64,000 nt of DNA from a bacterium (GTDB taxonomy: Bacteria; UBA8248; JACPRG01; G963555815): contig CBDHDG010000003.1 of NCBI GenBank assembly GCA_965261595.1, positions 32,001-96,000 on the forward strand. The letters are read 5' to 3'. Below, in pieces: positions 1 to 64,000 of this stretch. The notes under the pieces are model-generated. The model saw nothing but the letters and a program-made list of their open reading frames with translations, was not told the DNA's origin and did no database searches. A program made the translations under genes and the position numbers. The first letter of the stretch is position 1; each line of letters opens with the position of its first letter.

Positions 1-61
1 GCGGAGGCCGCATGAGGTCGAATACCCTCACCCGAGTGTCCAATAACCCAGGGGCGGTCCA
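1..61 (+). mobile_element. Right end of a third copy of the 1404-bp IS3-family element
   Basis: Identical to the ends of the copies finishing at 10882 and 13113 (...GCATGAGGTCGAATACCCTCACCCGAGTGTCCAATAACCCAGGGGCGGTCCA). Confidence 0.93.
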
Positions 62-444
62 CTTTAGTATTGAAAGTCCTGAATAAGGTTTGCAACCCTC
101 ACCTTTTAGTCTGAGCAGCGCGATCGGCCGGTTGCTTTTGAGACACGGCATTGCCTGTCGCTTGCGTACTGCATTGCCCGCTCCTTGTCCTCGTGGGAGA
201 CCAACGGACACCCCAGGGGCAAGACGGAAAGGAAACGAGCTTACATCGTACGCCTCGCTTTCGCATTGTTTCCTCGTTCTCACCGTCTCGGAGACGAATG
301 ACTGGACAGGGCCGTGGCGGTGAGGCCGATCCTGTTAACCAGATACCGGGCCGGCGAAGTGTAACCTGCCCGTATGGCGCGCGATTTCTGATCGTAAAGT
401 TGGATCGTGCCATTTCCGCAGTCTGAAGACTGGCATCTTAGTCA

Positions 445-750
445 TCACCTTCCGGTGATTCGCCGGGGTAATTCCGGAGCGATTTCGGAGATATTCCTGC
501 TGATTTCCTTGACCTCGTCCCCCCGTCCGGCTCTCTCCATGTCCCGCGCAATGGCCTGGGCCGCGAACATGGCCGACCGAAGGAGCTGGATCTCATGCTC
601 CGTGCGGGGCCACTCGCTGTGGTCGAGTGCCTCCATGGCGAGCTCGACCACGACCCGGTTCGCCGAAATCCCCCGCTCCTCCGCCTCCTTTTCGATCCGT
701 TTCCATTGCCCGGGCGTGACCCGAATGTTCTTTTGCAGTGTCTGAACCAT
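445..750 (-). CDS. Small ribbon-helix-helix/CopG-like DNA-binding protein
   Basis: MVQTLQKNIRVTPGQWKRIEKEAEERGISANRVVVELAMEAL has the RHH strand-helix-G-S-helix pattern. Start placed at the ATG at 750. Confidence 0.55.
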   Translation of the reverse strand: MVQTLQKNIRVTPGQWKRIEKEAEERGISANRVVVELAMEALDHSEWPRTEHEIQLLRSAMFAAQAIARDMERAGRGDEVKEISRNISEIAPELPRRITGR

Positions 751-1430
751 CCGTTCTACCGATCCTTTCGTGAAGACTTCAGTCCATTCCGGTCCCGAAA
801 CAACCGCAAAGTCCAGCTTCTTTACACCGCACACCCTCGTCCCGGACCGGAGAAAACTTCCGAATGATGCCGGAGGCCGAACAACCAAATTGGTAGCCAT
901 CATAGCGCAGCGCGGATCCGCGCGCGACCAGTCTGGTATCGGGCGTATGCCGTTTGAGATCTCACTCGAACTCCAGGTGCGATGCGCCCTTCGATAAGTG
1001 TAACGATATCAGTGAGATAGCGCCGCATACCCCCGAGCTACCAGATTGGTAGGACTTTTGCCGGCATCACGGAGTCGTCGCAGGTCGTTGATTGCGCACA
1101 GGAATGCAGGACAAGCGCGCGCAGGGAGTACACATGCAGCCTGCTGCGTCAGGTGTGAGAGTAAAAGCGCCGACCGGCGTCCGACAGACCAAAATGTGAG
1201 GAACGAGCGAAGAGGGGATCTCCGCGGGCGCGGGACGCGCGGGGGAGCCGCCGCGGCGATTGAGCGGGTGGCCGTGCGGAGCACAGTGCATGGAGCGGTG
1301 CAGGACGGATTGAGCAGTGGGGTTCGCACCGGTGCGGTGCGAAGAGCGGCGGGCGGTGCGGCAGCGGGCAACGCGGAAGAAGAACGGGCCGCGCCGCCGG
1401 GTGGCGACGCGACCCGCGAGGTCGTTCGGA

Positions 1431-2354
1431 TCAGGCGGCGACGCACTGGACCGGGATACCGAGCTTGCGCGCCTTGTCGACCAGATTGTCGGTGATGCCG
1501 GAACCCGGGAACGCGATGACGCCCTTGGGGAGGAGATCGAGCAGTTCGTCATTGCGCCGGAAGGGCGCCGCGCGTCCGTGTGCGTCCCAGTTGGGCTTGC
1601 AGACGATCTGATGGACGCCGTTGCGGTCCGCCCACTTGGCCGCGATCTTCTCGACGCCGGGGCCGCCGCCGTGGACCAGGACCACATCGTCGTACTTGGC
1701 CTTGAGCTTCTCGAGGGTGCGGATGATGGCGCCTGCGTCGCCGGCGTGCTTGCCGCCTGCCACCGCGACGAGCGTTCCCTGGGGCAGGAGCGCCTTGTTC
1801 TCGCGGTCCCTGCGGGCACGCTGGAAGTCTCGGGCGTCGATCATGGCCGAAGTGAGCTTGCCGGTCTGGGAGGTGTGGGACCCGCGCCGGGGCCGCCAGA
1901 GGTCTCCGGTCTCGACCCGGTAGGCCTCGGCCGCTGCATCTCTGAGTTGCTCGAAGGCGTCTCGCCGGTCCGTGAGGTTCTTGGTTCGGTCGGTGACGAG
2001 TTCGAGCTCTCGGGACCGGATCTCCGAGCCGTCCTGCTCTCGCTGGAGGTCGCGCATGTCGGGGAGGAGCCTGTCGGCCGCGCGGTCGAGGCGTTGGGTC
2101 TGGGCGTCGAGCATGTTGACGAATCCCCAGAGCAGGCTCTCGCGCTCGTCGGCGAGTTGCGTTCCGTCGGGGGCGACGCCGTGTGCCATGATGCGGAAGG
2201 CTTCCGTGACGGCGGAGAGGGCGTTCTCCGGGTCCCAGACCTCCCGGTTGTCGAATTCGTCGCGCTCTGGAGTCGCGCCGAAGAGAGCCGCCTGCTCGCA
2301 GACGGTGGCGGTGACGGACTGGTTCTGTTCTGAGATGTTGTCGATATCGTGCAT
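1431..2354 (-). CDS. DUF2493 / YspA-related SLOG-domain protein (plasmid/ICE type)
   Basis: AAGGAG RBS before ATG 2354. C-terminal SLOG motifs VAVAGG, LVHGGGPGVEKIAAKWA, AAPFRRND, IAFPGSGIT. Confidence 0.85.
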   Translation of the reverse strand: MHDIDNISEQNQSVTATVCEQAALFGATPERDEFDNREVWDPENALSAVTEAFRIMAHGVAPDGTQLADERESLLWGFVNMLDAQTQRLDRAADRLLPDMRDLQREQDGSEIRSRELELVTDRTKNLTDRRDAFEQLRDAAAEAYRVETGDLWRPRRGSHTSQTGKLTSAMIDARDFQRARRDRENKALLPQGTLVAVAGGKHAGDAGAIIRTLEKLKAKYDDVVLVHGGGPGVEKIAAKWADRNGVHQIVCKPNWDAHGRAAPFRRNDELLDLLPKGVIAFPGSGITDNLVDKARKLGIPVQCVAA

Positions 2355-2466
2355 GATGCTCTCCTTATGGATTGAGTGTAGAGAACCGTTATGGTTCGTT
2401 GTGCGGAGAGAGTCTCCGAACGTGATGGTTGAGTGGCCCACGCGCGCGCTGCAAAGCCACCGTGGC

Positions 2467-2585
2467 CGCAAGGCTTGGCGCGGCGAGAAGCGCGAGTGGT
2501 GCGGGCGCACAAGCGACCGCAGGGAGCGCGGAGCCTCGGTCGCGGTTCTTGCCGCGCCTAGGCGCTTCAGCGCCGTAGCCTTGCG
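2467..2585. other. Large branched hairpin in the leader upstream of the SLOG gene
   Basis: CGCAAGGCT (2467-2475) pairs with AGCCTTGCG (2577-2585). 2477-2495 pairs with 2540-2558. Side hairpin GGCGC-TTCA-GCGCC (2561-2574). Confidence 0.55.
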
Positions 2586-2859
2586 AGCCAGGGCCGGAAC
2601 GAAGAGGAGGACCCCGCCGGAGGCGGGGTTGGCGCAGCGAGCACGTGTGGGACAATGGGCCATCACGTCGAGAGGGATATTGTTTGTCACTGTCCCGGAC
2701 GCCCTGTGCGGTTCCGGGATTGAGATGCGGGTCTCGGGCGCCGGCCCGGCAAGCGGACTCCTCACCAACTTGCAAGGGGGTAGTCCTATGGATTTGTGGA
2801 CGAGTCCTGAGGACCGGCGCGAGCCCTGCGGGCCGTATGGACAAGTCCGTGGACAACGC

Positions 2860-4230
2860 TTACGCGTTGCCCACCGCGCTGCCCACACTCTCGCCCCTCT
2901 CGCCCACAAGCTCCACAGGACCAACAACAGATGATTCAATTGAGATTCCATTGACCGCTTCGCGGTGTGAACCTGCTGCAGCGCTGGCGTGCTGCGGGTC
3001 GAACAGTGTCTGGTCGCGAAGCATGGCGCAGGCGACATTGAGGAGGCGGTCTGCGACGGAGCGCAGCGAACGGGCGTGGCCGTGGCCTCGGGAGCGAAGC
3101 ACCTGGTACTTGGCTTTGCAGACGAGGTCCTTCTGCATGGCCACGCGTGCCCAATGGTAGGTGGCATTGCGCAGGCGACGATGCGCGGCGCGTCTGAGGG
3201 AGACGCGCATGCTCTTGCCGGAGCGCTTGGTGACGGGCGCCACGCCGCACAAGCAGCGCAGCGCGTGGTAGTCTCGGCGCTGCAGAGCGTCATCGGCCTC
3301 TGCGAACAGCGTGGCGAGGACAACCGTGCCGACTCCGGGCAGAGAACGCAGGATAGCCACGTCACGCTGTTCTTTGTGTTGCCCCGGTTCGGAACTTTCG
3401 TCCGGATCGGGGGCGGCTTCGGCGAGCTGGGTGACGAGCGCCTCGAGACGTGAGTTGGCCTCTGTCAACTGCTGGTTCACGAGCGCAAGCTGCTTCGCAA
3501 TGATGCGGGCGTGGGTCTCGGCGGCGCGTATTGCGCTGGGGTCGATGTCGATGGCGCGCGCGGTAAGCTGGTCGCGGAGCTCCTCGGCGGTGATACGTCG
3601 AACGCGGTGCTTTTTCAGAAGCTTCTCGAGCGTGGAAAGCCGGACGCCGCGCACGGCCGCGGGCGTCGGCACGCGGTTCCAAAGGGCCAGTGCCCAGTGA
3701 ACATTGAAGTCCTCCACGACATTGATGAACTCGGGGTAGTAACGCCAGAGCTGGTCGCACATGCGATTGGACAGGCGCACCCGCTCGCGCGTCAGGCTCT
3801 CGACGATGCGGGACCACTCGCGCAGCTCGACGATTGCGGGAGCCGTTGGTTTGACCCGCAGCAGCCGGTGCGGGTCGGTGCGTAGCGCCGACGCCAGCAC
3901 CAGGGCGTCGCGACGATCGTCCTTCGCCCCGGCGTGCGAGTAACGGTCGCGGAAGCGGTCCAGTTGCCTGGGGTTGATGGAGTGAACGGCGAAGCCGCAT
4001 CCGAGGAGCGTTTCGACCACGGGTCCGCGAGGCGTCTCGATGGCCACGCCGACCTGGTCCGCCGGCGCCTCCTCGGTGCCGGACAGAATCCAGTCCGTCA
4101 ACGCGGCGAAACCGGCGCCGCCGTGGGCGAACGCATGCTCGGCTCGAACGTCGCCGTTCGCGTCGAGGATGCAGGCCTGGTGGATTCGGGACCCCCAATC
4201 GATTCCGACAAACCACTTGAGATCTGCCAA
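2860..4230 (-). CDS. IS110-family recombinase/transposase
   Basis: RuvC-like DEDD motifs (VGIDWG, AIETP, KDDRRDA), LRSLPGVG, and APVTKRSGK with the catalytic Ser. TTG start after AGGGAGGG RBS. Confidence 0.95.
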   Translation of the reverse strand: MADLKWFVGIDWGSRIHQACILDANGDVRAEHAFAHGGAGFAALTDWILSGTEEAPADQVGVAIETPRGPVVETLLGCGFAVHSINPRQLDRFRDRYSHAGAKDDRRDALVLASALRTDPHRLLRVKPTAPAIVELREWSRIVESLTRERVRLSNRMCDQLWRYYPEFINVVEDFNVHWALALWNRVPTPAAVRGVRLSTLEKLLKKHRVRRITAEELRDQLTARAIDIDPSAIRAAETHARIIAKQLALVNQQLTEANSRLEALVTQLAEAAPDPDESSEPGQHKEQRDVAILRSLPGVGTVVLATLFAEADDALQRRDYHALRCLCGVAPVTKRSGKSMRVSLRRAAHRRLRNATYHWARVAMQKDLVCKAKYQVLRSRGHGHARSLRSVADRLLNVACAMLRDQTLFDPQHASAAAGSHREAVNGISIESSVVGPVELVGERGESVGSAVGNA

Positions 4231-4261
4231 TTCGTCTCCCTCCCTAATCTGTGCGATGGTG

Positions 4262-4445
4262 GCTGGGCCTGCCGCGACGCCTGCCGACTCCTGTACTTGG
4301 CGCTCAAGGCGCTAACTCCTCACGGGGCATCCGTCGTGGCAGGACCGCCGGGGCACCTGTCCGCTTGAGGTGCTGATGGCACTGAGCGCGCAAGGGTTGC
4401 TCCCGGCGGCCTGCCCAATTCCGTGCTATTGAAGCGCAGAGTCAC
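4262..4445 (-). ncRNA. IS110 bridge RNA (5' stem-loop, target-binding loop, donor-binding loop); ends approximate
   Basis: Two internal loops closed by stems (4345-4352/4402-4409 and 4268-4279/4332-4343), each with a central hairpin flanked by guides matching the target or donor sequence. Confidence 0.85.
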
Positions 4446-5106
4446 TTATAAGAGGTACAGGAGCGCGCAGCGAGCGCCAGCGAGCGGAGGCGATAGGGAT
4501 AGAAGCGCAAATCGGAGCGGAGCGGAGATTGCAGCGGGGAGCCCGGCCCGAAGGGATCGCCCGAAGACGGCATGGCCCGTCACCGCAACGGACGCGTATC
4601 GACGAGTCGCTCCGCAACCTCGCAGGCGAGATTGCCATCGTGGTAGAGCCTCGACTCGTACGGGCGATGCTCCTCGAGGTAACGGATTGCATTTCGGTTC
4701 TCCTTCCGTGTTGCCGATGCCCGGGGCCCTCTCTCTCCCTCCTCGCGGCGTTCGCCCTCTCTCCCGCTTCACTCTCCCCTCCGTTCCGCCAGAACGGAGG
4801 CCGCCCATGCCGCGCGGCGCGGGCGAGGACCTGCCCATGGCAGGGCAGCGGCGCGCACCGGCAGGCCAGCGGCTTTCCGTGAAGGGCGGCGAGTTCGTCG
4901 AACCCGACCTCGGCGGCGCGAACGCGGCGCCAGAGATCGGCGCGATAGCGCGCGATCACTTCATCGCGCGGTCCGTCCGGGCCGATGCGGAACCGGTTTC
5001 CCCATTGAGAGCGGCGGTCGATCCGCACGGTCCCGCCGTGCTCCGCCTTGCCGTCGAGCGCCGCCCGCAGGGCGGGCGCATGCCTGAGATTGACGATGTG
5101 CGCCAT
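4426..5106 (-). CDS. DUF4326 domain protein (recognisable domain ends near 4810; 3' extension doubtful)
   Basis: Motifs RIDRRSQWGNRFRIG...RDEVIARY and LHGKPLACRCAPLPCHGQVL. The stop codon lies inside the IS110 end. Confidence 0.7.
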   Translation of the reverse strand: MAHIVNLRHAPALRAALDGKAEHGGTVRIDRRSQWGNRFRIGPDGPRDEVIARYRADLWRRVRAAEVGFDELAALHGKPLACRCAPLPCHGQVLARAARHGRPPFWRNGGESEAGERANAARREREGPGHRQHGRRTEMQSVTSRSIARTSRGSTTMAISPARLRSDSSIRVRCGDGPCRLRAIPSGRAPRCNLRSAPICASIPIASARWRSLRAPVPLISDSALQ

Positions 5107-5130
5107 GCTCTCTTTCTCCTTTGGAGCCGT

Positions 5131-6162
5131 TCATCCCTCCCCCGCTCTTCCCTCCCTCTCTCCGACCCGCTGCGGCGCGGGGAACAGGGCGGCGAGCCGA
5201 AGGGCCAGGGCCCGGGGTCCGAGGGTAACGAGGTCGTTGTTGAAGTCGCCGTATTCGGAGACGATGACGTGGGCGGCGACGCCCGCCCGCGCGCAGCGCC
5301 GGGCGAGGCGTTGGGCGGCCCGTTCGCCCTCGGAATCGTTGTCGCGGGCGATGACGAGCCGTTTGAGCCCGCCAGGCGGAGCGAAGGCGCCGAGGCTTCC
5401 GGCCGAGAGCGCGGCCGCCGAAATGACCCCGGGCGCCGCGGTGACGATCGACAGCACCGTCTCGATGCCTTCGCCGACGAGCAGCGAAGCGCCGTCGGCG
5501 GGCCTGCCGAAGCACACGGCGCGTCCGTGGATGCGGCCGAGCGCCTTGCGCGGGGCCGCGACGTCCGCCTTGGCGGGCAAGCGCGAATCGAGCCAGGTGC
5601 GCTGCACGCCGTGGATGGCGCCGTCGTCGCCGGTCACGGCGGCGACCAGCGCCGGAAAACGGCGCAGGGAAGAGCCTTCGCGATAGCGAAGCTCGGGATG
5701 GAAGCGCAATGCCGGGAACCGGCAGCGCGCGAGTCCGCGGGCGTGGAGGTAGGCCTCGGCATGGGTGCCGTCGATGGCGCGGCAACGCCGCCAGAGGCGG
5801 CGGGCCGCTTCTGTTGCGTCGTAGCTCCCGCCCGACGCCGGCGGAGCCGGCAGGGCGAGGAAGGCGCGGGCCTCGGCGAGCGCCGCGCGAAGCGTCGGCG
5901 CGCCCGAGCGATGCCGGACGAGATCGAGCAGGTCCCCGTGCTCTCCGGTGGCCGCGTCGGTCCACTTGCCGGGGACGCCGGGACCGTGCAGGCGGACGAA
6001 GAGCGAGCGGCCGCGAGCGCCTTCGAGATCGCCGGCGACCCAGTACCGGCCCTGCTTTTTGCCCTGGGGCAGGTAACGCCGGCAGACGGCCTCGGCGCGC
6101 GCGCCGAGCGCGGCGGCGATGTCGGCGGCGGGAGATGCGGGACGGGACGATGGGGGCGGCAT
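5131..6162 (-). CDS. TOPRIM-domain primase-like protein (plasmid/ICE type)
   Basis: GAGGAGG RBS. N-terminal GKWTDAATGEHGDLLDL, then AEAYLHARGL, HGVQRTWL, and TOPRIM motifs VGEGIET and IARDND. Confidence 0.85.
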   Translation of the reverse strand: MPPPSSRPASPAADIAAALGARAEAVCRRYLPQGKKQGRYWVAGDLEGARGRSLFVRLHGPGVPGKWTDAATGEHGDLLDLVRHRSGAPTLRAALAEARAFLALPAPPASGGSYDATEAARRLWRRCRAIDGTHAEAYLHARGLARCRFPALRFHPELRYREGSSLRRFPALVAAVTGDDGAIHGVQRTWLDSRLPAKADVAAPRKALGRIHGRAVCFGRPADGASLLVGEGIETVLSIVTAAPGVISAAALSAGSLGAFAPPGGLKRLVIARDNDSEGERAAQRLARRCARAGVAAHVIVSEYGDFNNDLVTLGPRALALRLAALFPAPQRVGEREGRAGEG

Positions 6163-6356
6163 GACGGGCCTCCTCTGGATGAACGGGGAACGCCCGATAC
6201 CGGCCGGCCTCCGCCTCCGGCCGGCGCCGGAGGACGAAGCGCCGCGCGTAGCGCTGGCGCGAGGCCCGAACGGGCGCTGTCTCGGAACGGGCAGCAAGAA
6301 AAAGGGCCGACGCGCGAAGCGCCGGCCCAGGTAGAGGGAGGAAACGGAATGCGCGC

Positions 6357-6585
6357 TCAGAACGGGATGTCGTCGATGGGCGCTTCGGCGGACGGCGTCT
6401 CCGCCTCCGCGACCGGCGCGCCGTTGCCGTTGGGCTTGTCGAGGAACTGCACGCGCCCGCCCGGAACCAGCAGGATCTCGGTCGAGAACCGGTCGGAGTC
6501 CTCGTCGTCCTTCTTCCAGCGACGGGTCTGCAGCTTGCCCGCCACATAGACCAGCCGGCCCTTCGTCGCGTGCTTCTCGAACATG
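6357..6585 (-). pseudogene. ssb: Single-stranded DNA-binding protein, 3' half only
   Basis: KGRLVYVAGKLQTRRW...RFSTEI and the acidic tail IDDIPF. The 5' half is replaced by AT-rich DNA from 6586. Confidence 0.88.
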
Positions 6586-6682
6586 TATTCAATAGTTTTT
6601 ATGTGATATAACCTATTGAATATAAATAATTTATTGATAAATAGATTTACTAGATAATGATTGTCAACACTATTGCAACACG
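6586..6682. other. AT-rich att-like junction
   Basis: Perfect 10-bp inverted repeat TATTCAATAG (6586-6595) / CTATTGAATA (6613-6622), followed by tandem GTCAACAC/TGCAACAC. Abrupt drop in GC content. Confidence 0.45.
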
Positions 6683-6970
6683 ACGCATCGATCATAAACA
6701 CGACATCGCTTGCCTACGCCCGGGTGAGAACGGCAACGATATTCCGGTTCGGTGGGGCGTTCAACCTCCGCAATCCGAATGGCCATTTATGGGATTTCCC
6801 ACAATTTCCCTTGGTGGGGTGACCGCCCTGCGGCAGCCGGCACAGTCGTCAACGTCGGTCTCCAACGCTCGATAAAATCCGACGGCCACGAAAGCCGCCA
6901 GCCAGGATGGGAACGCTCCAGGAACCCTCTCGGAACTCCCCGGGATCGCCCCGGCCCTGCTCATCCGCAG

Positions 6971-7123
6971 CACATCCTCGCTCCGTATCCTTCCATGAAG
7001 CACAGAATCGCGCTTACAGCCTGGGGCAGGATAGATACGCTCGACGCTTATGACGAGAAGCGAATCACCGCCTTCATCAACGCCTTTCGCGGTATCGACC
7101 ATCACCCGCGAAGGAGGAGATAG
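6971..7123 (+). pseudogene. C-terminal remnant of a DUF3105-like protein
   Basis: HILAPYPSMKHRIALTAWGRIDTLDAYDEKRITAFINAFRGIDHH resembles DUF3105 C-termini. No N-terminal part is visible. Confidence 0.55.
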
Positions 7124-7160
7124 GGTTTCTCCAAAGAACAAATGCGCCCGAGCGGGCTTC

Positions 7161-8927
7161 TCAACTCCCCCCGCCGCGCGCCGTTCCCGTAGGTTCCACG
7201 CGAACGGTCACGATGTCCGTGTCGTGGTATTGCTGGTGGCGAACCGATGAGGCGAGGTGGCGCAGTAGCCTGAGCGAGACTTCGCGCTCAATGGGCGCGG
7301 CGGCTGTCTGATCGCCGAGCAACACGATTTTGTCCTGCAGGTTCTCCTCCCCGCCCGAAGCAATGAACTCCAGCACCGCGCCGCCGTCTTCTTTGTGCGC
7401 CACCACGAGCAGGCGTCGGGGGCCGCGTTCCTCGTCAGCCTCATCCTGGCGCAAAAGCGTCAGCAGCGTCTCTTCGCCCGCGGCGTCGAGGCGATGCGCC
7501 ATCGCCTCGTCCCAGCCGCCGGCCGAGGCGAACTCACCGAAAAACTTCCTTATCTTCGGTAGAGCCGATATGTCGAACGCCACCTCGAGACGGCTGCGCC
7601 GCGGCTCGGTGAGTTCGACGAACATGATCACGGCGACGAGGCCGCCGGCCGTCATTCCGTTGTTCAGGAGCCCGCCTGCGAACGTGGAGAAAAATTCCGG
7701 ATATATGACGCCGTTCTGGAAGCCGACGCCCACCCAGAACGCGACGCCCGCGACCAGCCCCTTGCGGTAGTCGATTCCGTCCTGGACGACCATCCGCATG
7801 CCGACCACGAAGAGCATCGCCAGCAATACGGTGATGTAGGCCGCGGCGACCGGGGTCGGTATCGCCAGCACCACGGCGACCAGCTTGGGCAAAAACGCAA
7901 GGGCGAGAAACACCACTCCGGCGGCGATGCCGACCGAGCGTGCGCCGACGCCGGTGAGTTCGGTGGCGGACACGCTCGTCGAATAGGTCGTGTTCGGCAC
8001 CGTCGCCAAAAGGCAAGAGATCAGGTTGCCCACCCCGTCGGCGGCCACCGCGCCCTGCACCGCCTTGAAATCCACCGCCCGGGGCCGCCGCCAGGAAACG
8101 CGCTGGATGGCGGCGCCGTCGCCCACCGTTTCGATGGCGCCGATCAAGGTGACGAACACGAACCCGGGTAGAAGCGTCCAGAAAACCGGCCCGAGGCTCA
8201 GGTCCAGGCCCGGCCACGCGCCCTCGGGAAGGCCGACCCACGAAGCCCCGGCGACGCGTGCCGTATCGTAGATGCCGAACCAGCCGCCCACGAGCGAGCC
8301 AGCGACCACGCCGACCACCGGCGCCCACAGGCGCAGCGCGCCCGTAGCCTTGAGCGCGATGGCGAGGATGACGGCCACGGTCACCAGCGCGCTCAGCGCA
8401 GCGGCGAGCGGCGGGCTGCCCTTCGGCACGTCATCGAGCATCTTGAAGACGATGGGCATCACCGTTACCGCTATCAGCATGATAACGGTTCCCGCGACTG
8501 TCGGCGTCAGAATACGCCTGAACAGGGGGAGGCGATCGGAAAGAATGAACTGAAACAGCGAGGATGCGAGGACCAGCGTGGCGAGCATACCCGGCCCTCC
8601 CTTGGCGAGCGCAGCGATGCAGACCGCGATGAAGGCGCCCGAGGTGCCCATGATGAGAACGTAGCCCTCGCCGAAGCGGCCGACCCGGAACTCCTGGAGC
8701 ATCGTGGTCAAGCCGCAGACCGCTAGGGCGGCGAACACGGCCCACGAGAGATAATCCTCCGTTCCGCCGGCGGCCCGCACCACGATCAACGGCGTGAACA
8801 CGATGCCGCTCACGCAGAGGATGGCGAGTTGCAAACCCAGGCCGAAAGCGAGCAGGGGCGGCGGTTTTTCGTCGGCTTCGTAGCGTACGTCGGTATTCAT
8901 GTGCTGGTCGGAATTCTCGGCGCTCAT
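7161..8927 (-). CDS. NCS2 (xanthine/uracil) permease with a C-terminal HATPase/RsbW-like domain
   Basis: Multi-TM protein with GLTTMLQ, MGTSGAFI, IETVGD and the NAT-signature region PNTTYSTSV. Soluble ~140-aa tail. GGAAGGA RBS before ATG 8927. Confidence 0.85.
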   Translation of the reverse strand: MSAENSDQHMNTDVRYEADEKPPPLLAFGLGLQLAILCVSGIVFTPLIVVRAAGGTEDYLSWAVFAALAVCGLTTMLQEFRVGRFGEGYVLIMGTSGAFIAVCIAALAKGGPGMLATLVLASSLFQFILSDRLPLFRRILTPTVAGTVIMLIAVTVMPIVFKMLDDVPKGSPPLAAALSALVTVAVILAIALKATGALRLWAPVVGVVAGSLVGGWFGIYDTARVAGASWVGLPEGAWPGLDLSLGPVFWTLLPGFVFVTLIGAIETVGDGAAIQRVSWRRPRAVDFKAVQGAVAADGVGNLISCLLATVPNTTYSTSVSATELTGVGARSVGIAAGVVFLALAFLPKLVAVVLAIPTPVAAAYITVLLAMLFVVGMRMVVQDGIDYRKGLVAGVAFWVGVGFQNGVIYPEFFSTFAGGLLNNGMTAGGLVAVIMFVELTEPRRSRLEVAFDISALPKIRKFFGEFASAGGWDEAMAHRLDAAGEETLLTLLRQDEADEERGPRRLLVVAHKEDGGAVLEFIASGGEENLQDKIVLLGDQTAAAPIEREVSLRLLRHLASSVRHQQYHDTDIVTVRVEPTGTARGGGS

Positions 8928-9052
8928 GTGCATCCTTCCCGGCTGGAAACCGGGTCTTCGGTGGCTCGGAACCCTGTGTTGACCCCCTTTAACCGGAGCC
9001 ATTTGCTGAGTTAGTGTATTTCGGCATTTGGGTCATTGAGGAGGGGGATCAG

Positions 9053-9331
9053 ATGCCCAGGAAACGTTTTACAGTCGAGCAGATCATCAATCATCTTCGG
9101 GAGGCGGAAGTGCTGCTGGCACAGGGCCAGCGGGTTGGCGAGCTCTGTCGTCAGATAGGCATCACGGAGCAGACGTTTTACCGGTGGCGCCGCGAGTATG
9201 GCGGCCTGAAGCTGGACCAGGCGAAGCGTCTGAAGGTGCTAGAGCAGGAGAATGCCCGGCTCAAGCGTGCGGTTGCCGATCTGACGCTGGACAAGTTGAT
9301 CCTGAAGGAAGCTGTTGAGGGAAACTGGTAA
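9053..9331 (+). CDS. IS3-family transposase OrfA
   Basis: MPRKRFTVEQII...GITEQTFYRWRREYGG...LEQENARLK. Confidence 0.92.
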   Translation: MPRKRFTVEQIINHLREAEVLLAQGQRVGELCRQIGITEQTFYRWRREYGGLKLDQAKRLKVLEQENARLKRAVADLTLDKLILKEAVEGNW

Positions 9332-9544
9332 GCCCCGAGCGTCGCCGACGCTGTGTGTCCTACGTGATGGAACGCCACCCTGTTTCCGAACGTCGGGCCT
9401 GCATGGTCCTGGGCCAGTCGCGCACGAGCCAGCGCTACAGTCCGATCATCGTGGAGGAGGCCGGTCCGTTGGCGGCGGTCCCCCGCTCTAGGGTTTTGTT
9501 GGACACTCGATTGATCCATGATTCATGGAGAAAGGGGTGTCGCG

Positions 9545-9931
9545 ATGAACGAACAAAAGCAAGAGGGGGCTTTGGCGGAGGGCGCCCGCAGGGCGAACGG
9601 AGCCAAGGCCCCAGGGCATCGCAGTGAGCGGGGTCGGTTCTCCTGCCAGCGCAAGCGGGAGGCGGTCCTGCGTCTTTTGCGGGGCGAGAGCCTGGAGACG
9701 CTCTGCCGCGAGTTGGGCACGACAGCGGCTCGGCTTTCCGCCTGGCGCGAGGCGTTCCTTCGCGGGGGCGAGGCGGCGCTCAAAGCCCGCCCGGCGGATG
9801 AGCGGGACGAGGAGAACGCCCGGCTCAAGGCCAAGGTGGGCGAACTCACGATGGAGGGCGAGGTCCTGCGGGAGAAGATCGACCGCCTGGAGGCCGGCCG
9901 CCCTTTAGCCGGCAGGAGGTGGAGGCGATGA
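9545..9931 (+). CDS. IS3-family OrfA (HTH)
   Basis: RKREAVLRLLRGESLETLCRELG...LSAWREAF...LKAKVGELTME. Confidence 0.88.
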   Translation: MNEQKQEGALAEGARRANGAKAPGHRSERGRFSCQRKREAVLRLLRGESLETLCRELGTTAARLSAWREAFLRGGEAALKARPADERDEENARLKAKVGELTMEGEVLREKIDRLEAGRPLAGRRWRR

Positions 9932-10836
9932 GTCAGGCCCGCTTCACCTCCACGGGCAGAGCCTACGGCCTGAAGCGGGTGTGCGCCCTTTGGGGCTTGG
10001 CGCGCTCCACGGTCTACGCGCAACGGCGGCGAGAGGCGGTCCCCGTTCATGAACGCCCCACGCCCAATAAGCGCGGCCCTGTGGGCCCGTGCACCGATGC
10101 GGAACTCCTCGGCCACATCCGGCAGGTCCTGGAGGACTCTCCCTTCCATGGCGAGGGCTACCGCAAGGTGTGGGCGAGGCTGCGCTTCGCGGGCATCCGC
10201 ACCAGCAAGGAGCGGGTGCGTCGCCTGATGCGGGAGGCGGGGCTTCAGGCCCCCCACCGGGTGGGCAAACCCCGAGGTCCCAAGGCCCACAACGGGACCA
10301 TCCGCACCGAGCGGCCCGACCGAATGTGGGGCACGGACATGACGACGACGGTGACCACCGAGGAGGGGGTGGCCTCGGTGTTCGTGGCGGTGGATCACTG
10401 CTCGGTGGACTGCGTGGGGATCCATGCGGCCAAGAGCGGCAACCGCTTCGAGGCCCTGGAGCCGATCCGGCAGGGGGTCGCCGAGCGCTTCGCCGGCTTG
10501 GAGGCGGATGTCGCCGAGGGGCTTAAAGTTCGTCACGACCACGGCCCCGCCTATCTGTCCGATGACTTTCAGCGGGAGATCGCCTACCTGGGCATGACCA
10601 GTTCGCCCAGCTTCGTGCGGGCGCCCGAGGGAAATGGCTACTGTGAGTGGTTCATCCGCATCTTGAAGGAGAATCTCCTGTGGGTGCGCTCTTTCGCCAC
10701 CGTAGAGGAACTGCGGTGGGCGCTGCTTGAGTTCAAGAACCTGTACAACCATCATTGGATTCTCGAGGGCTACGGCTACCGAACGCCGGCCCAGGCAAGG
10801 CAGGAAAAACTCGCTCAAGTTGCGGAGGCCGCATGA
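9928..10836 (+). CDS. IS3-family OrfB, DDE integrase core
   Basis: GYRKVWARL, WGTDMT, RHDHGPAY, PEGNGYCE. ATGA overlap with orfA. Confidence 0.92.
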   Translation: MSQARFTSTGRAYGLKRVCALWGLARSTVYAQRRREAVPVHERPTPNKRGPVGPCTDAELLGHIRQVLEDSPFHGEGYRKVWARLRFAGIRTSKERVRRLMREAGLQAPHRVGKPRGPKAHNGTIRTERPDRMWGTDMTTTVTTEEGVASVFVAVDHCSVDCVGIHAAKSGNRFEALEPIRQGVAERFAGLEADVAEGLKVRHDHGPAYLSDDFQREIAYLGMTSSPSFVRAPEGNGYCEWFIRILKENLLWVRSFATVEELRWALLEFKNLYNHHWILEGYGYRTPAQARQEKLAQVAEAA

Positions 10837-11505
10837 GGTCGAATACCCTCACCCGAGTGTCCAATAACCCAGGGGCGGTCCAGCGGCGATCATCCGCTTG
10901 GCTGGTCAGTATGGCCGTTATGGCTATCGCCGGGTGACGGCGTTGCTTCGAGCAGAGGGTTGGCGCGTGAACCACAAGCGGGTGGAACGGATCTGGCGGC
11001 GGGAGGGGCTGAAGGTGCCTAAGAAGCAACCCAGACGGGGACGTCTGTGGCTCAATGATGGTTCCTGTATCCGTCTGAGGCCCTGCTGGCCCCATCATGT
11101 CTGGGCCTATGACTTCGTCCAGGGACGCACGCATGACGGCAAGGCCTTCCGGATGCTGACAGTGCTCGACGAATACACGCGTGAGTGCCTTGCCATCGAG
11201 ATCGGCCGCAAGCTGTGCAGCGACGATGTCCTGCACTGCCTGAGTGCCCTGTTCGCTCGCCATGGAGCGCCGGAGCACATTCGGTCGGATAACGGGCCGG
11301 AGTTTACCGCTCAGGTTGTTCGGGACTGGCTACCGCGAGTCGGGGTGAGAACCCTGTTCATCGAGCCCCGCTCGCCCTGGGAGAACGGCTACAACGAGAG
11401 CTTTAATGGCAAGCTACAAACTCATTAGTGTGTGTTGCTCACGATTGAAGAGCAGTAATTCAGCGATCGTCGTTTCACGATTTGCGATTCACCAAGTGTT
11501 GGTTA

Positions 11506-11709
11506 CTACCAGTCGTTCCAAAGCTTGATCGTGGCCGCAAGAAAGGTATCGCAGTTAGCTGGCGCCCAACAAGTGTGGGCATTGTCATACAACAAATAAT
11601 ACTGCTTATTCGCACAAATCAACTTGGTCTTATCTGCATCATTTTGAATCCAATTTAGGGCGTTGACGAAGCAGTCCTGGTAACTATTAGTAAACTTGCA
11701 GCTCGGTAC
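11506..11709 (-). pseudogene. C-terminal 67 codons of a CdnE-like CD-NTase (not in the ORF track)
   Basis: Hand translation: VPSCKFTNSYQDCFVNALNWIQNDADKTKLICANKQYYLLYDNAHTCWAPANCDTFLAATIKLWNDW*. Open right up to the IS boundary. Resembles clade-E CD-NTase C-termini. Confidence 0.65.
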
Positions 11710-11775
11710 TCCCCCGCTCTAGGGTTTTGTTGGACACTCGATTGATCCATGATTCATGGAGAAAGGGGTGTCGCG

Positions 11776-12162
11776 ATGAACGAACAAAAGCAAGAGGGGG
11801 CTTTGGCGGAGGGCGCCCGCAGGGCGAACGGAGCCAAGGCCCCAGGGCATCGCAGTGAGCGGGGTCGGTTCTCCTGCCAGCGCAAGCGGGAGGCGGTCCT
11901 GCGTCTTTTGCGGGGCGAGAGCCTGGAGACGCTCTGCCGCGAGTTGGGCACGACAGCGGTTCGGCTTTCCGCCTGGCGCGAGGCGTTCCTTCGCGGGGGC
12001 GAGGCGGCGCTCAAAGCCCGCCCGGCGGATGAGCGGGACGAGGAGAACGCCCGGCTCAAGGCCAAGGTGGGCGAACTCACGATGGAGGGCGAGGTCCTGC
12101 GGGAGAAGATCGACCGCCTGGAGGCCGGCCGCCCTTTAGCCGGCAGGAGGTGGAGGCGATGA
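11776..12162 (+). CDS. IS3-family OrfA
   Basis: Copy of 9545-9931 with one Ala>Val change. Confidence 0.88.
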   Translation: MNEQKQEGALAEGARRANGAKAPGHRSERGRFSCQRKREAVLRLLRGESLETLCRELGTTAVRLSAWREAFLRGGEAALKARPADERDEENARLKAKVGELTMEGEVLREKIDRLEAGRPLAGRRWRR

Positions 12163-13067
12163 GTCAGGCCCGCTTCACCTCCACGGGCAGAGCCTACGGC
12201 CTGAAGCGGGTGTGCGCCCTTTGGGGCTTGGCGCTCTCCACGGTCTACGCGCAACGGCGGCGAGAGGCGGTCCCCGTTCATGAACGCCCCACGCCCAATA
12301 AGCGCGGCCCTGTGGGCCCGTGCACCGATGCGGAACTCCTCGGCCACATCCGGCAGGTCCTGGAGGACTCTCCCTTCCATGGCGAGGGCTACCGCAAGGT
12401 GTGGGCGAGGCTGCGCTTCGCGGGCATCCGCACCAGCAAGGAGCGGGTGCGTCGCCTGATGCGGGAGGCGGGGCTTCAGGCCCCCCACCGGGTGGGCAAA
12501 CCCCGAGGTCCCAAGGCCCACAACGGGACCATCCGCACCGAGCGGCCCGACCGAATGTGGGGCACGGACATGACGACGACGGTGACCACCGAGGAGGGGG
12601 TGGCCTCGGTGTTCGTGGCGGTGGATCACTGCTCGGTGGACTGCGTGGGGATCCATGCGGCCAAGAGCGGCAACCGCTTCGAGGCCCTGGAGCCGATCCG
12701 GCAGGGGGTCGCCGAGCGCTTCGCCGGCTTGGAGGCGGACGTCGCCGAGGGGCTTAAAGTTCGTCACGACCACGGCCCCGCCTATCTGTCCGATGACTTT
12801 CAGCGGGAGATCGCCTACCTGGGCATGACCAGTTCGCCCAGCTTCGTGCGGGCGCCCGAGGGAAATGGCTACTGTGAGTGGTTTATCCGCATCTTGAAGG
12901 AGAATCTCCTGTGGGTGCGCTCTTTCGCCACCGTAGAGGAACTGCGGTGGGCGCTGCTTGAGTTCAAGAACCTGTACAACCATCATTGGATTCTCGAGGG
13001 CTACGGCTACCGAACGCCGGCCCAGGCAAGGCAGGAAAAACTCGCTCAAGTTGCGGAGGCCGCATGA
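12159..13067 (+). CDS. IS3-family OrfB
   Basis: Copy of 9928-10836 with one Arg>Leu change. Confidence 0.92.
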   Translation: MSQARFTSTGRAYGLKRVCALWGLALSTVYAQRRREAVPVHERPTPNKRGPVGPCTDAELLGHIRQVLEDSPFHGEGYRKVWARLRFAGIRTSKERVRRLMREAGLQAPHRVGKPRGPKAHNGTIRTERPDRMWGTDMTTTVTTEEGVASVFVAVDHCSVDCVGIHAAKSGNRFEALEPIRQGVAERFAGLEADVAEGLKVRHDHGPAYLSDDFQREIAYLGMTSSPSFVRAPEGNGYCEWFIRILKENLLWVRSFATVEELRWALLEFKNLYNHHWILEGYGYRTPAQARQEKLAQVAEAA

Positions 13068-13113
13068 GGTCGAATACCCTCACCCGAGTGTCCAATAACC
13101 CAGGGGCGGTCCA

Positions 13114-13484
13114 TGTGCTTCGACTAGGACGAGTAAGTGAAGAAGCCCATCGCTAAAAATCCAGCGTTCAGCTTTATTTGCCTTGGGGTACCACATGCAA
13201 AGTTGCCCGTTGCTATAACGGTGTGGGTAGTCTTCAGGGCCATCGACCGTAACTTCTGGGGACTTACGTGAATCGCTAAATAGCTTGATTGTCACGGCCC
13301 TAGTTACGTCAAAATCCTTCGAGAAAATGTTGACGTTATATTGTATCCACCGCTTGTGTCCAAGTTTGCACTTTTTTGTGCGGAGGGAGGGATATTCATC
13401 AAATACACGCCGTTCGAAAATATAGCGCTTGCTATAAGTTTCATACCATGGGCTTCTTGACTGTTTACCCCTCCTTCTTGCCAC
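13114..13484 (-). pseudogene. CBASS-associated stand-alone E2 (ubiquitin-conjugating-like) protein, 3'-truncated by IS
   Basis: YPHRYSNGQLCMWYP is an E2-like His...LC catalytic motif. Overlaps the CD-NTase stop. Native frame ends at LVEAH at the IS junction. Confidence 0.75.
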
Positions 13485-14472
13485 CGTACGCCTCTGTTTG
13501 CTTAACACGAGGATATGATGAATCCACAGCAGGCCTCAGGCCAGCGGTAATGGCCAAACCCGCGTTACCCTCCCTTAACAGGTTGGCTTTTTTGAGCTTT
13601 GACTCTTCCTTGCTGATACGATCAATCCAGAACTGATGCTTAAAGATGCTGTTCCAAGCCTTCAAAGCTTTGAGTCGTGTGCAATCACTGTCGAACAGTA
13701 CTTCAAGGTCTTCAAGCGCTTCAGATAGCTTCTCTCGTAAGTGTTTGGTTCGTGCATCATCTGCTCCTTTCGTTAACATCTCGTTCCGAACAGGATGGCA
13801 GACTTCTAAATTCAACTTTAGACGATCACGAATAGTCTTTATGGTCTTGTAAAGCGAAACATCATCCCGATCATCAGATACGTAACACTCAACAACAAGG
13901 GCTGATATAACAAACCCACTTGCCATCTTAGCCTTCCAGCTTGCCCGGCTGTTTTTATATGCTTTTACATGTCGTGTGATTCGTCGAAGTTGACGGCCAT
14001 TAACTGTGTCTGGACTTTTTTCAATTACTGCTTTATTGTACCATTCCGTCACTTCACTCGGACTGCTCCCTTCCCAATCACTGCTGGCTAATTCGAGGGT
14101 TTTATCATCCAACTGCCGGTATACGGGCACATCGACATGATAGCCCTTTTGATAAATTACACGCACACAATTTATTAGCACTTCTGGAGGTGTTGCGAAT
14201 GAGCCATCGTCAAGCGCGGAGCATACCATTTTCCGGGCATCTAATGCTATTTTATCAGTTCCCTGGCTGCCCACTAAGTCTTCTTTGAGAAAAATAACTC
14301 CATCGTCAATGTCGTAATCATTGTTTTCGTCCTGAACCATTGTGTGCATAGCATATGAACCCTGCGCCTGATATGAATCTGGAGAAGGACCCTCATTTGC
14401 ATCAAGACCTTTTTTTAACCGCGTTCGGTTAGCGTCGCGGCGCTCACGCATTTCCGACTGCTGCGTCGAGTT
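13465..14472 (-). pseudogene. cGAS/DncV-like nucleotidyltransferase (CD-NTase, SMODS), 5' end removed by IS
   Basis: QGSYAMHTMVQ, DYDIDDGVIF, CVRVIY, YHVDVPVY, QLRRITRHVK. Noticeably AT-richer than the flanks. The first 23 aa of the track ORF derive from the IS. Confidence 0.9.
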
Positions 14473-15883
14473 TGGAGTTGCCCCGTTTTTGTGGACACCT
14501 TCAGACTGTGGGGAGGAGGTGTTCAGATGCCGAAAACTCATTCACCCTACGCGCCGGAATACCGGCGCCAGATGGGTGAGCTGGTTCGCTCGGGCCGTAC
14601 GCCCGGGGAGCTGGCCCGGGAGTTCGAGTGTTCCGCTTCGGCGATTCGCAACTGGGTGCGCCAGGCCGACCGCGACGAGGGCCGTCGTGAGGACGGTCTG
14701 ACAAGCTCAGAGCTCGAGGAGCTACGGCGGCTTCGTCGGGACAATCGTCAGCTTCGCGAAGAACGCGAGATACTGGCAAGAGCTACGGCTTGGTTCGCTC
14801 GGGAGACCGGCTCGGTCCGGGCGAAGTCTTCGAGCTCGTGAAGGCGAATCAGGCCTGCCATCGGGTGGCCACGATGTGCCGTCGGCTGGGTGTCTCCCCC
14901 AGCGGATACTACGCGTGGCGAAGCCGTGGGCGTTCGAATCGTGCGAAGCGCGAGGAGGCGTTGCGTGGCACGATCCGGGCCATCCACGAGGTATCTGGTG
15001 GCACCTACGGGGCGCCTCGGGTCCATGCCGAGATGATGGCCGGCGGCTGCCGGGTGAGCCGCAATCGGGTGGCTCGTCTGATGCGCGAGGCAGGGTTGGC
15101 CGGGGTGAGCCGACGCCGAGGCATGCGCACTACGCGCGTGGACCAGAGCCATTGTGTGGTCCCGGACCGGGTCGAACGCCAGTTCCAGGCCGATGCGCCG
15201 GATCGGCTTTGGGTGGCCGACGTGACCTACGTGCCGACCTGGACGGGGTTCGTGTACCTGGCCATCGTGCTCGACGTGTTCAGCCGCCGGGTGGTGGGAT
15301 GGTCCATGACCCACCATCTTCGCACCGAACTGGTGCTCGGGGCGCTGAACATGGCGTTGGGACAGCGCCGCCCCGACGGGGTCGTGCATCACTCCGACAG
15401 GGGATCGCAGTACACTTCGCTCGCCTTCGGCAAGCGGTGCCGGGAGATGGGGGTGGTTCCCTCGACCGGGTCGGCCGGGGATTGCTTCGACAACGCCATG
15501 GCCGAGAGCTTCTTTGCCACGCTGGAGTGCGAGCTCATCGACCGGCGCTCGTTCCGTACCCAGGCCGAAGCGCACATGGCGATCTTCCAATTCATCGAAG
15601 GCTGGTACAACCCACGCCGTCGTCATTCGGCCCTGGGTTACCTCAGCCCCAACGACTTCGAACGCGCCGTGGCGAAGGAAACGCCACGTGCAGTGCGCAA
15701 CGCTCATCGTCCGGCTCGAGCCGTCCCCGGTGCTTCCCGGAGCAGCGAGCCAAAGGTCAAGACATACCCCCCGGGGGCACCCTATCTATCGGATAGGGAG
15801 AAGACTGTACGTCCACCGGCTGTCGCCCACCTCAGGGCTGGGGACGACAGCCCTAAACTGTCCACTGAAACGGGTCAAATCCA
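14473..15883 (+). mobile_element. IS3-family element (no target duplication)
   Basis: IRL TGGAGTTGCCCCGTTTTTGTGGACA versus IRR (reverse complement) TGGATTTGACCCGTTTCAGTGGACA. Confidence 0.93.
14527..14841 (+). CDS. IS3-family OrfA
   Basis: YAPEYRRQMGELVRSG...ELAREF...IRNWVRQ...EEREIL. Confidence 0.9.
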   Translation: MPKTHSPYAPEYRRQMGELVRSGRTPGELAREFECSASAIRNWVRQADRDEGRREDGLTSSELEELRRLRRDNRQLREEREILARATAWFARETGSVRAKSSSS

Positions 15884-15926
15884 CATCTGGAGGAGCAAAA
15901 GGCCCTGCTGCAGTTCCTGGAGTTAG
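14838..15926 (+). CDS. IS3-family OrfB (frame runs through the IRR)
   Basis: GVSPSGYYAW, TYGAPRV, WVADVTY, HHSDRGSQY, DNAMAESFF, WYNPRRRHSALGY. Confidence 0.9.
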   Translation: MKANQACHRVATMCRRLGVSPSGYYAWRSRGRSNRAKREEALRGTIRAIHEVSGGTYGAPRVHAEMMAGGCRVSRNRVARLMREAGLAGVSRRRGMRTTRVDQSHCVVPDRVERQFQADAPDRLWVADVTYVPTWTGFVYLAIVLDVFSRRVVGWSMTHHLRTELVLGALNMALGQRRPDGVVHHSDRGSQYTSLAFGKRCREMGVVPSTGSAGDCFDNAMAESFFATLECELIDRRSFRTQAEAHMAIFQFIEGWYNPRRRHSALGYLSPNDFERAVAKETPRAVRNAHRPARAVPGASRSSEPKVKTYPPGAPYLSDREKTVRPPAVAHLRAGDDSPKLSTETGQIHIWRSKRPCCSSWS

Positions 15927-17794
15927 ATCAACCCGACCAGAACGCTATCCTCGAAAAGATCAATGCCAAGCGCTCGGTTCTGTCGCTGCCACCACTGGAG
16001 GAACTCAAGGCGACAACTTCCTTCAGAATGGGGGTGCCCGATCCCGCCACGGTGCAGGCACCGGCCCTAAAAAAAGCTGATGCGCAAGCAGATTTGGCAG
16101 TGCTTGCGAAATTCGATACAGAGGGCGAGCCGCAGGATGCGGCATCCAAGCGTCAAATCGCGCTGTCAGACCTCCAGGGACTGATTGATGATGTGGGCTT
16201 ACTGCGCACTCTGAAGCAGCAATCCCTGGTCACGGCTGGGATTGAGCTTGTTGACGGCGACGCTTGTCCACTTTGCGATCTGGAATGGGATCGCGAAACC
16301 TTGTTGGAACATTTGAGCGCCAAGCTGAATGGCGCCAAGCACGCTACCACGCTTCTCAAGGAGCTGAATGAGAACGTCAACTATGTCATTGCTGAACGCG
16401 AATCGTTGAGCAGTGTGCTGGACCGGCTGGTTGCCGTGTCCGCAAAGCTGACCCCGGTAGTTCCCGCTGATTGCATAAGCGCCCACGCGAAGCGAATCGC
16501 GACTGGGACAAATTCACTCCGGGCCTTTGTCGCTCATTTCAGCGGCCTCAGTGACGCCAAGGAAGCCCTGGAACAGGAATGGTGGATTCCGCCCGCGGAC
16601 GTTCAGGAGCAGATCAATGCCTGCTCCAAGGGAATTGCCGCTCTACCGGAGGTGTCAGAGGAAGACATAGCCAGGGATTTTCTGACCCGAGCGGAGGACC
16701 AGTATCATAGAGCCGTCGCAACACACGCTGCTTTCAAAACTGCGGATTCGCGTTCGTCGGTCGCTGCCAAGGTCCTTGAGTCATACAAGGAAAACAGCGA
16801 TACAATACTGAAATCACTGTACGACGATGTGGCAGAGGATTTCTCAGGGTACTACCGCAGTCTCAACCCGGAGGATGAACGCAAGTTCGTAGGCAACCTG
16901 ATCCCGTCCGCTGCCAAGCTCGGATTCAACGTCGATTTCTACGGACGCGGTAAGTTCCCGCCGGGTGCCTATCACAGTGAAGGTCATCAGGACGGTATGG
17001 GCGTGTGTCTCTACCTCGCCCTTATTAAACGAACCCAGGGCGAGAAATTTAGGTTTTCCGTTCTAGACGACGTGTTGATGTCGATCGACGCCGATCACCG
17101 GCGTCAAGTGTGCAAGCTGCTCAAGCGGGAGTTCCCCGACACACAGTTCATCGTGACTACCCATGATCGCGTGTGGCTGAAATTTATGCATACCGAAGGG
17201 CTAATTCAAAACAGTCAGACTTTTGGAGCTTGGTCCGTAGAGGCCGGTCCGCGAGTCTGGAAGCACCAGGAGATATGGGCTGAGATAGAGGAAGAACTAG
17301 AAAAAAATGACATTGAAACGGCGGCGGCTAAACTACGGCACTATCTTGAATATGTTTTCACTTTGCAAGCTGATTCGTTGCAAGCTCAGGTTCGGTACAA
17401 AGGGGACGGCCAGTATTCTTTAAACGACCTTATGCCCTCCGTGATCAACCGTTGGCACAAAAAAGTTACCAATGCCGTCAAGGCCGCTAAGTCATGGGGT
17501 CAAGCTGAAAAGGAAGCAGAGCTATTAGAGTTGCTTGTACGCATTGATGACGCAAAGACTCGGATGAATGCAGAGCAATGGGCTGTGAACCCAGCTGTTC
17601 ACTACAATCAGTGGGCAAACTTCCAAATCGCTGAATTCCGCGAGGTTCTTCGTGCTTTTACCGATCTGCTTGCGACCATGCAGTGCGATGTTTGCAACGC
17701 CTTGGTAGAGTTGCAGCCGCGAGACAAGGCGGCCAAAACGATCCGCTGCAATTGCGGAGTTATCGTGATCAATCTCAATATGAAGGAGGCGTGA
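15884..17794 (+). pseudogene. Rad50/SbcC-like ABC ATPase (RloC-like architecture); N-terminus with Walker A removed by IS
   Basis: Frame is open from the IS boundary at 15884. Zinc hook CPLC in a coiled coil, HSEGH signature, Walker B VLDD, H-loop TTHD, C-terminal CxxC...CxC. Confidence 0.8.
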
Positions 17795-17862
17795 TCCCTC
17801 GGAGTTGCTCCTGGCCTTTCCCCGTGCTTAGGGCCAAGCTAGCTGAGGGTTTTCGGTGGAGA

Positions 17863-18108
17863 TCATAGAGCGAAAGGGCAGCTGAGCGGAGCCCTTGCGG
17901 AGCTCGAGCGATGTTTCCCATTCTCCGCCTCCAGCTCGCGCAGACGACGGGTGCCGGATATCTCCATCCCCCCGCACTTCGACTTCCAGCGGTACAACGT
18001 CTGCTCCGATATGCCGTGGCGACGGCTTATCTCGCGTGCCGTGGCGACGGCCTCATGCTCGCGCAGCACCCCGACAATCTGCTCTTCGGTAAACCGTTTG
18101 CGTCTCAT
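17863..18108 (-). pseudogene. IS3-family OrfA remnant
   Basis: MRRKRFTEEQIVGVLREHE...HGISEQTLYRWKSK...LRELEAENGK, then degenerates. No orfB. Confidence 0.8.
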
Positions 18109-18190
18109 ATCGAGTTCTCCTGTACTCAGTCTCTCCAGGAAAACTCTCACATGCAATGGCCTGAATGACGGGGAGAAAGTCCGCGAAGGA

Positions 18191-18320
18191 CCGTCCTTGC
18201 ACGATATACGGGAGGTTACAAACGTGAGGCTGGCGGGGATGTCTGGTTATTTCGAGGCGATGTATTCGCACACAGGCAGCGCGGGGACCGCGAGTGAGAA
18301 GCTGTTGCGGGCGCTTCAGG
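18191..18320 (+). pseudogene. IS5-like transposase N-terminal remnant
   Basis: PSLHDIREVTNVRLAGMSGYFEAMYSHTGSAGTASEKLLRALQ resembles HPLRxIR...FxxMYSxxGRPSIxPEKLLRAL. Confidence 0.55.
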
Positions 18321-18491
18321 GTGAGAGACTGGATGACCTGCCCTGGCACGCTTGCCGCCGCTCTCAAGAACCTAACACATCCTCCGTACCGGCCCCCAGA
18401 CGCTCGTCTCTCAGCCATCTTACCAAGCCGCTCACGGACCATTTCTCGCGGTCTCTGCGCAAGGAGTGATGTCTGGCCCGTGGGCCGCGCA

Positions 18492-19706
18492 TTACCCGAA
18501 CGCCTGGCTCCACCCCTCGCCCAGAATATCGGTCGCGATACTGTCGGCGATACGGTCGGCGGCCTCCTGCACCGAATCCCGCGCCAGATGGGCGTACCGG
18601 GCCGTGGTCTCGACCTGGCTGTGGCCCAACAGCTTGCCGATCATCGGAAGACTCTCGCCGAGCGCCAGTGCACGGCTGGCATACGAGTGACGTAGATCAT
18701 GAATTCGAAAGTCCTCCAAGCCGGCCCGCGCCCGGATGACCTGCCAGGCCTGATCCACGTTGCTCATATGCGTGCCCGGCTTCCGGCCGGGAATGACACA
18801 GGGGTTGGCCGGTTCTCGCGGCAGACCGGAAAGAAGCCTCACCGCCGAGGGCGACAATGGAACCACCCGTGCGCCCGTCTTGGCGTCGGGCAGTCTCAAT
18901 TCGTTCTGATCCAGCGCCACGTCCTCCCACCGCAGGGTCAGGATCTCGTTCTTCCGGCATCCGGTCAGCATAAGCAGACGGAGAGCGGTCACCGCGGATG
19001 CCGACGCGCCGCCCCGGGTCTCGACCTCATCCAGTACCTTTCCCAGGCGGGTGAACTCTCCATCGGTCAGAAACCTTTCCCGCTTGCGCTCGGGAAACCT
19101 GACCGCCAGCCGGCAGGGGTTGCATCCCTCCGGAACGAGCCCCCAGCTCTCGGCCAGCCTGTACATCAGCGACAGGGTGCGGACCACCATGTTCGCCATC
19201 GCAGGGGTCTCGTAGAGTTCGTCATGCAGCTCCATGACCCGTGCGCGGCTGACCGCCTCCAGCGGTAGCTGACCGAGGGCGGGCACGATATGACGATTCA
19301 CCACCGTCCGGGTCGACTTCATGGTGCTCGGCTTGTAGCGCACCGCCACGTGCTCTTCGAGAAACCGCCTCGCAAGCTGGCCCACTGTCGGCCCACCGGA
19401 CAGCTTCACCGCCATGGGCTCGGGCACCGGCTCCTCGCCGGCCTTGACCCGGGCGATGATCAGGGCCGCCCGCTGACGTGCCTGCTCCGCGCCGAGCACC
19501 CCGTGTCGGCCCACCGTGACCCGCTTCGGTCCCCCCGGTCCCCGGGCCTGGGCGACATAGACCTTGCCGCCCGCGGGATAGACCCGCATCCCGAAGCCGG
19601 TGAGCTCGTGATCCCAGAACACCGTGTCTTTTTCTACCTTCAGCTTCTCGACCGTGCGGTTCGAGAGCGTCTTGTATTCCAGCTTCGCCATGTCATCCAG
19701 CCTCAT
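18492..19706 (-). CDS. Tyrosine recombinase/integrase with arm-binding domain
   Basis: FWDHELTGFGMRV arm domain. Catalytic motifs TGCRK, HDLRH, LLGH, TARY. Confidence 0.95.
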   Translation of the reverse strand: MRLDDMAKLEYKTLSNRTVEKLKVEKDTVFWDHELTGFGMRVYPAGGKVYVAQARGPGGPKRVTVGRHGVLGAEQARQRAALIIARVKAGEEPVPEPMAVKLSGGPTVGQLARRFLEEHVAVRYKPSTMKSTRTVVNRHIVPALGQLPLEAVSRARVMELHDELYETPAMANMVVRTLSLMYRLAESWGLVPEGCNPCRLAVRFPERKRERFLTDGEFTRLGKVLDEVETRGGASASAVTALRLLMLTGCRKNEILTLRWEDVALDQNELRLPDAKTGARVVPLSPSAVRLLSGLPREPANPCVIPGRKPGTHMSNVDQAWQVIRARAGLEDFRIHDLRHSYASRALALGESLPMIGKLLGHSQVETTARYAHLARDSVQEAADRIADSIATDILGEGWSQAFG

Positions 19707-20887
19707 GTCGCCTCGGTGCTCCGCGGCCCGATGTGGGCGCCGATGCTGTCGCCCACCCGGGTCGCGGCTTCCTTCTCCGCATCCCGCATCAAGTGCGCAT
19801 AACGTGCTGTCGTTGATACTTGACTGTGACCGAGCAGCTTGCCGATCACGGGCAGGCTCTCGCCCAGCGCCAGGGCCCTCGATGCATAGCTGTGCCGGAT
19901 GTCGTGAATCCGGACGTCATCCAAGCCGGCCTGCGCCCGGATGGGTTGCCAGTAGTGGTCGAGGTTCGTCAGACCGGTCCCCGGCCTTTGTCCGACAAGC
20001 ACCCAGGGAGTGCCTTCGATACGGGGAATGCCGTTAAGCACTCTCAGCACGTGCCCGGTTAGGGGCGCCATGCGCGGACCCGACTTGGCGTCCCTGAGCC
20101 TCAACTCGCCCGCCGTGCGGTCCACGTCGTCCCAGCGCAACGTCAGGATCTCGCTCTTCCGGCATCCGGTCAGCAGCAGCAGCCGGAGCGCCGCAATCAC
20201 CGGCGGCCACACCGAGCCGTCCGTTTCCGCGTCCCTCAACACACGGCCCAGCCGCCGGAACTCCTCCGGCGTCAGAAACCGCTCGCACGACCTCTCCTTG
20301 TAGCGGCGCACCGACCGGCACGGGTTCCGGCCGGGCGGCAGTCTTTCCCAGGCTTCCGCCAACGAGAACATTCTCGACAGAACCTTGACCGTCCGGTTGG
20401 CCATTGCAGGCGTGTCACGAAGCCGGTGATGCAGCGCGGAAATCTCCCTTCGTCCTACCTCGTTGATTGACATCGCGCCCAGGGTGGGAAGAATGTGCTT
20501 GTCGAGCACGCACCGGTACGTTGCAACGGTGCTCGGCTTGCAATGCACCTTGACATGGGTGCGCAGGAACCGTTCGGACAGTTCGGCCAACGTGAGCTCC
20601 GGCTCGGGCGGCGCGGGCACGGGGTCCTCCCCCCGCTTGATGCGGTCGATGACCACGGCCGCCCGCTTCCTCGCCTCCTCGGTCGACATGTCCCCATGCC
20701 GTCCGAGGGTCACTCGCTTCGGTCCGGCCGGCCCCCGGGACTGCACTACGTAGACCTTGCGACCCGTGGCATGGACCCGCACCCCGAAGCCCGCCAGGTC
20801 CCGGTCCCAGAAGACGCCATCCTTGGCATCGACGGTGAGTGCATCCACGGTGCGTTTGGTGATCCTGAGCTCGCTCCTTCTGGGCAT
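19703..20887 (-). CDS. Tyrosine recombinase/integrase with arm-binding domain (paralog)
   Basis: AAGGAG RBS. FWDRDLAGFGVRV; TGCRK, HDIRH, LLGH, TARY. ATGA overlap with the downstream integrase. Confidence 0.95.
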   Translation of the reverse strand: MPRRSELRITKRTVDALTVDAKDGVFWDRDLAGFGVRVHATGRKVYVVQSRGPAGPKRVTLGRHGDMSTEEARKRAAVVIDRIKRGEDPVPAPPEPELTLAELSERFLRTHVKVHCKPSTVATYRCVLDKHILPTLGAMSINEVGRREISALHHRLRDTPAMANRTVKVLSRMFSLAEAWERLPPGRNPCRSVRRYKERSCERFLTPEEFRRLGRVLRDAETDGSVWPPVIAALRLLLLTGCRKSEILTLRWDDVDRTAGELRLRDAKSGPRMAPLTGHVLRVLNGIPRIEGTPWVLVGQRPGTGLTNLDHYWQPIRAQAGLDDVRIHDIRHSYASRALALGESLPVIGKLLGHSQVSTTARYAHLMRDAEKEAATRVGDSIGAHIGPRSTEAT

Positions 20888-21099
20888 GGTCGCTCCTTGC
20901 CTTTGTTCTATGGTGATTCGGTATGCAATTCCGTAATCAAATAGAACACACGCTGCATCAAATCGGTGCGTATTTGAGCACAAGCGTGGCGGGAATGCAA
21001 GGGGCAAGAGACGGGATAATGAAAAATAAATTCAATGTTTACAGCACTTTATCTCAGCACAGCGTTCTCGGTCGCACCATTGGCGAGGTGAGATATTTT

Positions 21100-22000
21100 A
21101 ACCACGTTTTCCATCTTGTGAAACCAGCACCGCTGATGGGGCGTGAAGGGGTAGACCACCTCCAGCGCCGCCAACAGCCCCGGGTTGCCGTCGGTGATGA
21201 TGAGGCGAAGGGAGTGACCCAAAAGCCCCCGGTGGTAGAGGTCGTCGAGGAACTTCGTCCACGTGGCCTCGCTCTCCGAGTCGGCCAGACGGAAGTCGAT
21301 GATCTCCCGCCGGCCCGCGAGTGTGACGCCCATCGCGCACAAAAGGACCTTGCGCCGGCTTCTCGACGCCCCGCGCACCTTGAAAGCCAGGCCATCCAGG
21401 AACACACAACGGTAGTGGTCGCTCAAAGGGCGGTCGTGGAACGCCGCAACGTCTCGGCTGAGCGCCGTGCACACCCGCGAGACGGTGGAGGCGCTCACCG
21501 CTTCACCCAACAACCCCTTCACGCACGCCCCCACCCGGCGGGTGGACACCCCGGCCAGGAAGCAATCGCGAAGCGTGCGGTCCACCACCGCCCGGCGGCG
21601 CCGGTAGCGCGAACGCCCGGCTCTGAAAGCCGCCGCCGCGAACCCGGGGCACACGCAGGGCGCGGATCAGCCCCCCCTCGGTCCCCAGGTCCCGGACGTA
21701 GTGGCCGTTGGCCCAGTCGCGCCGCTTGGGCGTGCGCTCCCGGAACCCGGCCGCCAGGTAGACGGCCCGCTCCTCGGCCATCAGGCCCTCCAAAAACCCT
21801 TTCAGGCTCGCCTCGATGGGCAACTCCACCTCCCACGTCTCATTCAGCTCTTGAAATGCCCGGCCCAAATCCTTATCCCCAAAAAGCAACTTCGGTTGCA
21901 TTGGGTGTGCTCCTCCAAAATGGGTTTCTTGCTCCCAGGAAGAGTACACCCTCTCTTTTTGCCCGAAAACACTTTCTACACACAAAACGGTACATCACCC
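21100..22000 (-). pseudogene. IS256-family element remnant: frameshifted, 3'-truncated transposase (start 21901)
   Basis: End GGGTGATGTACCGTTTTGTGTGTAG. ANGHYVRDL and LRVPRVR in one frame; GVSTRRV, FLDG, ITDGNPGL, HQRCWFHK in another (shift near 21610). Confidence 0.85.
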
Positions 22001-22143
22001 GCTCAAGACGCATGTTGACAAATCTGATGTTTTTAGGGTAGCCCTGACAGTTAATCGGGAAAGGGTAGTAACTTCGGCGGCTTCTGATTGAGCAAGATGA
22101 AGCGTTCCGTGGGCGGCTTGCATTTTCAAAAGGAGGATTTGGA

Positions 22144-23046
22144 ATGAGAAATCTTCGACGAACCGCACAGACGTTGATACTCATTTTGATCCTTGCGGCC
22201 ATGGTTTGGGCCGTCCCTCGGGCCCTTGCTCAAAAGCAGACGACCTTTTGCGCCAGTTGGGTCATCAACGCGGAGCGGGCGATGCATATTCTCTCCGTGG
22301 AGAAGGGGTACTTCAAGGCCGAAGGGCTTGACGTCAAATACGTTCGCGGCTATGGGTCGGGAGACGCGTTCAAGCGTGTGGGGGCTGGGTCCTGCGATAT
22401 CGCGGAAACGGCGGGAGGCGCTGTTGTCCTAGGCCGGGCCAAGGGAATCCCGGCCAAGCTCGTGGCCATGCAGTCCCATAAGTTCGAAGAGACCCTATTC
22501 TTCTTCGCCGGGTCCGGGGTCAACTCTCCCAAGGATCTGGAAGGCAAGCGGGTGACGGGAGGCCCGAAGGCCGCCTCGAACACGTTGATGTTCCCCCTTT
22601 TCGCCAAGGCGAACAACATCGACCTTTCAAAGGTGGGGATTATTTACATGTCCCCGGGCGCCAAGGCCGCCAGCCTGGCCGCCGGCAAGGTGGACGCATT
22701 GGCGAGCTACCATCGGTCTCGGCCGAGACTTGACAAGGCCTCCAAGCAGGTCGGGAAAGATATTAAGATGATGGTCTATGCGGACTACGGCGTGGACCTC
22801 TATTCCGGGGGGATTACCGCATCGGACGCGACCATCGCCAACAAGGGCGAATTTGTTCTTGGTTTCCTGAGAGGCCTTTTCCGCGGTATGGCCGAGTCTT
22901 TGAAGGATCCTGAAGGAACAATCGACCTGTTCATGAAAGAACACGGTGGGTCCCGGGTGTTCAGCATCCGAACCCTCAAGCTCGTCCAGGATTTTTGGTT
23001 CGACCGCTACTATAAAAAAGAAGGCCTGGGCCATGTCAATGAGAAA
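22144..23046 (+). pseudogene. NMT1/THI5-like ABC transporter substrate-binding protein, C-terminus cut by IS1595
   Basis: Signal peptide, EKGYFKAEGLDV, PKDLEGK, GKVDA, YGVDLY. The last codons of the track ORF are IS sequence. Confidence 0.85.
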
Positions 23047-23144
23047 CGGAATTTCCTATATTAAGACCTTGGCAAACTCTCCCGCTTGGATTATATTTGA
23101 TCTCGTGAATGAAGATTGGATAACCCAAGCAAGGAGAGAATGTC

Positions 23145-24023
23145 ATGGACATCATACAGGTTTTCGAGCAGTTTCCAACCCAAAAATCATGCATCGAACA
23201 TCTTGAGGCGGCGCGGTGGAGGGGTACGCCGTGCTGTATGTACTGCGGATCCATCAAGGTGGCCCGACACATTAAACGGTGGCGGTGCTATGACTGCCGG
23301 ACCTCCTTCAGCGTTATGGTTGGCACGATCTTTCATCACACGCACCTTCCCCTTCAGAAATGGTTCCTGGCGATCTCCCTCATCCTGAACGCCAAGAAGG
23401 GGCTGTCCGCCCTTCAGCTTTCGCGCGATCTCAAGGTGAACAAGAACACGGCTTGGCGCATTGCCATGCAGATCCGAAAGTCCATGACGCAGGCCGGGCA
23501 ACGAGAAATGCTCACCGGGATCGTGGAGATGGACGAAACCTATGTGGGCGGAAAACCACGGAAGGGAACCGGCAAGAAGGGTGACACATCGAAGCGCGGG
23601 CGCGGAACGGACAAGGCCCCCGTGGTCGGCGCTGTGGAGCGAGGCGGCCGGGTGACGGCCAAGGCCGTGAAGAAGGGGAGCATGAAGGCTAAGCACCTGA
23701 GAGCCTTTGTCCGGGAGCGAATCAAGACACATGAATCCGAGTTGATCACGGATGAATACAAGGGCTATCTCGGAATGTCGAAAGTTCTCCCCCACAGGGT
23801 CATCCGTCACGACAAATGGTATGTGGACGGTGACATCCACACGAATACGATTGACGGCTTCTGGGCCTTGCTGAAACGCGGGATGTTCGGCCAGTTCCAC
23901 AGTGTGAGCCGGAAGCACCTGCAACGTTACGTGGACGAGTTCTGCTTCCGATTCAACCTGCGCGAGTCCGATCCCATTATGGCGTTCGAGTTTACCATCA
24001 ACAGGGGTATGGGGGTGGCATGA
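23145..24023 (+). CDS. IS1595-family transposase
   Basis: Zn ribbon CxxC...CxxC, VEMDETYVGG, ITDE, HTNTIDGFW, YVDEFCFRFN. Confidence 0.95.
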   Translation: MDIIQVFEQFPTQKSCIEHLEAARWRGTPCCMYCGSIKVARHIKRWRCYDCRTSFSVMVGTIFHHTHLPLQKWFLAISLILNAKKGLSALQLSRDLKVNKNTAWRIAMQIRKSMTQAGQREMLTGIVEMDETYVGGKPRKGTGKKGDTSKRGRGTDKAPVVGAVERGGRVTAKAVKKGSMKAKHLRAFVRERIKTHESELITDEYKGYLGMSKVLPHRVIRHDKWYVDGDIHTNTIDGFWALLKRGMFGQFHSVSRKHLQRYVDEFCFRFNLRESDPIMAFEFTINRGMGVA

Positions 24024-24922
24024 TGAGGGATAAACCACTGGAAGTCATTGCAGGCGCGCCGGATAGACCGTTGAGCATCGGGGATATCGAGATTCAATGC
24101 TACGTCCTGGAAGACGAGACAAGAGTTTTGTCACAATCCGGGATGTTCGCTGGACTTGGACTCGCTCGAAGTGGACTGGTCCAAATCGGCGGCGGGGCGC
24201 AAATGCCTCGTTTTGCCACCTCAAAATCTCTCAAGCCCTATATTCCCAATGAATTAACGGCGGGTCTAAGTTCTCCAAAAATATTTCAGCCGGTCAGGGG
24301 GGGGAGAACGGCGTACGGATTGGTAGCGACCATCTTGGCTGACATTTGCGAAGCAGTGCTTCTTGCGAGAGGTGCAGGATCATTGACAAATAAACAGGAA
24401 CGCTTAGCGGACAGATGCGAATTTCTTATGAGAGGATTTGCTCGTGTCGGAATCATAGCCCTCGTTGACGAGGCGACTGGCTATCAACGCATTCGGGAAG
24501 AACGCGCCCTTGCCAAAATCCTTGAAAGATACATTGCCGATGAACTGCAACCGTGGACAAAGACATTTCCCTACAACTTTTATGAGGGAATTGTCAAACT
24601 GAAACAGTGGCCGTCGATATATGCAATCAAACGCCCTTCCATCATTGGTCGATACACCAACAATATCGTCTACGAGCGCATAGAGGACGGTTTGTATCAT
24701 GCGCTTAGAAGGAAAAACCCCAAGCTCCCAGCTGGGTACAGGAAGCATAAACATCATCAGTGGTTCACGCCTGAGCATGGTCATCCCAAGCTGGAGGAAC
24801 ATATCTCCAATGTCAGCACCCTTATGCGAGTTGCGGCAAATTGGAAGTCGTTTTATGAGACCTTGCTCCCGAGAGCATTTCCCAAAAAGCGCGAGCAGAT
24901 ACCCTTGGCACTGGATGATTGA
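24020..24922 (+). CDS. P63C domain protein
   Basis: IQCYVLEDETRVLSQ, FARVGIIALVDEATGYQ, QPWTKTFP, KHHQWFT. Confidence 0.85.
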   Translation: MMRDKPLEVIAGAPDRPLSIGDIEIQCYVLEDETRVLSQSGMFAGLGLARSGLVQIGGGAQMPRFATSKSLKPYIPNELTAGLSSPKIFQPVRGGRTAYGLVATILADICEAVLLARGAGSLTNKQERLADRCEFLMRGFARVGIIALVDEATGYQRIREERALAKILERYIADELQPWTKTFPYNFYEGIVKLKQWPSIYAIKRPSIIGRYTNNIVYERIEDGLYHALRRKNPKLPAGYRKHKHHQWFTPEHGHPKLEEHISNVSTLMRVAANWKSFYETLLPRAFPKKREQIPLALDD

Positions 24923-25364
24923 TATGACCGCCCCAAGTTGAGATAACGCTGGCCTGTCGGGGAACATATTATCATAAGGTCTTAATCTAGGAAATTCCGT
25001 TTAAAAGAGACAGGCGACAACGCTCTTCGCGCGATGTAGCGCGCAAAGAAGCCCTGTCTCTCCAGATGACGCCAAGACTTTCCATTCAGGGGTCCGCACG
25101 GCTTTGGGTCCCGGGTGAGGAGGGAAGGGGCGGTTCTCGGCCGAAAACGCACACAGACCATTATGAGGGACGAAAATCATAGGCCATTCTGGAGTTGCGC
25201 CATCGGCCGGACACCCAAAGTCAGTTCATCCGTTCGCACCCCGCCGGCGGCGATGGATTCGGTGATTGTCAGTCGGCGTGGGTTCGTCGGGGGATCGCGG
25301 GTGATTTCAGGTTCGGTTGTTTTCCGCCTTCACCGCGGAGATTGATCGACGCGGAAAGCTACGC

Positions 25365-25997
25365 ATGGAAGAAGGAAAAAAGGGACCTCGCATCCCGCCC
25401 TCCTCGGCCGCTCTCCTTGTCGTAGACATGCAAAATGGGTTTCTTCACCCGGAAGGTGCCCTGGGACGGGACGGGGCACCCGTCGAGCCGATGTGGGAAA
25501 TTGTGCCGCGGGTCGCGGAGCTTCACCGCCTCTGCCGGCAAATGGGCATTCCGGACATCTGGTCCATCCAGGAGAGGCTCGCGGAAGACAAGGCCAGAGC
25601 GGCCCGCCGCATTCCCGCCCATACGGCAAAACGGAGCGTCATCCCCTGCTTGAAGGACACTTGGGATGCGGAGATCGTGGCAGACCTGAAACCGCTCATC
25701 GATGAAAAGAGCACGATCCTGCGAAAGAATAGATTCAGCTGCTTCTATAACACGAACCTTGAATATCTCTTGCGCGCCTTTGGGGCCACGACCCTTATCC
25801 TCACTGGCGTAACAACCCAGGCCTGCGTCGAGACAACCGCGCGGGAGGCCTACTTGAGGGAATTGGATGTCTTGGTGGTTGAAGATTGCGTGGCCAGCCA
25901 ATCGGAGGCATTCCACCGGGCGTCCCTTCAGGTGATGAACCGGTACTTCGGCCTGGTGATTCCCTTGCGAGAACTCTCGGGCATACTCACTCCCTGA
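25365..25997 (+). CDS. Cysteine hydrolase / isochorismatase family
   Basis: ALLVVDMQNGF, KNRFSCF, GVTTQACVETT (Asp-Lys-Cys triad). Confidence 0.92.
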   Translation: MEEGKKGPRIPPSSAALLVVDMQNGFLHPEGALGRDGAPVEPMWEIVPRVAELHRLCRQMGIPDIWSIQERLAEDKARAARRIPAHTAKRSVIPCLKDTWDAEIVADLKPLIDEKSTILRKNRFSCFYNTNLEYLLRAFGATTLILTGVTTQACVETTAREAYLRELDVLVVEDCVASQSEAFHRASLQVMNRYFGLVIPLRELSGILTP

Positions 25998-26011
25998 TCT
26001 GGAGGCTCGAC

Positions 26012-28204
26012 TTGGCCAATCCTCGAAAGCGTGAAGCGCAACCGGAGCGGCCGGCCTCTTCCGGCTCGCACCCCGCGGCGGAGGGCCGGAACCCTGAAGG
26101 CACCCGGCAGACCCCGCGAGCCATCCTTGGGGTGGATTCGGGGGGGACTTTCACGGACTGTGTCTTTATCGACGAAAGCGGCCTGATTTCTCACGACAAG
26201 GCGTTCTCGAACCCCCGGGACCTGGAGGGGAGCGTCCTTTCGGCCATTGGAAACGTTGCGGCCCGCTCAGGGAAAGACCTCTCGCACCTTTTGGGCGAGG
26301 CGCGTCTCCTGGGGCATGGGACAACGGTGGGAATTAACGCTTACTACACGGGTCGGGGCGCAAAGGTCGGTCTCATCACCACCAAGGGGCACGAGGACGC
26401 CATCCTTATCGGGCGCGTATATCAAAAGGTGACCGGTCTCATCGAGAAAGAGATCACCGTCGCCCACCGGCTCCGCAAGCCGAAACCGCTTGTTCCGAAA
26501 CCCCTCATTAAAGGGGTGACCGAGCGAGTCGACTTTCGCGGAGAAGCCATCGTCCCCCTCTGTCTTCCGGAGGTGGCTCAAGCGATCCGGGAGCTTCAGG
26601 AGGAAGGCGTCGAAGCGATTGCCGTTTCTTTTCTCTGGTCTTTCAAGAACCCCTCCCACGAACGCCATGTCCGGTCCTTGATCGAAGAAGCGGCCCCCGA
26701 TGTTTTTGTGACTTTGTCGAGCGAGCTTGCCCCGGTCATCAACGAGTACGAGCGCACCATCACCACCGTCCTGAACGCATACCTCGGTCCCGTCCTCTCT
26801 CGATACCTGGGTGCCCTTGAAGGAAAGCTGCAACAGGAGTTCTTCCGCGGCTCGTTCCTCGTCATGCAATCCACGGGGGGCGCTCTCCCGGCGGTGGAGG
26901 CCCAGGAAGTCGCGGTCCAGGTCTTGAACTCCGGACCCATTGGAGGGGTTTTGGGCGCCCTGGCCTTAAGCCGGGTCAAGGGGTGGGGAAATTTGATTGC
27001 CACCGACGTCGGCGGGACGATCTTCGACGTGAGCCTCGTGGTCGATGGGGAGTCCCTTCCCGCGGCCACGCCCATCTTCGACCGTTACCACCTGGCGTTG
27101 CCATTGACGGACATCTCCTCAATCGGGGCGGGCGGGGGGAGCATCGCCCGCGTGGAAGAGGGCGCCCGCCTCCTTCAGGTCGGACCCGACAGCGCCGGGG
27201 CCTATCCGGGTCCCGTTTGTTACAGGCGTGAAGGCACGGAGCCCACAGTTACGGACGCGGACGTCGTCTTGGGACGGATCAATCCGGAGAATTTCTTCGG
27301 CGGGAGACATCGCATCGATGTGGATGCCGCCAAGTCGGCGATCGAAGAGAAGGTGGCGAAGCCCCTGGGCATGGAGGTCCATGACGCCGCACAAGCCATC
27401 TTGGATGTTATCGATGCCCGGATGGCGGACCTGGTCCGGAAGGTGACGATCGAAAGAGGTCACGACCCGAGAGACTTCGTCCTCTTGGCTTACGGGGGAA
27501 GCGGGCCGACCCATGTGGGCGCCTACGGGAGAGATCTTGGCTCGCTCCTTGCCGTGATATCCCCCTATTCCTCAGTTTTCTCCGCCTTCGGCATCGCCTC
27601 AGCCGACATCCTGCGCACTTACGTTCAGTCGGACCCCAAGTTGATGCCTTGCACCGCGGCGGAGGTGAACGCCATTTTCAAAGCCTCGGAGGAAAGGGCC
27701 CTTCGGGAGTTCCAGGGAATGGGCCTTGATTCCGATGCCGTTTCACTTTGTCGCAGTGCCGCGATGAAGTTCCGGCGTCAGGTCCACGAACTCCAAGTGC
27801 CCGTCCCGGGCGGGGAGCTCCGGGATGGGGACATCTCCGAAATCCAGGCGCGCTTCAGCGATCTTTATGAGCGAACTTACGGAGAGGGGACATCCTACGA
27901 GGAGGCGGGAGTCGAAGTGAACACGTTCCGGGTGACCGCGATCGGCCATCTGCCGAAACCCTCTCCCAAACCGCTCCCCCTGAAAGGTCCGGAGGCTCAA
28001 GGGGCCCTCGATGGGGACCGCAAGGTCTACTTCAACGCGACGCAACGCTTTTTGGACACACCGGTCTATCGTGCCGGCCGGCTCGAACCGGGAAACGAAA
28101 TACAAGGCCCCGCCATCGTGGAGGATGCGACCCTGAGTCTTCCGGTTCATCCCGGGCAACGGATTCGCGTGGACGAGTACAGAAATCTTCTTTTGACTTT
28201 TTGA
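26012..28204 (+). CDS. Hydantoinase/oxoprolinase A subunit (ATP-binding)
   Basis: GVDSGGTFTD, HGTT, EYERT, SGPIGG, DVGGT, IGAGGGS, VGPDSAGA. GGAGG RBS before TTG 26012. Confidence 0.93.
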   Translation: MANPRKREAQPERPASSGSHPAAEGRNPEGTRQTPRAILGVDSGGTFTDCVFIDESGLISHDKAFSNPRDLEGSVLSAIGNVAARSGKDLSHLLGEARLLGHGTTVGINAYYTGRGAKVGLITTKGHEDAILIGRVYQKVTGLIEKEITVAHRLRKPKPLVPKPLIKGVTERVDFRGEAIVPLCLPEVAQAIRELQEEGVEAIAVSFLWSFKNPSHERHVRSLIEEAAPDVFVTLSSELAPVINEYERTITTVLNAYLGPVLSRYLGALEGKLQQEFFRGSFLVMQSTGGALPAVEAQEVAVQVLNSGPIGGVLGALALSRVKGWGNLIATDVGGTIFDVSLVVDGESLPAATPIFDRYHLALPLTDISSIGAGGGSIARVEEGARLLQVGPDSAGAYPGPVCYRREGTEPTVTDADVVLGRINPENFFGGRHRIDVDAAKSAIEEKVAKPLGMEVHDAAQAILDVIDARMADLVRKVTIERGHDPRDFVLLAYGGSGPTHVGAYGRDLGSLLAVISPYSSVFSAFGIASADILRTYVQSDPKLMPCTAAEVNAIFKASEERALREFQGMGLDSDAVSLCRSAAMKFRRQVHELQVPVPGGELRDGDISEIQARFSDLYERTYGEGTSYEEAGVEVNTFRVTAIGHLPKPSPKPLPLKGPEAQGALDGDRKVYFNATQRFLDTPVYRAGRLEPGNEIQGPAIVEDATLSLPVHPGQRIRVDEYRNLLLTF

Positions 28205-28218
28205 GGCCGGAGGCCCCC

Positions 28219-30441
28219 ATGTTCCAAACCCGTGTAGACCCCGTCACCTTTGAGGTTCTTCGACACCGGCTTTGGAGCATCAACAATGAAGCGGCCATCA
28301 CGTTGAAGCGGGTCTCCGGGTCCCCTGTGGCGACCGAGATCCAGGATTTCAATACGTCGCTTTGTACTTCCAACGGGCAAAACTTCATCGTTGGACCTTA
28401 CATCGTCTCCCACGGGGTCAGTCAGGGGATTCTGGTTGAGAACCTTCTCAAGGATTATCAGGAGAATCCTGGGATTCATGAAGGGGACGTCTTCGTTTCC
28501 AGCGACCCTTACCAGGGGGCCATGCACCAGAACGACGTGACCTGTCTCGCCCCCATTCACTGGCAAGGAGATCTCATCGCCTGGGCGGGCTCCACCATCC
28601 ACGAGATCGATGTCGGAGGGCCCGTTCTTGGAAGCCAAGCCAGCATCGGCGCCCAATCCATCTTCGGAGAAGGTCCGCCCATGTCCGCCCTCAAGATTGT
28701 GGAAGGGGGCGTATTTCGAAAAGATGTCGAGAGAGAATATCTCATTCGCTCTCGGACCCGCGAGCTGAACGCCCTGGATCTCCGGGCCAAGATTGCCGCT
28801 ACCAATGTGGCCAAAAAGAGGATTCACGAGGTCATCGAGAGATATGGGATCGAGACCCTGCAAGCCGTCATGGAGGACATCATCGACTACACGGAAGACC
28901 GCCTGCGAGCCCGGCTACGGGAGCTCCCCGACGGGGACTACCATCACGTGAGCTATCTGGATTACGACGACGGGGTGGAACAATTGGTCTACCCTTGCCG
29001 AATCAAAATGACCAAGGCGGGCGAAAGGCTGGTCTTTGATTTTGCCGGAACCGCCCCCCAGGCCCCCGCCGTCATCAACTGCGCCTATGCGGGTCTTGTC
29101 TCCGGAGTCGTCATCGCTGTCCTGGTCCACCTCTGCTATGACACCCCATGGTGTCCGGCTGGGGTCATGCGCGTGATCCGGATCGAAGCCGAGCCGGGGA
29201 CCATCGCTCATGCTTCCTGGCCCGCGGGCGTCAGCAAGGCGACAACGGCGGGGAGCTACACGGTGACCCATGCCGCAAGCGGCTGTATCACCAAGGTGCT
29301 GCTCTGTCACGAGGGCTATCGGAAAAATGCGATGGCCGCCTGGATGGGTCCCATGCCTACGCAAGAGCTCTTTGGGGTAGACGCGAATGGCGAGCCCTTC
29401 GGCCTGACCCTCCTCGACGGAATGGCTGGAGGGACCGGTGCCGGTCCCGATCACGACGGTGTGGATACGGGGGGATTCCTGCGGTCTCTCTCGGCCACCA
29501 TCTCGAACATCGAGACCCTCGAAGCCCGCTACCCCATCCTCTACCTTTACCGCCGCCAGCAAGTCGATACGGGCGGGGCGGGGACGTTCCGCGGCGGTGT
29601 CGGGGTCAGCACGATGTACACGCCCCACTTGGTCGAGGAGATCCACACCACCGTCCTCCACAGCCACTGTGTGATGCAACCCGAGGCGACAGGGATCTGC
29701 GGAGGGCTTCCATCGGCCACGAATGAATTTGCCATCGTCAGGGGATCGAGCGTCTGGGAGGAACTGGAGAATGGCCGGGTCCCCGGTGAGCTTGAATCCC
29801 TCGAGGGAGATTTGAATTTCCCGCCCTCCCTTTACATCAGTTCCCTGAAACGGGGAGATGTCTATCGGTGTGTCTCGACCGGGGGAGGGGGTTATGGAGA
29901 CCCGTTGCTCCGAGACCCGGAACGTGTGCTGAATGATTTCCTGTGCGGGCTGGTCTCCGCTGAGGCCGCCCGAACCCTTTACGGTGTGGTTCTGAATGCA
30001 AGGGGGAAACGTGTGGACATGGAAGGAACCTCGGACCTTCGGAATCAGCTCCGTGAGGCCAGACGGGACGCCGCCGGAGACGGAGGCCCCGGAACGGAGG
30101 CTTCCCGTCCGGGAACGCGGGCCCTTTCGCCGTCGGCACCCGGCGAGATCACCGCCACGTGTCTCGGCGAGTACCTGACCATCCGTCCTTCGAGTGAGGG
30201 GAAGGCAATCGTTTGCCGGGTGTGTGGTGAAGTCGTCTGTGCGGCGGCACCGGACTTCAAAGGCCGCCTGCTCTACGCTGAACTACCCCTTCAGGCTGCG
30301 GGTCCAAAGGTCTCTCCGCATGGCCGAGGCGAGGCCTTCTCGCTCCACGCCTATTATTGTCCTTCCTGCCTCACCCAGGTCCAAGTGGATGTGGCCCTGA
30401 AGGAAGAAGGCCCGATTGCCGACATGCAGCCGAAGCTCTGA
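28219..30441 (+). CDS. Hydantoinase/oxoprolinase B subunit fused to an acetone-carboxylase-gamma-like Zn domain
   Basis: DPVTFEVL, SDPYQGAMHQND, HEIDVGG, GGAGTFRGG, GGGGYGDPLLRD. C-terminal CRVCG...YCPSC. Confidence 0.9.
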   Translation: MFQTRVDPVTFEVLRHRLWSINNEAAITLKRVSGSPVATEIQDFNTSLCTSNGQNFIVGPYIVSHGVSQGILVENLLKDYQENPGIHEGDVFVSSDPYQGAMHQNDVTCLAPIHWQGDLIAWAGSTIHEIDVGGPVLGSQASIGAQSIFGEGPPMSALKIVEGGVFRKDVEREYLIRSRTRELNALDLRAKIAATNVAKKRIHEVIERYGIETLQAVMEDIIDYTEDRLRARLRELPDGDYHHVSYLDYDDGVEQLVYPCRIKMTKAGERLVFDFAGTAPQAPAVINCAYAGLVSGVVIAVLVHLCYDTPWCPAGVMRVIRIEAEPGTIAHASWPAGVSKATTAGSYTVTHAASGCITKVLLCHEGYRKNAMAAWMGPMPTQELFGVDANGEPFGLTLLDGMAGGTGAGPDHDGVDTGGFLRSLSATISNIETLEARYPILYLYRRQQVDTGGAGTFRGGVGVSTMYTPHLVEEIHTTVLHSHCVMQPEATGICGGLPSATNEFAIVRGSSVWEELENGRVPGELESLEGDLNFPPSLYISSLKRGDVYRCVSTGGGGYGDPLLRDPERVLNDFLCGLVSAEAARTLYGVVLNARGKRVDMEGTSDLRNQLREARRDAAGDGGPGTEASRPGTRALSPSAPGEITATCLGEYLTIRPSSEGKAIVCRVCGEVVCAAAPDFKGRLLYAELPLQAAGPKVSPHGRGEAFSLHAYYCPSCLTQVQVDVALKEEGPIADMQPKL

Positions 30442-30590
30442 ATACCGGGTTATGCGCCGGCAGGCTGCGAATCCGTAGAGCGACTTCCACAATTCCCGCG
30501 GAACGGCAGGGTGACCGGCAATGGGTGCGGCGCTGGATGGGAGCATTTTCCGTCCTGCTGATATCAAAGAGGAATACGAAAGGGGAGTGC

Positions 30591-31886
30591 ATGGGAACGG
30601 CTTCTGATGTTGACAAAGTCGTGTCTCTAATCCATCCGGAAGAGGTTGTTGATCTGGCCGTCGCGCTGGGCAACATCCCGAGCCCCAGCGGTGATGAGGA
30701 GGCTATTGGGGTTTTCTTATCGGAGTGGCTGAAGAAAGAGGGGTTTCAATCCTTTTCGCAATGCGCGGCGGAGGGCCGCAACAACATCATCGCGCGGATT
30801 CCGGGAAGCGGCGGGGGCAAGAGCTTGATCTTCAACGCGCACATGGACACATTCCTGTGGGCCCCCCACGATCTCTGGATAGAGGGCGAGGAAGAGCCGC
30901 ACTTCAACGGCGCGTGGGTCGATGGCGGCAAGGTCTACGGGCACGGCGTCGTCAACGACAAAGGACCGATGGCGGCCTTTCTCATCGCCGCCAAAGCCCT
31001 GCGCGAAAGCGGCGTCTCCATGGGAGGGGATGTAATCCTGACAATGGTCGTGGGAGAAATCGGGGGGGGCCCGATTGACGAATTCCAGGGACCCCGGCAT
31101 CTCGGGAAAGGTCTGGGCTCCAGGCATCTCGTCGATCACGGAATTTTCGCGGATTGCGCCCTGGTGGCCGAGACGACCGGGTTCGGGCTTGCCTGGGCCG
31201 AATGCGGCGCCCTCTACATCAAGATCACCACACGCGGAAAGAGGCTCTACACCCCGTACATCCAACGTCCTCACCCTCCCGAAGAGAGCCCCAACGCCCT
31301 GGTTCAAATGGCGAAACTCGTCCTGGCCATCGAGGAATGGGCGCTGGAATACGAACAAAAGAATGTGCTCCCCATCGAGAACGGTGAGATCCGGCCCAAG
31401 GCCGGCGTAGGGGCGATCAGGTCCGGCCTTCCTTTCCGGCCCTCCTGCTGTCCGGCCGTCTGCTCAAGCTATCTGGATGTGCGTCTCCTGCCGGGCGCGG
31501 ACCCCAAGCCGGTTCTGGAGGACCTTCGGTCCCTGGCGGGGAGGATAGGCGTTGGCGCCGAGTTCGAGGTTTATCTCCACCGGCGGGGATATATCGGGGA
31601 AAACATCGAACACCTGAGAGGGGCGATCGAGTCGGCCCACCGGCGCGTGTTCGGAACGACGCCCGGCGGCGTCTCCTCGCCGGTGACCAGCATGTGGAGG
31701 GATGTGAACGTGTTCAACGGCGCCGGAATTCCATCCATCACGTATGGTCCCGGCGCCGGGTCGGGCGGGGGGGCTACGTACTTGGAGGCGGAGGATTTGG
31801 TCCGCGCCTCACAGGTCTATGCCTTGACCGCGCTCTCGGCCTGTGGTGTAGGATCTCCTCCGGTGGGGGGGCGATTCCCAACCTGA
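30591..31886 (+). CDS. M20 family metallopeptidase/deacylase (ArgE/DapE-like), atypical ligand set
   Basis: IPSPSGDE, FNAHMDT, YGHGVVNDKG, AET, YGPG. Confidence 0.85.
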   Translation: MGTASDVDKVVSLIHPEEVVDLAVALGNIPSPSGDEEAIGVFLSEWLKKEGFQSFSQCAAEGRNNIIARIPGSGGGKSLIFNAHMDTFLWAPHDLWIEGEEEPHFNGAWVDGGKVYGHGVVNDKGPMAAFLIAAKALRESGVSMGGDVILTMVVGEIGGGPIDEFQGPRHLGKGLGSRHLVDHGIFADCALVAETTGFGLAWAECGALYIKITTRGKRLYTPYIQRPHPPEESPNALVQMAKLVLAIEEWALEYEQKNVLPIENGEIRPKAGVGAIRSGLPFRPSCCPAVCSSYLDVRLLPGADPKPVLEDLRSLAGRIGVGAEFEVYLHRRGYIGENIEHLRGAIESAHRRVFGTTPGGVSSPVTSMWRDVNVFNGAGIPSITYGPGAGSGGGATYLEAEDLVRASQVYALTALSACGVGSPPVGGRFPT

Positions 31887-32204
31887 CTTAGATTCCGAAA
31901 GGTGCTTTGTGTTAATCTTGGAAACCTATTTGCGTGGTCTTGTCGTGACAGGTCGTCACGGCTTCTCATGAAATCGGCCTGTTGCCGGAACCATCGTGGG
32001 CGATCAGTGGATTCGCGCATCCGCCGTTCCGGACGGTGCGCTTCATGCGCCGCGGGCTTTCGGAGCCCTCCGCCCCGGCGCGGGTTTTGTCGCGCGGCCC
32101 GCTGATTGAGATCGAATTCTTTGCAACGAGAGGATGAACAGGGGCCGGCCGGGTCGGTGTCCGACTCGGCCGGAGCCAGCTTCCTCGCACCCGTGAGAAA
32201 CCCG

Positions 32205-33458
32205 ATGAAACCGAAACGAATCAAGTCCGGCGCTCCGCAGCCGCTCGCCAACTACACCGAAGCGTCCCGCATCGGAGATTTTGTGTTCGCCGCCGGACAA
32301 TTGGCCAGCGATTTCAAGACCGGCATCGCGCCCGGAGCAAAGGTGGATCCCGCGTTTCCCTATTACGGGTCCGACATCAAGCGCCAGACCGACTTCATCC
32401 TGAAGAACCTGGCCAAGACCTTCAAGGCGGCGGGGACGTCATTGGACAACGTGGTCAAGGCGCAGGTCTTCATGATGGACCTCAAGGATTTCAACGCCTT
32501 CGACGAGGTGTGGAAACAGCACTTCAAGACGCCGCCTCCCCGGACGACCGTCGGGACGACGGGTCTTCTGGTCAAGGACACCCTGGTCGAGATCGACCTC
32601 ATCGCATATGTCCCCAAGAGGGGGTTGAAAGCGGAGGCCATCCAGTCGGCCGCTCCGCGGCCCCTGGCCCATTACACCGAGGCCGTCCGGGTGGGAGATT
32701 TGGTCTTCGCGGCCGGGCAGCTCGCCAGTGACTTCAAGAACGGAATCGCGCCCGAAGCAAAGGTGGATCCCGCGTTTCCCTATTACGGGTCCGACATCAA
32801 GCGTCAGACCGACTACATCCTGAAAAACCTGGCCAAGACCTTCAAGGCGGCGGGGACGTCATTGGACAACGTGGTCAAAGCGCAGGTCTTCATGATGGAT
32901 CTCAAGGATTTCAACGCGTTCGATGAAGTCTGGAAACAGCACTTCAAGACGCCGCCTCCCCGGACGACCGTCGGGACGACGGGTCTTCTGGTCAAGGACA
33001 CCCTGGTCGAGATCGACCTGATTGCTCATGTTCCCAAGAAGGGGGTGAAAGCGAAGGCTGTCCAGTCGGGCGCTCCGCGGCCCCTGGCCCATTACACCGA
33101 GGCTGTCCGGGTGGGGGATTTGGTCTTCGCGGCCGGGCAGCTCGCCAGCGATTTCAAGACCGGAATCGCGCCCGAAGCGAAGGTGGATCCCGCCTTTCCC
33201 TACTACGGGTCCGACATCAAGCGTCAGGCCGAATTCATCCTGAAAAACCTGAAGAAGACCTTCGAGGCCGCCGGCGGCTCCCTGGACAACGTGGTCAAGG
33301 CGCAGGTCTTCATGATGGATCTCAAGGATTTCAACGCGTTCGATGAGGTGTGGAAACAGCACTTCAAGACGCCGCCTCCCCGGACGACCGTCGGGACGAC
33401 GGGTCTTCTGGTCAAGGACACCCTGGTCGAGATCGACCTGATCGGGGCCGTGAAATAG
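32205..33458 (+). CDS. Rid (RidA/YjgF/UK114) family protein with three tandem domains
   Basis: Three copies of YTEA..GD.VFAAGQ...DNVVK...FDEVW...PPRTTV...LVEIDLI. Confidence 0.92.
   Translation: MKPKRIKSGAPQPLANYTEASRIGDFVFAAGQLASDFKTGIAPGAKVDPAFPYYGSDIKRQTDFILKNLAKTFKAAGTSLDNVVKAQVFMMDLKDFNAFDEVWKQHFKTPPPRTTVGTTGLLVKDTLVEIDLIAYVPKRGLKAEAIQSAAPRPLAHYTEAVRVGDLVFAAGQLASDFKNGIAPEAKVDPAFPYYGSDIKRQTDYILKNLAKTFKAAGTSLDNVVKAQVFMMDLKDFNAFDEVWKQHFKTPPPRTTVGTTGLLVKDTLVEIDLIAHVPKKGVKAKAVQSGAPRPLAHYTEAVRVGDLVFAAGQLASDFKTGIAPEAKVDPAFPYYGSDIKRQAEFILKNLKKTFEAAGGSLDNVVKAQVFMMDLKDFNAFDEVWKQHFKTPPPRTTVGTTGLLVKDTLVEIDLIGAVK
32215..33445 (+). repeat. Three tandem 420-bp near-identical repeats
   Basis: Sequence at 32341, 32761 and 33181 (and following lines) aligns at an exact 420-nt period. 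Confidence 0.95.
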
Positions 33459-34144
33459 AAAATCCGGCCCTCCCCCCCCTCCCCCTGATTTTTTTTCGGA
33501 CGGGACGGGTGCACCGGCATGTTCCGTGCGAACCGGAAAGAAAGCTCGAGATTCGATAGCGAAACCGATGGGTCGCCGCGTTTTGTATGCCCTTCGCCGG
33601 CCGGGGGGGGGAGGGGGAGGCGAGAAGCTTCGGGCGCGTCCGGCGCGCTGGCTGAGAAGGACCAAAACGTTCCGACGCCGGAGTTCACGGGCGTTTCCCG
33701 GATCCCTCTATGCCGTCGAAGGCGGCGCGAGACCCGCGTCGATCCGGGCCCCTTCTCCCGGCCCTCTCTCTCTCCCCCTCCCCCCGCCGGGCGTCTCGCT
33801 TTATCCATGGATCGGATTCCGGAGGATTTGACATCCATGAGCCGGAAGGCCATATAGGCCGAAAGAATTCTCGCGATCGCGCAGCCTCCTTCCCGGTCAA
33901 CTGAAGTGCCTCATTCTAAGACCATTCCCGGAAAACCTGTCTTATCCAGATTTCGCGTGGAAGTGGCATGAATCGCGCACGTTCATCCATCTGATACGAG
34001 CGACGCCCGACATCATCCTCCTTCATGGCGCGGCGGCCCCGGGAGCGGCCGCCTTGAAGGGTGGACGCAACGGATTTCGCTGGAATCATTGAGGACGCCC
34101 CGCGTCCTGATCGCCGCGGCGGCGGCCCGGCTCCGAGGCTTTTC

Positions 34145-35932
34145 ATGGAAATTCGGAACATCGCGATTATCGCCCATGTCGACCACGGCAAGACCACGCT
34201 CACCGATGTCTTGATGCGTCAGACGGGGATGATCGAAGAAGGTGTCTCGATGGACTCCAACGCGCTCGAGGTTGAGCGCGGCATTACGATTTATTCGAAA
34301 AACGCGGCCATCCTTTATCGGGACGCCAAGATCAATATTCTCGATACGCCGGGCCATGCGGATTTCGGCTCGGAAGTGGAGCGGGTTTTGCGCTCCATTG
34401 ACTCGGTCCTCTTGGTGGTGGACGCCCAGGAGGGTCCGATGCCGCAGACCCGCTTTGTGCTTAAAAAATCCCTTGAGATCGGCCTGCGGCCCATCGTCGT
34501 TATCAACAAGATCGACAAACCGGCCGCCGATCCCGCGCTCGCCGAGGAGCAGGTTCTGGATCTCTTTCTGGAGCTTGGGGCGGACGACGAGCAAGCGGAC
34601 TTTCCCATCGTGTACACGAACGCGTGTCTGGGCGTCGCGAAGCGGAAACTGACCGACGAGTCGAAAGATCTCACGCCGCTTTTGGAAACCATCCTTGCGC
34701 ATGTGGCGCCCGCTTCCGGGGCGCCCTCCGAAGTTCCCTTGCGCCTACAGCCGTTCAACCTGGACTATGACAACTACCTGGGACGGCTCGCGGTGGGGCG
34801 CATTTACGAAGGCGTTTGCCGGTCGGGCCAGAAGGTTTGGGTCAAAAAGCCGAACGGCGAGACCCGCTCGGGCAAGATCAACAAACTCTTCACCTTCAAG
34901 GGATTGGGGAAGGTCGAGGCCGAGAGCGCGGGCGCGGGCGACATTGTCATGGTCGCCGGGCTGGCGGATATCGACATCGGCGAGACCATCACCACGAACG
35001 CTGAAGCGGCGCCTTTAGAGGCGATTGCGGTTGATGAGCCGACGATTGTTCTCAACTTTCTGGTGAATAACTCTCCTTTGGTCGGGCGGGAGGGAAAGTA
35101 TGTTACGTCGCGTCAGTTGCGCGAGCGCCTGGAGCGCGAGGTTGAGGTGAACGTAGGGTTGCGCGTGGAGTTTGACTCGGCGGACAGGTTCAAGGTTTCC
35201 GGCCGCGGCGAGCTCCACATCGCCATCCTGCTCGAAAACATGCGCCGCGAGGGACATGAGCTACAGGTTTCCCAGCCGCGGGTGATCCTGCGCGAAGAAG
35301 ACGGCGTGAAACTCGAGCCGTTTGAAGAGGTGATTGTGGATATACCGACCGCGCACCAGGGCGTGGTGATCGAGCGCCTCGGCATGCGCGGATTCACCTT
35401 GCAGAACATGCGGTTGGACGACCCGACGATACACCTGTCCTTTGAAGGTCCGACGCGCGGCCTGCTGGGGTACCGGAACCAGTTCGTGGTGGATACGAGA
35501 GGGTTGGGCATCCTCTCCGCGCGCGTGATCGGCTATCGGCCCTATGCCGGAGAAATTCGCAAACGCACCGTCGGTTCGATGGTCTCCATGGCGACCGGAA
35601 AAACCCTCGCCTACGCCCTGTGGAATTTGCAGGAGCGGGGTGTTCTGTACATCGGTCCGAACACCGAGGCGTACGAGGGCATGGTGATCGGCAGCACCGC
35701 GAAAGACGAGGAAATGGTGGTGAACCCGACCAAAGGCAAGCAGCTCACCAACATCCGCGCCTCCGGGTCGGACGACGCAATCGATCTCGTGCCCCCCTAT
35801 GAGCTCACCATCGAGCGCGGGCTCGAGGTCATGGCCGAAGACGAATACCTGGAAATCACGCCCGAGAGCGTTCGTTTGCGAAAGCAGCATCTGACGGGAT
35901 CGGAACGGGCCAAATTCCGACGACAGAAGTAG
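34145..35932 (+). CDS. typA: Translational GTPase TypA/BipA
   Basis: [63 protein letters not shown]. Confidence 0.96.
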
Positions 35933-36266
35933 GCGTTAGCCCGCAAGGGTTCGCGTCACAATGCTCGACCGGGTTCGACAGAATTTCATTGGCGATCCTC
36001 CGTCTTTCAAATAACGCGGATTTAAGCAACCAAGCGCCAGGCGGACACCGCGAGCGGGTGGGTTGACCCCGTTCGAGATGACCGCCCTGACAGAGATTCG
36101 CGTCAACGAACTGTTACGCCGGTTGAAACAAGGTATGATGTCAGCCCCTCTCGGTGAGGTTTCAGAGGGCGGGCTTTGATTTTCATCACCGCGATTCCGG
36201 GTTTTCGAAAATCGGGGCTTCTCCCCCTCCGCGGCGAAGACGGAACGATAAAGCCTTTGGCCGGAC

Positions 36267-39200
36267 ATGCCTAGCGAACGCATCCAACGACAGATTGACC
36301 GGTTTCTCGACCAGATTGAAACGGCCGTCGAGGAGCGGGATTGGGAGCGGGTCCGCGAGCTTTCGGATGACGTGCTCAGGCTCGACCCGGACAACGAGGA
36401 CGCCCAATCATTTCTTGCGGCGGCCGGGCGCGATCTGCCAAGGACCGTGGGGCGCGACGGCCCCTCCGAGGCGACTCCCCCCGATTCGGAAGCCGCCGGG
36501 GGAAGATCCGAGGCCGAGCGTCGCCAGTTGACCGTGATGTTCTGTGACGTGGTCGGCTCGACGGCGCTCTCCGAAACGCTCGATCCCGAAGATCTGCGAG
36601 AGGTCGTCGGCGCCTACCGCGAGACGTGCTCGGCGGCCGTCGGCCGCTTCGACGGCAATATCGCCAAGACGATCGGCGATGGGCTGTTGGTCTATTTCGG
36701 TTATCCCCGGGCCCACGAGGACGACGCGCACCGGGCGGTGTACGCGGGCCTCAGCATCGTGGAGGGCGTGGAACGGCTCAACCAGCGCCTCGGCAAGGAA
36801 TACGGCGTGGAGATCGGGGTTCGGGTCGGGGTTCACACGGGCCTGGTCGTCGTCGGGGAGATGAGCGGCGGCGGGGTGCGCGAGGCGGACAGCATCGTCG
36901 GCGAGACGCCCAACATCGCCGCGCGGCTGCAAGAGTTGGCCGAGCCCGGTTCGGTCGTCCTCAGCGAGGGGGCCCAGCGGCTGTTGGAGGGCCGGTTTGT
37001 CTGGGATGACCTCGGCCCAAAACACCTTAAAGGCATTACCGATCCGGTGTCGGTTTATCGGGTGCGGGGGGAAAGCGCCGCGCCCGGCCGGTTTGAAGCG
37101 AGAGCGGAGCGCGGGTTGATTCCCATGGTGGGCCGCGAGGAGGAAATCGGCCTGCTCATGAAACGCTGGGACCAAGCAAAAGATGGCGAGGGGCAGGTGG
37201 TGTTGCTCTCCGGGGAGGCCGGGGTGGGCAAGTCCCGCATCTTGCGGGAAGTCAGCGCGCGCCTGGAAGACGACCCGCACCACAGGGATTTGGCCTTCTG
37301 TTCCCCTTATCACCGGAACACCGCTCTGTATCCGGTGATCGGCCGACTCGAGCGGGACCTGGACATCGAAAAAGAGGATGACCCGGACCAAAGACTGGAC
37401 ACGTTGGAGGCGGCCTTGCGCGGCCTCGACCTGCCCGTCGCCGAGGTGGCGCCCGTCCTCGCCCCCCTTCTCTCTCCTACGGCCGGAGAGCGCTATCCTC
37501 CGCCCGACTTGAGTCCCGAGCAGTTGAAGGAGCGGACCCTGGAGGCGCTGCTCGGCATGGTCAAGGCGAAGGCGGCGCGGGAGCCGGTCCTGATGCTGGT
37601 CGAGGACGCACAGTGGATGGATCCCTCGACGCTCGAGTTCCTGGGCCTGTTGTTCGAGCGGCTGCGCTCGGATCGCGTTCTCCTGGTGGTCTCCCATCGG
37701 CCTGAATTCGAGCCGCCCCGCGCCGGCCAGGCGAATATCACCGCCCTCACCCTCAACCACTTGAGCCGCAGGGAGAGCGCCGCCATGGTCGCCGCGGTGA
37801 CGGGGGGCAAGGCCTTGCCAGAGGAGGTGTTGGGACGGATCCTCGCGGACGCCAACGGCGTCCCCTTGTTTATCGAGGAAATGACCAAGACGGTCCTAGA
37901 GTCCGGCCTGCTCGTGGAAGCCGGCGATCGCTACACCCTCTCGGGAGGGCCGTCGGCGCTGTCGATCCCCGCTTCCCTGCAGGATTCGCTCATGGCGCGC
38001 TTGGACCGTCTGGAGGCGGAAAAAGCCGTTGTTCAACTTGTGCGGCGGCGCTCGGCGAGAAGTTCAGCTTCGGACTGCTGGCCGCTGTGTCTCCCTTGGG
38101 GGATGACGAGCTGCACCAGGCCCTGTCCAAGCTCATCGAGGCGGGTTTGCTCTACCGCGACGGCGCGCCGCCCGATGTGAGCTACGGGTTCAAACAGACG
38201 CTGATACGGGACGCAACCTATCAGTATCTTCTCAAAAACAGCCGGCGGCAATACCACGCCGAGATTGCCAAGGCTTTGGAGACGCGCTTTCCGGACACCG
38301 CCGAGAGCGAGCCGGAATTGCTGGCCCATCACTACACCGAGGCGGGTCTGCCGAAGCAAGCGGTCCGGTATTGGGGGAAGGCGGGGGTGCGGGCGTTGGC
38401 CACGTACGGCCATGAAGAGGCGCTGGGTCATTTTCAGCGGGGGCTCGCGGCCAAGGAGGGCCGGCCGATGGATGCCGAGACGGCGGCGCTCGAATTCGCC
38501 CTGGGCCGCGCCCAGGCCGCCACGCTCGAGCGGCATGAGATGGGAAAGGCCGTGGACAGCCTGCGCCGCGCCTTCGATTACTACGCCGATGTCGGCGACG
38601 TGGTGCGCGCCATCGTCGTCGCGGAGTATCCCCTTCCCAACTGTATGAGGCCGGTACGGGCGCGGCTCAGCTCATCGCGCGCGCCCTCACGCTTGTTCCG
38701 CCAGATTCCCGCGAGGCGGGACGCCTCCTGTCCCGCTATGGCATGGTGATGGGGATAGAGGAAGGCGACTACCAGGGCGCCCGGGACGCCTTCGGCCGGG
38801 CCCTGGACATCGCGAAACGGGAGGATGACGAGGTCCTCGAAATGGAAACGCTCGTCGGCGTCACCTCCGTGGACTTCGCCCATCTCCGATTTCGGGAAGC
38901 CGTGGACCAGAGCCCGAGGGCCATCGAGCTGGCCTTGCGCGCCGGCGACATCGAGGCCGAGCTGAGCGCGCGGCATGCCGCCGCGAGCAGTCTGAGAGAG
39001 ATGGGCGACCTCGAGGGAATGCGGCTGCACGCGGCGGCGCTGCTGGCGCCAGCGGAGAGGCTGCGTCACCACTACTGGATGGCCGGCGCGTTTTGGATCA
39101 ACGAGAACTTGTTTCGGCTCAACGGGGATTGGGGGGCCGCCCGCGACTTCAGCGAACGCGGCCTGGCGTGGGCGGCCAAGGACTTCCGCCTTCTCGCGAC

Positions 39201-39831
39201 CCGGGCGCTGCTGGAGTGCGAGACAGGCGACTTCGAGGAGGGCCAAGCCTACCTGGAGCGGTTTCTGGAGGCGGCAAGCCTGACCCCGCCCGGACCGACT
39301 CCGGAACATGCGTACATCGCGATTGTGATCCCCATGCTCTCCCGCGTCACCGGCGTCATCGACCGGTTCGACGTGAGCCGGTCGGCTGCCGAAACCGTTC
39401 TCTCATCCCCGTCGGCCACCCCGCGCACGGTGGGGATCGCCCGGGCCGGTGTGGCGTTGATGGCCGTTCAGCGGGGCGACGGCGACGCGGCCGGGGCGCA
39501 GTATTCCGCCCTGGCGCCAGCCAAAGGCGCGCTGGCCGCGCCCGGGGTAAGCACGGACCGGCTGCTGGGGCTTCTGGCGCTGGCGATGGACAACCCGGAC
39601 GACGCTTTTGCTCACTTCGAGGACGCGCTTGCCTTCTGCCGCCGCGGCCACCGGCCCGAGTACGCCTGGAGCGCCTTCGACGCGGCCGACGCCCGGCTTC
39701 AGCGTAACGGCCCCGGCGACCGGACGAAGGCGATGTCCCTTCTGGATGAGGCGCGTTCCATCTCCCGGGAGCTGGGCATGCGGCCCCTCATCGAGCGGGT
39801 CGAGTCCCGTCGGGGCGCGTCGAAGGCGTAA
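36267..39831 (+). pseudogene. Class III adenylate/guanylate cyclase + AAA/STAND-like ATPase + TPR protein, with two frameshifts
   Basis: ERRQLTVMFCDVVGST, GDG, GETPNIAARLQ, GEAGVGKSR, VEDAQW, GVPLFIEE. The frame changes near 38040 and 38640. Confidence 0.85.
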
Positions 39832-40577
39832 AGCTCCCTCTCCGGCCGTTGGTTGCCGTCTCCCCCCCCCCCTCATTTGCGCAGGCCGCGTCGCCCCGGA
39901 AGCGTTCGGCATTTCTCCCTTTTTTTTCTTCCCTTCAGTCGGTTTTGTCCGCACCCGGCCGCCCATCGGGGCCATCGGACGGCTTTCCAATGCGCCATCG
40001 GCGTCCCGCGCGGAAGATTTTTCTTTAAGTTTCGACCGCCCTCTACCGATGAATGAATACAGATAAAAGCGCACCCCCGCGAGAGGACCCGTGGGGAATA
40101 TTCACGTCCAGCCGGAGCATGGACCCGATGAGGGAGTCCTTTGGGAGTTGTGGGTTGGCGAAAGACGGAGGAAAACCCGAAAATGAATCAAGGCGAAGAT
40201 TTTCGAGAGAACGAAAACAATCGGAGGCGCAGGGTCCGACTTCCCGTCCACCTCCCTTGTCGGCTTGAAAACGAAGAATGTGAAATTCGGGACATTTCTT
40301 ATGCCGGACTTCGCTTCCAAAGTAAGACGCTTCTCGAGCCTGAAACGTCCAAAGCGCTCATCCTGCCGATCACCCGCCGAAACGGCGAGAAGAAGGACTT
40401 GGAGATCGAAGTCATCATCCGCTGGTGCAAGGAATCGCCGAACGGCGGATACGAAGTGGGCGCTGAGGTTTCCGCCATCTCACAAGAGGACGAAGCCGAG
40501 TTCATCGCTTTTCTTTTTCAAAAATCAGCAAGCGCCTTCGAGAACAAACAAGGAGAAATTATCGAGTGACCCGCCCC

Positions 40578-41447
40578 CTAAAGTTGTACCACTTTTTGAG
40601 TTAGTCTCTTCTCCCCGATGGCCGAAAGTGTAGGGATGCCCGGAGGCATTGGTTCGATGGCCTCCGGCGCCGGGGGCCGGTAGCCCAAGGCACTATGGGG
40701 CCTTACCCGGTTGTAGAGTTGTCGCCATCTCTCCACCAACACCTTGGCCTCTGTCAGGGTGTAGAAGATCTCCCCGTTGAGCAGCTCATCGCGCAGCTTG
40801 CCGATGAAGGACTCCACATAGCCGTTCTCCCAGGGACTGCCCCGCTCGATGTAAAGCGTTCTCACCCCAAGACGGGTGAGCCACCCTCTCACCGCATTCG
40901 CCGTGAACTCCGCCCCGTTGTCCGAGCGGATATAAGCCGGCAGGCCACGCCGGACGAACAACTCGGTGAGGCGGTCCAGGACGTCCTCGGAGTTGAGTCT
41001 TCTCTCTACATCAAGGGCCAAGCGCTCCCGGGTCAACTCATCCATCACAGCCAGCATCCGTAAAGGCCGCCCATCGTGCGTCCTCGCGGCCAGGAAGTCG
41101 TAGGACCACACATGATTCCGATAAGACGGACGCTTGCGAACACAAGAGCCGTCGTTCAGCCATAAACGCCCTCGCTTGGGCTGTCTCTTCGGCGCCTTCA
41201 GGCCTTCCTGGCGCCAGATCCGCTCCACCCCCTTGTGATTCACTCGCCAGCCTTCTCTTTCCAACAGAGCCGTTATCCTCCGGTAGCCGTACCGTCCGTA
41301 CTCGCTCGCCAGCTCTGTCACCCGCGCCACCAAACGGGCCTCATCGTCAGGGACCTGGGCAGAGCGCCGCTGAGTCGAGCGGGCCTGACCCAGCACCCGG
41401 CAGGCGCGACGTTCGGACACGCTCAGCTTCTCCCGCACATGCTCCAT
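40578..41447 (-). CDS. IS3-family OrfB
   Basis: YGYRRI, WSYDF, RSDNGAEF, PWENGYVESF, YNRVRPHSALGY. Confidence 0.93.
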   Translation of the reverse strand: MEHVREKLSVSERRACRVLGQARSTQRRSAQVPDDEARLVARVTELASEYGRYGYRRITALLEREGWRVNHKGVERIWRQEGLKAPKRQPKRGRLWLNDGSCVRKRPSYRNHVWSYDFLAARTHDGRPLRMLAVMDELTRERLALDVERRLNSEDVLDRLTELFVRRGLPAYIRSDNGAEFTANAVRGWLTRLGVRTLYIERGSPWENGYVESFIGKLRDELLNGEIFYTLTEAKVLVERWRQLYNRVRPHSALGYRPPAPEAIEPMPPGIPTLSAIGEKRLTQKVVQL

Positions 41448-41470
41448 CGCCCGCCGCCGCGCAGGCGGGC

Positions 41471-41749
41471 TCAGAAGTTTCCCTGGGAGGCCTCCTTCAA
41501 GATGGCGTTATCCAGGGCCTGCTCGGCCACCAGCTTCTTTAGCCGGGCGTTTTCCTGCTCCAGTGTCTTCAGTCGTTTCGCCTGGTCCAGGCGCAGGCCT
41601 CCGTACTCCCGCCGCCACCGGTAATAGGTCTGCTCGGAGATCCCCAGCGTCTTGCAGACCTGAGCCATCCTCTGCCCATTGGCCAACTCCACCTCGGCCT
41701 GACGAAGCTTGTGGATGATCTGCTCCGCGGTGAATCGCTTCCGACTCAT
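41471..41749 (-). CDS. IS3-family OrfA
   Basis: MSRKRFTAEQII...SEQTYYRWRREYGG...LEQENARLKK. Confidence 0.92.
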   Translation of the reverse strand: MSRKRFTAEQIIHKLRQAEVELANGQRMAQVCKTLGISEQTYYRWRREYGGLRLDQAKRLKTLEQENARLKKLVAEQALDNAILKEASQGNF

Positions 41750-42987
41750 CACTGCCCCCTTTCTAGGCCAATCCAGTCCCGAAAGCCGTGCGAAAATCCT
41801 AACTCTCAAACCGGACCGGTTTCAGGGGGCAGGTCACGAGATCGAAGACTACCGATCGCTGGTGGAAATGGCCGCGGACCCGATTTTGGTGTTGTACGGG
41901 GGAGAGATCAATTTCGCAAACCAAGCGGCCACGGAAATGTTTGGCTACACCTCGGAAGAGCTGAAGGGGTTCAAATTCGACAGCCTCATCCTGTCGGAGC
42001 CGGACGCAACCGTCCCCTCTCCCCATTCACCGTCGCCTTCGGGAGATTCATCCGATCCCAATTACTACATCCTTCGGAATTCCACGGGGAAATCCGTTCA
42101 TGTTGAGATCCGCTCCAGACCCATCCTCTACCGGCACCGGGTCGCCACCCTGAGCATCCTTCGTGATCTGACCGAGCGTAAACAGATCGAACAAAAGCTT
42201 CTTCAGGTCGAGCGGCTGAAGGTTCTCGGCGAGCTTGCCGCCGGTATCGCCCACGATGTGAACAACTCTTTGTTGCTCATTCTGGGATCGGTTGAACATA
42301 TCGAGGGTGAGACGGATATCAATGTTATCGCCGAGGCCCTTCGGACGATTAAGACCGCGACCCTGGACGGCGCCGCGACGATCCAACGGATTCAGGACCT
42401 TGGCCGGCTGAAGGATGAGGCCGATTTCGTCCTTCTCGATCTCAACGAGATCGTTTCGGACGCTAAAAACATCACACGCCCAAAATGGGAAGAAGAGCCC
42501 AAAGGCCGTGTTTTGTCGATCGAGGTCTCAAAGAACCTTGCCGAAGAAGCGGTGATTCAGGGAAATGCCTCGGACCTGCGTCAGGCCTTGGTCAACCTGA
42601 TCATCAACGCCGTCGACGCCATGCCCCAAGGCGGTGAAATTGAGCTTCGGACGGAAGTGAAGGGGGAGACTGTGTCCCTCTTCGTCCAGGATAGCGGGAT
42701 GGGCGTCCCCCCCGAGATCAAAGAGAAGATATTCGATCCCTTTTTCTCCACGAAGGGCGAGCGGGGCTCCGGACTCGGCCTCAGCACGGTTTTTGGGATC
42801 ATGACGAAGCACAGGGGCTCAGTGACGCTGGAATCGGACGAAGGGCGGGGGACGGTCGTTCATTTGGAATTTCCCCTTGCCCGCGAAGCCAAACCGCCGA
42901 AGTTGAAAGATCAGTCATTGAAACAAATTGCCGGCTCGCCGGAATGACGGCGGCGTTCACCCCGCAAACCCGAAATCGCGCATTTCA

Positions 42988-44442
42988 TCAATCCGCCAGG
43001 CCTTTCGGCAGGTTCACCTCTCCCAGCGGCGGAAGCTCGTATTTGTCCCAATCCTCACGGATTTTTTCGAGGAAGCGGCGGGGCGGGAGGGAGACGTCCG
43101 GGTAGTTCCATTTTTTCGTCGCGTCGATGAGCGCCTTGGCCCCCGTGGGGGGGCTGTCGCCTCTGCCCGGCTCGTCGGATGAAGGGTCCAGCTCCAGCGC
43201 GCCCATGTTCTCCAGGATCCGGATGTCCTTGTCAGGGCGCACCCGGTAGTTCATCACCCATTCGCGCATGAACGGGTCGCGGATGTCGATGTCGTCATCC
43301 ACCACGACAATCCATTTGAAATAGCTCATCCCGCAGAACGCGAGGGCGCCCATCATCAACTGCTCCACCTGACCCCGGTAGACCTTCCGAATGCTCATCC
43401 ACAGGGCGGCCGCGCCGCCCCCCGACTCCGGCATGTGCAAATCGGCCAATCCCGCGATATTCAACGTGGCGCTCAAGTGCCGGTGAACGCCGGTCTCCAG
43501 AAAGTGGCGCTTCAGCACGGTGCTTTCATTCGGGGGAAACTGGCTGATGAGGCCGACGAGGATGGGGTCGCGGCGGTGGGTGATGCATCGGACGTGAAAC
43601 ACGGGGCACTCCCGGTCTCCCGCCATGTATCCGGTGAACTCCCCGAAGGGTCCCTCGGGCTCGACCCTGTCCGTGGTGATCTCTCCCTCGGCGACGAACT
43701 CGGCGCTTGCGGGAACTTCCAGGTCCACGGTCTTGCACTTCACCAGCCGGATGGGCTCGCCCCGGATTCCGCCGGCCACGTTCAGCTCGTCCATTCCGAA
43801 CCGGCCCGGCCCGACCAGGGTGATGACGGGATCCACGCCGCTGAACAGCGCCGCCGGCATGGGCTCGCCCCGCGCCTTCCATTTGGCCCATTGCACGGCG
43901 CCGTACCGATCCGGGGCGGAGAACTGAATTCCCGTGGTTCTCGGCTCCTTGACCTGACAGCGGCGGATGCCGATATCCCGGACCCCGGTCTCCGGGTCTT
44001 TGGTGACCCACAGGGGGGTCAGATAAGGGCCGCCGTCCTTTTCGGGGGTCCAGATGGGGGCGGGAAACCGCGTCAGGTCCGCATCGTCTCCATGAAGAAT
44101 CACCTCTTGACAAGGACCGGAATCCGCCATCACGGGCGGGATGGGGTTTTGAATCCCCCGGTTGACCCGCTCGAATATCGCGCCCGGCTCCGGCGCCGTC
44201 TCAACGGCCACGCCGATCTGCCTGGAAGAAATGGCGGTGACGCCCGTGACCATCCGTCCCCCCGGACGGTCTTTGATATTCCGAAAGCCCAGACCGAAAC
44301 GGGCCTCTTCCCGGTACCCTCTGAAAATCATCCGGGAGAGCGACGAAATCTCCCATGCCGGGTCCACCTCGTTTTCCACCCAGTGGAAGAGTCCCTCCCG
44401 TTCGAGGGCTTCGAGGTAAGTTCTCAGGTCTTCATAAGCCAA
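42988..44442 (-). CDS. UbiD-family (prFMN-dependent) decarboxylase
   Basis: YEDLRTYLEALE, DGGPY, EFVAEG, PEGPFGEFTGY, VVVDDDIDI, LDPS, IDAT. Confidence 0.93.
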   Translation of the reverse strand: MAYEDLRTYLEALEREGLFHWVENEVDPAWEISSLSRMIFRGYREEARFGLGFRNIKDRPGGRMVTGVTAISSRQIGVAVETAPEPGAIFERVNRGIQNPIPPVMADSGPCQEVILHGDDADLTRFPAPIWTPEKDGGPYLTPLWVTKDPETGVRDIGIRRCQVKEPRTTGIQFSAPDRYGAVQWAKWKARGEPMPAALFSGVDPVITLVGPGRFGMDELNVAGGIRGEPIRLVKCKTVDLEVPASAEFVAEGEITTDRVEPEGPFGEFTGYMAGDRECPVFHVRCITHRRDPILVGLISQFPPNESTVLKRHFLETGVHRHLSATLNIAGLADLHMPESGGGAAALWMSIRKVYRGQVEQLMMGALAFCGMSYFKWIVVVDDDIDIRDPFMREWVMNYRVRPDKDIRILENMGALELDPSSDEPGRGDSPPTGAKALIDATKKWNYPDVSLPPRRFLEKIREDWDKYELPPLGEVNLPKGLAD

Positions 44443-44532
44443 TGCGGGTTCTCCCAGGGAGGTGAAATCAATGTCCGGCGGTCTCTTCTCCGGGCTGAAA
44501 CGCCCGCCCTTCCACTTGGAATGGAAACCCGG

Positions 44533-46839
44533 TCATCCGCCCTTTTTCCGGATGGCTTCGAGGATGTCCTCGGGGCGGATCGGCAGGTTCCGGACCCTCA
44601 CGCCGATGGCGTCCGAGACGGCGTTGGCGATGGCGGGGGCGGTGGGCAGGGCCGCGGACTCCGCAACGCTCTTCACCCCCATGCCCGCCGGGTCGATGTT
44701 GTCCGCAAATTCCACGCGCGTACGCGCGGGCGCATCGAGGGGTGTCGGGATTTTGTAGTCCGCCATCTGTCCGTTCACGGGAGCGCCCGAGTCCCGGTCG
44801 ATGACGAGGTGTTCCGTCAGCGCGAAACCGATCCCCTGGACGAACGCGCCCGTCACCTGTCCCTCGGCCCCGAGCGGGTTCACGATCCTCCCCGCGTCGT
44901 GAACATCGGCCATGTCGAGGATCTCCACCGCACCGGTCTCCATGTCCACGGCGACCTTGACGCACTGGGCGCCGAACGGGGGAGGGTTGCCGGGAGGCGT
45001 CGAGCTGGCGGTCCCCATAATGGTTTTCATCTCTTCATAGTGGGCGTGCGCCGCCGCTTCCCGCACCCGAAGCCGCTTGTCCGTGGATTTCGAAACAATG
45101 GATCCCTCGACAATGTCCAGGTCTTGCGGATCCTCTTCGAGCATCCTCCCCGCGGTTTCCAAGAGTAGAAGTTTGGCCTCCAGGGCGGCTTTTTGAACGG
45201 CGTGGCCGGAAACAAATGTAATGCGGCTTGCATGGGTGGCCACGTCGAAAGGGGCCGTATCCGTGTCCGTCGCGGCGACAATCACATCTTCGATGGGGAG
45301 GCCCATGGCGTCCGCGACAATTTGGGCCAGGACCATGCTCTGTCCCCCCCCCTGTTCGATGGAGGCGGTGAGCAGGATCACCGTTCCGTCTTCATTGACT
45401 TTGACGATGGCGCCCGAGTACTCGAGGATCTTCTCCGGCCGGTCGTCCGAGCCGTGCACGCCGGTGTTCCGCATGTTCGCAAACGCCAAACCCAGCCCGA
45501 TCCTGACCGAGGAATCCGGGCTTTGGCGGGCGTCGGATCGGTCCCAGCCGATCCTCTTCCGGGCCCGCCGGGCGCAATCAGGCAGGGCGCAGGATTCCAC
45601 CTTGAAGCCCGAGAGGGGGGAGACGTCCCCGACGCGGTAGGCATTGCGCAGGCGAAACTCGAAGTCATCCAGCCCGAGCTCGGCCGCGATTCGGCTCATC
45701 TGGCACTCGATGGCGAAGTTGGTTTGAACACCGCCATAGCCCCGCATCGCGCCGGAGGGAAAGATGTTGGTGTAGACCGCGTGTCCTTCAAAGAGGTAAT
45801 GGGGGGTGTTGTAAGCGCCGATGAAGGTCATTCCGCCCACCAGCACCACGGAGGGGCCGTGATTGGCCGCGGAGCCGCACTCCATCCAGGCCTTCATGTG
45901 CCGGGCCGTGAGCGTCCCATCGGCCCGGACGCCGGTTTTGACCCGGATGCGGGAGGGATGCCGCGCGCTGGCGATGAATTCCTCCTCCCGGGTGTATTCC
46001 ACCCGGACCGCCCGGTTGGCGCGCAAGGCCAGAAGGGCGCAAATCACCTCATTGACCGCAAGGTCCAGCCCTTTTCCGAACGCGCCCCCCAGGTTCGGCC
46101 GGATGACCCGAATCTTGCCCGCGTCCATCCCCAGCGCCTCGGACAGACAAGCCCGAAGACCGAAGATGGATTGCGTGGTCGAGAGGATGGCGAGACGCCC
46201 GCCGGATTCGGGCCAGGCGATTGCCAGATGGGTCTCCAGGGCGGTCTGGTTGATCCGCTGCGTGGTGTATTCGTCCTCGAAGACGTGGTCCGCGCCCGCA
46301 AATCCTTCTTCGAGGGTTCCCCGGCGAAGCGTGATCGGCTCGTTGGCGTCGCGCCAGCCGAAGGCGATGTTCCCTTCGCCGCCGGGGCGGACGATCGGGG
46401 CGCCGGCCTCGAGGGCCTTGTCCATCTCGAACACGGCGGGGAGCTCTTCATACTCCACTTCGATGAGCGCCATCGCTTCTTCGGCCCGGTCCCGGTGGGT
46501 CGCGGCCACCGCCGCGATGGGCTGCCCCAGGTAGCGAATTTCCTCCTCAAAGACGACCTCGTCCTTGACGAGCAGGTCCGTGATGGGATTCGACTGGTTG
46601 TAGATCGGGTTGTAGCGCCGCCCCGGGCTGTCTCCGATTCCGATGACGGCATGGACCCCGGGCGCCTTTCGCGCTGTTTCCAGATCGAGCCGCTTGACGC
46701 GCCCGCGGGGGACCGAGCTCCGGAAAAGGCGGGCCGCCAGGCAATCGGCCGGGAAGTGATCGCTGACGTACCGGAAAGCGCCCGTGGCCTTCTCCATACC
46801 GTCCGGACGGGGAATCGATTGTCCAATGACCGGGTTCAT
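44533..46839 (-). CDS. Xanthine dehydrogenase-family molybdopterin-binding large subunit
   Basis: IPRPDGMEKATG, LGGAFGK, GAMRGYG, EQGGG, HASR, GQVTGAFVQGIG, GVKSVAE. Confidence 0.93.
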   Translation of the reverse strand: MNPVIGQSIPRPDGMEKATGAFRYVSDHFPADCLAARLFRSSVPRGRVKRLDLETARKAPGVHAVIGIGDSPGRRYNPIYNQSNPITDLLVKDEVVFEEEIRYLGQPIAAVAATHRDRAEEAMALIEVEYEELPAVFEMDKALEAGAPIVRPGGEGNIAFGWRDANEPITLRRGTLEEGFAGADHVFEDEYTTQRINQTALETHLAIAWPESGGRLAILSTTQSIFGLRACLSEALGMDAGKIRVIRPNLGGAFGKGLDLAVNEVICALLALRANRAVRVEYTREEEFIASARHPSRIRVKTGVRADGTLTARHMKAWMECGSAANHGPSVVLVGGMTFIGAYNTPHYLFEGHAVYTNIFPSGAMRGYGGVQTNFAIECQMSRIAAELGLDDFEFRLRNAYRVGDVSPLSGFKVESCALPDCARRARKRIGWDRSDARQSPDSSVRIGLGLAFANMRNTGVHGSDDRPEKILEYSGAIVKVNEDGTVILLTASIEQGGGQSMVLAQIVADAMGLPIEDVIVAATDTDTAPFDVATHASRITFVSGHAVQKAALEAKLLLLETAGRMLEEDPQDLDIVEGSIVSKSTDKRLRVREAAAHAHYEEMKTIMGTASSTPPGNPPPFGAQCVKVAVDMETGAVEILDMADVHDAGRIVNPLGAEGQVTGAFVQGIGFALTEHLVIDRDSGAPVNGQMADYKIPTPLDAPARTRVEFADNIDPAGMGVKSVAESAALPTAPAIANAVSDAIGVRVRNLPIRPEDILEAIRKKGG

Positions 46840-47229
46840 TCATCGCCTTTCAGACCGCGGGTGTTTCCAACCGGCGCCGGGGGTCGCGCCGTCGAAAATT
46901 GCGATCCGGGCCGAGACCGTCCCAAAATCAGCCATCCTAGAGCATGTCCCGAGAAGAGGGCAACTCATACCCGTTTCAGTCTGTTCAGCTCCGGCGCCGC
47001 TTGATGATATTCCGGCTTCCCATCACGGCGGGTCATCTGATGGAGGCGGCGGCCGGATTGGAAACCCCGCCCGATGAACTTTTCTATTATTCTTGACACA
47101 TGCCGGAACCTCAAATTATCATTCTTTTCTGTCGATTTCTCCAAGGTTTCGTCGAATCCTGCGGGTCGGGTCTTTGTCGCGGCGGCCTCGCGGACGGGCT
47201 CGATTTTTCCTCCACGAAGAGAAAGCGCT

Positions 47230-48705
47230 TTGTCCGACACGCTTTTGATCCAAAACTGCGGAATCCTGGATCCCTCCCTCAGCGGCCGAATCCTGGAAGG
47301 CCGGGACATTCTCGTTTCGGGCGCCCGGATCTCTTCCGTCCGGGAAACGGGAGATCTGAGGGGCGACGTTGTCATCTCCGGCCGGGATCGGCTGGTCATT
47401 CCGGGTTTGATCAACGCCCATACACATTCCGCCGAGAACTACCTGAAAGGATTGACCGACCGCCAACCCCTGGAGATGTGGCTCCCGTATGTCTATGGGA
47501 CCGCCGGGATCTATTCTCCGAGGGATGTCTACCTGTCCTGCATGATCGGCGCGATCGAGATGCTGAAAACCGGAAGCACGAGCGTCATCGATCATTGCTG
47601 GATGTCGCCGGGCGTGACGCCGGACAGGCTGGACGCCGCCATGGAGGCATACCGGGACGCGGGCATCCGGACGTGTTTCGCCCCGCTTGTCGCCGATACG
47701 GATTTCGTCGATCAGTTCGCCGCCGAAAGGGGGCATGAGGTCGGGGACGCCTTTTTCGCCAGGCGGTTCGACAAGGCCCCGCCTTGGGACGAAACGCTCG
47801 GTCACCTCAAAGACTTCTTCGACAAATGGGACGGCTCGGAAGGGGGCCGCCTGCGGTGCATGACGGGTCCGGCGGGGGTCCAATGGTGCAGCGAACGGCT
47901 CCTGGAAGATTGTTGGGCCCTGTCGCGCTCACGTCAGGCGGGGGTTCATCTCCACATCAATGAGACGTTCATTCAAGACTGGGCGAACCGGAAGCGATTC
48001 GGAAAAAGCGTGATCGCCTTCCTGGATGACGCCGGTCTGTTGGGGCCGGACGTATCCATGCCTCACAGCCTATGGGTGGATGACGCGGACCTCGATCGGA
48101 TCGCGTCCGCCGGCGCGGTCCCCGTCCATAACCCCGCCGCGAACACCAAGATGGGCAGCGGTCTCATGCCGCTCAGAAAGATGCTCGACCGGGGAATTCC
48201 CGTGGCCGTTGGAACGGACGGGGCGGCCAGCAACGACCATCAAGCGCTTTTCGAGGCCGTGCGGATGGCAGCGTACATCCATAACCCCACGGAGCCGGAT
48301 CATCGAAGGCACATCGACGCCCGCGAGGCGATCTCCATGGCCACGACCTCCGGGGCGGGGGCCATGATGGCTTCGGGCGAGCTGGGACGGATTCAGCCCG
48401 GCGCCCTCGCGGACATCGCGCTCCTGGACCGGCGGTCGCTTTCGTGGGTCCCGGTGAACGACCCGATCCGGAACTTGGTTTATTGCGAGAGGGGCCAATC
48501 CGTCCGCACAGTGATTGTGGCGGGGCGGGTCGTGGTGGATGAGGCCAAGGTCTTGACGGTTTCCGAAGAGGACGTGGTCGGGGAAGTCCTCGAAGCCATG
48601 GCGTCACGGGGTGAGCCGGAATGGCCCACCCCCTCGGAACGCGACCGGACGGTGGCCCTCTACGAGCGTTTTTGTGATGACTTGGCGCCGGAACGGCCGC
48701 AGTAA
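47230..48705 (+). CDS. Amidohydrolase family (ATZ/TRZ/MtaD-like)
   Basis: PGLINAHTH, HLHINE, HNPAAN, VGTDG, ADI. Confidence 0.9.
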   Translation: MSDTLLIQNCGILDPSLSGRILEGRDILVSGARISSVRETGDLRGDVVISGRDRLVIPGLINAHTHSAENYLKGLTDRQPLEMWLPYVYGTAGIYSPRDVYLSCMIGAIEMLKTGSTSVIDHCWMSPGVTPDRLDAAMEAYRDAGIRTCFAPLVADTDFVDQFAAERGHEVGDAFFARRFDKAPPWDETLGHLKDFFDKWDGSEGGRLRCMTGPAGVQWCSERLLEDCWALSRSRQAGVHLHINETFIQDWANRKRFGKSVIAFLDDAGLLGPDVSMPHSLWVDDADLDRIASAGAVPVHNPAANTKMGSGLMPLRKMLDRGIPVAVGTDGAASNDHQALFEAVRMAAYIHNPTEPDHRRHIDAREAISMATTSGAGAMMASGELGRIQPGALADIALLDRRSLSWVPVNDPIRNLVYCERGQSVRTVIVAGRVVVDEAKVLTVSEEDVVGEVLEAMASRGEPEWPTPSERDRTVALYERFCDDLAPERPQ

Positions 48706-48847
48706 GGCCTATCCCTTGAGGTGTCTTTGTGCGAAACTCAATGCGCTCACCGTTTGTGAACCGTGGAAGGATGTCAGTGGGAGGCGGGCCGGACGCTCGC
48801 CTTTGTGAACATACATGGGCCGAGTGGCCTCGAAAGGGGGGAAGAAA

Positions 48848-49840
48848 ATGAAGCGATTTCTTGTCGGATTATCGGCCGCCGTATTCCTGGCTGCGATGTT
48901 CCTGTCGGGAGGCCGGGCATGGGCGCAAAAGAGGGTCGCTTGGGTCCTTCCCGGCACCATCAATGACGAGGGCTTCAACCAGAGCGGCTACGATGCATTG
49001 ATGCGCCTCAAGAAGATGGGCATCAAGGTCGCCTTTTCGGAAAACACGCCGCCTCCGAAGTTCGTCTCGACGTTGAGGAACTATGCCGCCCAGGGGTACG
49101 ACGTGGTCGTCGGACAGGGTTTTGAGTTCGGCGATCCCATCATGAAGGTCGCGCCCAAGTATCCCAAGACCAAGTTCATCAACATCGTGGGGATCGTGAA
49201 CCGGGACGCAAAGCAGAAGAACGTCCGGGTCCTCCAGATCGGAAGCAACCAGAGCGGTTACGTGGTTGGCGCCCTGGCCGGGTTGATGACGAAGACGAAC
49301 CGCCTCGGAGTCATCGGCGGTTTCCCGTTTCCATCCATCGTTTCACAGCTTGAGGCGTTCCGTCTCGGCGCCAAGGCCGTCAACCCCAAAGTCAAGACCA
49401 ATATCGTTTACATCAGCTCCTTCGAGGACCTGAGCAAGGCGAAGGAAGCCGCCATGGCGCAGATGAGCGCGGGCGCCGATATCCTCTACCACGTCGCGGA
49501 CCACGCCGGTCTCGCCATCGTCCGCGCGGCCCAGGAAAAGGGCGTGATGTCGATCGGCAACGGGCTCGATCAGTACAAGGTCGCTCCCAAATCGATCATC
49601 GTGACCCAGCTCGTCGATTACGGCGGAACCGCCTTGGACACCATCACGGAATACTTCAAGACCGGCGCGTTCACGCCGGGCTTGCACGTGTATCCGATGA
49701 AGGTCGGCGGAGTCACGGACCTCTCCGCGTTTCACAACAACGTCCCCAAGTCCGTGCAAGACAGGGTTCTCAAGATTCGGCAGGATATCATCCAAGGAAA
49801 GATCAAGGTTCCGTTCATCCCGAAACCGCGGAAGAACTAG
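48848..49840 (+). CDS. BMP-family ABC transporter substrate-binding protein
   Basis: Signal peptide, INDEGFNQSGY, GYVVGALAG, GAKAVNP, GADIL. Confidence 0.9.
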   Translation: MKRFLVGLSAAVFLAAMFLSGGRAWAQKRVAWVLPGTINDEGFNQSGYDALMRLKKMGIKVAFSENTPPPKFVSTLRNYAAQGYDVVVGQGFEFGDPIMKVAPKYPKTKFINIVGIVNRDAKQKNVRVLQIGSNQSGYVVGALAGLMTKTNRLGVIGGFPFPSIVSQLEAFRLGAKAVNPKVKTNIVYISSFEDLSKAKEAAMAQMSAGADILYHVADHAGLAIVRAAQEKGVMSIGNGLDQYKVAPKSIIVTQLVDYGGTALDTITEYFKTGAFTPGLHVYPMKVGGVTDLSAFHNNVPKSVQDRVLKIRQDIIQGKIKVPFIPKPRKN

Positions 49841-49915
49841 CCGAAAGTAGTCGTCTCCTCCAATCGGGGGGAAAGCCGGCGTCGCCCGGCTTTCCCCCGT
49901 TGGCGGCAGCCCGAA

Positions 49916-51436
49916 ATGTCCGACGCACTTCTGCGCATGGAAGAGATCACCAAGGTCTTTCCCGGCGTGATCGCCAACGACCGCGTGACGCTGGAAGTGG
50001 CCGCGGGAGAAGTGCACGCCCTCCTCGGGGAGAACGGCGCGGGCAAGACCACCCTGATGAACATCCTCACGGGCCTCTATCATCCGGACGGAGGGAAGAT
50101 CACCCTGGACGGCCGGGAGGTGAGCATCCCGTCGCCCAAGGCCGCTATCCGCCTGGGCATCGGGATGGTCCATCAGCACTTCATGCAGGTCCCGCCGTTC
50201 TCAGTGGTCCAAAACGTCGCGATGGGGTTGCGCGAGAGTAAAAATCCGGTCCTTCGGCTCGACCGGCTGGCTGAAGAGATCCGCGAGATGGCGGCGCGGT
50301 TCAATCTGGATCTGGACCCCTGGGCGATAACGGAAACCCTCCCCTTGGGGACGCGGCAGAAGATCGAGATCCTCAAGGCCCTGCACCGGAAGGCCCGCCT
50401 CCTGATCCTCGATGAGCCGAGCGCCGTGCTCACCCCTCAGGAGTTTGAGGAGCTCTCCCGGATCCTTCGAACGCTTGTGGACGAAGGTGTCTCCATGGTC
50501 TTCATCTCGCACAAGCTCGAAGAGGTGATGCAGGTGACCGACCGGGTGACGGTGATGCGTCAAGGCAAGGTCATCGACACCCTGCACACGGCCGACACCT
50601 CTCCCGCCGAATTGGCTCAAATGATGGTCGGCCGCCCCGTCGTCTTCGAGTTTCCGAAATCCGAAAAGGAACCCGGCGAGCCGGTGCTGGAGCTGGAAGA
50701 CCTTCGGGTGGAGGACGACAACGGCCTGGTCTCGCTCAAGGGCGCGAGTCTCTCGGTCCGGCGGGGCGAGATCCTCGGGATCGCGGGGGTGGACGGAAAC
50801 GGCCAGCGCGAATTGGCGGAGGTCATCTTCGGCTTGAGGAAACCGGCCTCGGGATCCGTTCGAATTCACGGGCGGGACATCAGCGGCTGGGCTCCCCGCG
50901 ATCTCACGGACAAAGGGGTGGGGCGCATCCCGGAAGACCGCCACGGCATGGGGCTGATACTGTCCTTGACGGTCCGGGAGAACCTCCATCTGGAACATTT
51001 TCAGAATTCTCCCTTCACGCGAAGAGGCTTCCTGAAGGGCAAAGTGATCGAGGAGAACAGCCGGCGGCTCGTCCGGTCTCACGACATCCGGCCCCAGTCG
51101 ACGGGCATCCGGGTGGGCGCCCTCTCCGGCGGCAACCAGCAGAAGGTCATCGTCGCCCGGGTGATGATGGAGGCGCCGGACGTGCTGATCGCGATGAACC
51201 CGACCCGGGGCCTGGACGTGGGGGCCGCGGCTTTCGTTTACGAGACCTTCCTGGAGCGGCGGGAAAAGGGAGGGGCCATCCTTCTCATCTCCAGCGAGCT
51301 GGCCGAGATCATGAGCCTGTGCGATCGGATCGCGGTCCTCTACGAGGGGCGTATTCAGGGAGAGGTCGACGGCGCGGAGGCGGACGAGCTGACGCTCGGG
51401 CTCTGGATGGCGGGGGTTTCCGGAGAGCCGGCCTGA
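49916..51436 (+). CDS. ABC transporter ATP-binding protein (two domains, nucleoside type)
   Basis: GENGAGKTT, MVHQHF, ILDEP, LSGGNQQK, PTRGLD. Confidence 0.95.
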   Translation: MSDALLRMEEITKVFPGVIANDRVTLEVAAGEVHALLGENGAGKTTLMNILTGLYHPDGGKITLDGREVSIPSPKAAIRLGIGMVHQHFMQVPPFSVVQNVAMGLRESKNPVLRLDRLAEEIREMAARFNLDLDPWAITETLPLGTRQKIEILKALHRKARLLILDEPSAVLTPQEFEELSRILRTLVDEGVSMVFISHKLEEVMQVTDRVTVMRQGKVIDTLHTADTSPAELAQMMVGRPVVFEFPKSEKEPGEPVLELEDLRVEDDNGLVSLKGASLSVRRGEILGIAGVDGNGQRELAEVIFGLRKPASGSVRIHGRDISGWAPRDLTDKGVGRIPEDRHGMGLILSLTVRENLHLEHFQNSPFTRRGFLKGKVIEENSRRLVRSHDIRPQSTGIRVGALSGGNQQKVIVARVMMEAPDVLIAMNPTRGLDVGAAAFVYETFLERREKGGAILLISSELAEIMSLCDRIAVLYEGRIQGEVDGAEADELTLGLWMAGVSGEPA

Positions 51437-52521
51437 TGGATAAAACTTCCCGGGCGAGCCGGATCCAATTCCTCGCGGCCTTTCAGGTGCTTTCCCCCCT
51501 GCTCGCCGTCGTCCTCGCGCTGCTGGCCGGCGGGATCATCATCGGCGCCATCGGGATCAATCCGCTGGGCGCGTACGCGGCCCTTTGGAACGGCGCTTTC
51601 GGAACGCCCGCCGGATTCGGCCTGTCCGTCACCCGAACCGTTCCCCTCCTGTTTGTGGGCCTCAGCGTATCGCTTGCTTTCCGGTGCGGGCTCTTCAATA
51701 TCGGGGGTGAAGGCCAGCTCTATATGGGGGCCCTGGCCTCCACGGCCCTGGCGGTTTTCCTTCCGGAAATGCCGTGGGCCATTCATTTCCCCATCATTTT
51801 GCTGGGAAGCTTCATCGCCGGGGGCGCCTGGGGAGCGGTCGCGGGATGGATGCGCGCCAAGTTCGGTCTCAGTGAGATCATCACGACGATCATGCTCAAC
51901 TACATCGCCTTCTGGATCGTGAGCTATCTGGTTCACGGTCCGATGCTGGACGAGTCGAGCTATTATCCGTGGTCCGCCGAGGTGCCAGAATCGACCCAAT
52001 TCCCGATCCTCCACGACCTGACGGGCATTCATATCGGCATCTTTCTGGCATTGGCCGCGGCCCTCGTCGTCTACGTTTTCTTGTGGCACACCAAAGTCGG
52101 GTTCGAGATCCGGGCGACGGGCGCCGGGATCTCCACCTCCCGGTTTGTCGGCATCCGCGTTGTCCGGAGCACGGTGCTGGCGATGTTCTTGGCGGGAGGC
52201 CTGGCCGGCCTCGCGGGCACGGCCGAGGTCCACGGCGTCCAGTTTCGTCTGAGTGATTTCTTCTCGCCCGGTTACGGGTTCACGGGGATCGCCGTCGCCC
52301 TGGTGGGGCGGACCCAGCCCTTTGGCGTGATTCTGGCCGCTCTTCTGTTTGGGTTGCTGGATTCGGGCTCCGACAACCTGCAACAAACCATGGGGGTTCC
52401 GTCGGCCGTCATTCAGATCGTCCAGGGATTGGCCATTGCGCTGCTCATCGCGGCCTCCTCGCAGGGTCTGATGAGAAAACTGTTGAAGAGACAGGAGCTT
52501 CGGTATGCTCGAGTCCCTTGA
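51436..52521 (+). CDS. ABC transporter permease
   Basis: GLFNIGGEGQ, EIITTIMLNY, GFEIRATG, GFTGIAVAL. Confidence 0.93.
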   Translation: MDKTSRASRIQFLAAFQVLSPLLAVVLALLAGGIIIGAIGINPLGAYAALWNGAFGTPAGFGLSVTRTVPLLFVGLSVSLAFRCGLFNIGGEGQLYMGALASTALAVFLPEMPWAIHFPIILLGSFIAGGAWGAVAGWMRAKFGLSEIITTIMLNYIAFWIVSYLVHGPMLDESSYYPWSAEVPESTQFPILHDLTGIHIGIFLALAAALVVYVFLWHTKVGFEIRATGAGISTSRFVGIRVVRSTVLAMFLAGGLAGLAGTAEVHGVQFRLSDFFSPGYGFTGIAVALVGRTQPFGVILAALLFGLLDSGSDNLQQTMGVPSAVIQIVQGLAIALLIAASSQGLMRKLLKRQELRYARVP

Positions 52522-53440
52522 ACAGCTTTTCTTCTCGGCCGATTTGATCTCCGCCACGGTCCGGCTGTCTATCCCCCTGGTGTTCTTGAGCGTGGGAGAG
52601 TTGTTCGCCGAGCGCTCCGGCGTCGTCAACATCGGCCTGGAGGGCATGATGTTGTGCGGCGCGTTCGCGGCGGTTGTGGGAGCGTTCCTGTTCGGAAACC
52701 CCTGGTGGGGCGTTGTAGCCGCGATCATGGCGGGCGCCCTTTTCGCCCTTCTTCTCGCCTACGTTTCCGTCTCGCTGGCTGGCGACCAGATTGTGACCGG
52801 AATCGCCTTGAACATCGCGGCCCTGGGATTGACGACCTTCCTGAGCCGCACGCTTTGGGGCGTGGGAAAGAATCCCAACGTCTCCGGATTCAAGCCGGTG
52901 GAAATTCCCGGCCTCACGGACATCCCGGTCCTCGGCGAGATCTTCTTCCATCACTCCCCCCTGGCGTACGTTGCGTTCCTGATTCTGCCCGTCGCGGCCT
53001 GGGTCCTGTTCCGAACCCGATGGGGCCTTCACATCAACGCGGTCGGAGAGTCCCCGCGCGCCGCGGACAGCATGGGCATCTCGGTTTCCGGGGTTCGCTA
53101 TCTGACGATCGTCATCTCCGGCATGCTCGCCGGCGTCGGCGGCGCCTATCTCTCCATCAGCCAACTGGATTCCTTCGTGGAAGGCATGACGGGCGGGCGG
53201 GGGTTCATTGCCCTGGCCATCGTGATCGTGGCCAAGTGGTTTCCGTACCGCGCGGCGGCCGTGGCCCTTCTGTTCGGGGCCACCGAAGCCCTGAGCCTGC
53301 GGTTGGAGGCGCTGGGCTTCCCGGTTTCATTTCACATTCTCCGCATGCTGCCCTACCTGTTGACCCTGCTGGTGTACGCCGGCGTCGTCGGCAATACCCG
53401 CATGCCAGCGGCCATCACCCAACCCTACATAAAGGATTGA
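52505..53440 (+). CDS. ABC transporter permease
   Basis: ERSGVVNIGLEG, VGESPRAADSMG, GRGFIALA, LPY. Confidence 0.93.
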   Translation: MLESLEQLFFSADLISATVRLSIPLVFLSVGELFAERSGVVNIGLEGMMLCGAFAAVVGAFLFGNPWWGVVAAIMAGALFALLLAYVSVSLAGDQIVTGIALNIAALGLTTFLSRTLWGVGKNPNVSGFKPVEIPGLTDIPVLGEIFFHHSPLAYVAFLILPVAAWVLFRTRWGLHINAVGESPRAADSMGISVSGVRYLTIVISGMLAGVGGAYLSISQLDSFVEGMTGGRGFIALAIVIVAKWFPYRAAAVALLFGATEALSLRLEALGFPVSFHILRMLPYLLTLLVYAGVVGNTRMPAAITQPYIKD

Positions 53441-53447
53441 GGCCCCC

Positions 53448-54806
53448 ATGAGCACAACGCTGATCCGGGATATCGATCTTCTGGTCACCGACATTGATGA
53501 GGAGCCCCTCCAGGGCGCGAGCCTGCTCATCGAAGGGGCGACAGTCCGGTCGATCGGGGCGGACGTCGCCTCTGATATCCAGCCCGACCGGACGATTGAC
53601 GGGCGCGGACATCTCTTCATGCCGGGGTTGATCAACACCCACCATCACTTCTACCAGTCGCTGACGCGCAACCTGCCCAAGACGCAGGACGCGAAACTTT
53701 TCGATTGGATCGTCGAGAACTTCAAGATCTGGCGCAACCTGGACCACGAAATGGCGGCCTCGGCCGGCAGGACCATCGCGGTCGAGCTTCTCTTGTCCGG
53801 CTGCACGACGGCGGTCGATCATTGCTACATCCATCCGAGGCGTTCCCCCGAGATTGCCGCTTATGAGATCCGGGCGGTGCGGGACGTCGGACTCCGGTTC
53901 CATTTGGCCCGGGGGGCGCTCTCGCCGGGGTTCGACCTCGACCCCGAAATCGTCCAGGAAGACGACGCCGTCCACAAGGCGACCCAGTCGTTGATCGAGG
54001 AATGGCACGAAGCCGAGCCCTGCGGGATGACGCGGATCTGCGTCGGCCCCTGCGCGCCCTTCAACGCGAGCGCGGACCTTTACCGCGAATCCAGGAAGAT
54101 GGCCGACAGCTATCCGGGCGTTCAGTGTCACACCCACCTGGCGGAGACGAAGGACGAGGAGGAATATTGCACGCACCATTTGGGCAAGCGGCCCTTCGAC
54201 TTCATGGAAGACGTGGGGTGGATGGACGAGCGTTGCTTTCACGCCCACAGCGTCTGGCTGAGCGGCGACGAGGTCAAAAAGATGGCCGGACTCGGCGGCG
54301 GCGTCGCGCATTGCCCGGTGAGCAACATGCGGCTGAGCTCGGGCATCGCCCCGGTGGTGGACATGCTCCGGGCCGGGGTGAACGTGGGCCTGGGGGTGGA
54401 CGGAAGCGCCAGCAACGACAGCTCGCACCTCTTCAACGAGGCCCGCCAGAGCCTGCTGATCCAGCGGATCCGGTACTCCGAGTCCGACATCTCGGCGCGC
54501 GACGTTTTGAGGATGGGGACCAAGACGGGGGCGGCGGTGCTGGGCAGGGACGACATCGGCGTCCTGGCCCCCGGCAAGGCGGCGGACGTGATCGGCGTGA
54601 ACCTGAACCAGATCCAGTTCGCCGGGGCGAACCACGACTACGTGGCGGCGCTGGTCTTCTGCGGTGTGCCGAAGGTGGACTATTCCATCGTGAACGGCGA
54701 GCTGAGGGTCGACAAGGGCGAGGTGGTCGGCGTGGACATCGGGCAGGTCATCGCCAAGCAGAACGAAATGGCGCTCAAGCTGGTGCGGAAAGCGGCGGGA
54801 TCTTAG
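53448..54806 (+). CDS. 8-oxoguanine deaminase-like amidohydrolase
   Basis: PGLINTHHHFYQSLTR, GPCAPF, HTHLAE, HCPVSNMRL, GVDGSASND. Confidence 0.85.
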   Translation: MSTTLIRDIDLLVTDIDEEPLQGASLLIEGATVRSIGADVASDIQPDRTIDGRGHLFMPGLINTHHHFYQSLTRNLPKTQDAKLFDWIVENFKIWRNLDHEMAASAGRTIAVELLLSGCTTAVDHCYIHPRRSPEIAAYEIRAVRDVGLRFHLARGALSPGFDLDPEIVQEDDAVHKATQSLIEEWHEAEPCGMTRICVGPCAPFNASADLYRESRKMADSYPGVQCHTHLAETKDEEEYCTHHLGKRPFDFMEDVGWMDERCFHAHSVWLSGDEVKKMAGLGGGVAHCPVSNMRLSSGIAPVVDMLRAGVNVGLGVDGSASNDSSHLFNEARQSLLIQRIRYSESDISARDVLRMGTKTGAAVLGRDDIGVLAPGKAADVIGVNLNQIQFAGANHDYVAALVFCGVPKVDYSIVNGELRVDKGEVVGVDIGQVIAKQNEMALKLVRKAAGS

Positions 54807-54842
54807 TTCATAAGCGGTTGCGATGGAAGCTGGTCGGCCAGA

Positions 54843-55667
54843 TTAATCCCTTGTCTTTACAATCCGCCCGTAAAGCTCCGGCTTTCGCCACGAATCCATC
54901 AGCCCCGGAATCGTTCGGTACGGCTTGGGCATGACCAGGTCCTCTTTGGTTTCGCGCAAAACCTTCAGCCGGTCGAGGTCCAGATCGGCGACGATCAGTC
55001 CCGGCGTGTCCCGTTCGACCAAAAGACCTTCCGGCCCGGCGATGGCCGCGATGCCTCTTTCCATCCCGAACAGGTTCTGGCACATGACGGAGTAGACGTA
55101 GTTCTCGATGGCCCGCGCCCGGACCAATATCCGCCACGACTCGGAGACCTCGTAGAACATCCCGCCCGCGGGATAAAAGATGATGTCCGCCCCGTCAAGG
55201 GCGAGAACCCGCGACATCTCGGGCGAGAAGATCTCCGAGCAGACCTGAAGCCCGACGTTGCCGTGAGGGGTTTCCAGGATTTTCAGCTCGTCCCCTTCCC
55301 GGACGTGGCGTCCGAAGAGAGGAAGGTCCACGCCGTCGCCCGCGCTCTGACAACGTTTGTACCGGTAGGCCCTCTTCCCTTCGGGTGTGTAGAAATCGAG
55401 CAGGTTGTAAAAGGCGTCGGGACCGGCCTCCTTCAAGCCCCCGGCGAGAACGTAGATGCTGTGTTCCTTCGCGGCGTCGGCCAGCGCTTCGGTGGGGTCG
55501 AAATCCATCGAGCCGGAATAAGGCCCGGGATAGCCCTCCGGGAAACAGATGAACTTTGCCCCTTCTTCCCCCGCCTGGCGGATGTACTTAAGCGCGACAG
55601 GCAGGTTTTCCGGCTCCCGTTCCTTCTGAAACGTCATCGGCTGGGCGGCGGCCACGCGAACTTTCAT
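54843..55667 (-). CDS. Carbon-nitrogen hydrolase (nitrilase superfamily)
   Basis: CFPE, YKR, QVCSE, RARAIEN. Confidence 0.88.
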   Translation of the reverse strand: MKVRVAAAQPMTFQKEREPENLPVALKYIRQAGEEGAKFICFPEGYPGPYSGSMDFDPTEALADAAKEHSIYVLAGGLKEAGPDAFYNLLDFYTPEGKRAYRYKRCQSAGDGVDLPLFGRHVREGDELKILETPHGNVGLQVCSEIFSPEMSRVLALDGADIIFYPAGGMFYEVSESWRILVRARAIENYVYSVMCQNLFGMERGIAAIAGPEGLLVERDTPGLIVADLDLDRLKVLRETKEDLVMPKPYRTIPGLMDSWRKPELYGRIVKTRD

Positions 55668-55834
55668 GATTGATCCTCTCCGGGCGATTCCCCGCTCTTC
55701 GCGACGGCGGCGGGTCGGCGATTCTCCGCTTGGATTGGGCGTTCGGTTTTGTGAATACAGCTCCGGGCATTGTATACGACTGCGGCGCTGCCGTCGGCTG
55801 AAATTCCGGCCGGACCCGGCGCCTCAATCGCTCC

Positions 55835-57103
55835 TCATTCCACAAATTCTGTGGCCCGCTGATTGCGCGCCACCAACCTTCCGCGTTTGATCACGTGGCT
55901 TTTCTCCGATTGCGACCGGATGGCCTCGACGGCTGATGGCGCGTCGAACACCACCAGGTCCGCACGCTTGCAGACCTCGATTCCGTAGGTCTCCTCAATT
56001 CCCAGGACGCGGGCGGCGTTTTTCGTTCCCATCTCAAAAATGGTGTTCAACTCGTCATCCGACCCCAGGTGCGCCGCCTGGGCCGCGATGAGCCCTTCCA
56101 AAAGGAGGTCTCCGTTGCCGAATGGATTGAAGGCGTCCCGGACGTCGTTCGAGGCGTATGCCACGTTCACCCCCGCATCCAGAAACTCCTTCACCCGCGT
56201 CAAACCGCGCCTCACGTCCTTCGGGTCGTCCCGCCCCTGTCGATACAACTGGGCGGAGGCGAACACGAGGACATTCAGCCGGGCGCGGCGGACGGCCTCG
56301 ATGGCCCGCCCGGCCTCGCGGGGGCTCATCGAGTCGAGCGCGCAGAGGTGGCCCACCGACACCCGTCCCTCGTATCCCGCGGCGAGCGTCCGCTCGATGA
56401 CGCCCCAAACCTCCAATTTCTCGGCCGGCCGCTCATCGAGGAGATCCATGTCCAAGGAGAAATGGAGGCGGCAGCCGCGCGATTGCGCCAGGCCGAAGAG
56501 GAGGTCGAGGTGCGGATCGAGGTCCGAATCGAAAGCGGGGGCGCCTCCCAGAACGTCCGCGCCCAGGACCAGGGCCTCGCGCAGGAGGTCCAGGGTTCCG
56601 GGCGCGCGGACGACGCCGAATTGGGGATAGGCCAAAATCTGGAGGTCCAGGCGCGGGGAGAATTCCTCCTTGAGGCGGAGGAAAAGCTCGACGCGCTTTG
56701 TTCCAATTTCCGGGTAAACATCCGCGACGCCGCGGAGAACCGTTGTCCCGTGCCGAACGGCCTGAGAGAGAAACCGCCGGGCCCGCCGCTCGATCGCGTC
56801 CAGGCCCATGACGCCGGCGGCCCCCTGTGTCAGGTCGAGAAGGTCCCGCTCCCCGAAGGCGTCCGGGCGAAAGCCGGCTTCGTCGGCAAGGTGGACCTTG
56901 TCCAGGTAGACGTGGGCGTCGACAAACGCGGGGGCGACGAGTCTCCCATCGACCTCGAGGGTCGAAGCGCCGGGCCGCGCGATGGATTCGGAAATTTCCC
57001 GGATCGCGCCCCCAACGATTGCGATATCCAGCGGGCCCCGGCCGTCAGGCAGCCGGCACCGCCGGAGGACGAGGTCCCCATCGCCGTTTGGAGTTGATTC
57101 CAT
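55835..57103 (-). CDS. Cytosine-deaminase-like amidohydrolase homolog with substituted metal ligands
   Basis: CodA-like framework (QILAYPQ, LGGAP, RGLTRVKE, PFGNGD, ADLVV), but DAHVYLDK in place of HxH. Confidence 0.8.
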   Translation of the reverse strand: MESTPNGDGDLVLRRCRLPDGRGPLDIAIVGGAIREISESIARPGASTLEVDGRLVAPAFVDAHVYLDKVHLADEAGFRPDAFGERDLLDLTQGAAGVMGLDAIERRARRFLSQAVRHGTTVLRGVADVYPEIGTKRVELFLRLKEEFSPRLDLQILAYPQFGVVRAPGTLDLLREALVLGADVLGGAPAFDSDLDPHLDLLFGLAQSRGCRLHFSLDMDLLDERPAEKLEVWGVIERTLAAGYEGRVSVGHLCALDSMSPREAGRAIEAVRRARLNVLVFASAQLYRQGRDDPKDVRRGLTRVKEFLDAGVNVAYASNDVRDAFNPFGNGDLLLEGLIAAQAAHLGSDDELNTIFEMGTKNAARVLGIEETYGIEVCKRADLVVFDAPSAVEAIRSQSEKSHVIKRGRLVARNQRATEFVE

Positions 57104-57384
57104 TTTCCGACATCCCATCGAAGCTTTTGAAACGCGGCGCCGTCCCCCTTCAACCATAGCAAAGGAACCGGATTGACAGAAAGCCCGCACCCCCTCATAT
57201 GTCGCGGTGAAGGGCTCCTGAATCGGTTGATGAATGCCCGGCGGGACTTGTTTCACCCCCCCGCCCCCGAGCGCTTGACAGTGAAACGACGCCGGATTCA
57301 AGATGGAGCCGCGTATGGATTTTGCGGGGTCGACGAAGGCGTTGGACCGATGGGTCGGATCGGGGAAAGGGAAATTTGCCTACC

Positions 57385-58203
57385 GTGAGCGCGGATGAGC
57401 CGCTTTATGACGTCCGGGGGCCGAAGCTTTTGGGCGAGATGACCTCGCCCGAAGTCGCGGACGTCCTCGAACAATCCAGTTTGGCGATCATCGCGGCCGG
57501 TTCGACCGAGCAGCACGGGCCGCATCTGCCCCTTTGGACGGATGCCTTTTCCGGCGAGACGCTTTGCAGGCGGGTGATCGCGCGTCTTCGGGAAGAGGGA
57601 CAGACGGCCGTCGGCACGGTCATCCCCTATGCCCCGACCTCCGACCGGATGCGCTGGCCCGGCACCTTGACGGTTTCGAACGATACGTTCCTCGCCCTGG
57701 CCCGGGACATCGGACGCAGCCTTTTCCGCCACGGGTTTAGACGCCAGGTCTGGCTCGTCTGCCATCTGGACAGCCATGGACCCCTGCTCGTCGTCGCGCG
57801 GGATTTGGTGGACGAGTTGGGCGCGCAAGCGGCGGTCTTGTGGGGCTGGCTTCGCGTTGGCGACTACGACGCCCGCCACGACCTCTCGACGGCCGAATCC
57901 CCGGGGGCGGACGGTCACGCGGGCGAGATGGAGACCTCGCGGGTCCTGGTTTCCCATCCCGGTCTGGTCGATGAGAGCCGCATGGGCAGTTATTTCCCCG
58001 AGGGCGCAAAAGAGAAAATCCCCTTTGACGAAATCTCCCTCAACGGCGGGGCGTTATTCGCGCCCCCGGCGGACTTCGGCGCGGTCTCCCCGGCAGGGTT
58101 CGTGGGCCGGGCCGACCTGGCGACGGCGGAGAAAGGGGAGAAAGAATTCGAGTTGGCGGTGGACTGGATTTGCCGCGTGATCCGGCGGGATTTCCTCTCA
58201 TGA
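57385..58203 (+). CDS. Creatininase family protein
   Basis: GSTEQHGPHLP.TD, PGTL, HAGEMETS, ATAEKG. Confidence 0.88.
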   Translation: MSADEPLYDVRGPKLLGEMTSPEVADVLEQSSLAIIAAGSTEQHGPHLPLWTDAFSGETLCRRVIARLREEGQTAVGTVIPYAPTSDRMRWPGTLTVSNDTFLALARDIGRSLFRHGFRRQVWLVCHLDSHGPLLVVARDLVDELGAQAAVLWGWLRVGDYDARHDLSTAESPGADGHAGEMETSRVLVSHPGLVDESRMGSYFPEGAKEKIPFDEISLNGGALFAPPADFGAVSPAGFVGRADLATAEKGEKEFELAVDWICRVIRRDFLS

Positions 58204-58272
58204 CGTTCCTGATCTGATTTCCAGTCCCGATCCCCGGCGGGGCCGGGTCAGCGTATTGAAGGAGACAACACC

Positions 58273-59853
58273 GTGGCGGAAACGTACGACATCATCGTGA
58301 TCGGCGGAGGACACAACGGACTGGCTTTGGCCGGCTATCTGGCCAAGGCGGGGGAGAGCGTCCTCGTTCTGGAACGGCGCGACATCTACGGCGGCGGCGT
58401 CATCTCAGAAGAGCTCATCCCCGGTTTCACGATGAGCACCCACGCGATGAACCACCACTGGCTTCATATCGGACCGGTGTACAAAGACCTGGAGCTGAAG
58501 AAGTACGGCTCCGAGTATGTCTTCCCCGACATCATCTCGACGCATCTGTGGAAGGACGGGGAGAGCATCTCCGTCTATCGGGACATGGACCGGACGGCCA
58601 AAGAGATCGCCCGGTTCTCCGAGGCGGACGCCAAGTCCTATAAAGAGTGGATCTTGTCCATGAAGGACGCATTCGCGCTCTTCGCCAAGAGTTTTTTTTC
58701 GTCTCCACTTCCAGGCTCGGAGGTGTTCCGCTTGTACGAGGATCTCCCCAACGGCCAGGAAGTCGTAAAAACCCTGGCCATGAGCATGGCGGACGTGGCC
58801 GAGGAGTTGTTCGTTCATGAGCGCACCAAGACGTTTTTCCTGGGTTATTGTCTCCAGACGCTGAATCACTACGGTGCCAAGGGATCGGGCGCCGTGCCGA
58901 TCACGCTGATCGTCAACCAGCACCTGTCCACGGGAAACGCCATGGCCGTGGGCGGGGCGGGAACCATGACGAGGGCGATGGTCGGCTTCCTGGAGCGCCA
59001 CGGCGGGAAGGTGCGGACGAACGCGCACGTTTCGGAAGTCATCCTGGAGGGGGGAGGGGGGCGAGCGGTCGGCGTCCGGTTGGAGAACGGGGAGCGGATC
59101 GACGCCCGCAAGGCCGTCGCGAGCAACGTAGAGCCGGGCCAGCTCCTCCTCGACCTGGTCGGGGAGGAGAAGCTGGAGGAAAAATATACGAAGAAGGTCA
59201 AGAACTTCCAGTGGAATTATTTCGGAATGTTCGCGGTGAACGTCGCCTTGGACGAAGACGTGAGCTACCGGGCGGACAATCCGTCTGTCAACGAGTCATA
59301 CAACGTCGTCCTGGGACGGGAGGATTTCGAGGACATCAAGCGCGAGTACCGCCAAATGGAGGACGGCATGCCGGTCAGCCCGCCCTGTTACACCGTTTTG
59401 CATCCGACCCGATTGGACGCGAGCCAGGCGCCCCCCGGAAAGCACGTCATCGCCATCTGGCAATACGCGCCCCACGACCTTCAGGGCGGGGCGGAGAAGT
59501 GGGATGAGATCAAGGAGGAGTACGCTGACGAGTGCGTGGGGATGTTGAGCGGCTTCGCGCCCAACGTCAAGCCGTCCACCATTCTGGGCCGATTTGTCAT
59601 GTCCCCAAGGGATATCTGGAGGACAAACATCTGCATGATCAAAGGGGATACGATGGGCGGACGGCTCACCCAGGACCAGATGGGCATCCTGCGGCCCTTT
59701 CCCGGCGAGCGGGCTTATCGGACGCCCATCGAAGGTCTCTATCTCTGCGGGCCGAGCACGCACCCGCGGGGGGGCTGCCACGCCGCCAACGGATACAACT
59801 GCGTCAACGCGATGGCGGAAGACCTGGGCATTCCGAAATGGTGGGCGAAGTAG
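58273..59853 (+). CDS. Phytoene-desaturase-like NAD(P)/FAD oxidoreductase
   Basis: IGGGHNGL, LERR...GG, YRTPIEGLYLCGPSTHPRGG. Confidence 0.9.
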   Translation: MAETYDIIVIGGGHNGLALAGYLAKAGESVLVLERRDIYGGGVISEELIPGFTMSTHAMNHHWLHIGPVYKDLELKKYGSEYVFPDIISTHLWKDGESISVYRDMDRTAKEIARFSEADAKSYKEWILSMKDAFALFAKSFFSSPLPGSEVFRLYEDLPNGQEVVKTLAMSMADVAEELFVHERTKTFFLGYCLQTLNHYGAKGSGAVPITLIVNQHLSTGNAMAVGGAGTMTRAMVGFLERHGGKVRTNAHVSEVILEGGGGRAVGVRLENGERIDARKAVASNVEPGQLLLDLVGEEKLEEKYTKKVKNFQWNYFGMFAVNVALDEDVSYRADNPSVNESYNVVLGREDFEDIKREYRQMEDGMPVSPPCYTVLHPTRLDASQAPPGKHVIAIWQYAPHDLQGGAEKWDEIKEEYADECVGMLSGFAPNVKPSTILGRFVMSPRDIWRTNICMIKGDTMGGRLTQDQMGILRPFPGERAYRTPIEGLYLCGPSTHPRGGCHAANGYNCVNAMAEDLGIPKWWAK

Positions 59854-59915
59854 GTTCAACTTCGCTTGGAGACGGTTGCACCGCCGGGAAGGTGTAGACG
59901 CCCAAAAAGGTTCGG

Positions 59916-60554
59916 TCAGGTCTTCTTCGGGTTTTCCGTTTTCTCCATGAATGCCGCCCAGGTGACGTCCTGGTTGATGCGGTCTTCGGTCCGGCAGTAG
60001 AGGGGGCCGTAGTATCGGCCGATGGGCGCGAAATCGGGAGAGACGTACCCATCCTTCATGATCTCGTCCGCCACGTGAAAGTGGACGACCTCGCCGAACA
60101 GGACGGTCCAGCGCGCGTCGGGGTCCCCCAGACAGAGCGTCTTGTAGAGCTGGCATTCCATTTGAATGGGGGATTCCGCGATGCGCGGCGGTTTGACTTT
60201 GACGCTCGGCAGGGCGGTCAATCCCGCCTCTTCAATTTCGGAGACGCCGCGGTCAAAATCCCGCGCCGAGACCAGCATCGCCTCCATCACCTTCTCGGTC
60301 ACCACGTTGACGACGAATTCGCCGGTCTCGACGATGTTGCTCCGGGTGTCCTTCTCCTGGTCTTCGCGGCGGGCGGTCGAGATCGAGATGATGGGCGGTG
60401 AGGTGCAGTGGATCATGAAAAAGCTGAACGGGGCCAGGTTGGCCGCGCTGGCCGCGTCAAGGCTGCTCACCCAGGCGATGGGCCGGGGAATGACGCATGC
60501 CTGGAGGAGCCGGTAAACATCCTTCCGATCGGAGGTCTTCGGGTCCAGGTCCAT
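59916..60554 (-). CDS. Flavin reductase-like protein
   Basis: PRPIAWVSS, NLAPFSFF, KDTRSNI, GEFVVN, ESPIQMEC. Confidence 0.9.
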   Translation of the reverse strand: MDLDPKTSDRKDVYRLLQACVIPRPIAWVSSLDAASAANLAPFSFFMIHCTSPPIISISTARREDQEKDTRSNIVETGEFVVNVVTEKVMEAMLVSARDFDRGVSEIEEAGLTALPSVKVKPPRIAESPIQMECQLYKTLCLGDPDARWTVLFGEVVHFHVADEIMKDGYVSPDFAPIGRYYGPLYCRTEDRINQDVTWAAFMEKTENPKKT

Positions 60555-60663
60555 TGTTTTCCGTTCCGGCTGGTGTCGGCAGGCCGGCCGGGAGTCTCGC
60601 ACTCGGTTTTCCAACCCGGGCGGGACGCCCGGCCTGCCTATTCACGCGGCGCCGGGTCCTCAG

Positions 60664-61161
60664 TCAGCCGCCCGCTTCGCGGATCTCGATGAGCATCACG
60701 CCATCGAGCCGGGTCCGGCCGCACATTCGGGCCAGCGCAAAGAGGTTTTCCGTCACCTGCGCGAAGACGGTCACCCGGTGGGGGCCGGAGGGCATCCGGA
60801 ACCCGCACACGCCGTACGCCAGCGCCATTTCCTGCTCATCGACGTCGTACGTAAGATGGCCGGGCGCCCCGTAGGTCATGATGTTCTCCAACGTCTCGAC
60901 CGGCAGGTCCACCTTTTCCAGGCAGCGTATCATGTCTCCCGACCAGGCCACATGGACGGCGTGTCCCTGGATGGGCAGGCGCCGCCAGAACGCCTCGCAG
61001 GTCTTCGGCGCGCCCCTCTCAAGGAGGGCCCCCGCGGCCGTAACGCCGTTGAGCTCGATCTCGAAGCGCCGCGCGCCGGGTTCCGGGATGAGGTGGCGCG
61101 CCCACTTCTTGTTCCACGCCTCGTCCCAAACCCGCCGCAGCTTTTCCATGTCCGGGCTCAT
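60664..61161 (-). CDS. DUF3830-like (cyclophilin-fold) protein, paralog 2
   Basis: APKTCEAFW.RLP...HVAWSG...LEN...E.ALAYG. Confidence 0.75.
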   Translation of the reverse strand: MSPDMEKLRRVWDEAWNKKWARHLIPEPGARRFEIELNGVTAAGALLERGAPKTCEAFWRRLPIQGHAVHVAWSGDMIRCLEKVDLPVETLENIMTYGAPGHLTYDVDEQEMALAYGVCGFRMPSGPHRVTVFAQVTENLFALARMCGRTRLDGVMLIEIREAGG

Positions 61162-61238
61162 TCGATCCGCCTCCGGGCGCCTTGTTGAAGTCGAATGCCG
61201 CGCCTCCCCCCATTTGCCGACACGCACGGCGCCCTCGC

Positions 61239-61736
61239 TCACCCGCCGGCCGCCCGAAGCTCCACAGGCATCACGCCGTCGAGTCGGGTTCTGCCGCACA
61301 TATGGGCCAGCGCACAGAGGTTCTCCGTCACCTGCGCGAAGACGGTCAGCCGGTGAGGGCCGGAGGGCATCCGGAACCCGCACACGCCGTAGACCAGGGC
61401 GATCTCCCGCTCCTCGACGTCGAAGGTGATGTGGCCGGGCGCGCCGTACGTCATGACGTTCTCGAACCCGGCCACCGGAAGGTCCACCTTCTCCACGTAG
61501 CGGATCATGTCGCCCGACCAGGCCGCGTTGATGGCGTGCCCGCAGATGGGCAGGCTTTTCCAGAAGGCCTCGCAGGTCTTCGGCGCGCCCTTCTCAAGGA
61601 GGGCCCCCACGGCCGTGACGCCGTTGATCTCAATCTCGAAACGCCGCGCGCCGGGCTCCGGGATGAGGTGGCGCACCCACTTCTTGTTCCAAGCCTCGTC
61701 CCAATCCTCTCGCAGCTTGTCCATGTCCAGGCTCAT
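61239..61736 (-). CDS. DUF3830-like protein, paralog 1
   Basis: Closely similar to 60664-61161. ATGA overlap with the upstream hydrolase. Confidence 0.75.
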   Translation of the reverse strand: MSLDMDKLREDWDEAWNKKWVRHLIPEPGARRFEIEINGVTAVGALLEKGAPKTCEAFWKSLPICGHAINAAWSGDMIRYVEKVDLPVAGFENVMTYGAPGHITFDVEEREIALVYGVCGFRMPSGPHRLTVFAQVTENLCALAHMCGRTRLDGVMPVELRAAGG

Positions 61737-62608
61737 GTCTTCGACCTTTCGGCGCTCCGGTGGATTCGGTTCCCGGCCGGCCGGGGCTCTGAAACGGCCC
61801 CGTAGAGCTCGGGCCGCCGATCCTCCAACAGGCGGAGCTCGAACTCGCCGGGCTTCAGGACGAGGTTTCGCTCGCGCGACGCACTGGGATCGATGTCGGC
61901 GTAGATGATGTCCGGGACGTCGGCCGCCGCCTCGGCCAGGATCTCGCCCTCGGGGCCGCAGATCTGGCTGCGTCCGAAAAACCGCGCGCCGCGCTCCTCC
62001 CCGCCCCGGTTGGCCGCGATGATGTAGAGATGGTTCTCGCGGGCGCGCGCCCGGACGACGTAATCCGGGTTCGCCTCCCGGCCGGCGGGCCAGTTCGTGG
62101 GCAGAAGGAGCAGGTCCATTCCTTCCAGCACCAGCGAGCGCGCGGGCTCGGGAAAGAAGTTGTCGTAGCAGATGAGGATGCCGATGCGCCCGATGGCGGT
62201 CTCGACGATGTCGAGCGGGCCCGGGCCGGGGTCCAAGAAGCGGTCCACGCCCAGGCGGGGGAGGTGGGTCTTCCGGTAAACGTGCAGGATGACCCCCTGC
62301 GGGCCGATGAGGACGGCTGTGTTGTAAAGGCTCTCTCCCTCCCGCTCCAGGAGCCCGGCCACGACGTAGGCGTCCGTCTCGCGGGCCTTGGCCGCCAGGG
62401 CCTCGGTGGAGGGGCCGGGGACCTCCTCGGCCTGGGCCTCCGCCTCTTTCCGGCTGTCGAAGCAATACCCCGTCAGGCCGCACTCGGGGAGGACGACGAG
62501 GCGGGCCCCGCGGGCCGCGCATTCATCGATGAGACGGAGCGACTCGACCAGGTTGGCCCGCCGGTCGGCGAAGGCGGGAATCGTTTGGACGGCGGCGCAG
62601 GTGATCAT
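61733..62608 (-). CDS. Carbon-nitrogen hydrolase
   Basis: VLPE, YRKTHL, ICYD, RAREN, ANRGG. Confidence 0.92.
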   Translation of the reverse strand: MITCAAVQTIPAFADRRANLVESLRLIDECAARGARLVVLPECGLTGYCFDSRKEAEAQAEEVPGPSTEALAAKARETDAYVVAGLLEREGESLYNTAVLIGPQGVILHVYRKTHLPRLGVDRFLDPGPGPLDIVETAIGRIGILICYDNFFPEPARSLVLEGMDLLLLPTNWPAGREANPDYVVRARARENHLYIIAANRGGEERGARFFGRSQICGPEGEILAEAAADVPDIIYADIDPSASRERNLVLKPGEFELRLLEDRRPELYGAVSEPRPAGNRIHRSAERSKT

Positions 62609-62952
62609 TCGTCCATCTCCGTAATTTTCCGGTACAGGAAGATCTGCGGGTTCCTCACGTAGGGTTTCAGATGCGCCCAGCCCCGCCGGCTTTGGAACTC
62701 GGGGGTGTCGAGGGCCTTCTCCGAATCGATTTCATAGATGGCGACGTATTTAGGGCAGGTGAAAGTCGGAGGGGCCGCGCCTTTTTGCGTGGAAATGGGG
62801 GTGGCCACAAAGCGCCTTGCCCTCCGGAATCCCGGACAGTCGATGATCTCTGGCAGGTGGACCTCGTCGTACCATCGGTTGAACTCTTCTTCATGGGCCG
62901 GGTCGATGTCCACCCGGACCTCCATGATCATGCCGCCGTCTGTTTCCGCCAT
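62605..62952 (-). CDS. Small dimeric alpha/beta-barrel protein (DUF4286/EthD-like)
   Basis: EEEFNRWYDEVHLPEI...PGFRRARRF...YVAIYE. Confidence 0.75.
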   Translation of the reverse strand: MAETDGGMIMEVRVDIDPAHEEEFNRWYDEVHLPEIIDCPGFRRARRFVATPISTQKGAAPPTFTCPKYVAIYEIDSEKALDTPEFQSRRGWAHLKPYVRNPQIFLYRKITEMDE

Positions 62953-62998
62953 CTGAACGCTCCCCCTTTCCGATCCCTATTATTCGGGTGGACGCATT

Positions 62999-63385
62999 TT
63001 ATCGCTTTTTGAATTCCCCGGCGACCGGCCGTTTCCGGATGGCCCCGCCCATCCCGGCGGGCGGAGAGAAGATCCCCAAAAAACGAACGGGCTCATCGTG
63101 CGGATTGGTGTGCTGGTGGGTCGCGCCCGGCGGGATGAACAGAAGCGAGCCGGGGACCAGGCGGTGCGTCTCGCCCTCAGGCGTCACGATGACCTGTTCG
63201 CCCTCCAGGACGAAAAGAATCTCCTCCTCCTCGCGCGAGTGGACGTCGCTCTTCGCGCCCGGGGGCAATTCGGCGTGGCACACCATGACGTTCTTCGCGC
63301 CCGTCGCCTCGTCCACCAGGACCTTCGTCAATCGGCCGCCCGGGGCCTCGTATGCGGTCTCGTCCCGGATGTTCACGTGTCTCAT
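62999..63385 (-). CDS. Cupin domain protein
   Basis: PGAKSDVHSREEEEILFVLEG and FIPPGATHQHTN. Confidence 0.88.
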   Translation of the reverse strand: MRHVNIRDETAYEAPGGRLTKVLVDEATGAKNVMVCHAELPPGAKSDVHSREEEEILFVLEGEQVIVTPEGETHRLVPGSLLFIPPGATHQHTNPHDEPVRFLGIFSPPAGMGGAIRKRPVAGEFKKR

Positions 63386-63709
63386 GCGGTAGGACTCCTG
63401 TGCGGCGGGCCGCTTTCCGGAATCGGGATTGAGCCCTGTCCGTATCACTTTGTTCCAGCGGCGCGGCGCGCCGGATTCAGCCTCGCATCATGCGCCGGCC
63501 GAAAGGGGGCGAGAGTCGGTTGACTCCGTCCCTTCGTGTGTCCTGGACGGTCGCGAGAAGTCCGGCCGTAGATTTTTCCCGGTGGAAGGGGAGGGGGTCG
63601 TGGCAAAGGAGAGGCCGTTCAGGTTCCGTGAGCCCGGCCCTCCATGACGGACGCGAGGGCGGCGTCGCGTCCATCATGAGTCGCTCCCGGTTCCCGTATT
63701 TCGAATAGG

Positions 63710-64000
63710 TTAATCGAGCTTGACGGAGCCCATTTTGGGCACGCTCGTGTCCCAGAATTTCCAGCGTTTTGGCCGGACCGTGATGCGGACGCGCTCTTTT
63801 TGCCCCGGCATCCCCTTGAGATATCCTTCCACGGCCCCTTGGCCCAGGTAATGGACGATGGAAGGGGTGAAGTACTCATGGTCCTTGCCTTTCGGTTCGG
63901 ACACCTCCGCGCTTCCTTCTGCCGTCACGCCTTTGTAGGGCGGTTTCTGGTCATCCATGACGATGGAAATGGCCGGGTTTCGCCTGAGGTTCTTCACCGT
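63710..64000 (-). CDS. Pyridoxamine 5'-phosphate oxidase-like (PPOX) protein, 5' end outside the window
   Basis: KNLRRNPAISI...PYKGVTAEG...RVRITVRP. Confidence 0.75.
   Translation of the reverse strand, partial: TVKNLRRNPAISIVMDDQKPPYKGVTAEGSAEVSEPKGKDHEYFTPSIVHYLGQGAVEGYLKGMPGQKERVRITVRPKRWKFWDTSVPKMGSVKLD

Follow-up and report, generated by a model that had tools for sequence, protein, structure and literature searches.

Judging from its sequence, the window (the whole stretch of 64,000 nucleotides of bacterial DNA that was analysed) carries an intact IS110-group insertion sequence of 1705 bp (one core copy counted; the body alone is 1703 bp), with a predicted bridge RNA that matches both its own target and its own ends. 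The whole model, in which such an element combines a DEDD/serine recombinase with a left-end bridge RNA containing a target and a donor loop, is put forward with high confidence. The crossover core is most likely CC, and not TC as the initial annotation had proposed, because CC alone is shared by the two junctions of the relatives. In kind, the element is a further member of the known IS110 bridge-RNA elements: bridge RNAs have been predicted for 85.7% of IS110 elements (PMC11208160), so that another decodable member was to be expected. The element and its gene are placed as follows.

2757..4459, minus strand: element body, which begins with the first nucleotide of the right donor (TGTAC) and closes with the final one of the left donor (T); based on four copies, seven empty sites and contig gaps
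2860..4230, minus strand: recombinase gene of 456 aa, with DEDD RuvC-like and Tnp domains and a TTG start after GGGAGGGAG (4244-4236)

The earlier reading of an intact IS110 element is borne out by the protein, which matches PF01548 (the N-terminal DEDD RuvC-like domain; residues 8-166, E 2.4e-33) and PF02371 (the C-terminal Tnp domain; residues 292-376, E 2.8e-17), and passes NF033542, 'IS110 family RNA-guided transposase', with 166.1 bits against a cut-off of 140. The catalytic-type residues D11, E65, D105, D108 and S337, like the pair S337-G338, do not vary among 30 relatives; the four acidic residues align to the D/E/D/D of the solved ISCro4 chain and S337-G338 to its ESG. S337 would be the counterpart of S241 in IS621. 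The genome holds four copies of the element, with an identity of 1703-1704/1707, and the recombinase frame is open in all four; together the copies vary at five positions, none of them inside the guide loops. The left end, counted from TGTAC up to the start codon, measures 229 nt and the right end, counted from the stop codon onwards, approximately 103 nt; a non-coding left end that is long, combined with a short right end, is a mark of the IS110 group. The nearest protein relatives (P0003-P0006) are 77-85% identical. Relatives were found with this query (E<=1e-40 and E<=1e-50) in none of 6 other genomes of the window's own order and in none of 50 genomes of its class, and a contig search of genomes gave one related locus of 50% identity. 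Relatives on plasmids are annotated merely as 'IS110 family transposase'.

Regarding the boundaries, seven empty copies of the surrounding repeat in the same genome lack exactly 1705 bp between the flanks, and one contig from each of two other runs (X5 and X10) jumps 2755-4459, i.e. 1705 nt, with 3 letters that fit either side. The shorter sides of these contig gaps are 27-29 letters, at a likeness setting of 90, and the core letter is hidden, which makes them compatible with either a CC- or an AC-core empty site. At the window's junctions TCC is repeated at both ends, while relatives share CC; terminal inverted repeats and any longer duplication are absent. The empty-site comparison that had been suggested earlier came out in two parts, in that the seven empty copies do miss the exact stretch, but read TGCGCGC-TA-CGCTTG; the empty-site string that had been proposed occurs nowhere in the genome.

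The left end contains the following predicted parts of the bridge RNA.

4420..4440, minus strand: 5' stem-loop, from the fold; weak in the window copy, with a homologous region in relatives
4338..4416, minus strand: target-binding module (long stem, internal loop, hairpin), from fold and covariation
4384..4392, minus strand: left target guide UGCGCGCUC, equal to the target top strand, positions 0-8
4361..4367, minus strand: right target guide CAAGCGG, the reverse complement of CC+GCTTG
4360, minus strand: handshake guide A of the target loop, pairing with left-donor T7 and in the window also with target T7 (scheme as in PMC11208158)
4275..4337, minus strand: donor-binding module (stem, internal loop, hairpin), from fold and covariation; helices 3-5
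4315..4323, minus strand: left donor guide GUGAGGAGU, equal to the right end at 2765-2757
4290..4296, minus strand: right donor guide GUACAGG, the reverse complement of CC+TGTAC
4289, minus strand: handshake guide A of the donor loop, pairing with target T7 and in the window also with donor T7

On the minus strand, the left flank and end read TGCGCGC (4469-4463), TC (4462-4461) and CTGTAC (4460-4455), and the right end and flank read GTGAGGAG (2765-2758), TC (2757-2756) and CGCTTG (2755-2750). Within the left end, TGCGCGCTC (4392-4384) and CAAGCGGA (4367-4360) bracket a GTGC/GCAC hairpin (4382-4370), and GTGAGGAGTT (4323-4314) and GTACAGGA (4296-4289) bracket a GCGC/GCGC hairpin (4312-4299). 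The left guides have the sequence of the top strand and the right guides that of its complement; together they match GCGCGCT-CC-GCTTG in the flanks and GTGAGGAGT-CC-TGTAC at the joined ends. The four guide strings are all present where the initial annotation had read them, and its IS621-type two-loop RNA in the left end holds as well, with the strand logic published for IS621 (PMC11208160). When the 219-nt left end was shuffled 20,000 times with its dinucleotides preserved, the individual strings arose 38, 192, 14 and 62 times, and at least two of the four together not once. A structured left end that lies directly upstream of the ribosome-binding site could also be a leader controlling translation of the recombinase, with incidental matches to the flanks; this is scarcely credible, however, in view of the 0/20,000 shuffles with at least two guide strings, and because in relatives the loops change together with the flanks (see below).

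As a single sequence the fold of the left end is ordinary (z = -1.40; 20/200 shuffles fold equally well), and an Rfam search with the left-end RNA gave chance-level matches alone, all under the gathering score. Among RNA runs none was listed as containing the sequence. The two stem/internal-loop/hairpin modules are conserved in 53 metagenomic relatives, with 35 pairs of which 20 show compensatory change (helix 1, in the target-binding module, has 18 pairs, and 10 of these have changed in a compensatory way). Paired cells amount to 97.3%, compared to 90.8% in shuffles and 30-43% with the partners slid, and the observed values were reached in 0/500 shuffles. A long-range helix around both modules (UGGGC/GCCCA) was also considered; at that point the alignment places the window one column off, and the helix is not part of the model.

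Covariation of the guides with their flanks, which the initial annotation had named as a check, was followed in those 69 of 81 fetched loci that have 250 nt or more of upstream sequence, and is present. The right target guide fits its flank perfectly in 27/37 loci and with at least 4/5 matches in 37/37, compared to a mean of 1.96 and 1.5% perfect fits in a control of mismatched pairings. The left target guide, for which scoring in relatives needed two registers (30/50 and 20/50), reaches at least 5/6 matches in 33/50 loci versus 10.3% in the control, and stays below 5/6 in 17/50. A tRNA was considered at the left flank of relatives reading GGTTCGAATCC and rejected, ARAGORN finding 0 genes in 7 loci.

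The position of the crossover is read from the following target and core segments.

4462..4468, minus strand: left target positions 1-7, GCGCGCT, in the flank outside the element; T4462 is position 7, with the register from relatives
4460..4461, minus strand: left CC core (positions 8-9), from relatives' junctions; the register is inferred since TCC is repeated in the window
2755..2756, minus strand: right CC core, from the window junction and relatives
2750..2754, minus strand: right target positions 10-14, GCTTG, in the flank

Among 61 loci of relatives the left junctions comprise 51 C|CC, 7 T|CC, 2 C|CT and 1 A|CC, while the right junctions are T|CC in 38/38, every exact left-donor 8-mer downstream of the ORF (38) being followed by TCC. 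The left consensus is thus (C/T/A)-CC-TGTAC and the right one GAGT-CC-RT, with CC alone in common, from which it follows that the T in the window would be position 7 of both target and donor and that A4360 and A4289 would be the handshake guides. The alternative, which is that of the initial annotation, is a TC core (4462-4461 and 2757-2756) in which the final A's of the right guides pair with the core and handshake guides are absent. TCC is repeated at both window junctions, so TC is possible there, and it would make both right guides perfect (8/8) as well as the left target guide (9/9), whereas the CC register leaves the latter with a mismatch of A4383 opposite core position 9. In relatives, however, a TC core finds no support: the base before CC differs between the left and right junctions in 51/61 (C on the left, T on the right), which would leave a core at positions 7-8 mismatched, and the donor ends and donor loop of the window are homologous to those of the relatives. 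Moreover, relatives always have an A after the right target guide (69/69), whatever the target, as would be the case for a handshake guide to the donor's invariant T. A TC core is therefore quite improbable.

With CC as the most likely core, the G-U wobble that had been placed at the last core base becomes a possible U.G pair of U4314, which faces core position 8. The A of the target-loop handshake guide (69/69 relatives) then faces donor T7, and the donor-loop handshake guide covaries with target position 7, the combinations in 61 relatives being G-C (53), G-T (5), A-T (2) and U-A (1). The window is a further case of a donor-loop A with T7, alongside the 2 relatives.

Two possible promoters span the junction that would form upon circularisation.

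2770..2775, minus strand: -35-like TTGCAA in the right end, in the circle 17 bp upstream of TACCTC (4457-4452); scores 6/12
4445..4450, minus strand: alternative -10 TATAAG, in the circle 17 bp downstream of TTGGTG (2768-2763)

In 37/42 relatives TTGACN-17-TACCCT lies across the joined ends, with the -10 overlapping the left end, and the TTGCAA that had been noticed near the right end sits at the exact position of that TTGACN -35, with a weak score (6/12). The alternative junction promoter, TGGTGA-16-TATAAG, scores 8/12 versus 7/12 for the integrated form; the junction promoter of the window is weak.

The element lies in a repeat with the following layout.

450..6590, minus strand: host repeat, ~4.3 kb without the insertion sequence, gene-bearing, 11 copies
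5131-6297: DUF7146/Toprim, in the host repeat
4426-5106: DUF4326 ORF, in the host repeat
1431-2441: YspA/SLOG gene, in the host repeat

All four copies of the element occupy one site of this 11-copy repeat, between the DUF4326 domain and the SLOG gene, and seven copies of the repeat are empty. Within the 14-mer target the sole difference between empty and filled copies is position 8, which is A in the empty copies (n=7) and C in the filled ones. The genome contains no vacant perfect 14-mer and 13 sites with one mismatch, all vacant. A vacant site with a CC core was not found, so that the pre-insertion sequence, presumably with a CC core, is a reconstruction. An A at core position 8 mismatches both target guides as well as the donor core.

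The flanks of the element copies differ by 3-5%, which bears on how the four copies arose. They could stem mainly from duplications of the host repeat or from homologous exchange among its copies, and not from repeated RNA-guided insertion; the element may be sluggish because of its matching position 7. In favour of this, the flanks of the window and of the copy at C6:1335627 are identical over ~1.5 kb on the left and ~1.35 kb on the right, which indicates segmental duplication for this pair, and a C 28 nt right of the site is common to 4/4 filled and 1/7 empty copies; a sluggish element would also fit the design rule against matching position 7 given in the IS622 preprint (10.1101/2025.05.14.653916). 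In contrast, within 300 nt the copies at C6:1022644 and C6:1547439 have flanks that diverge by 3-5% from those of the window, whereas the insertion sequences themselves are ~0.2% apart. One flank SNP is found just 38 nt to the left of the junction, and two haplotypes exist among the distal left flanks, so that a conversion tract would have to stop within tens of bases. Copying mainly by duplication or exchange is for now considered rather unlikely.

Under the preferred model of RNA-guided insertion, the element would excise as a circle, which would bring the right-end -35 next to the left-end -10. The bridge RNA would then be made, bind the recombinase and pair with both DNAs, upon which strand exchange would take place at the CC directly 5' of TGTAC, with A4360 and A4289 (just 3' of the right guides) acting as handshake guides for position 7. 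In this way, the element would have filled every copy of the repeat with a CC core and left vacant the seven copies with an A at core position 8. The element may be active and programmable.

Of the known systems, IS621 of E. coli (Durrant et al. 2024, PMC11208160; PMC11208158) is described with the same DEDD RuvC-like and Tnp domains, a long left and short right end, an RNA made up of a 5' stem-loop, a target loop and a donor loop, left guides that pair with the bottom strand and right guides that pair with the top strand, a 2-nt core, and a -35/-10 pair split over the circle junction (a weakly scoring candidate in the window element). The handshake letters are also the same, A for donor T7 and G (in most of the clade) for target C7, the pairs reported for IS621 being A81:dT7 and G166:tC7 (Hiraizumi et al. 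2024, PMC11208158). The proteins are distant, however (phmmer E 3.4e-07 over the Tnp domain alone; 456 aa versus 328 aa for the solved chain), and the core is most likely CC instead of CT, the T9 of IS621 being recognised and reported as almost invariant (PMC11208158). In addition, the left guides pair weakly with the core here (U, C or A opposite position 9), and position 7 is common to target and donor in the window element. IS622/ISCro4 of Citrobacter rodentium (PDB 9t56) has the same architecture and is the best PDB match of the protein (E 3.5e-08), but has a CT core according to its description. The element thus falls outside the IS621/IS622 subgroup, with its probable CC core and with PDB chains matching at E ~1e-7 over the Tnp domain alone.

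The IS1111 group likewise has a DEDD recombinase with a bridge/seek RNA, but its RNA is reported to lie in a long right end and its subterminal inverted repeats to be 7-17 bp (PMC11208160), whereas the window element has its structured RNA and guides in the left end and a right end of ~103 nt. Compared by description, ISPpu10 and ISPpu9 of Pseudomonas putida are similar in that these IS110 elements are inserted solely in copies, identical to one another, of a single intergenic repeat; they target REP-like or other intergenic repeats, in contrast to a spacer within a 4.3-kb gene-bearing repeat here.

Because both handshake guides are A and T7 is shared, the guides could pair before as well as after strand exchange. 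It is tentatively suggested that the element, within a CC-core clade, is a natural bridge system in which target and donor share T7, both handshake guides are A and pairing holds on both sides of the exchange, giving an effective 3-nt core of TCC. In the IS622 preprint (10.1101/2025.05.14.653916) a matching position 7 is avoided since it 'interferes with the handshake'; if three separate insertion events lie behind the three flank backgrounds, the IS621/IS622 rule by which such a match blocks recombination would not be general. Likewise, the 4 filled CC versus 7 vacant AC sites would, if the reading is true, be a natural record of single-base core discrimination, and a clade that requires C over T at position 9 would enlarge the set of programmable cores. 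The element is useful as part of a well-resolved clade with a CC core in place of CT, as a natural case of matching position 7 that goes against current design practice, and because one genome holds filled (CC) and vacant (AC) sites that are one core base apart. Such cases bear on the rules for core and handshake beyond the IS621/IS622 pair.

The IS110-group element at 2756..4462 (minus strand) is genuine and intact, with a fully decodable bridge RNA. Its anatomy as drawn in the initial annotation is right as a whole, except for the register of the crossover core, which had been read as TC and is most likely CC. All strings that were named there lie at their places on the minus strand.

Ends, guide strings and recombinase frame of the element
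4469-4463, minus: left flank TGCGCGC (sequence read)
2755-2750, minus: right flank CGCTTG (sequence read)
from 4462, minus: element left end TCCTGTAC (sequence read)
to 2756, minus: element right end GTGAGGAGTC (sequence read)
4392-4384, minus: loop 1 string TGCGCGCTC, in the non-coding left end
4367-4360, minus: loop 1 string CAAGCGGA, in the non-coding left end
4323-4314, minus: loop 2 string GTGAGGAGTT, in the non-coding left end
4296-4289, minus: loop 2 string GTACAGGA, in the non-coding left end
4230-2860, minus: recombinase ORF, 456 aa, TTG start behind GGGAGGGAG, with PF01548, PF02371 and NF033542

The non-coding left end (229 nt) contains all four guide strings, with a short GC-rich hairpin between the two members of each pair. 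In 20,000 dinucleotide-preserving shuffles of this left end the single strings occurred 38, 192, 14 and 62 times, and at least two together in none (0/20,000), so that the strings are real rather than a product of chance. The recombinase carries PF01548 (DEDD_Tnp_IS110, E 2.4e-33) and PF02371 (E 2.8e-17), and scores 166.1 bits against NCBIfam NF033542 ('IS110 family RNA-guided transposase', cut-off 140). An alignment with 29 relatives (57-85% identity) shows no variation at its residues D11, E65, D105, D108 and S337, which line up with the D/E/D/D and the ESG of ISCro4's solved chain. Because the solved bridge recombinases match the protein weakly (ISCro4, E 3.5e-08; IS621, E 3.4e-07, Tnp domain alone), it is, judging by similarity, a distant branch of the IS110 family. 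Most relatives are 416-435 aa long; the extra C-terminal tail of about 40 residues (2860-2990) is common only to the closest ones (456-472 aa).

Folding of the left end as a single sequence gave the expected two modules, at an energy that is not exceptional (z = -1.40), and support for the structure was therefore taken from relatives. Eighty metagenome loci (48-61% identity) and one genome locus (50%) were fetched, of which 69/81, each with at least 250 nt upstream, were used. The RNA alignment comprised 53 relatives and the window, leaving out identical left ends, unlocated left ends and one mis-anchored row (locus L078). The RNAalifold consensus comprises five helices with 35 pairs in all, 20 of which have changed on both sides; 97.3% of cells were paired, versus 90.8% in column shuffles (0/500 reached the observed value) and 30-43% in a slid-partner control.

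Covariation of guide and target across homologs, which had been suggested as a check, was borne out on both sides. The right junction was located in 45/69 relatives, or 37 without identical guide and flank pairs, and here the guide's reverse complement gives all five right-target bases in 27 loci and at least 4/5 in all 37, with 20 different guide 5-mers represented; guides set against the flank of a locus with another guide gave a mean of 1.96/5 and 1.5% perfect matches (n = 1258). For the left target (junction in 61 loci, 50 after de-duplication), at least 5/6 of positions 2-7 match the guide in 33/50 loci, compared to 10.3% in the control. Two registers, of 30 and 20 loci, were required; the spacing between guide and hairpin therefore varies in the clade. 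In the element and its relatives the left guides repeat top-strand sequence, and would therefore pair with the bottom strand, while the complement of the top strand is found in the right guides; this is the strand logic given for IS621 in passages of PMC11208160. In one sub-lineage (loci L023-L031) the left flank adjoins GGTTCGAATCC, a classic tRNA T-arm motif, and the left guide is CGAAUCCC; ARAGORN found no tRNA gene in 7 such loci, which could reflect a split gene or a tRNA-like repeat.

Since TCC is repeated at both junctions, the window's own genome is unable to separate a TC from a CC core. Of the left junctions of 61 loci, 51 read C|CC|TGTAC, 7 T|CC, 1 A|CC and 2 C|CT, and of the exact copies of the left-donor 8-mer that an unconstrained search located downstream of the ORF, 38/38 were followed by TCC. 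Wherever the base before CC is not the same in target and donor, as in most relatives, CC is all that the two junctions have in common, and these comparisons make CC the probable core. A TC core would make the window's left target guide a perfect 9/9, whereas under CC A4383 stands opposite core position 9; given that the relatives' junctions share only CC, TC seems rather improbable. In the alignment column of A4383, the 69 relatives have U (44), C (18), A (5) or G (2), and only in one register (30/50 de-duplicated loci) does this base stand opposite position 9. Watson-Crick pairing between left guide and position 9 is thus not conserved across the clade.

If CC is taken as positions 8-9, the right target guide is followed on its 3' side by A in 69/69 relatives, opposite the donor's invariant T7. 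The nucleotide that follows the right donor guide on the 3' side tracks target position 7: the combinations (guide/target) are G/C in 53 loci, G/T in 5, U/A in 1 and A/T in two relatives and the window. These bases correspond, as far as pairing tells, to the handshake guides described by Hiraizumi et al., and the letters agree with those given for IS621 in parts of PMC11208158 (A81:dT7, G166:tC7). In the window, position 7 is T in target and donor alike and each handshake guide is A, so that the guides would be able to pair with their own DNA before exchange and with the other DNA after it. According to the same parts of PMC11208158, pairing with own DNA blocked exchange in IS621 and G166A reduced efficiency, and an excerpt of the preprint on IS622, i.e. 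ISCro4 (10.1101/2025.05.14.653916), selects sites 'lacking a matching nucleotide at position 7'; both differ from the window's case, being without post-exchange pairing. In two relatives (L030 and L031) the left junction has CT but the right one CC, possibly through insertion into a site with a core unlike the donor's; the window copies have no such hybrid pair.

In the genome that the window comes from (7 contigs, 6.17 Mb) the element has four copies, identical at 1703-1704/1707 positions and with the recombinase frame open in each. Only five positions vary (4274, 3736, 3321, 3125 and 2879), none in the guide loops. Position 4274, in the basal stem of the donor module, has the other base in two genome copies and in contigs of four public runs; at 3125 the other base is found in all three other copies and in contigs of four public runs, the variant being private to the window copy. 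Element pieces in contigs of other public runs show about 99.8% identity (1590 and 1601 nt, 3 differences each). All four copies occupy one identical place in a larger repeat of ~4.3 kb.

Host repeat and its empty copies
about 450-2754 and 4463-6590: host repeat flanking the element, 11 copies in the genome
1431-2441: YspA/SLOG gene of the repeat
4426-5106, minus: DUF4326 ORF of the repeat, domain at residues 19-95
5131-6297, minus: DUF7146/Toprim gene of the repeat
Empty copies (own genome, G000, by contig): C3:332699, C4:34793, C5:27959, C5:1072151, C6:1277053, C7:70855, C7:1341561

The repeat is a mosaic with indels (e.g. 157 bp, most of DUF4326, is gone from one copy) and two left-flank haplotypes. 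Its Toprim protein matches the C-terminal region of TraI weakly and in part (TIGR02760, 65.7 bits, cut-off 930). After its domain the DUF4326 ORF has an Arg/Ala/Ser-rich tail of 130 codons, which enters the element by 36 nt and may be non-coding; a frame crossing the insertion site of an empty copy (L005 2923-3357) has this tail sequence too. The window also carries an IS3-family element (9479-10882, also 1-62 and 11710-12000; orfB 9919-10836, plus strand, 158 bits against NF033516, just under the cut-off of 160), whose 178 full-length copies (at least 99% identity, over all 7 contigs) are a massive recent IS expansion.

In the 7/11 empty copies exactly the two expected bases lie between the flanks and 1705 bp are missing, which fixes the element's boundaries to within the repeated TCC. 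Contigs of two public runs likewise skip exactly 1705 nt (shorter side only 27-29 letters, core letter not displayed). The empty-site string predicted in the initial annotation has no occurrence in the genome: all seven read TGCGCGC-TAC-GCTTG, whereas filled sites have TCC at both ends. In CC numbering the filled target is thus GCGCGCT-CC-GCTTG and the empty one GCGCGCT-AC-GCTTG, the A at position 8 being a mismatch to the donor core and to both guides (C4384 in the left one, G4361 in the right one). No perfect 14-mer target stands vacant in the genome, and all 13 one-mismatch 14-mers, seven of them AC alleles, are vacant.

The element copies diverge by about 0.2%, and within 300 nt the window's flanks are 3-5% different from those of two other filled copies, with a flank SNP 38 nt from the left junction and two distal haplotypes. 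The flanks of the fourth copy are near-identical to the window's for more than 1 kb on each side, which indicates a segmental duplication. The copies may also have spread by exchange between repeat copies, as a C 28 nt right of the site is common to all four filled copies and one empty copy, but set against the diverged flanks we read the pattern as independent insertion, two or three times, into CC alleles, the AC alleles being spared.

In 37/42 relatives the best junction-spanning sigma-70-like site of the circle is identical: a -35 TTGACN that begins 21 nt ahead of TGTAC, a 17-nt spacer and a -10 TACCCT inside the left end. Over 43 loci (window included) the mean promoter score is 7.7/12 in the circle versus 5.8 integrated. 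The -35 TTGCAA proposed earlier (2775-2770) lies exactly at the relatives' place and gains from this homology; its switch between circle and integrated form looks weak, with a -10 of TACCTC and a score of 6/12, or, for an alternative with -10 TATAAG (4450-4445), 8/12 in the circle versus 7/12 integrated. Taken with the covariation, the architecture leads us to infer that the RNA is made, that the circle is formed and that the guides would be programmable.
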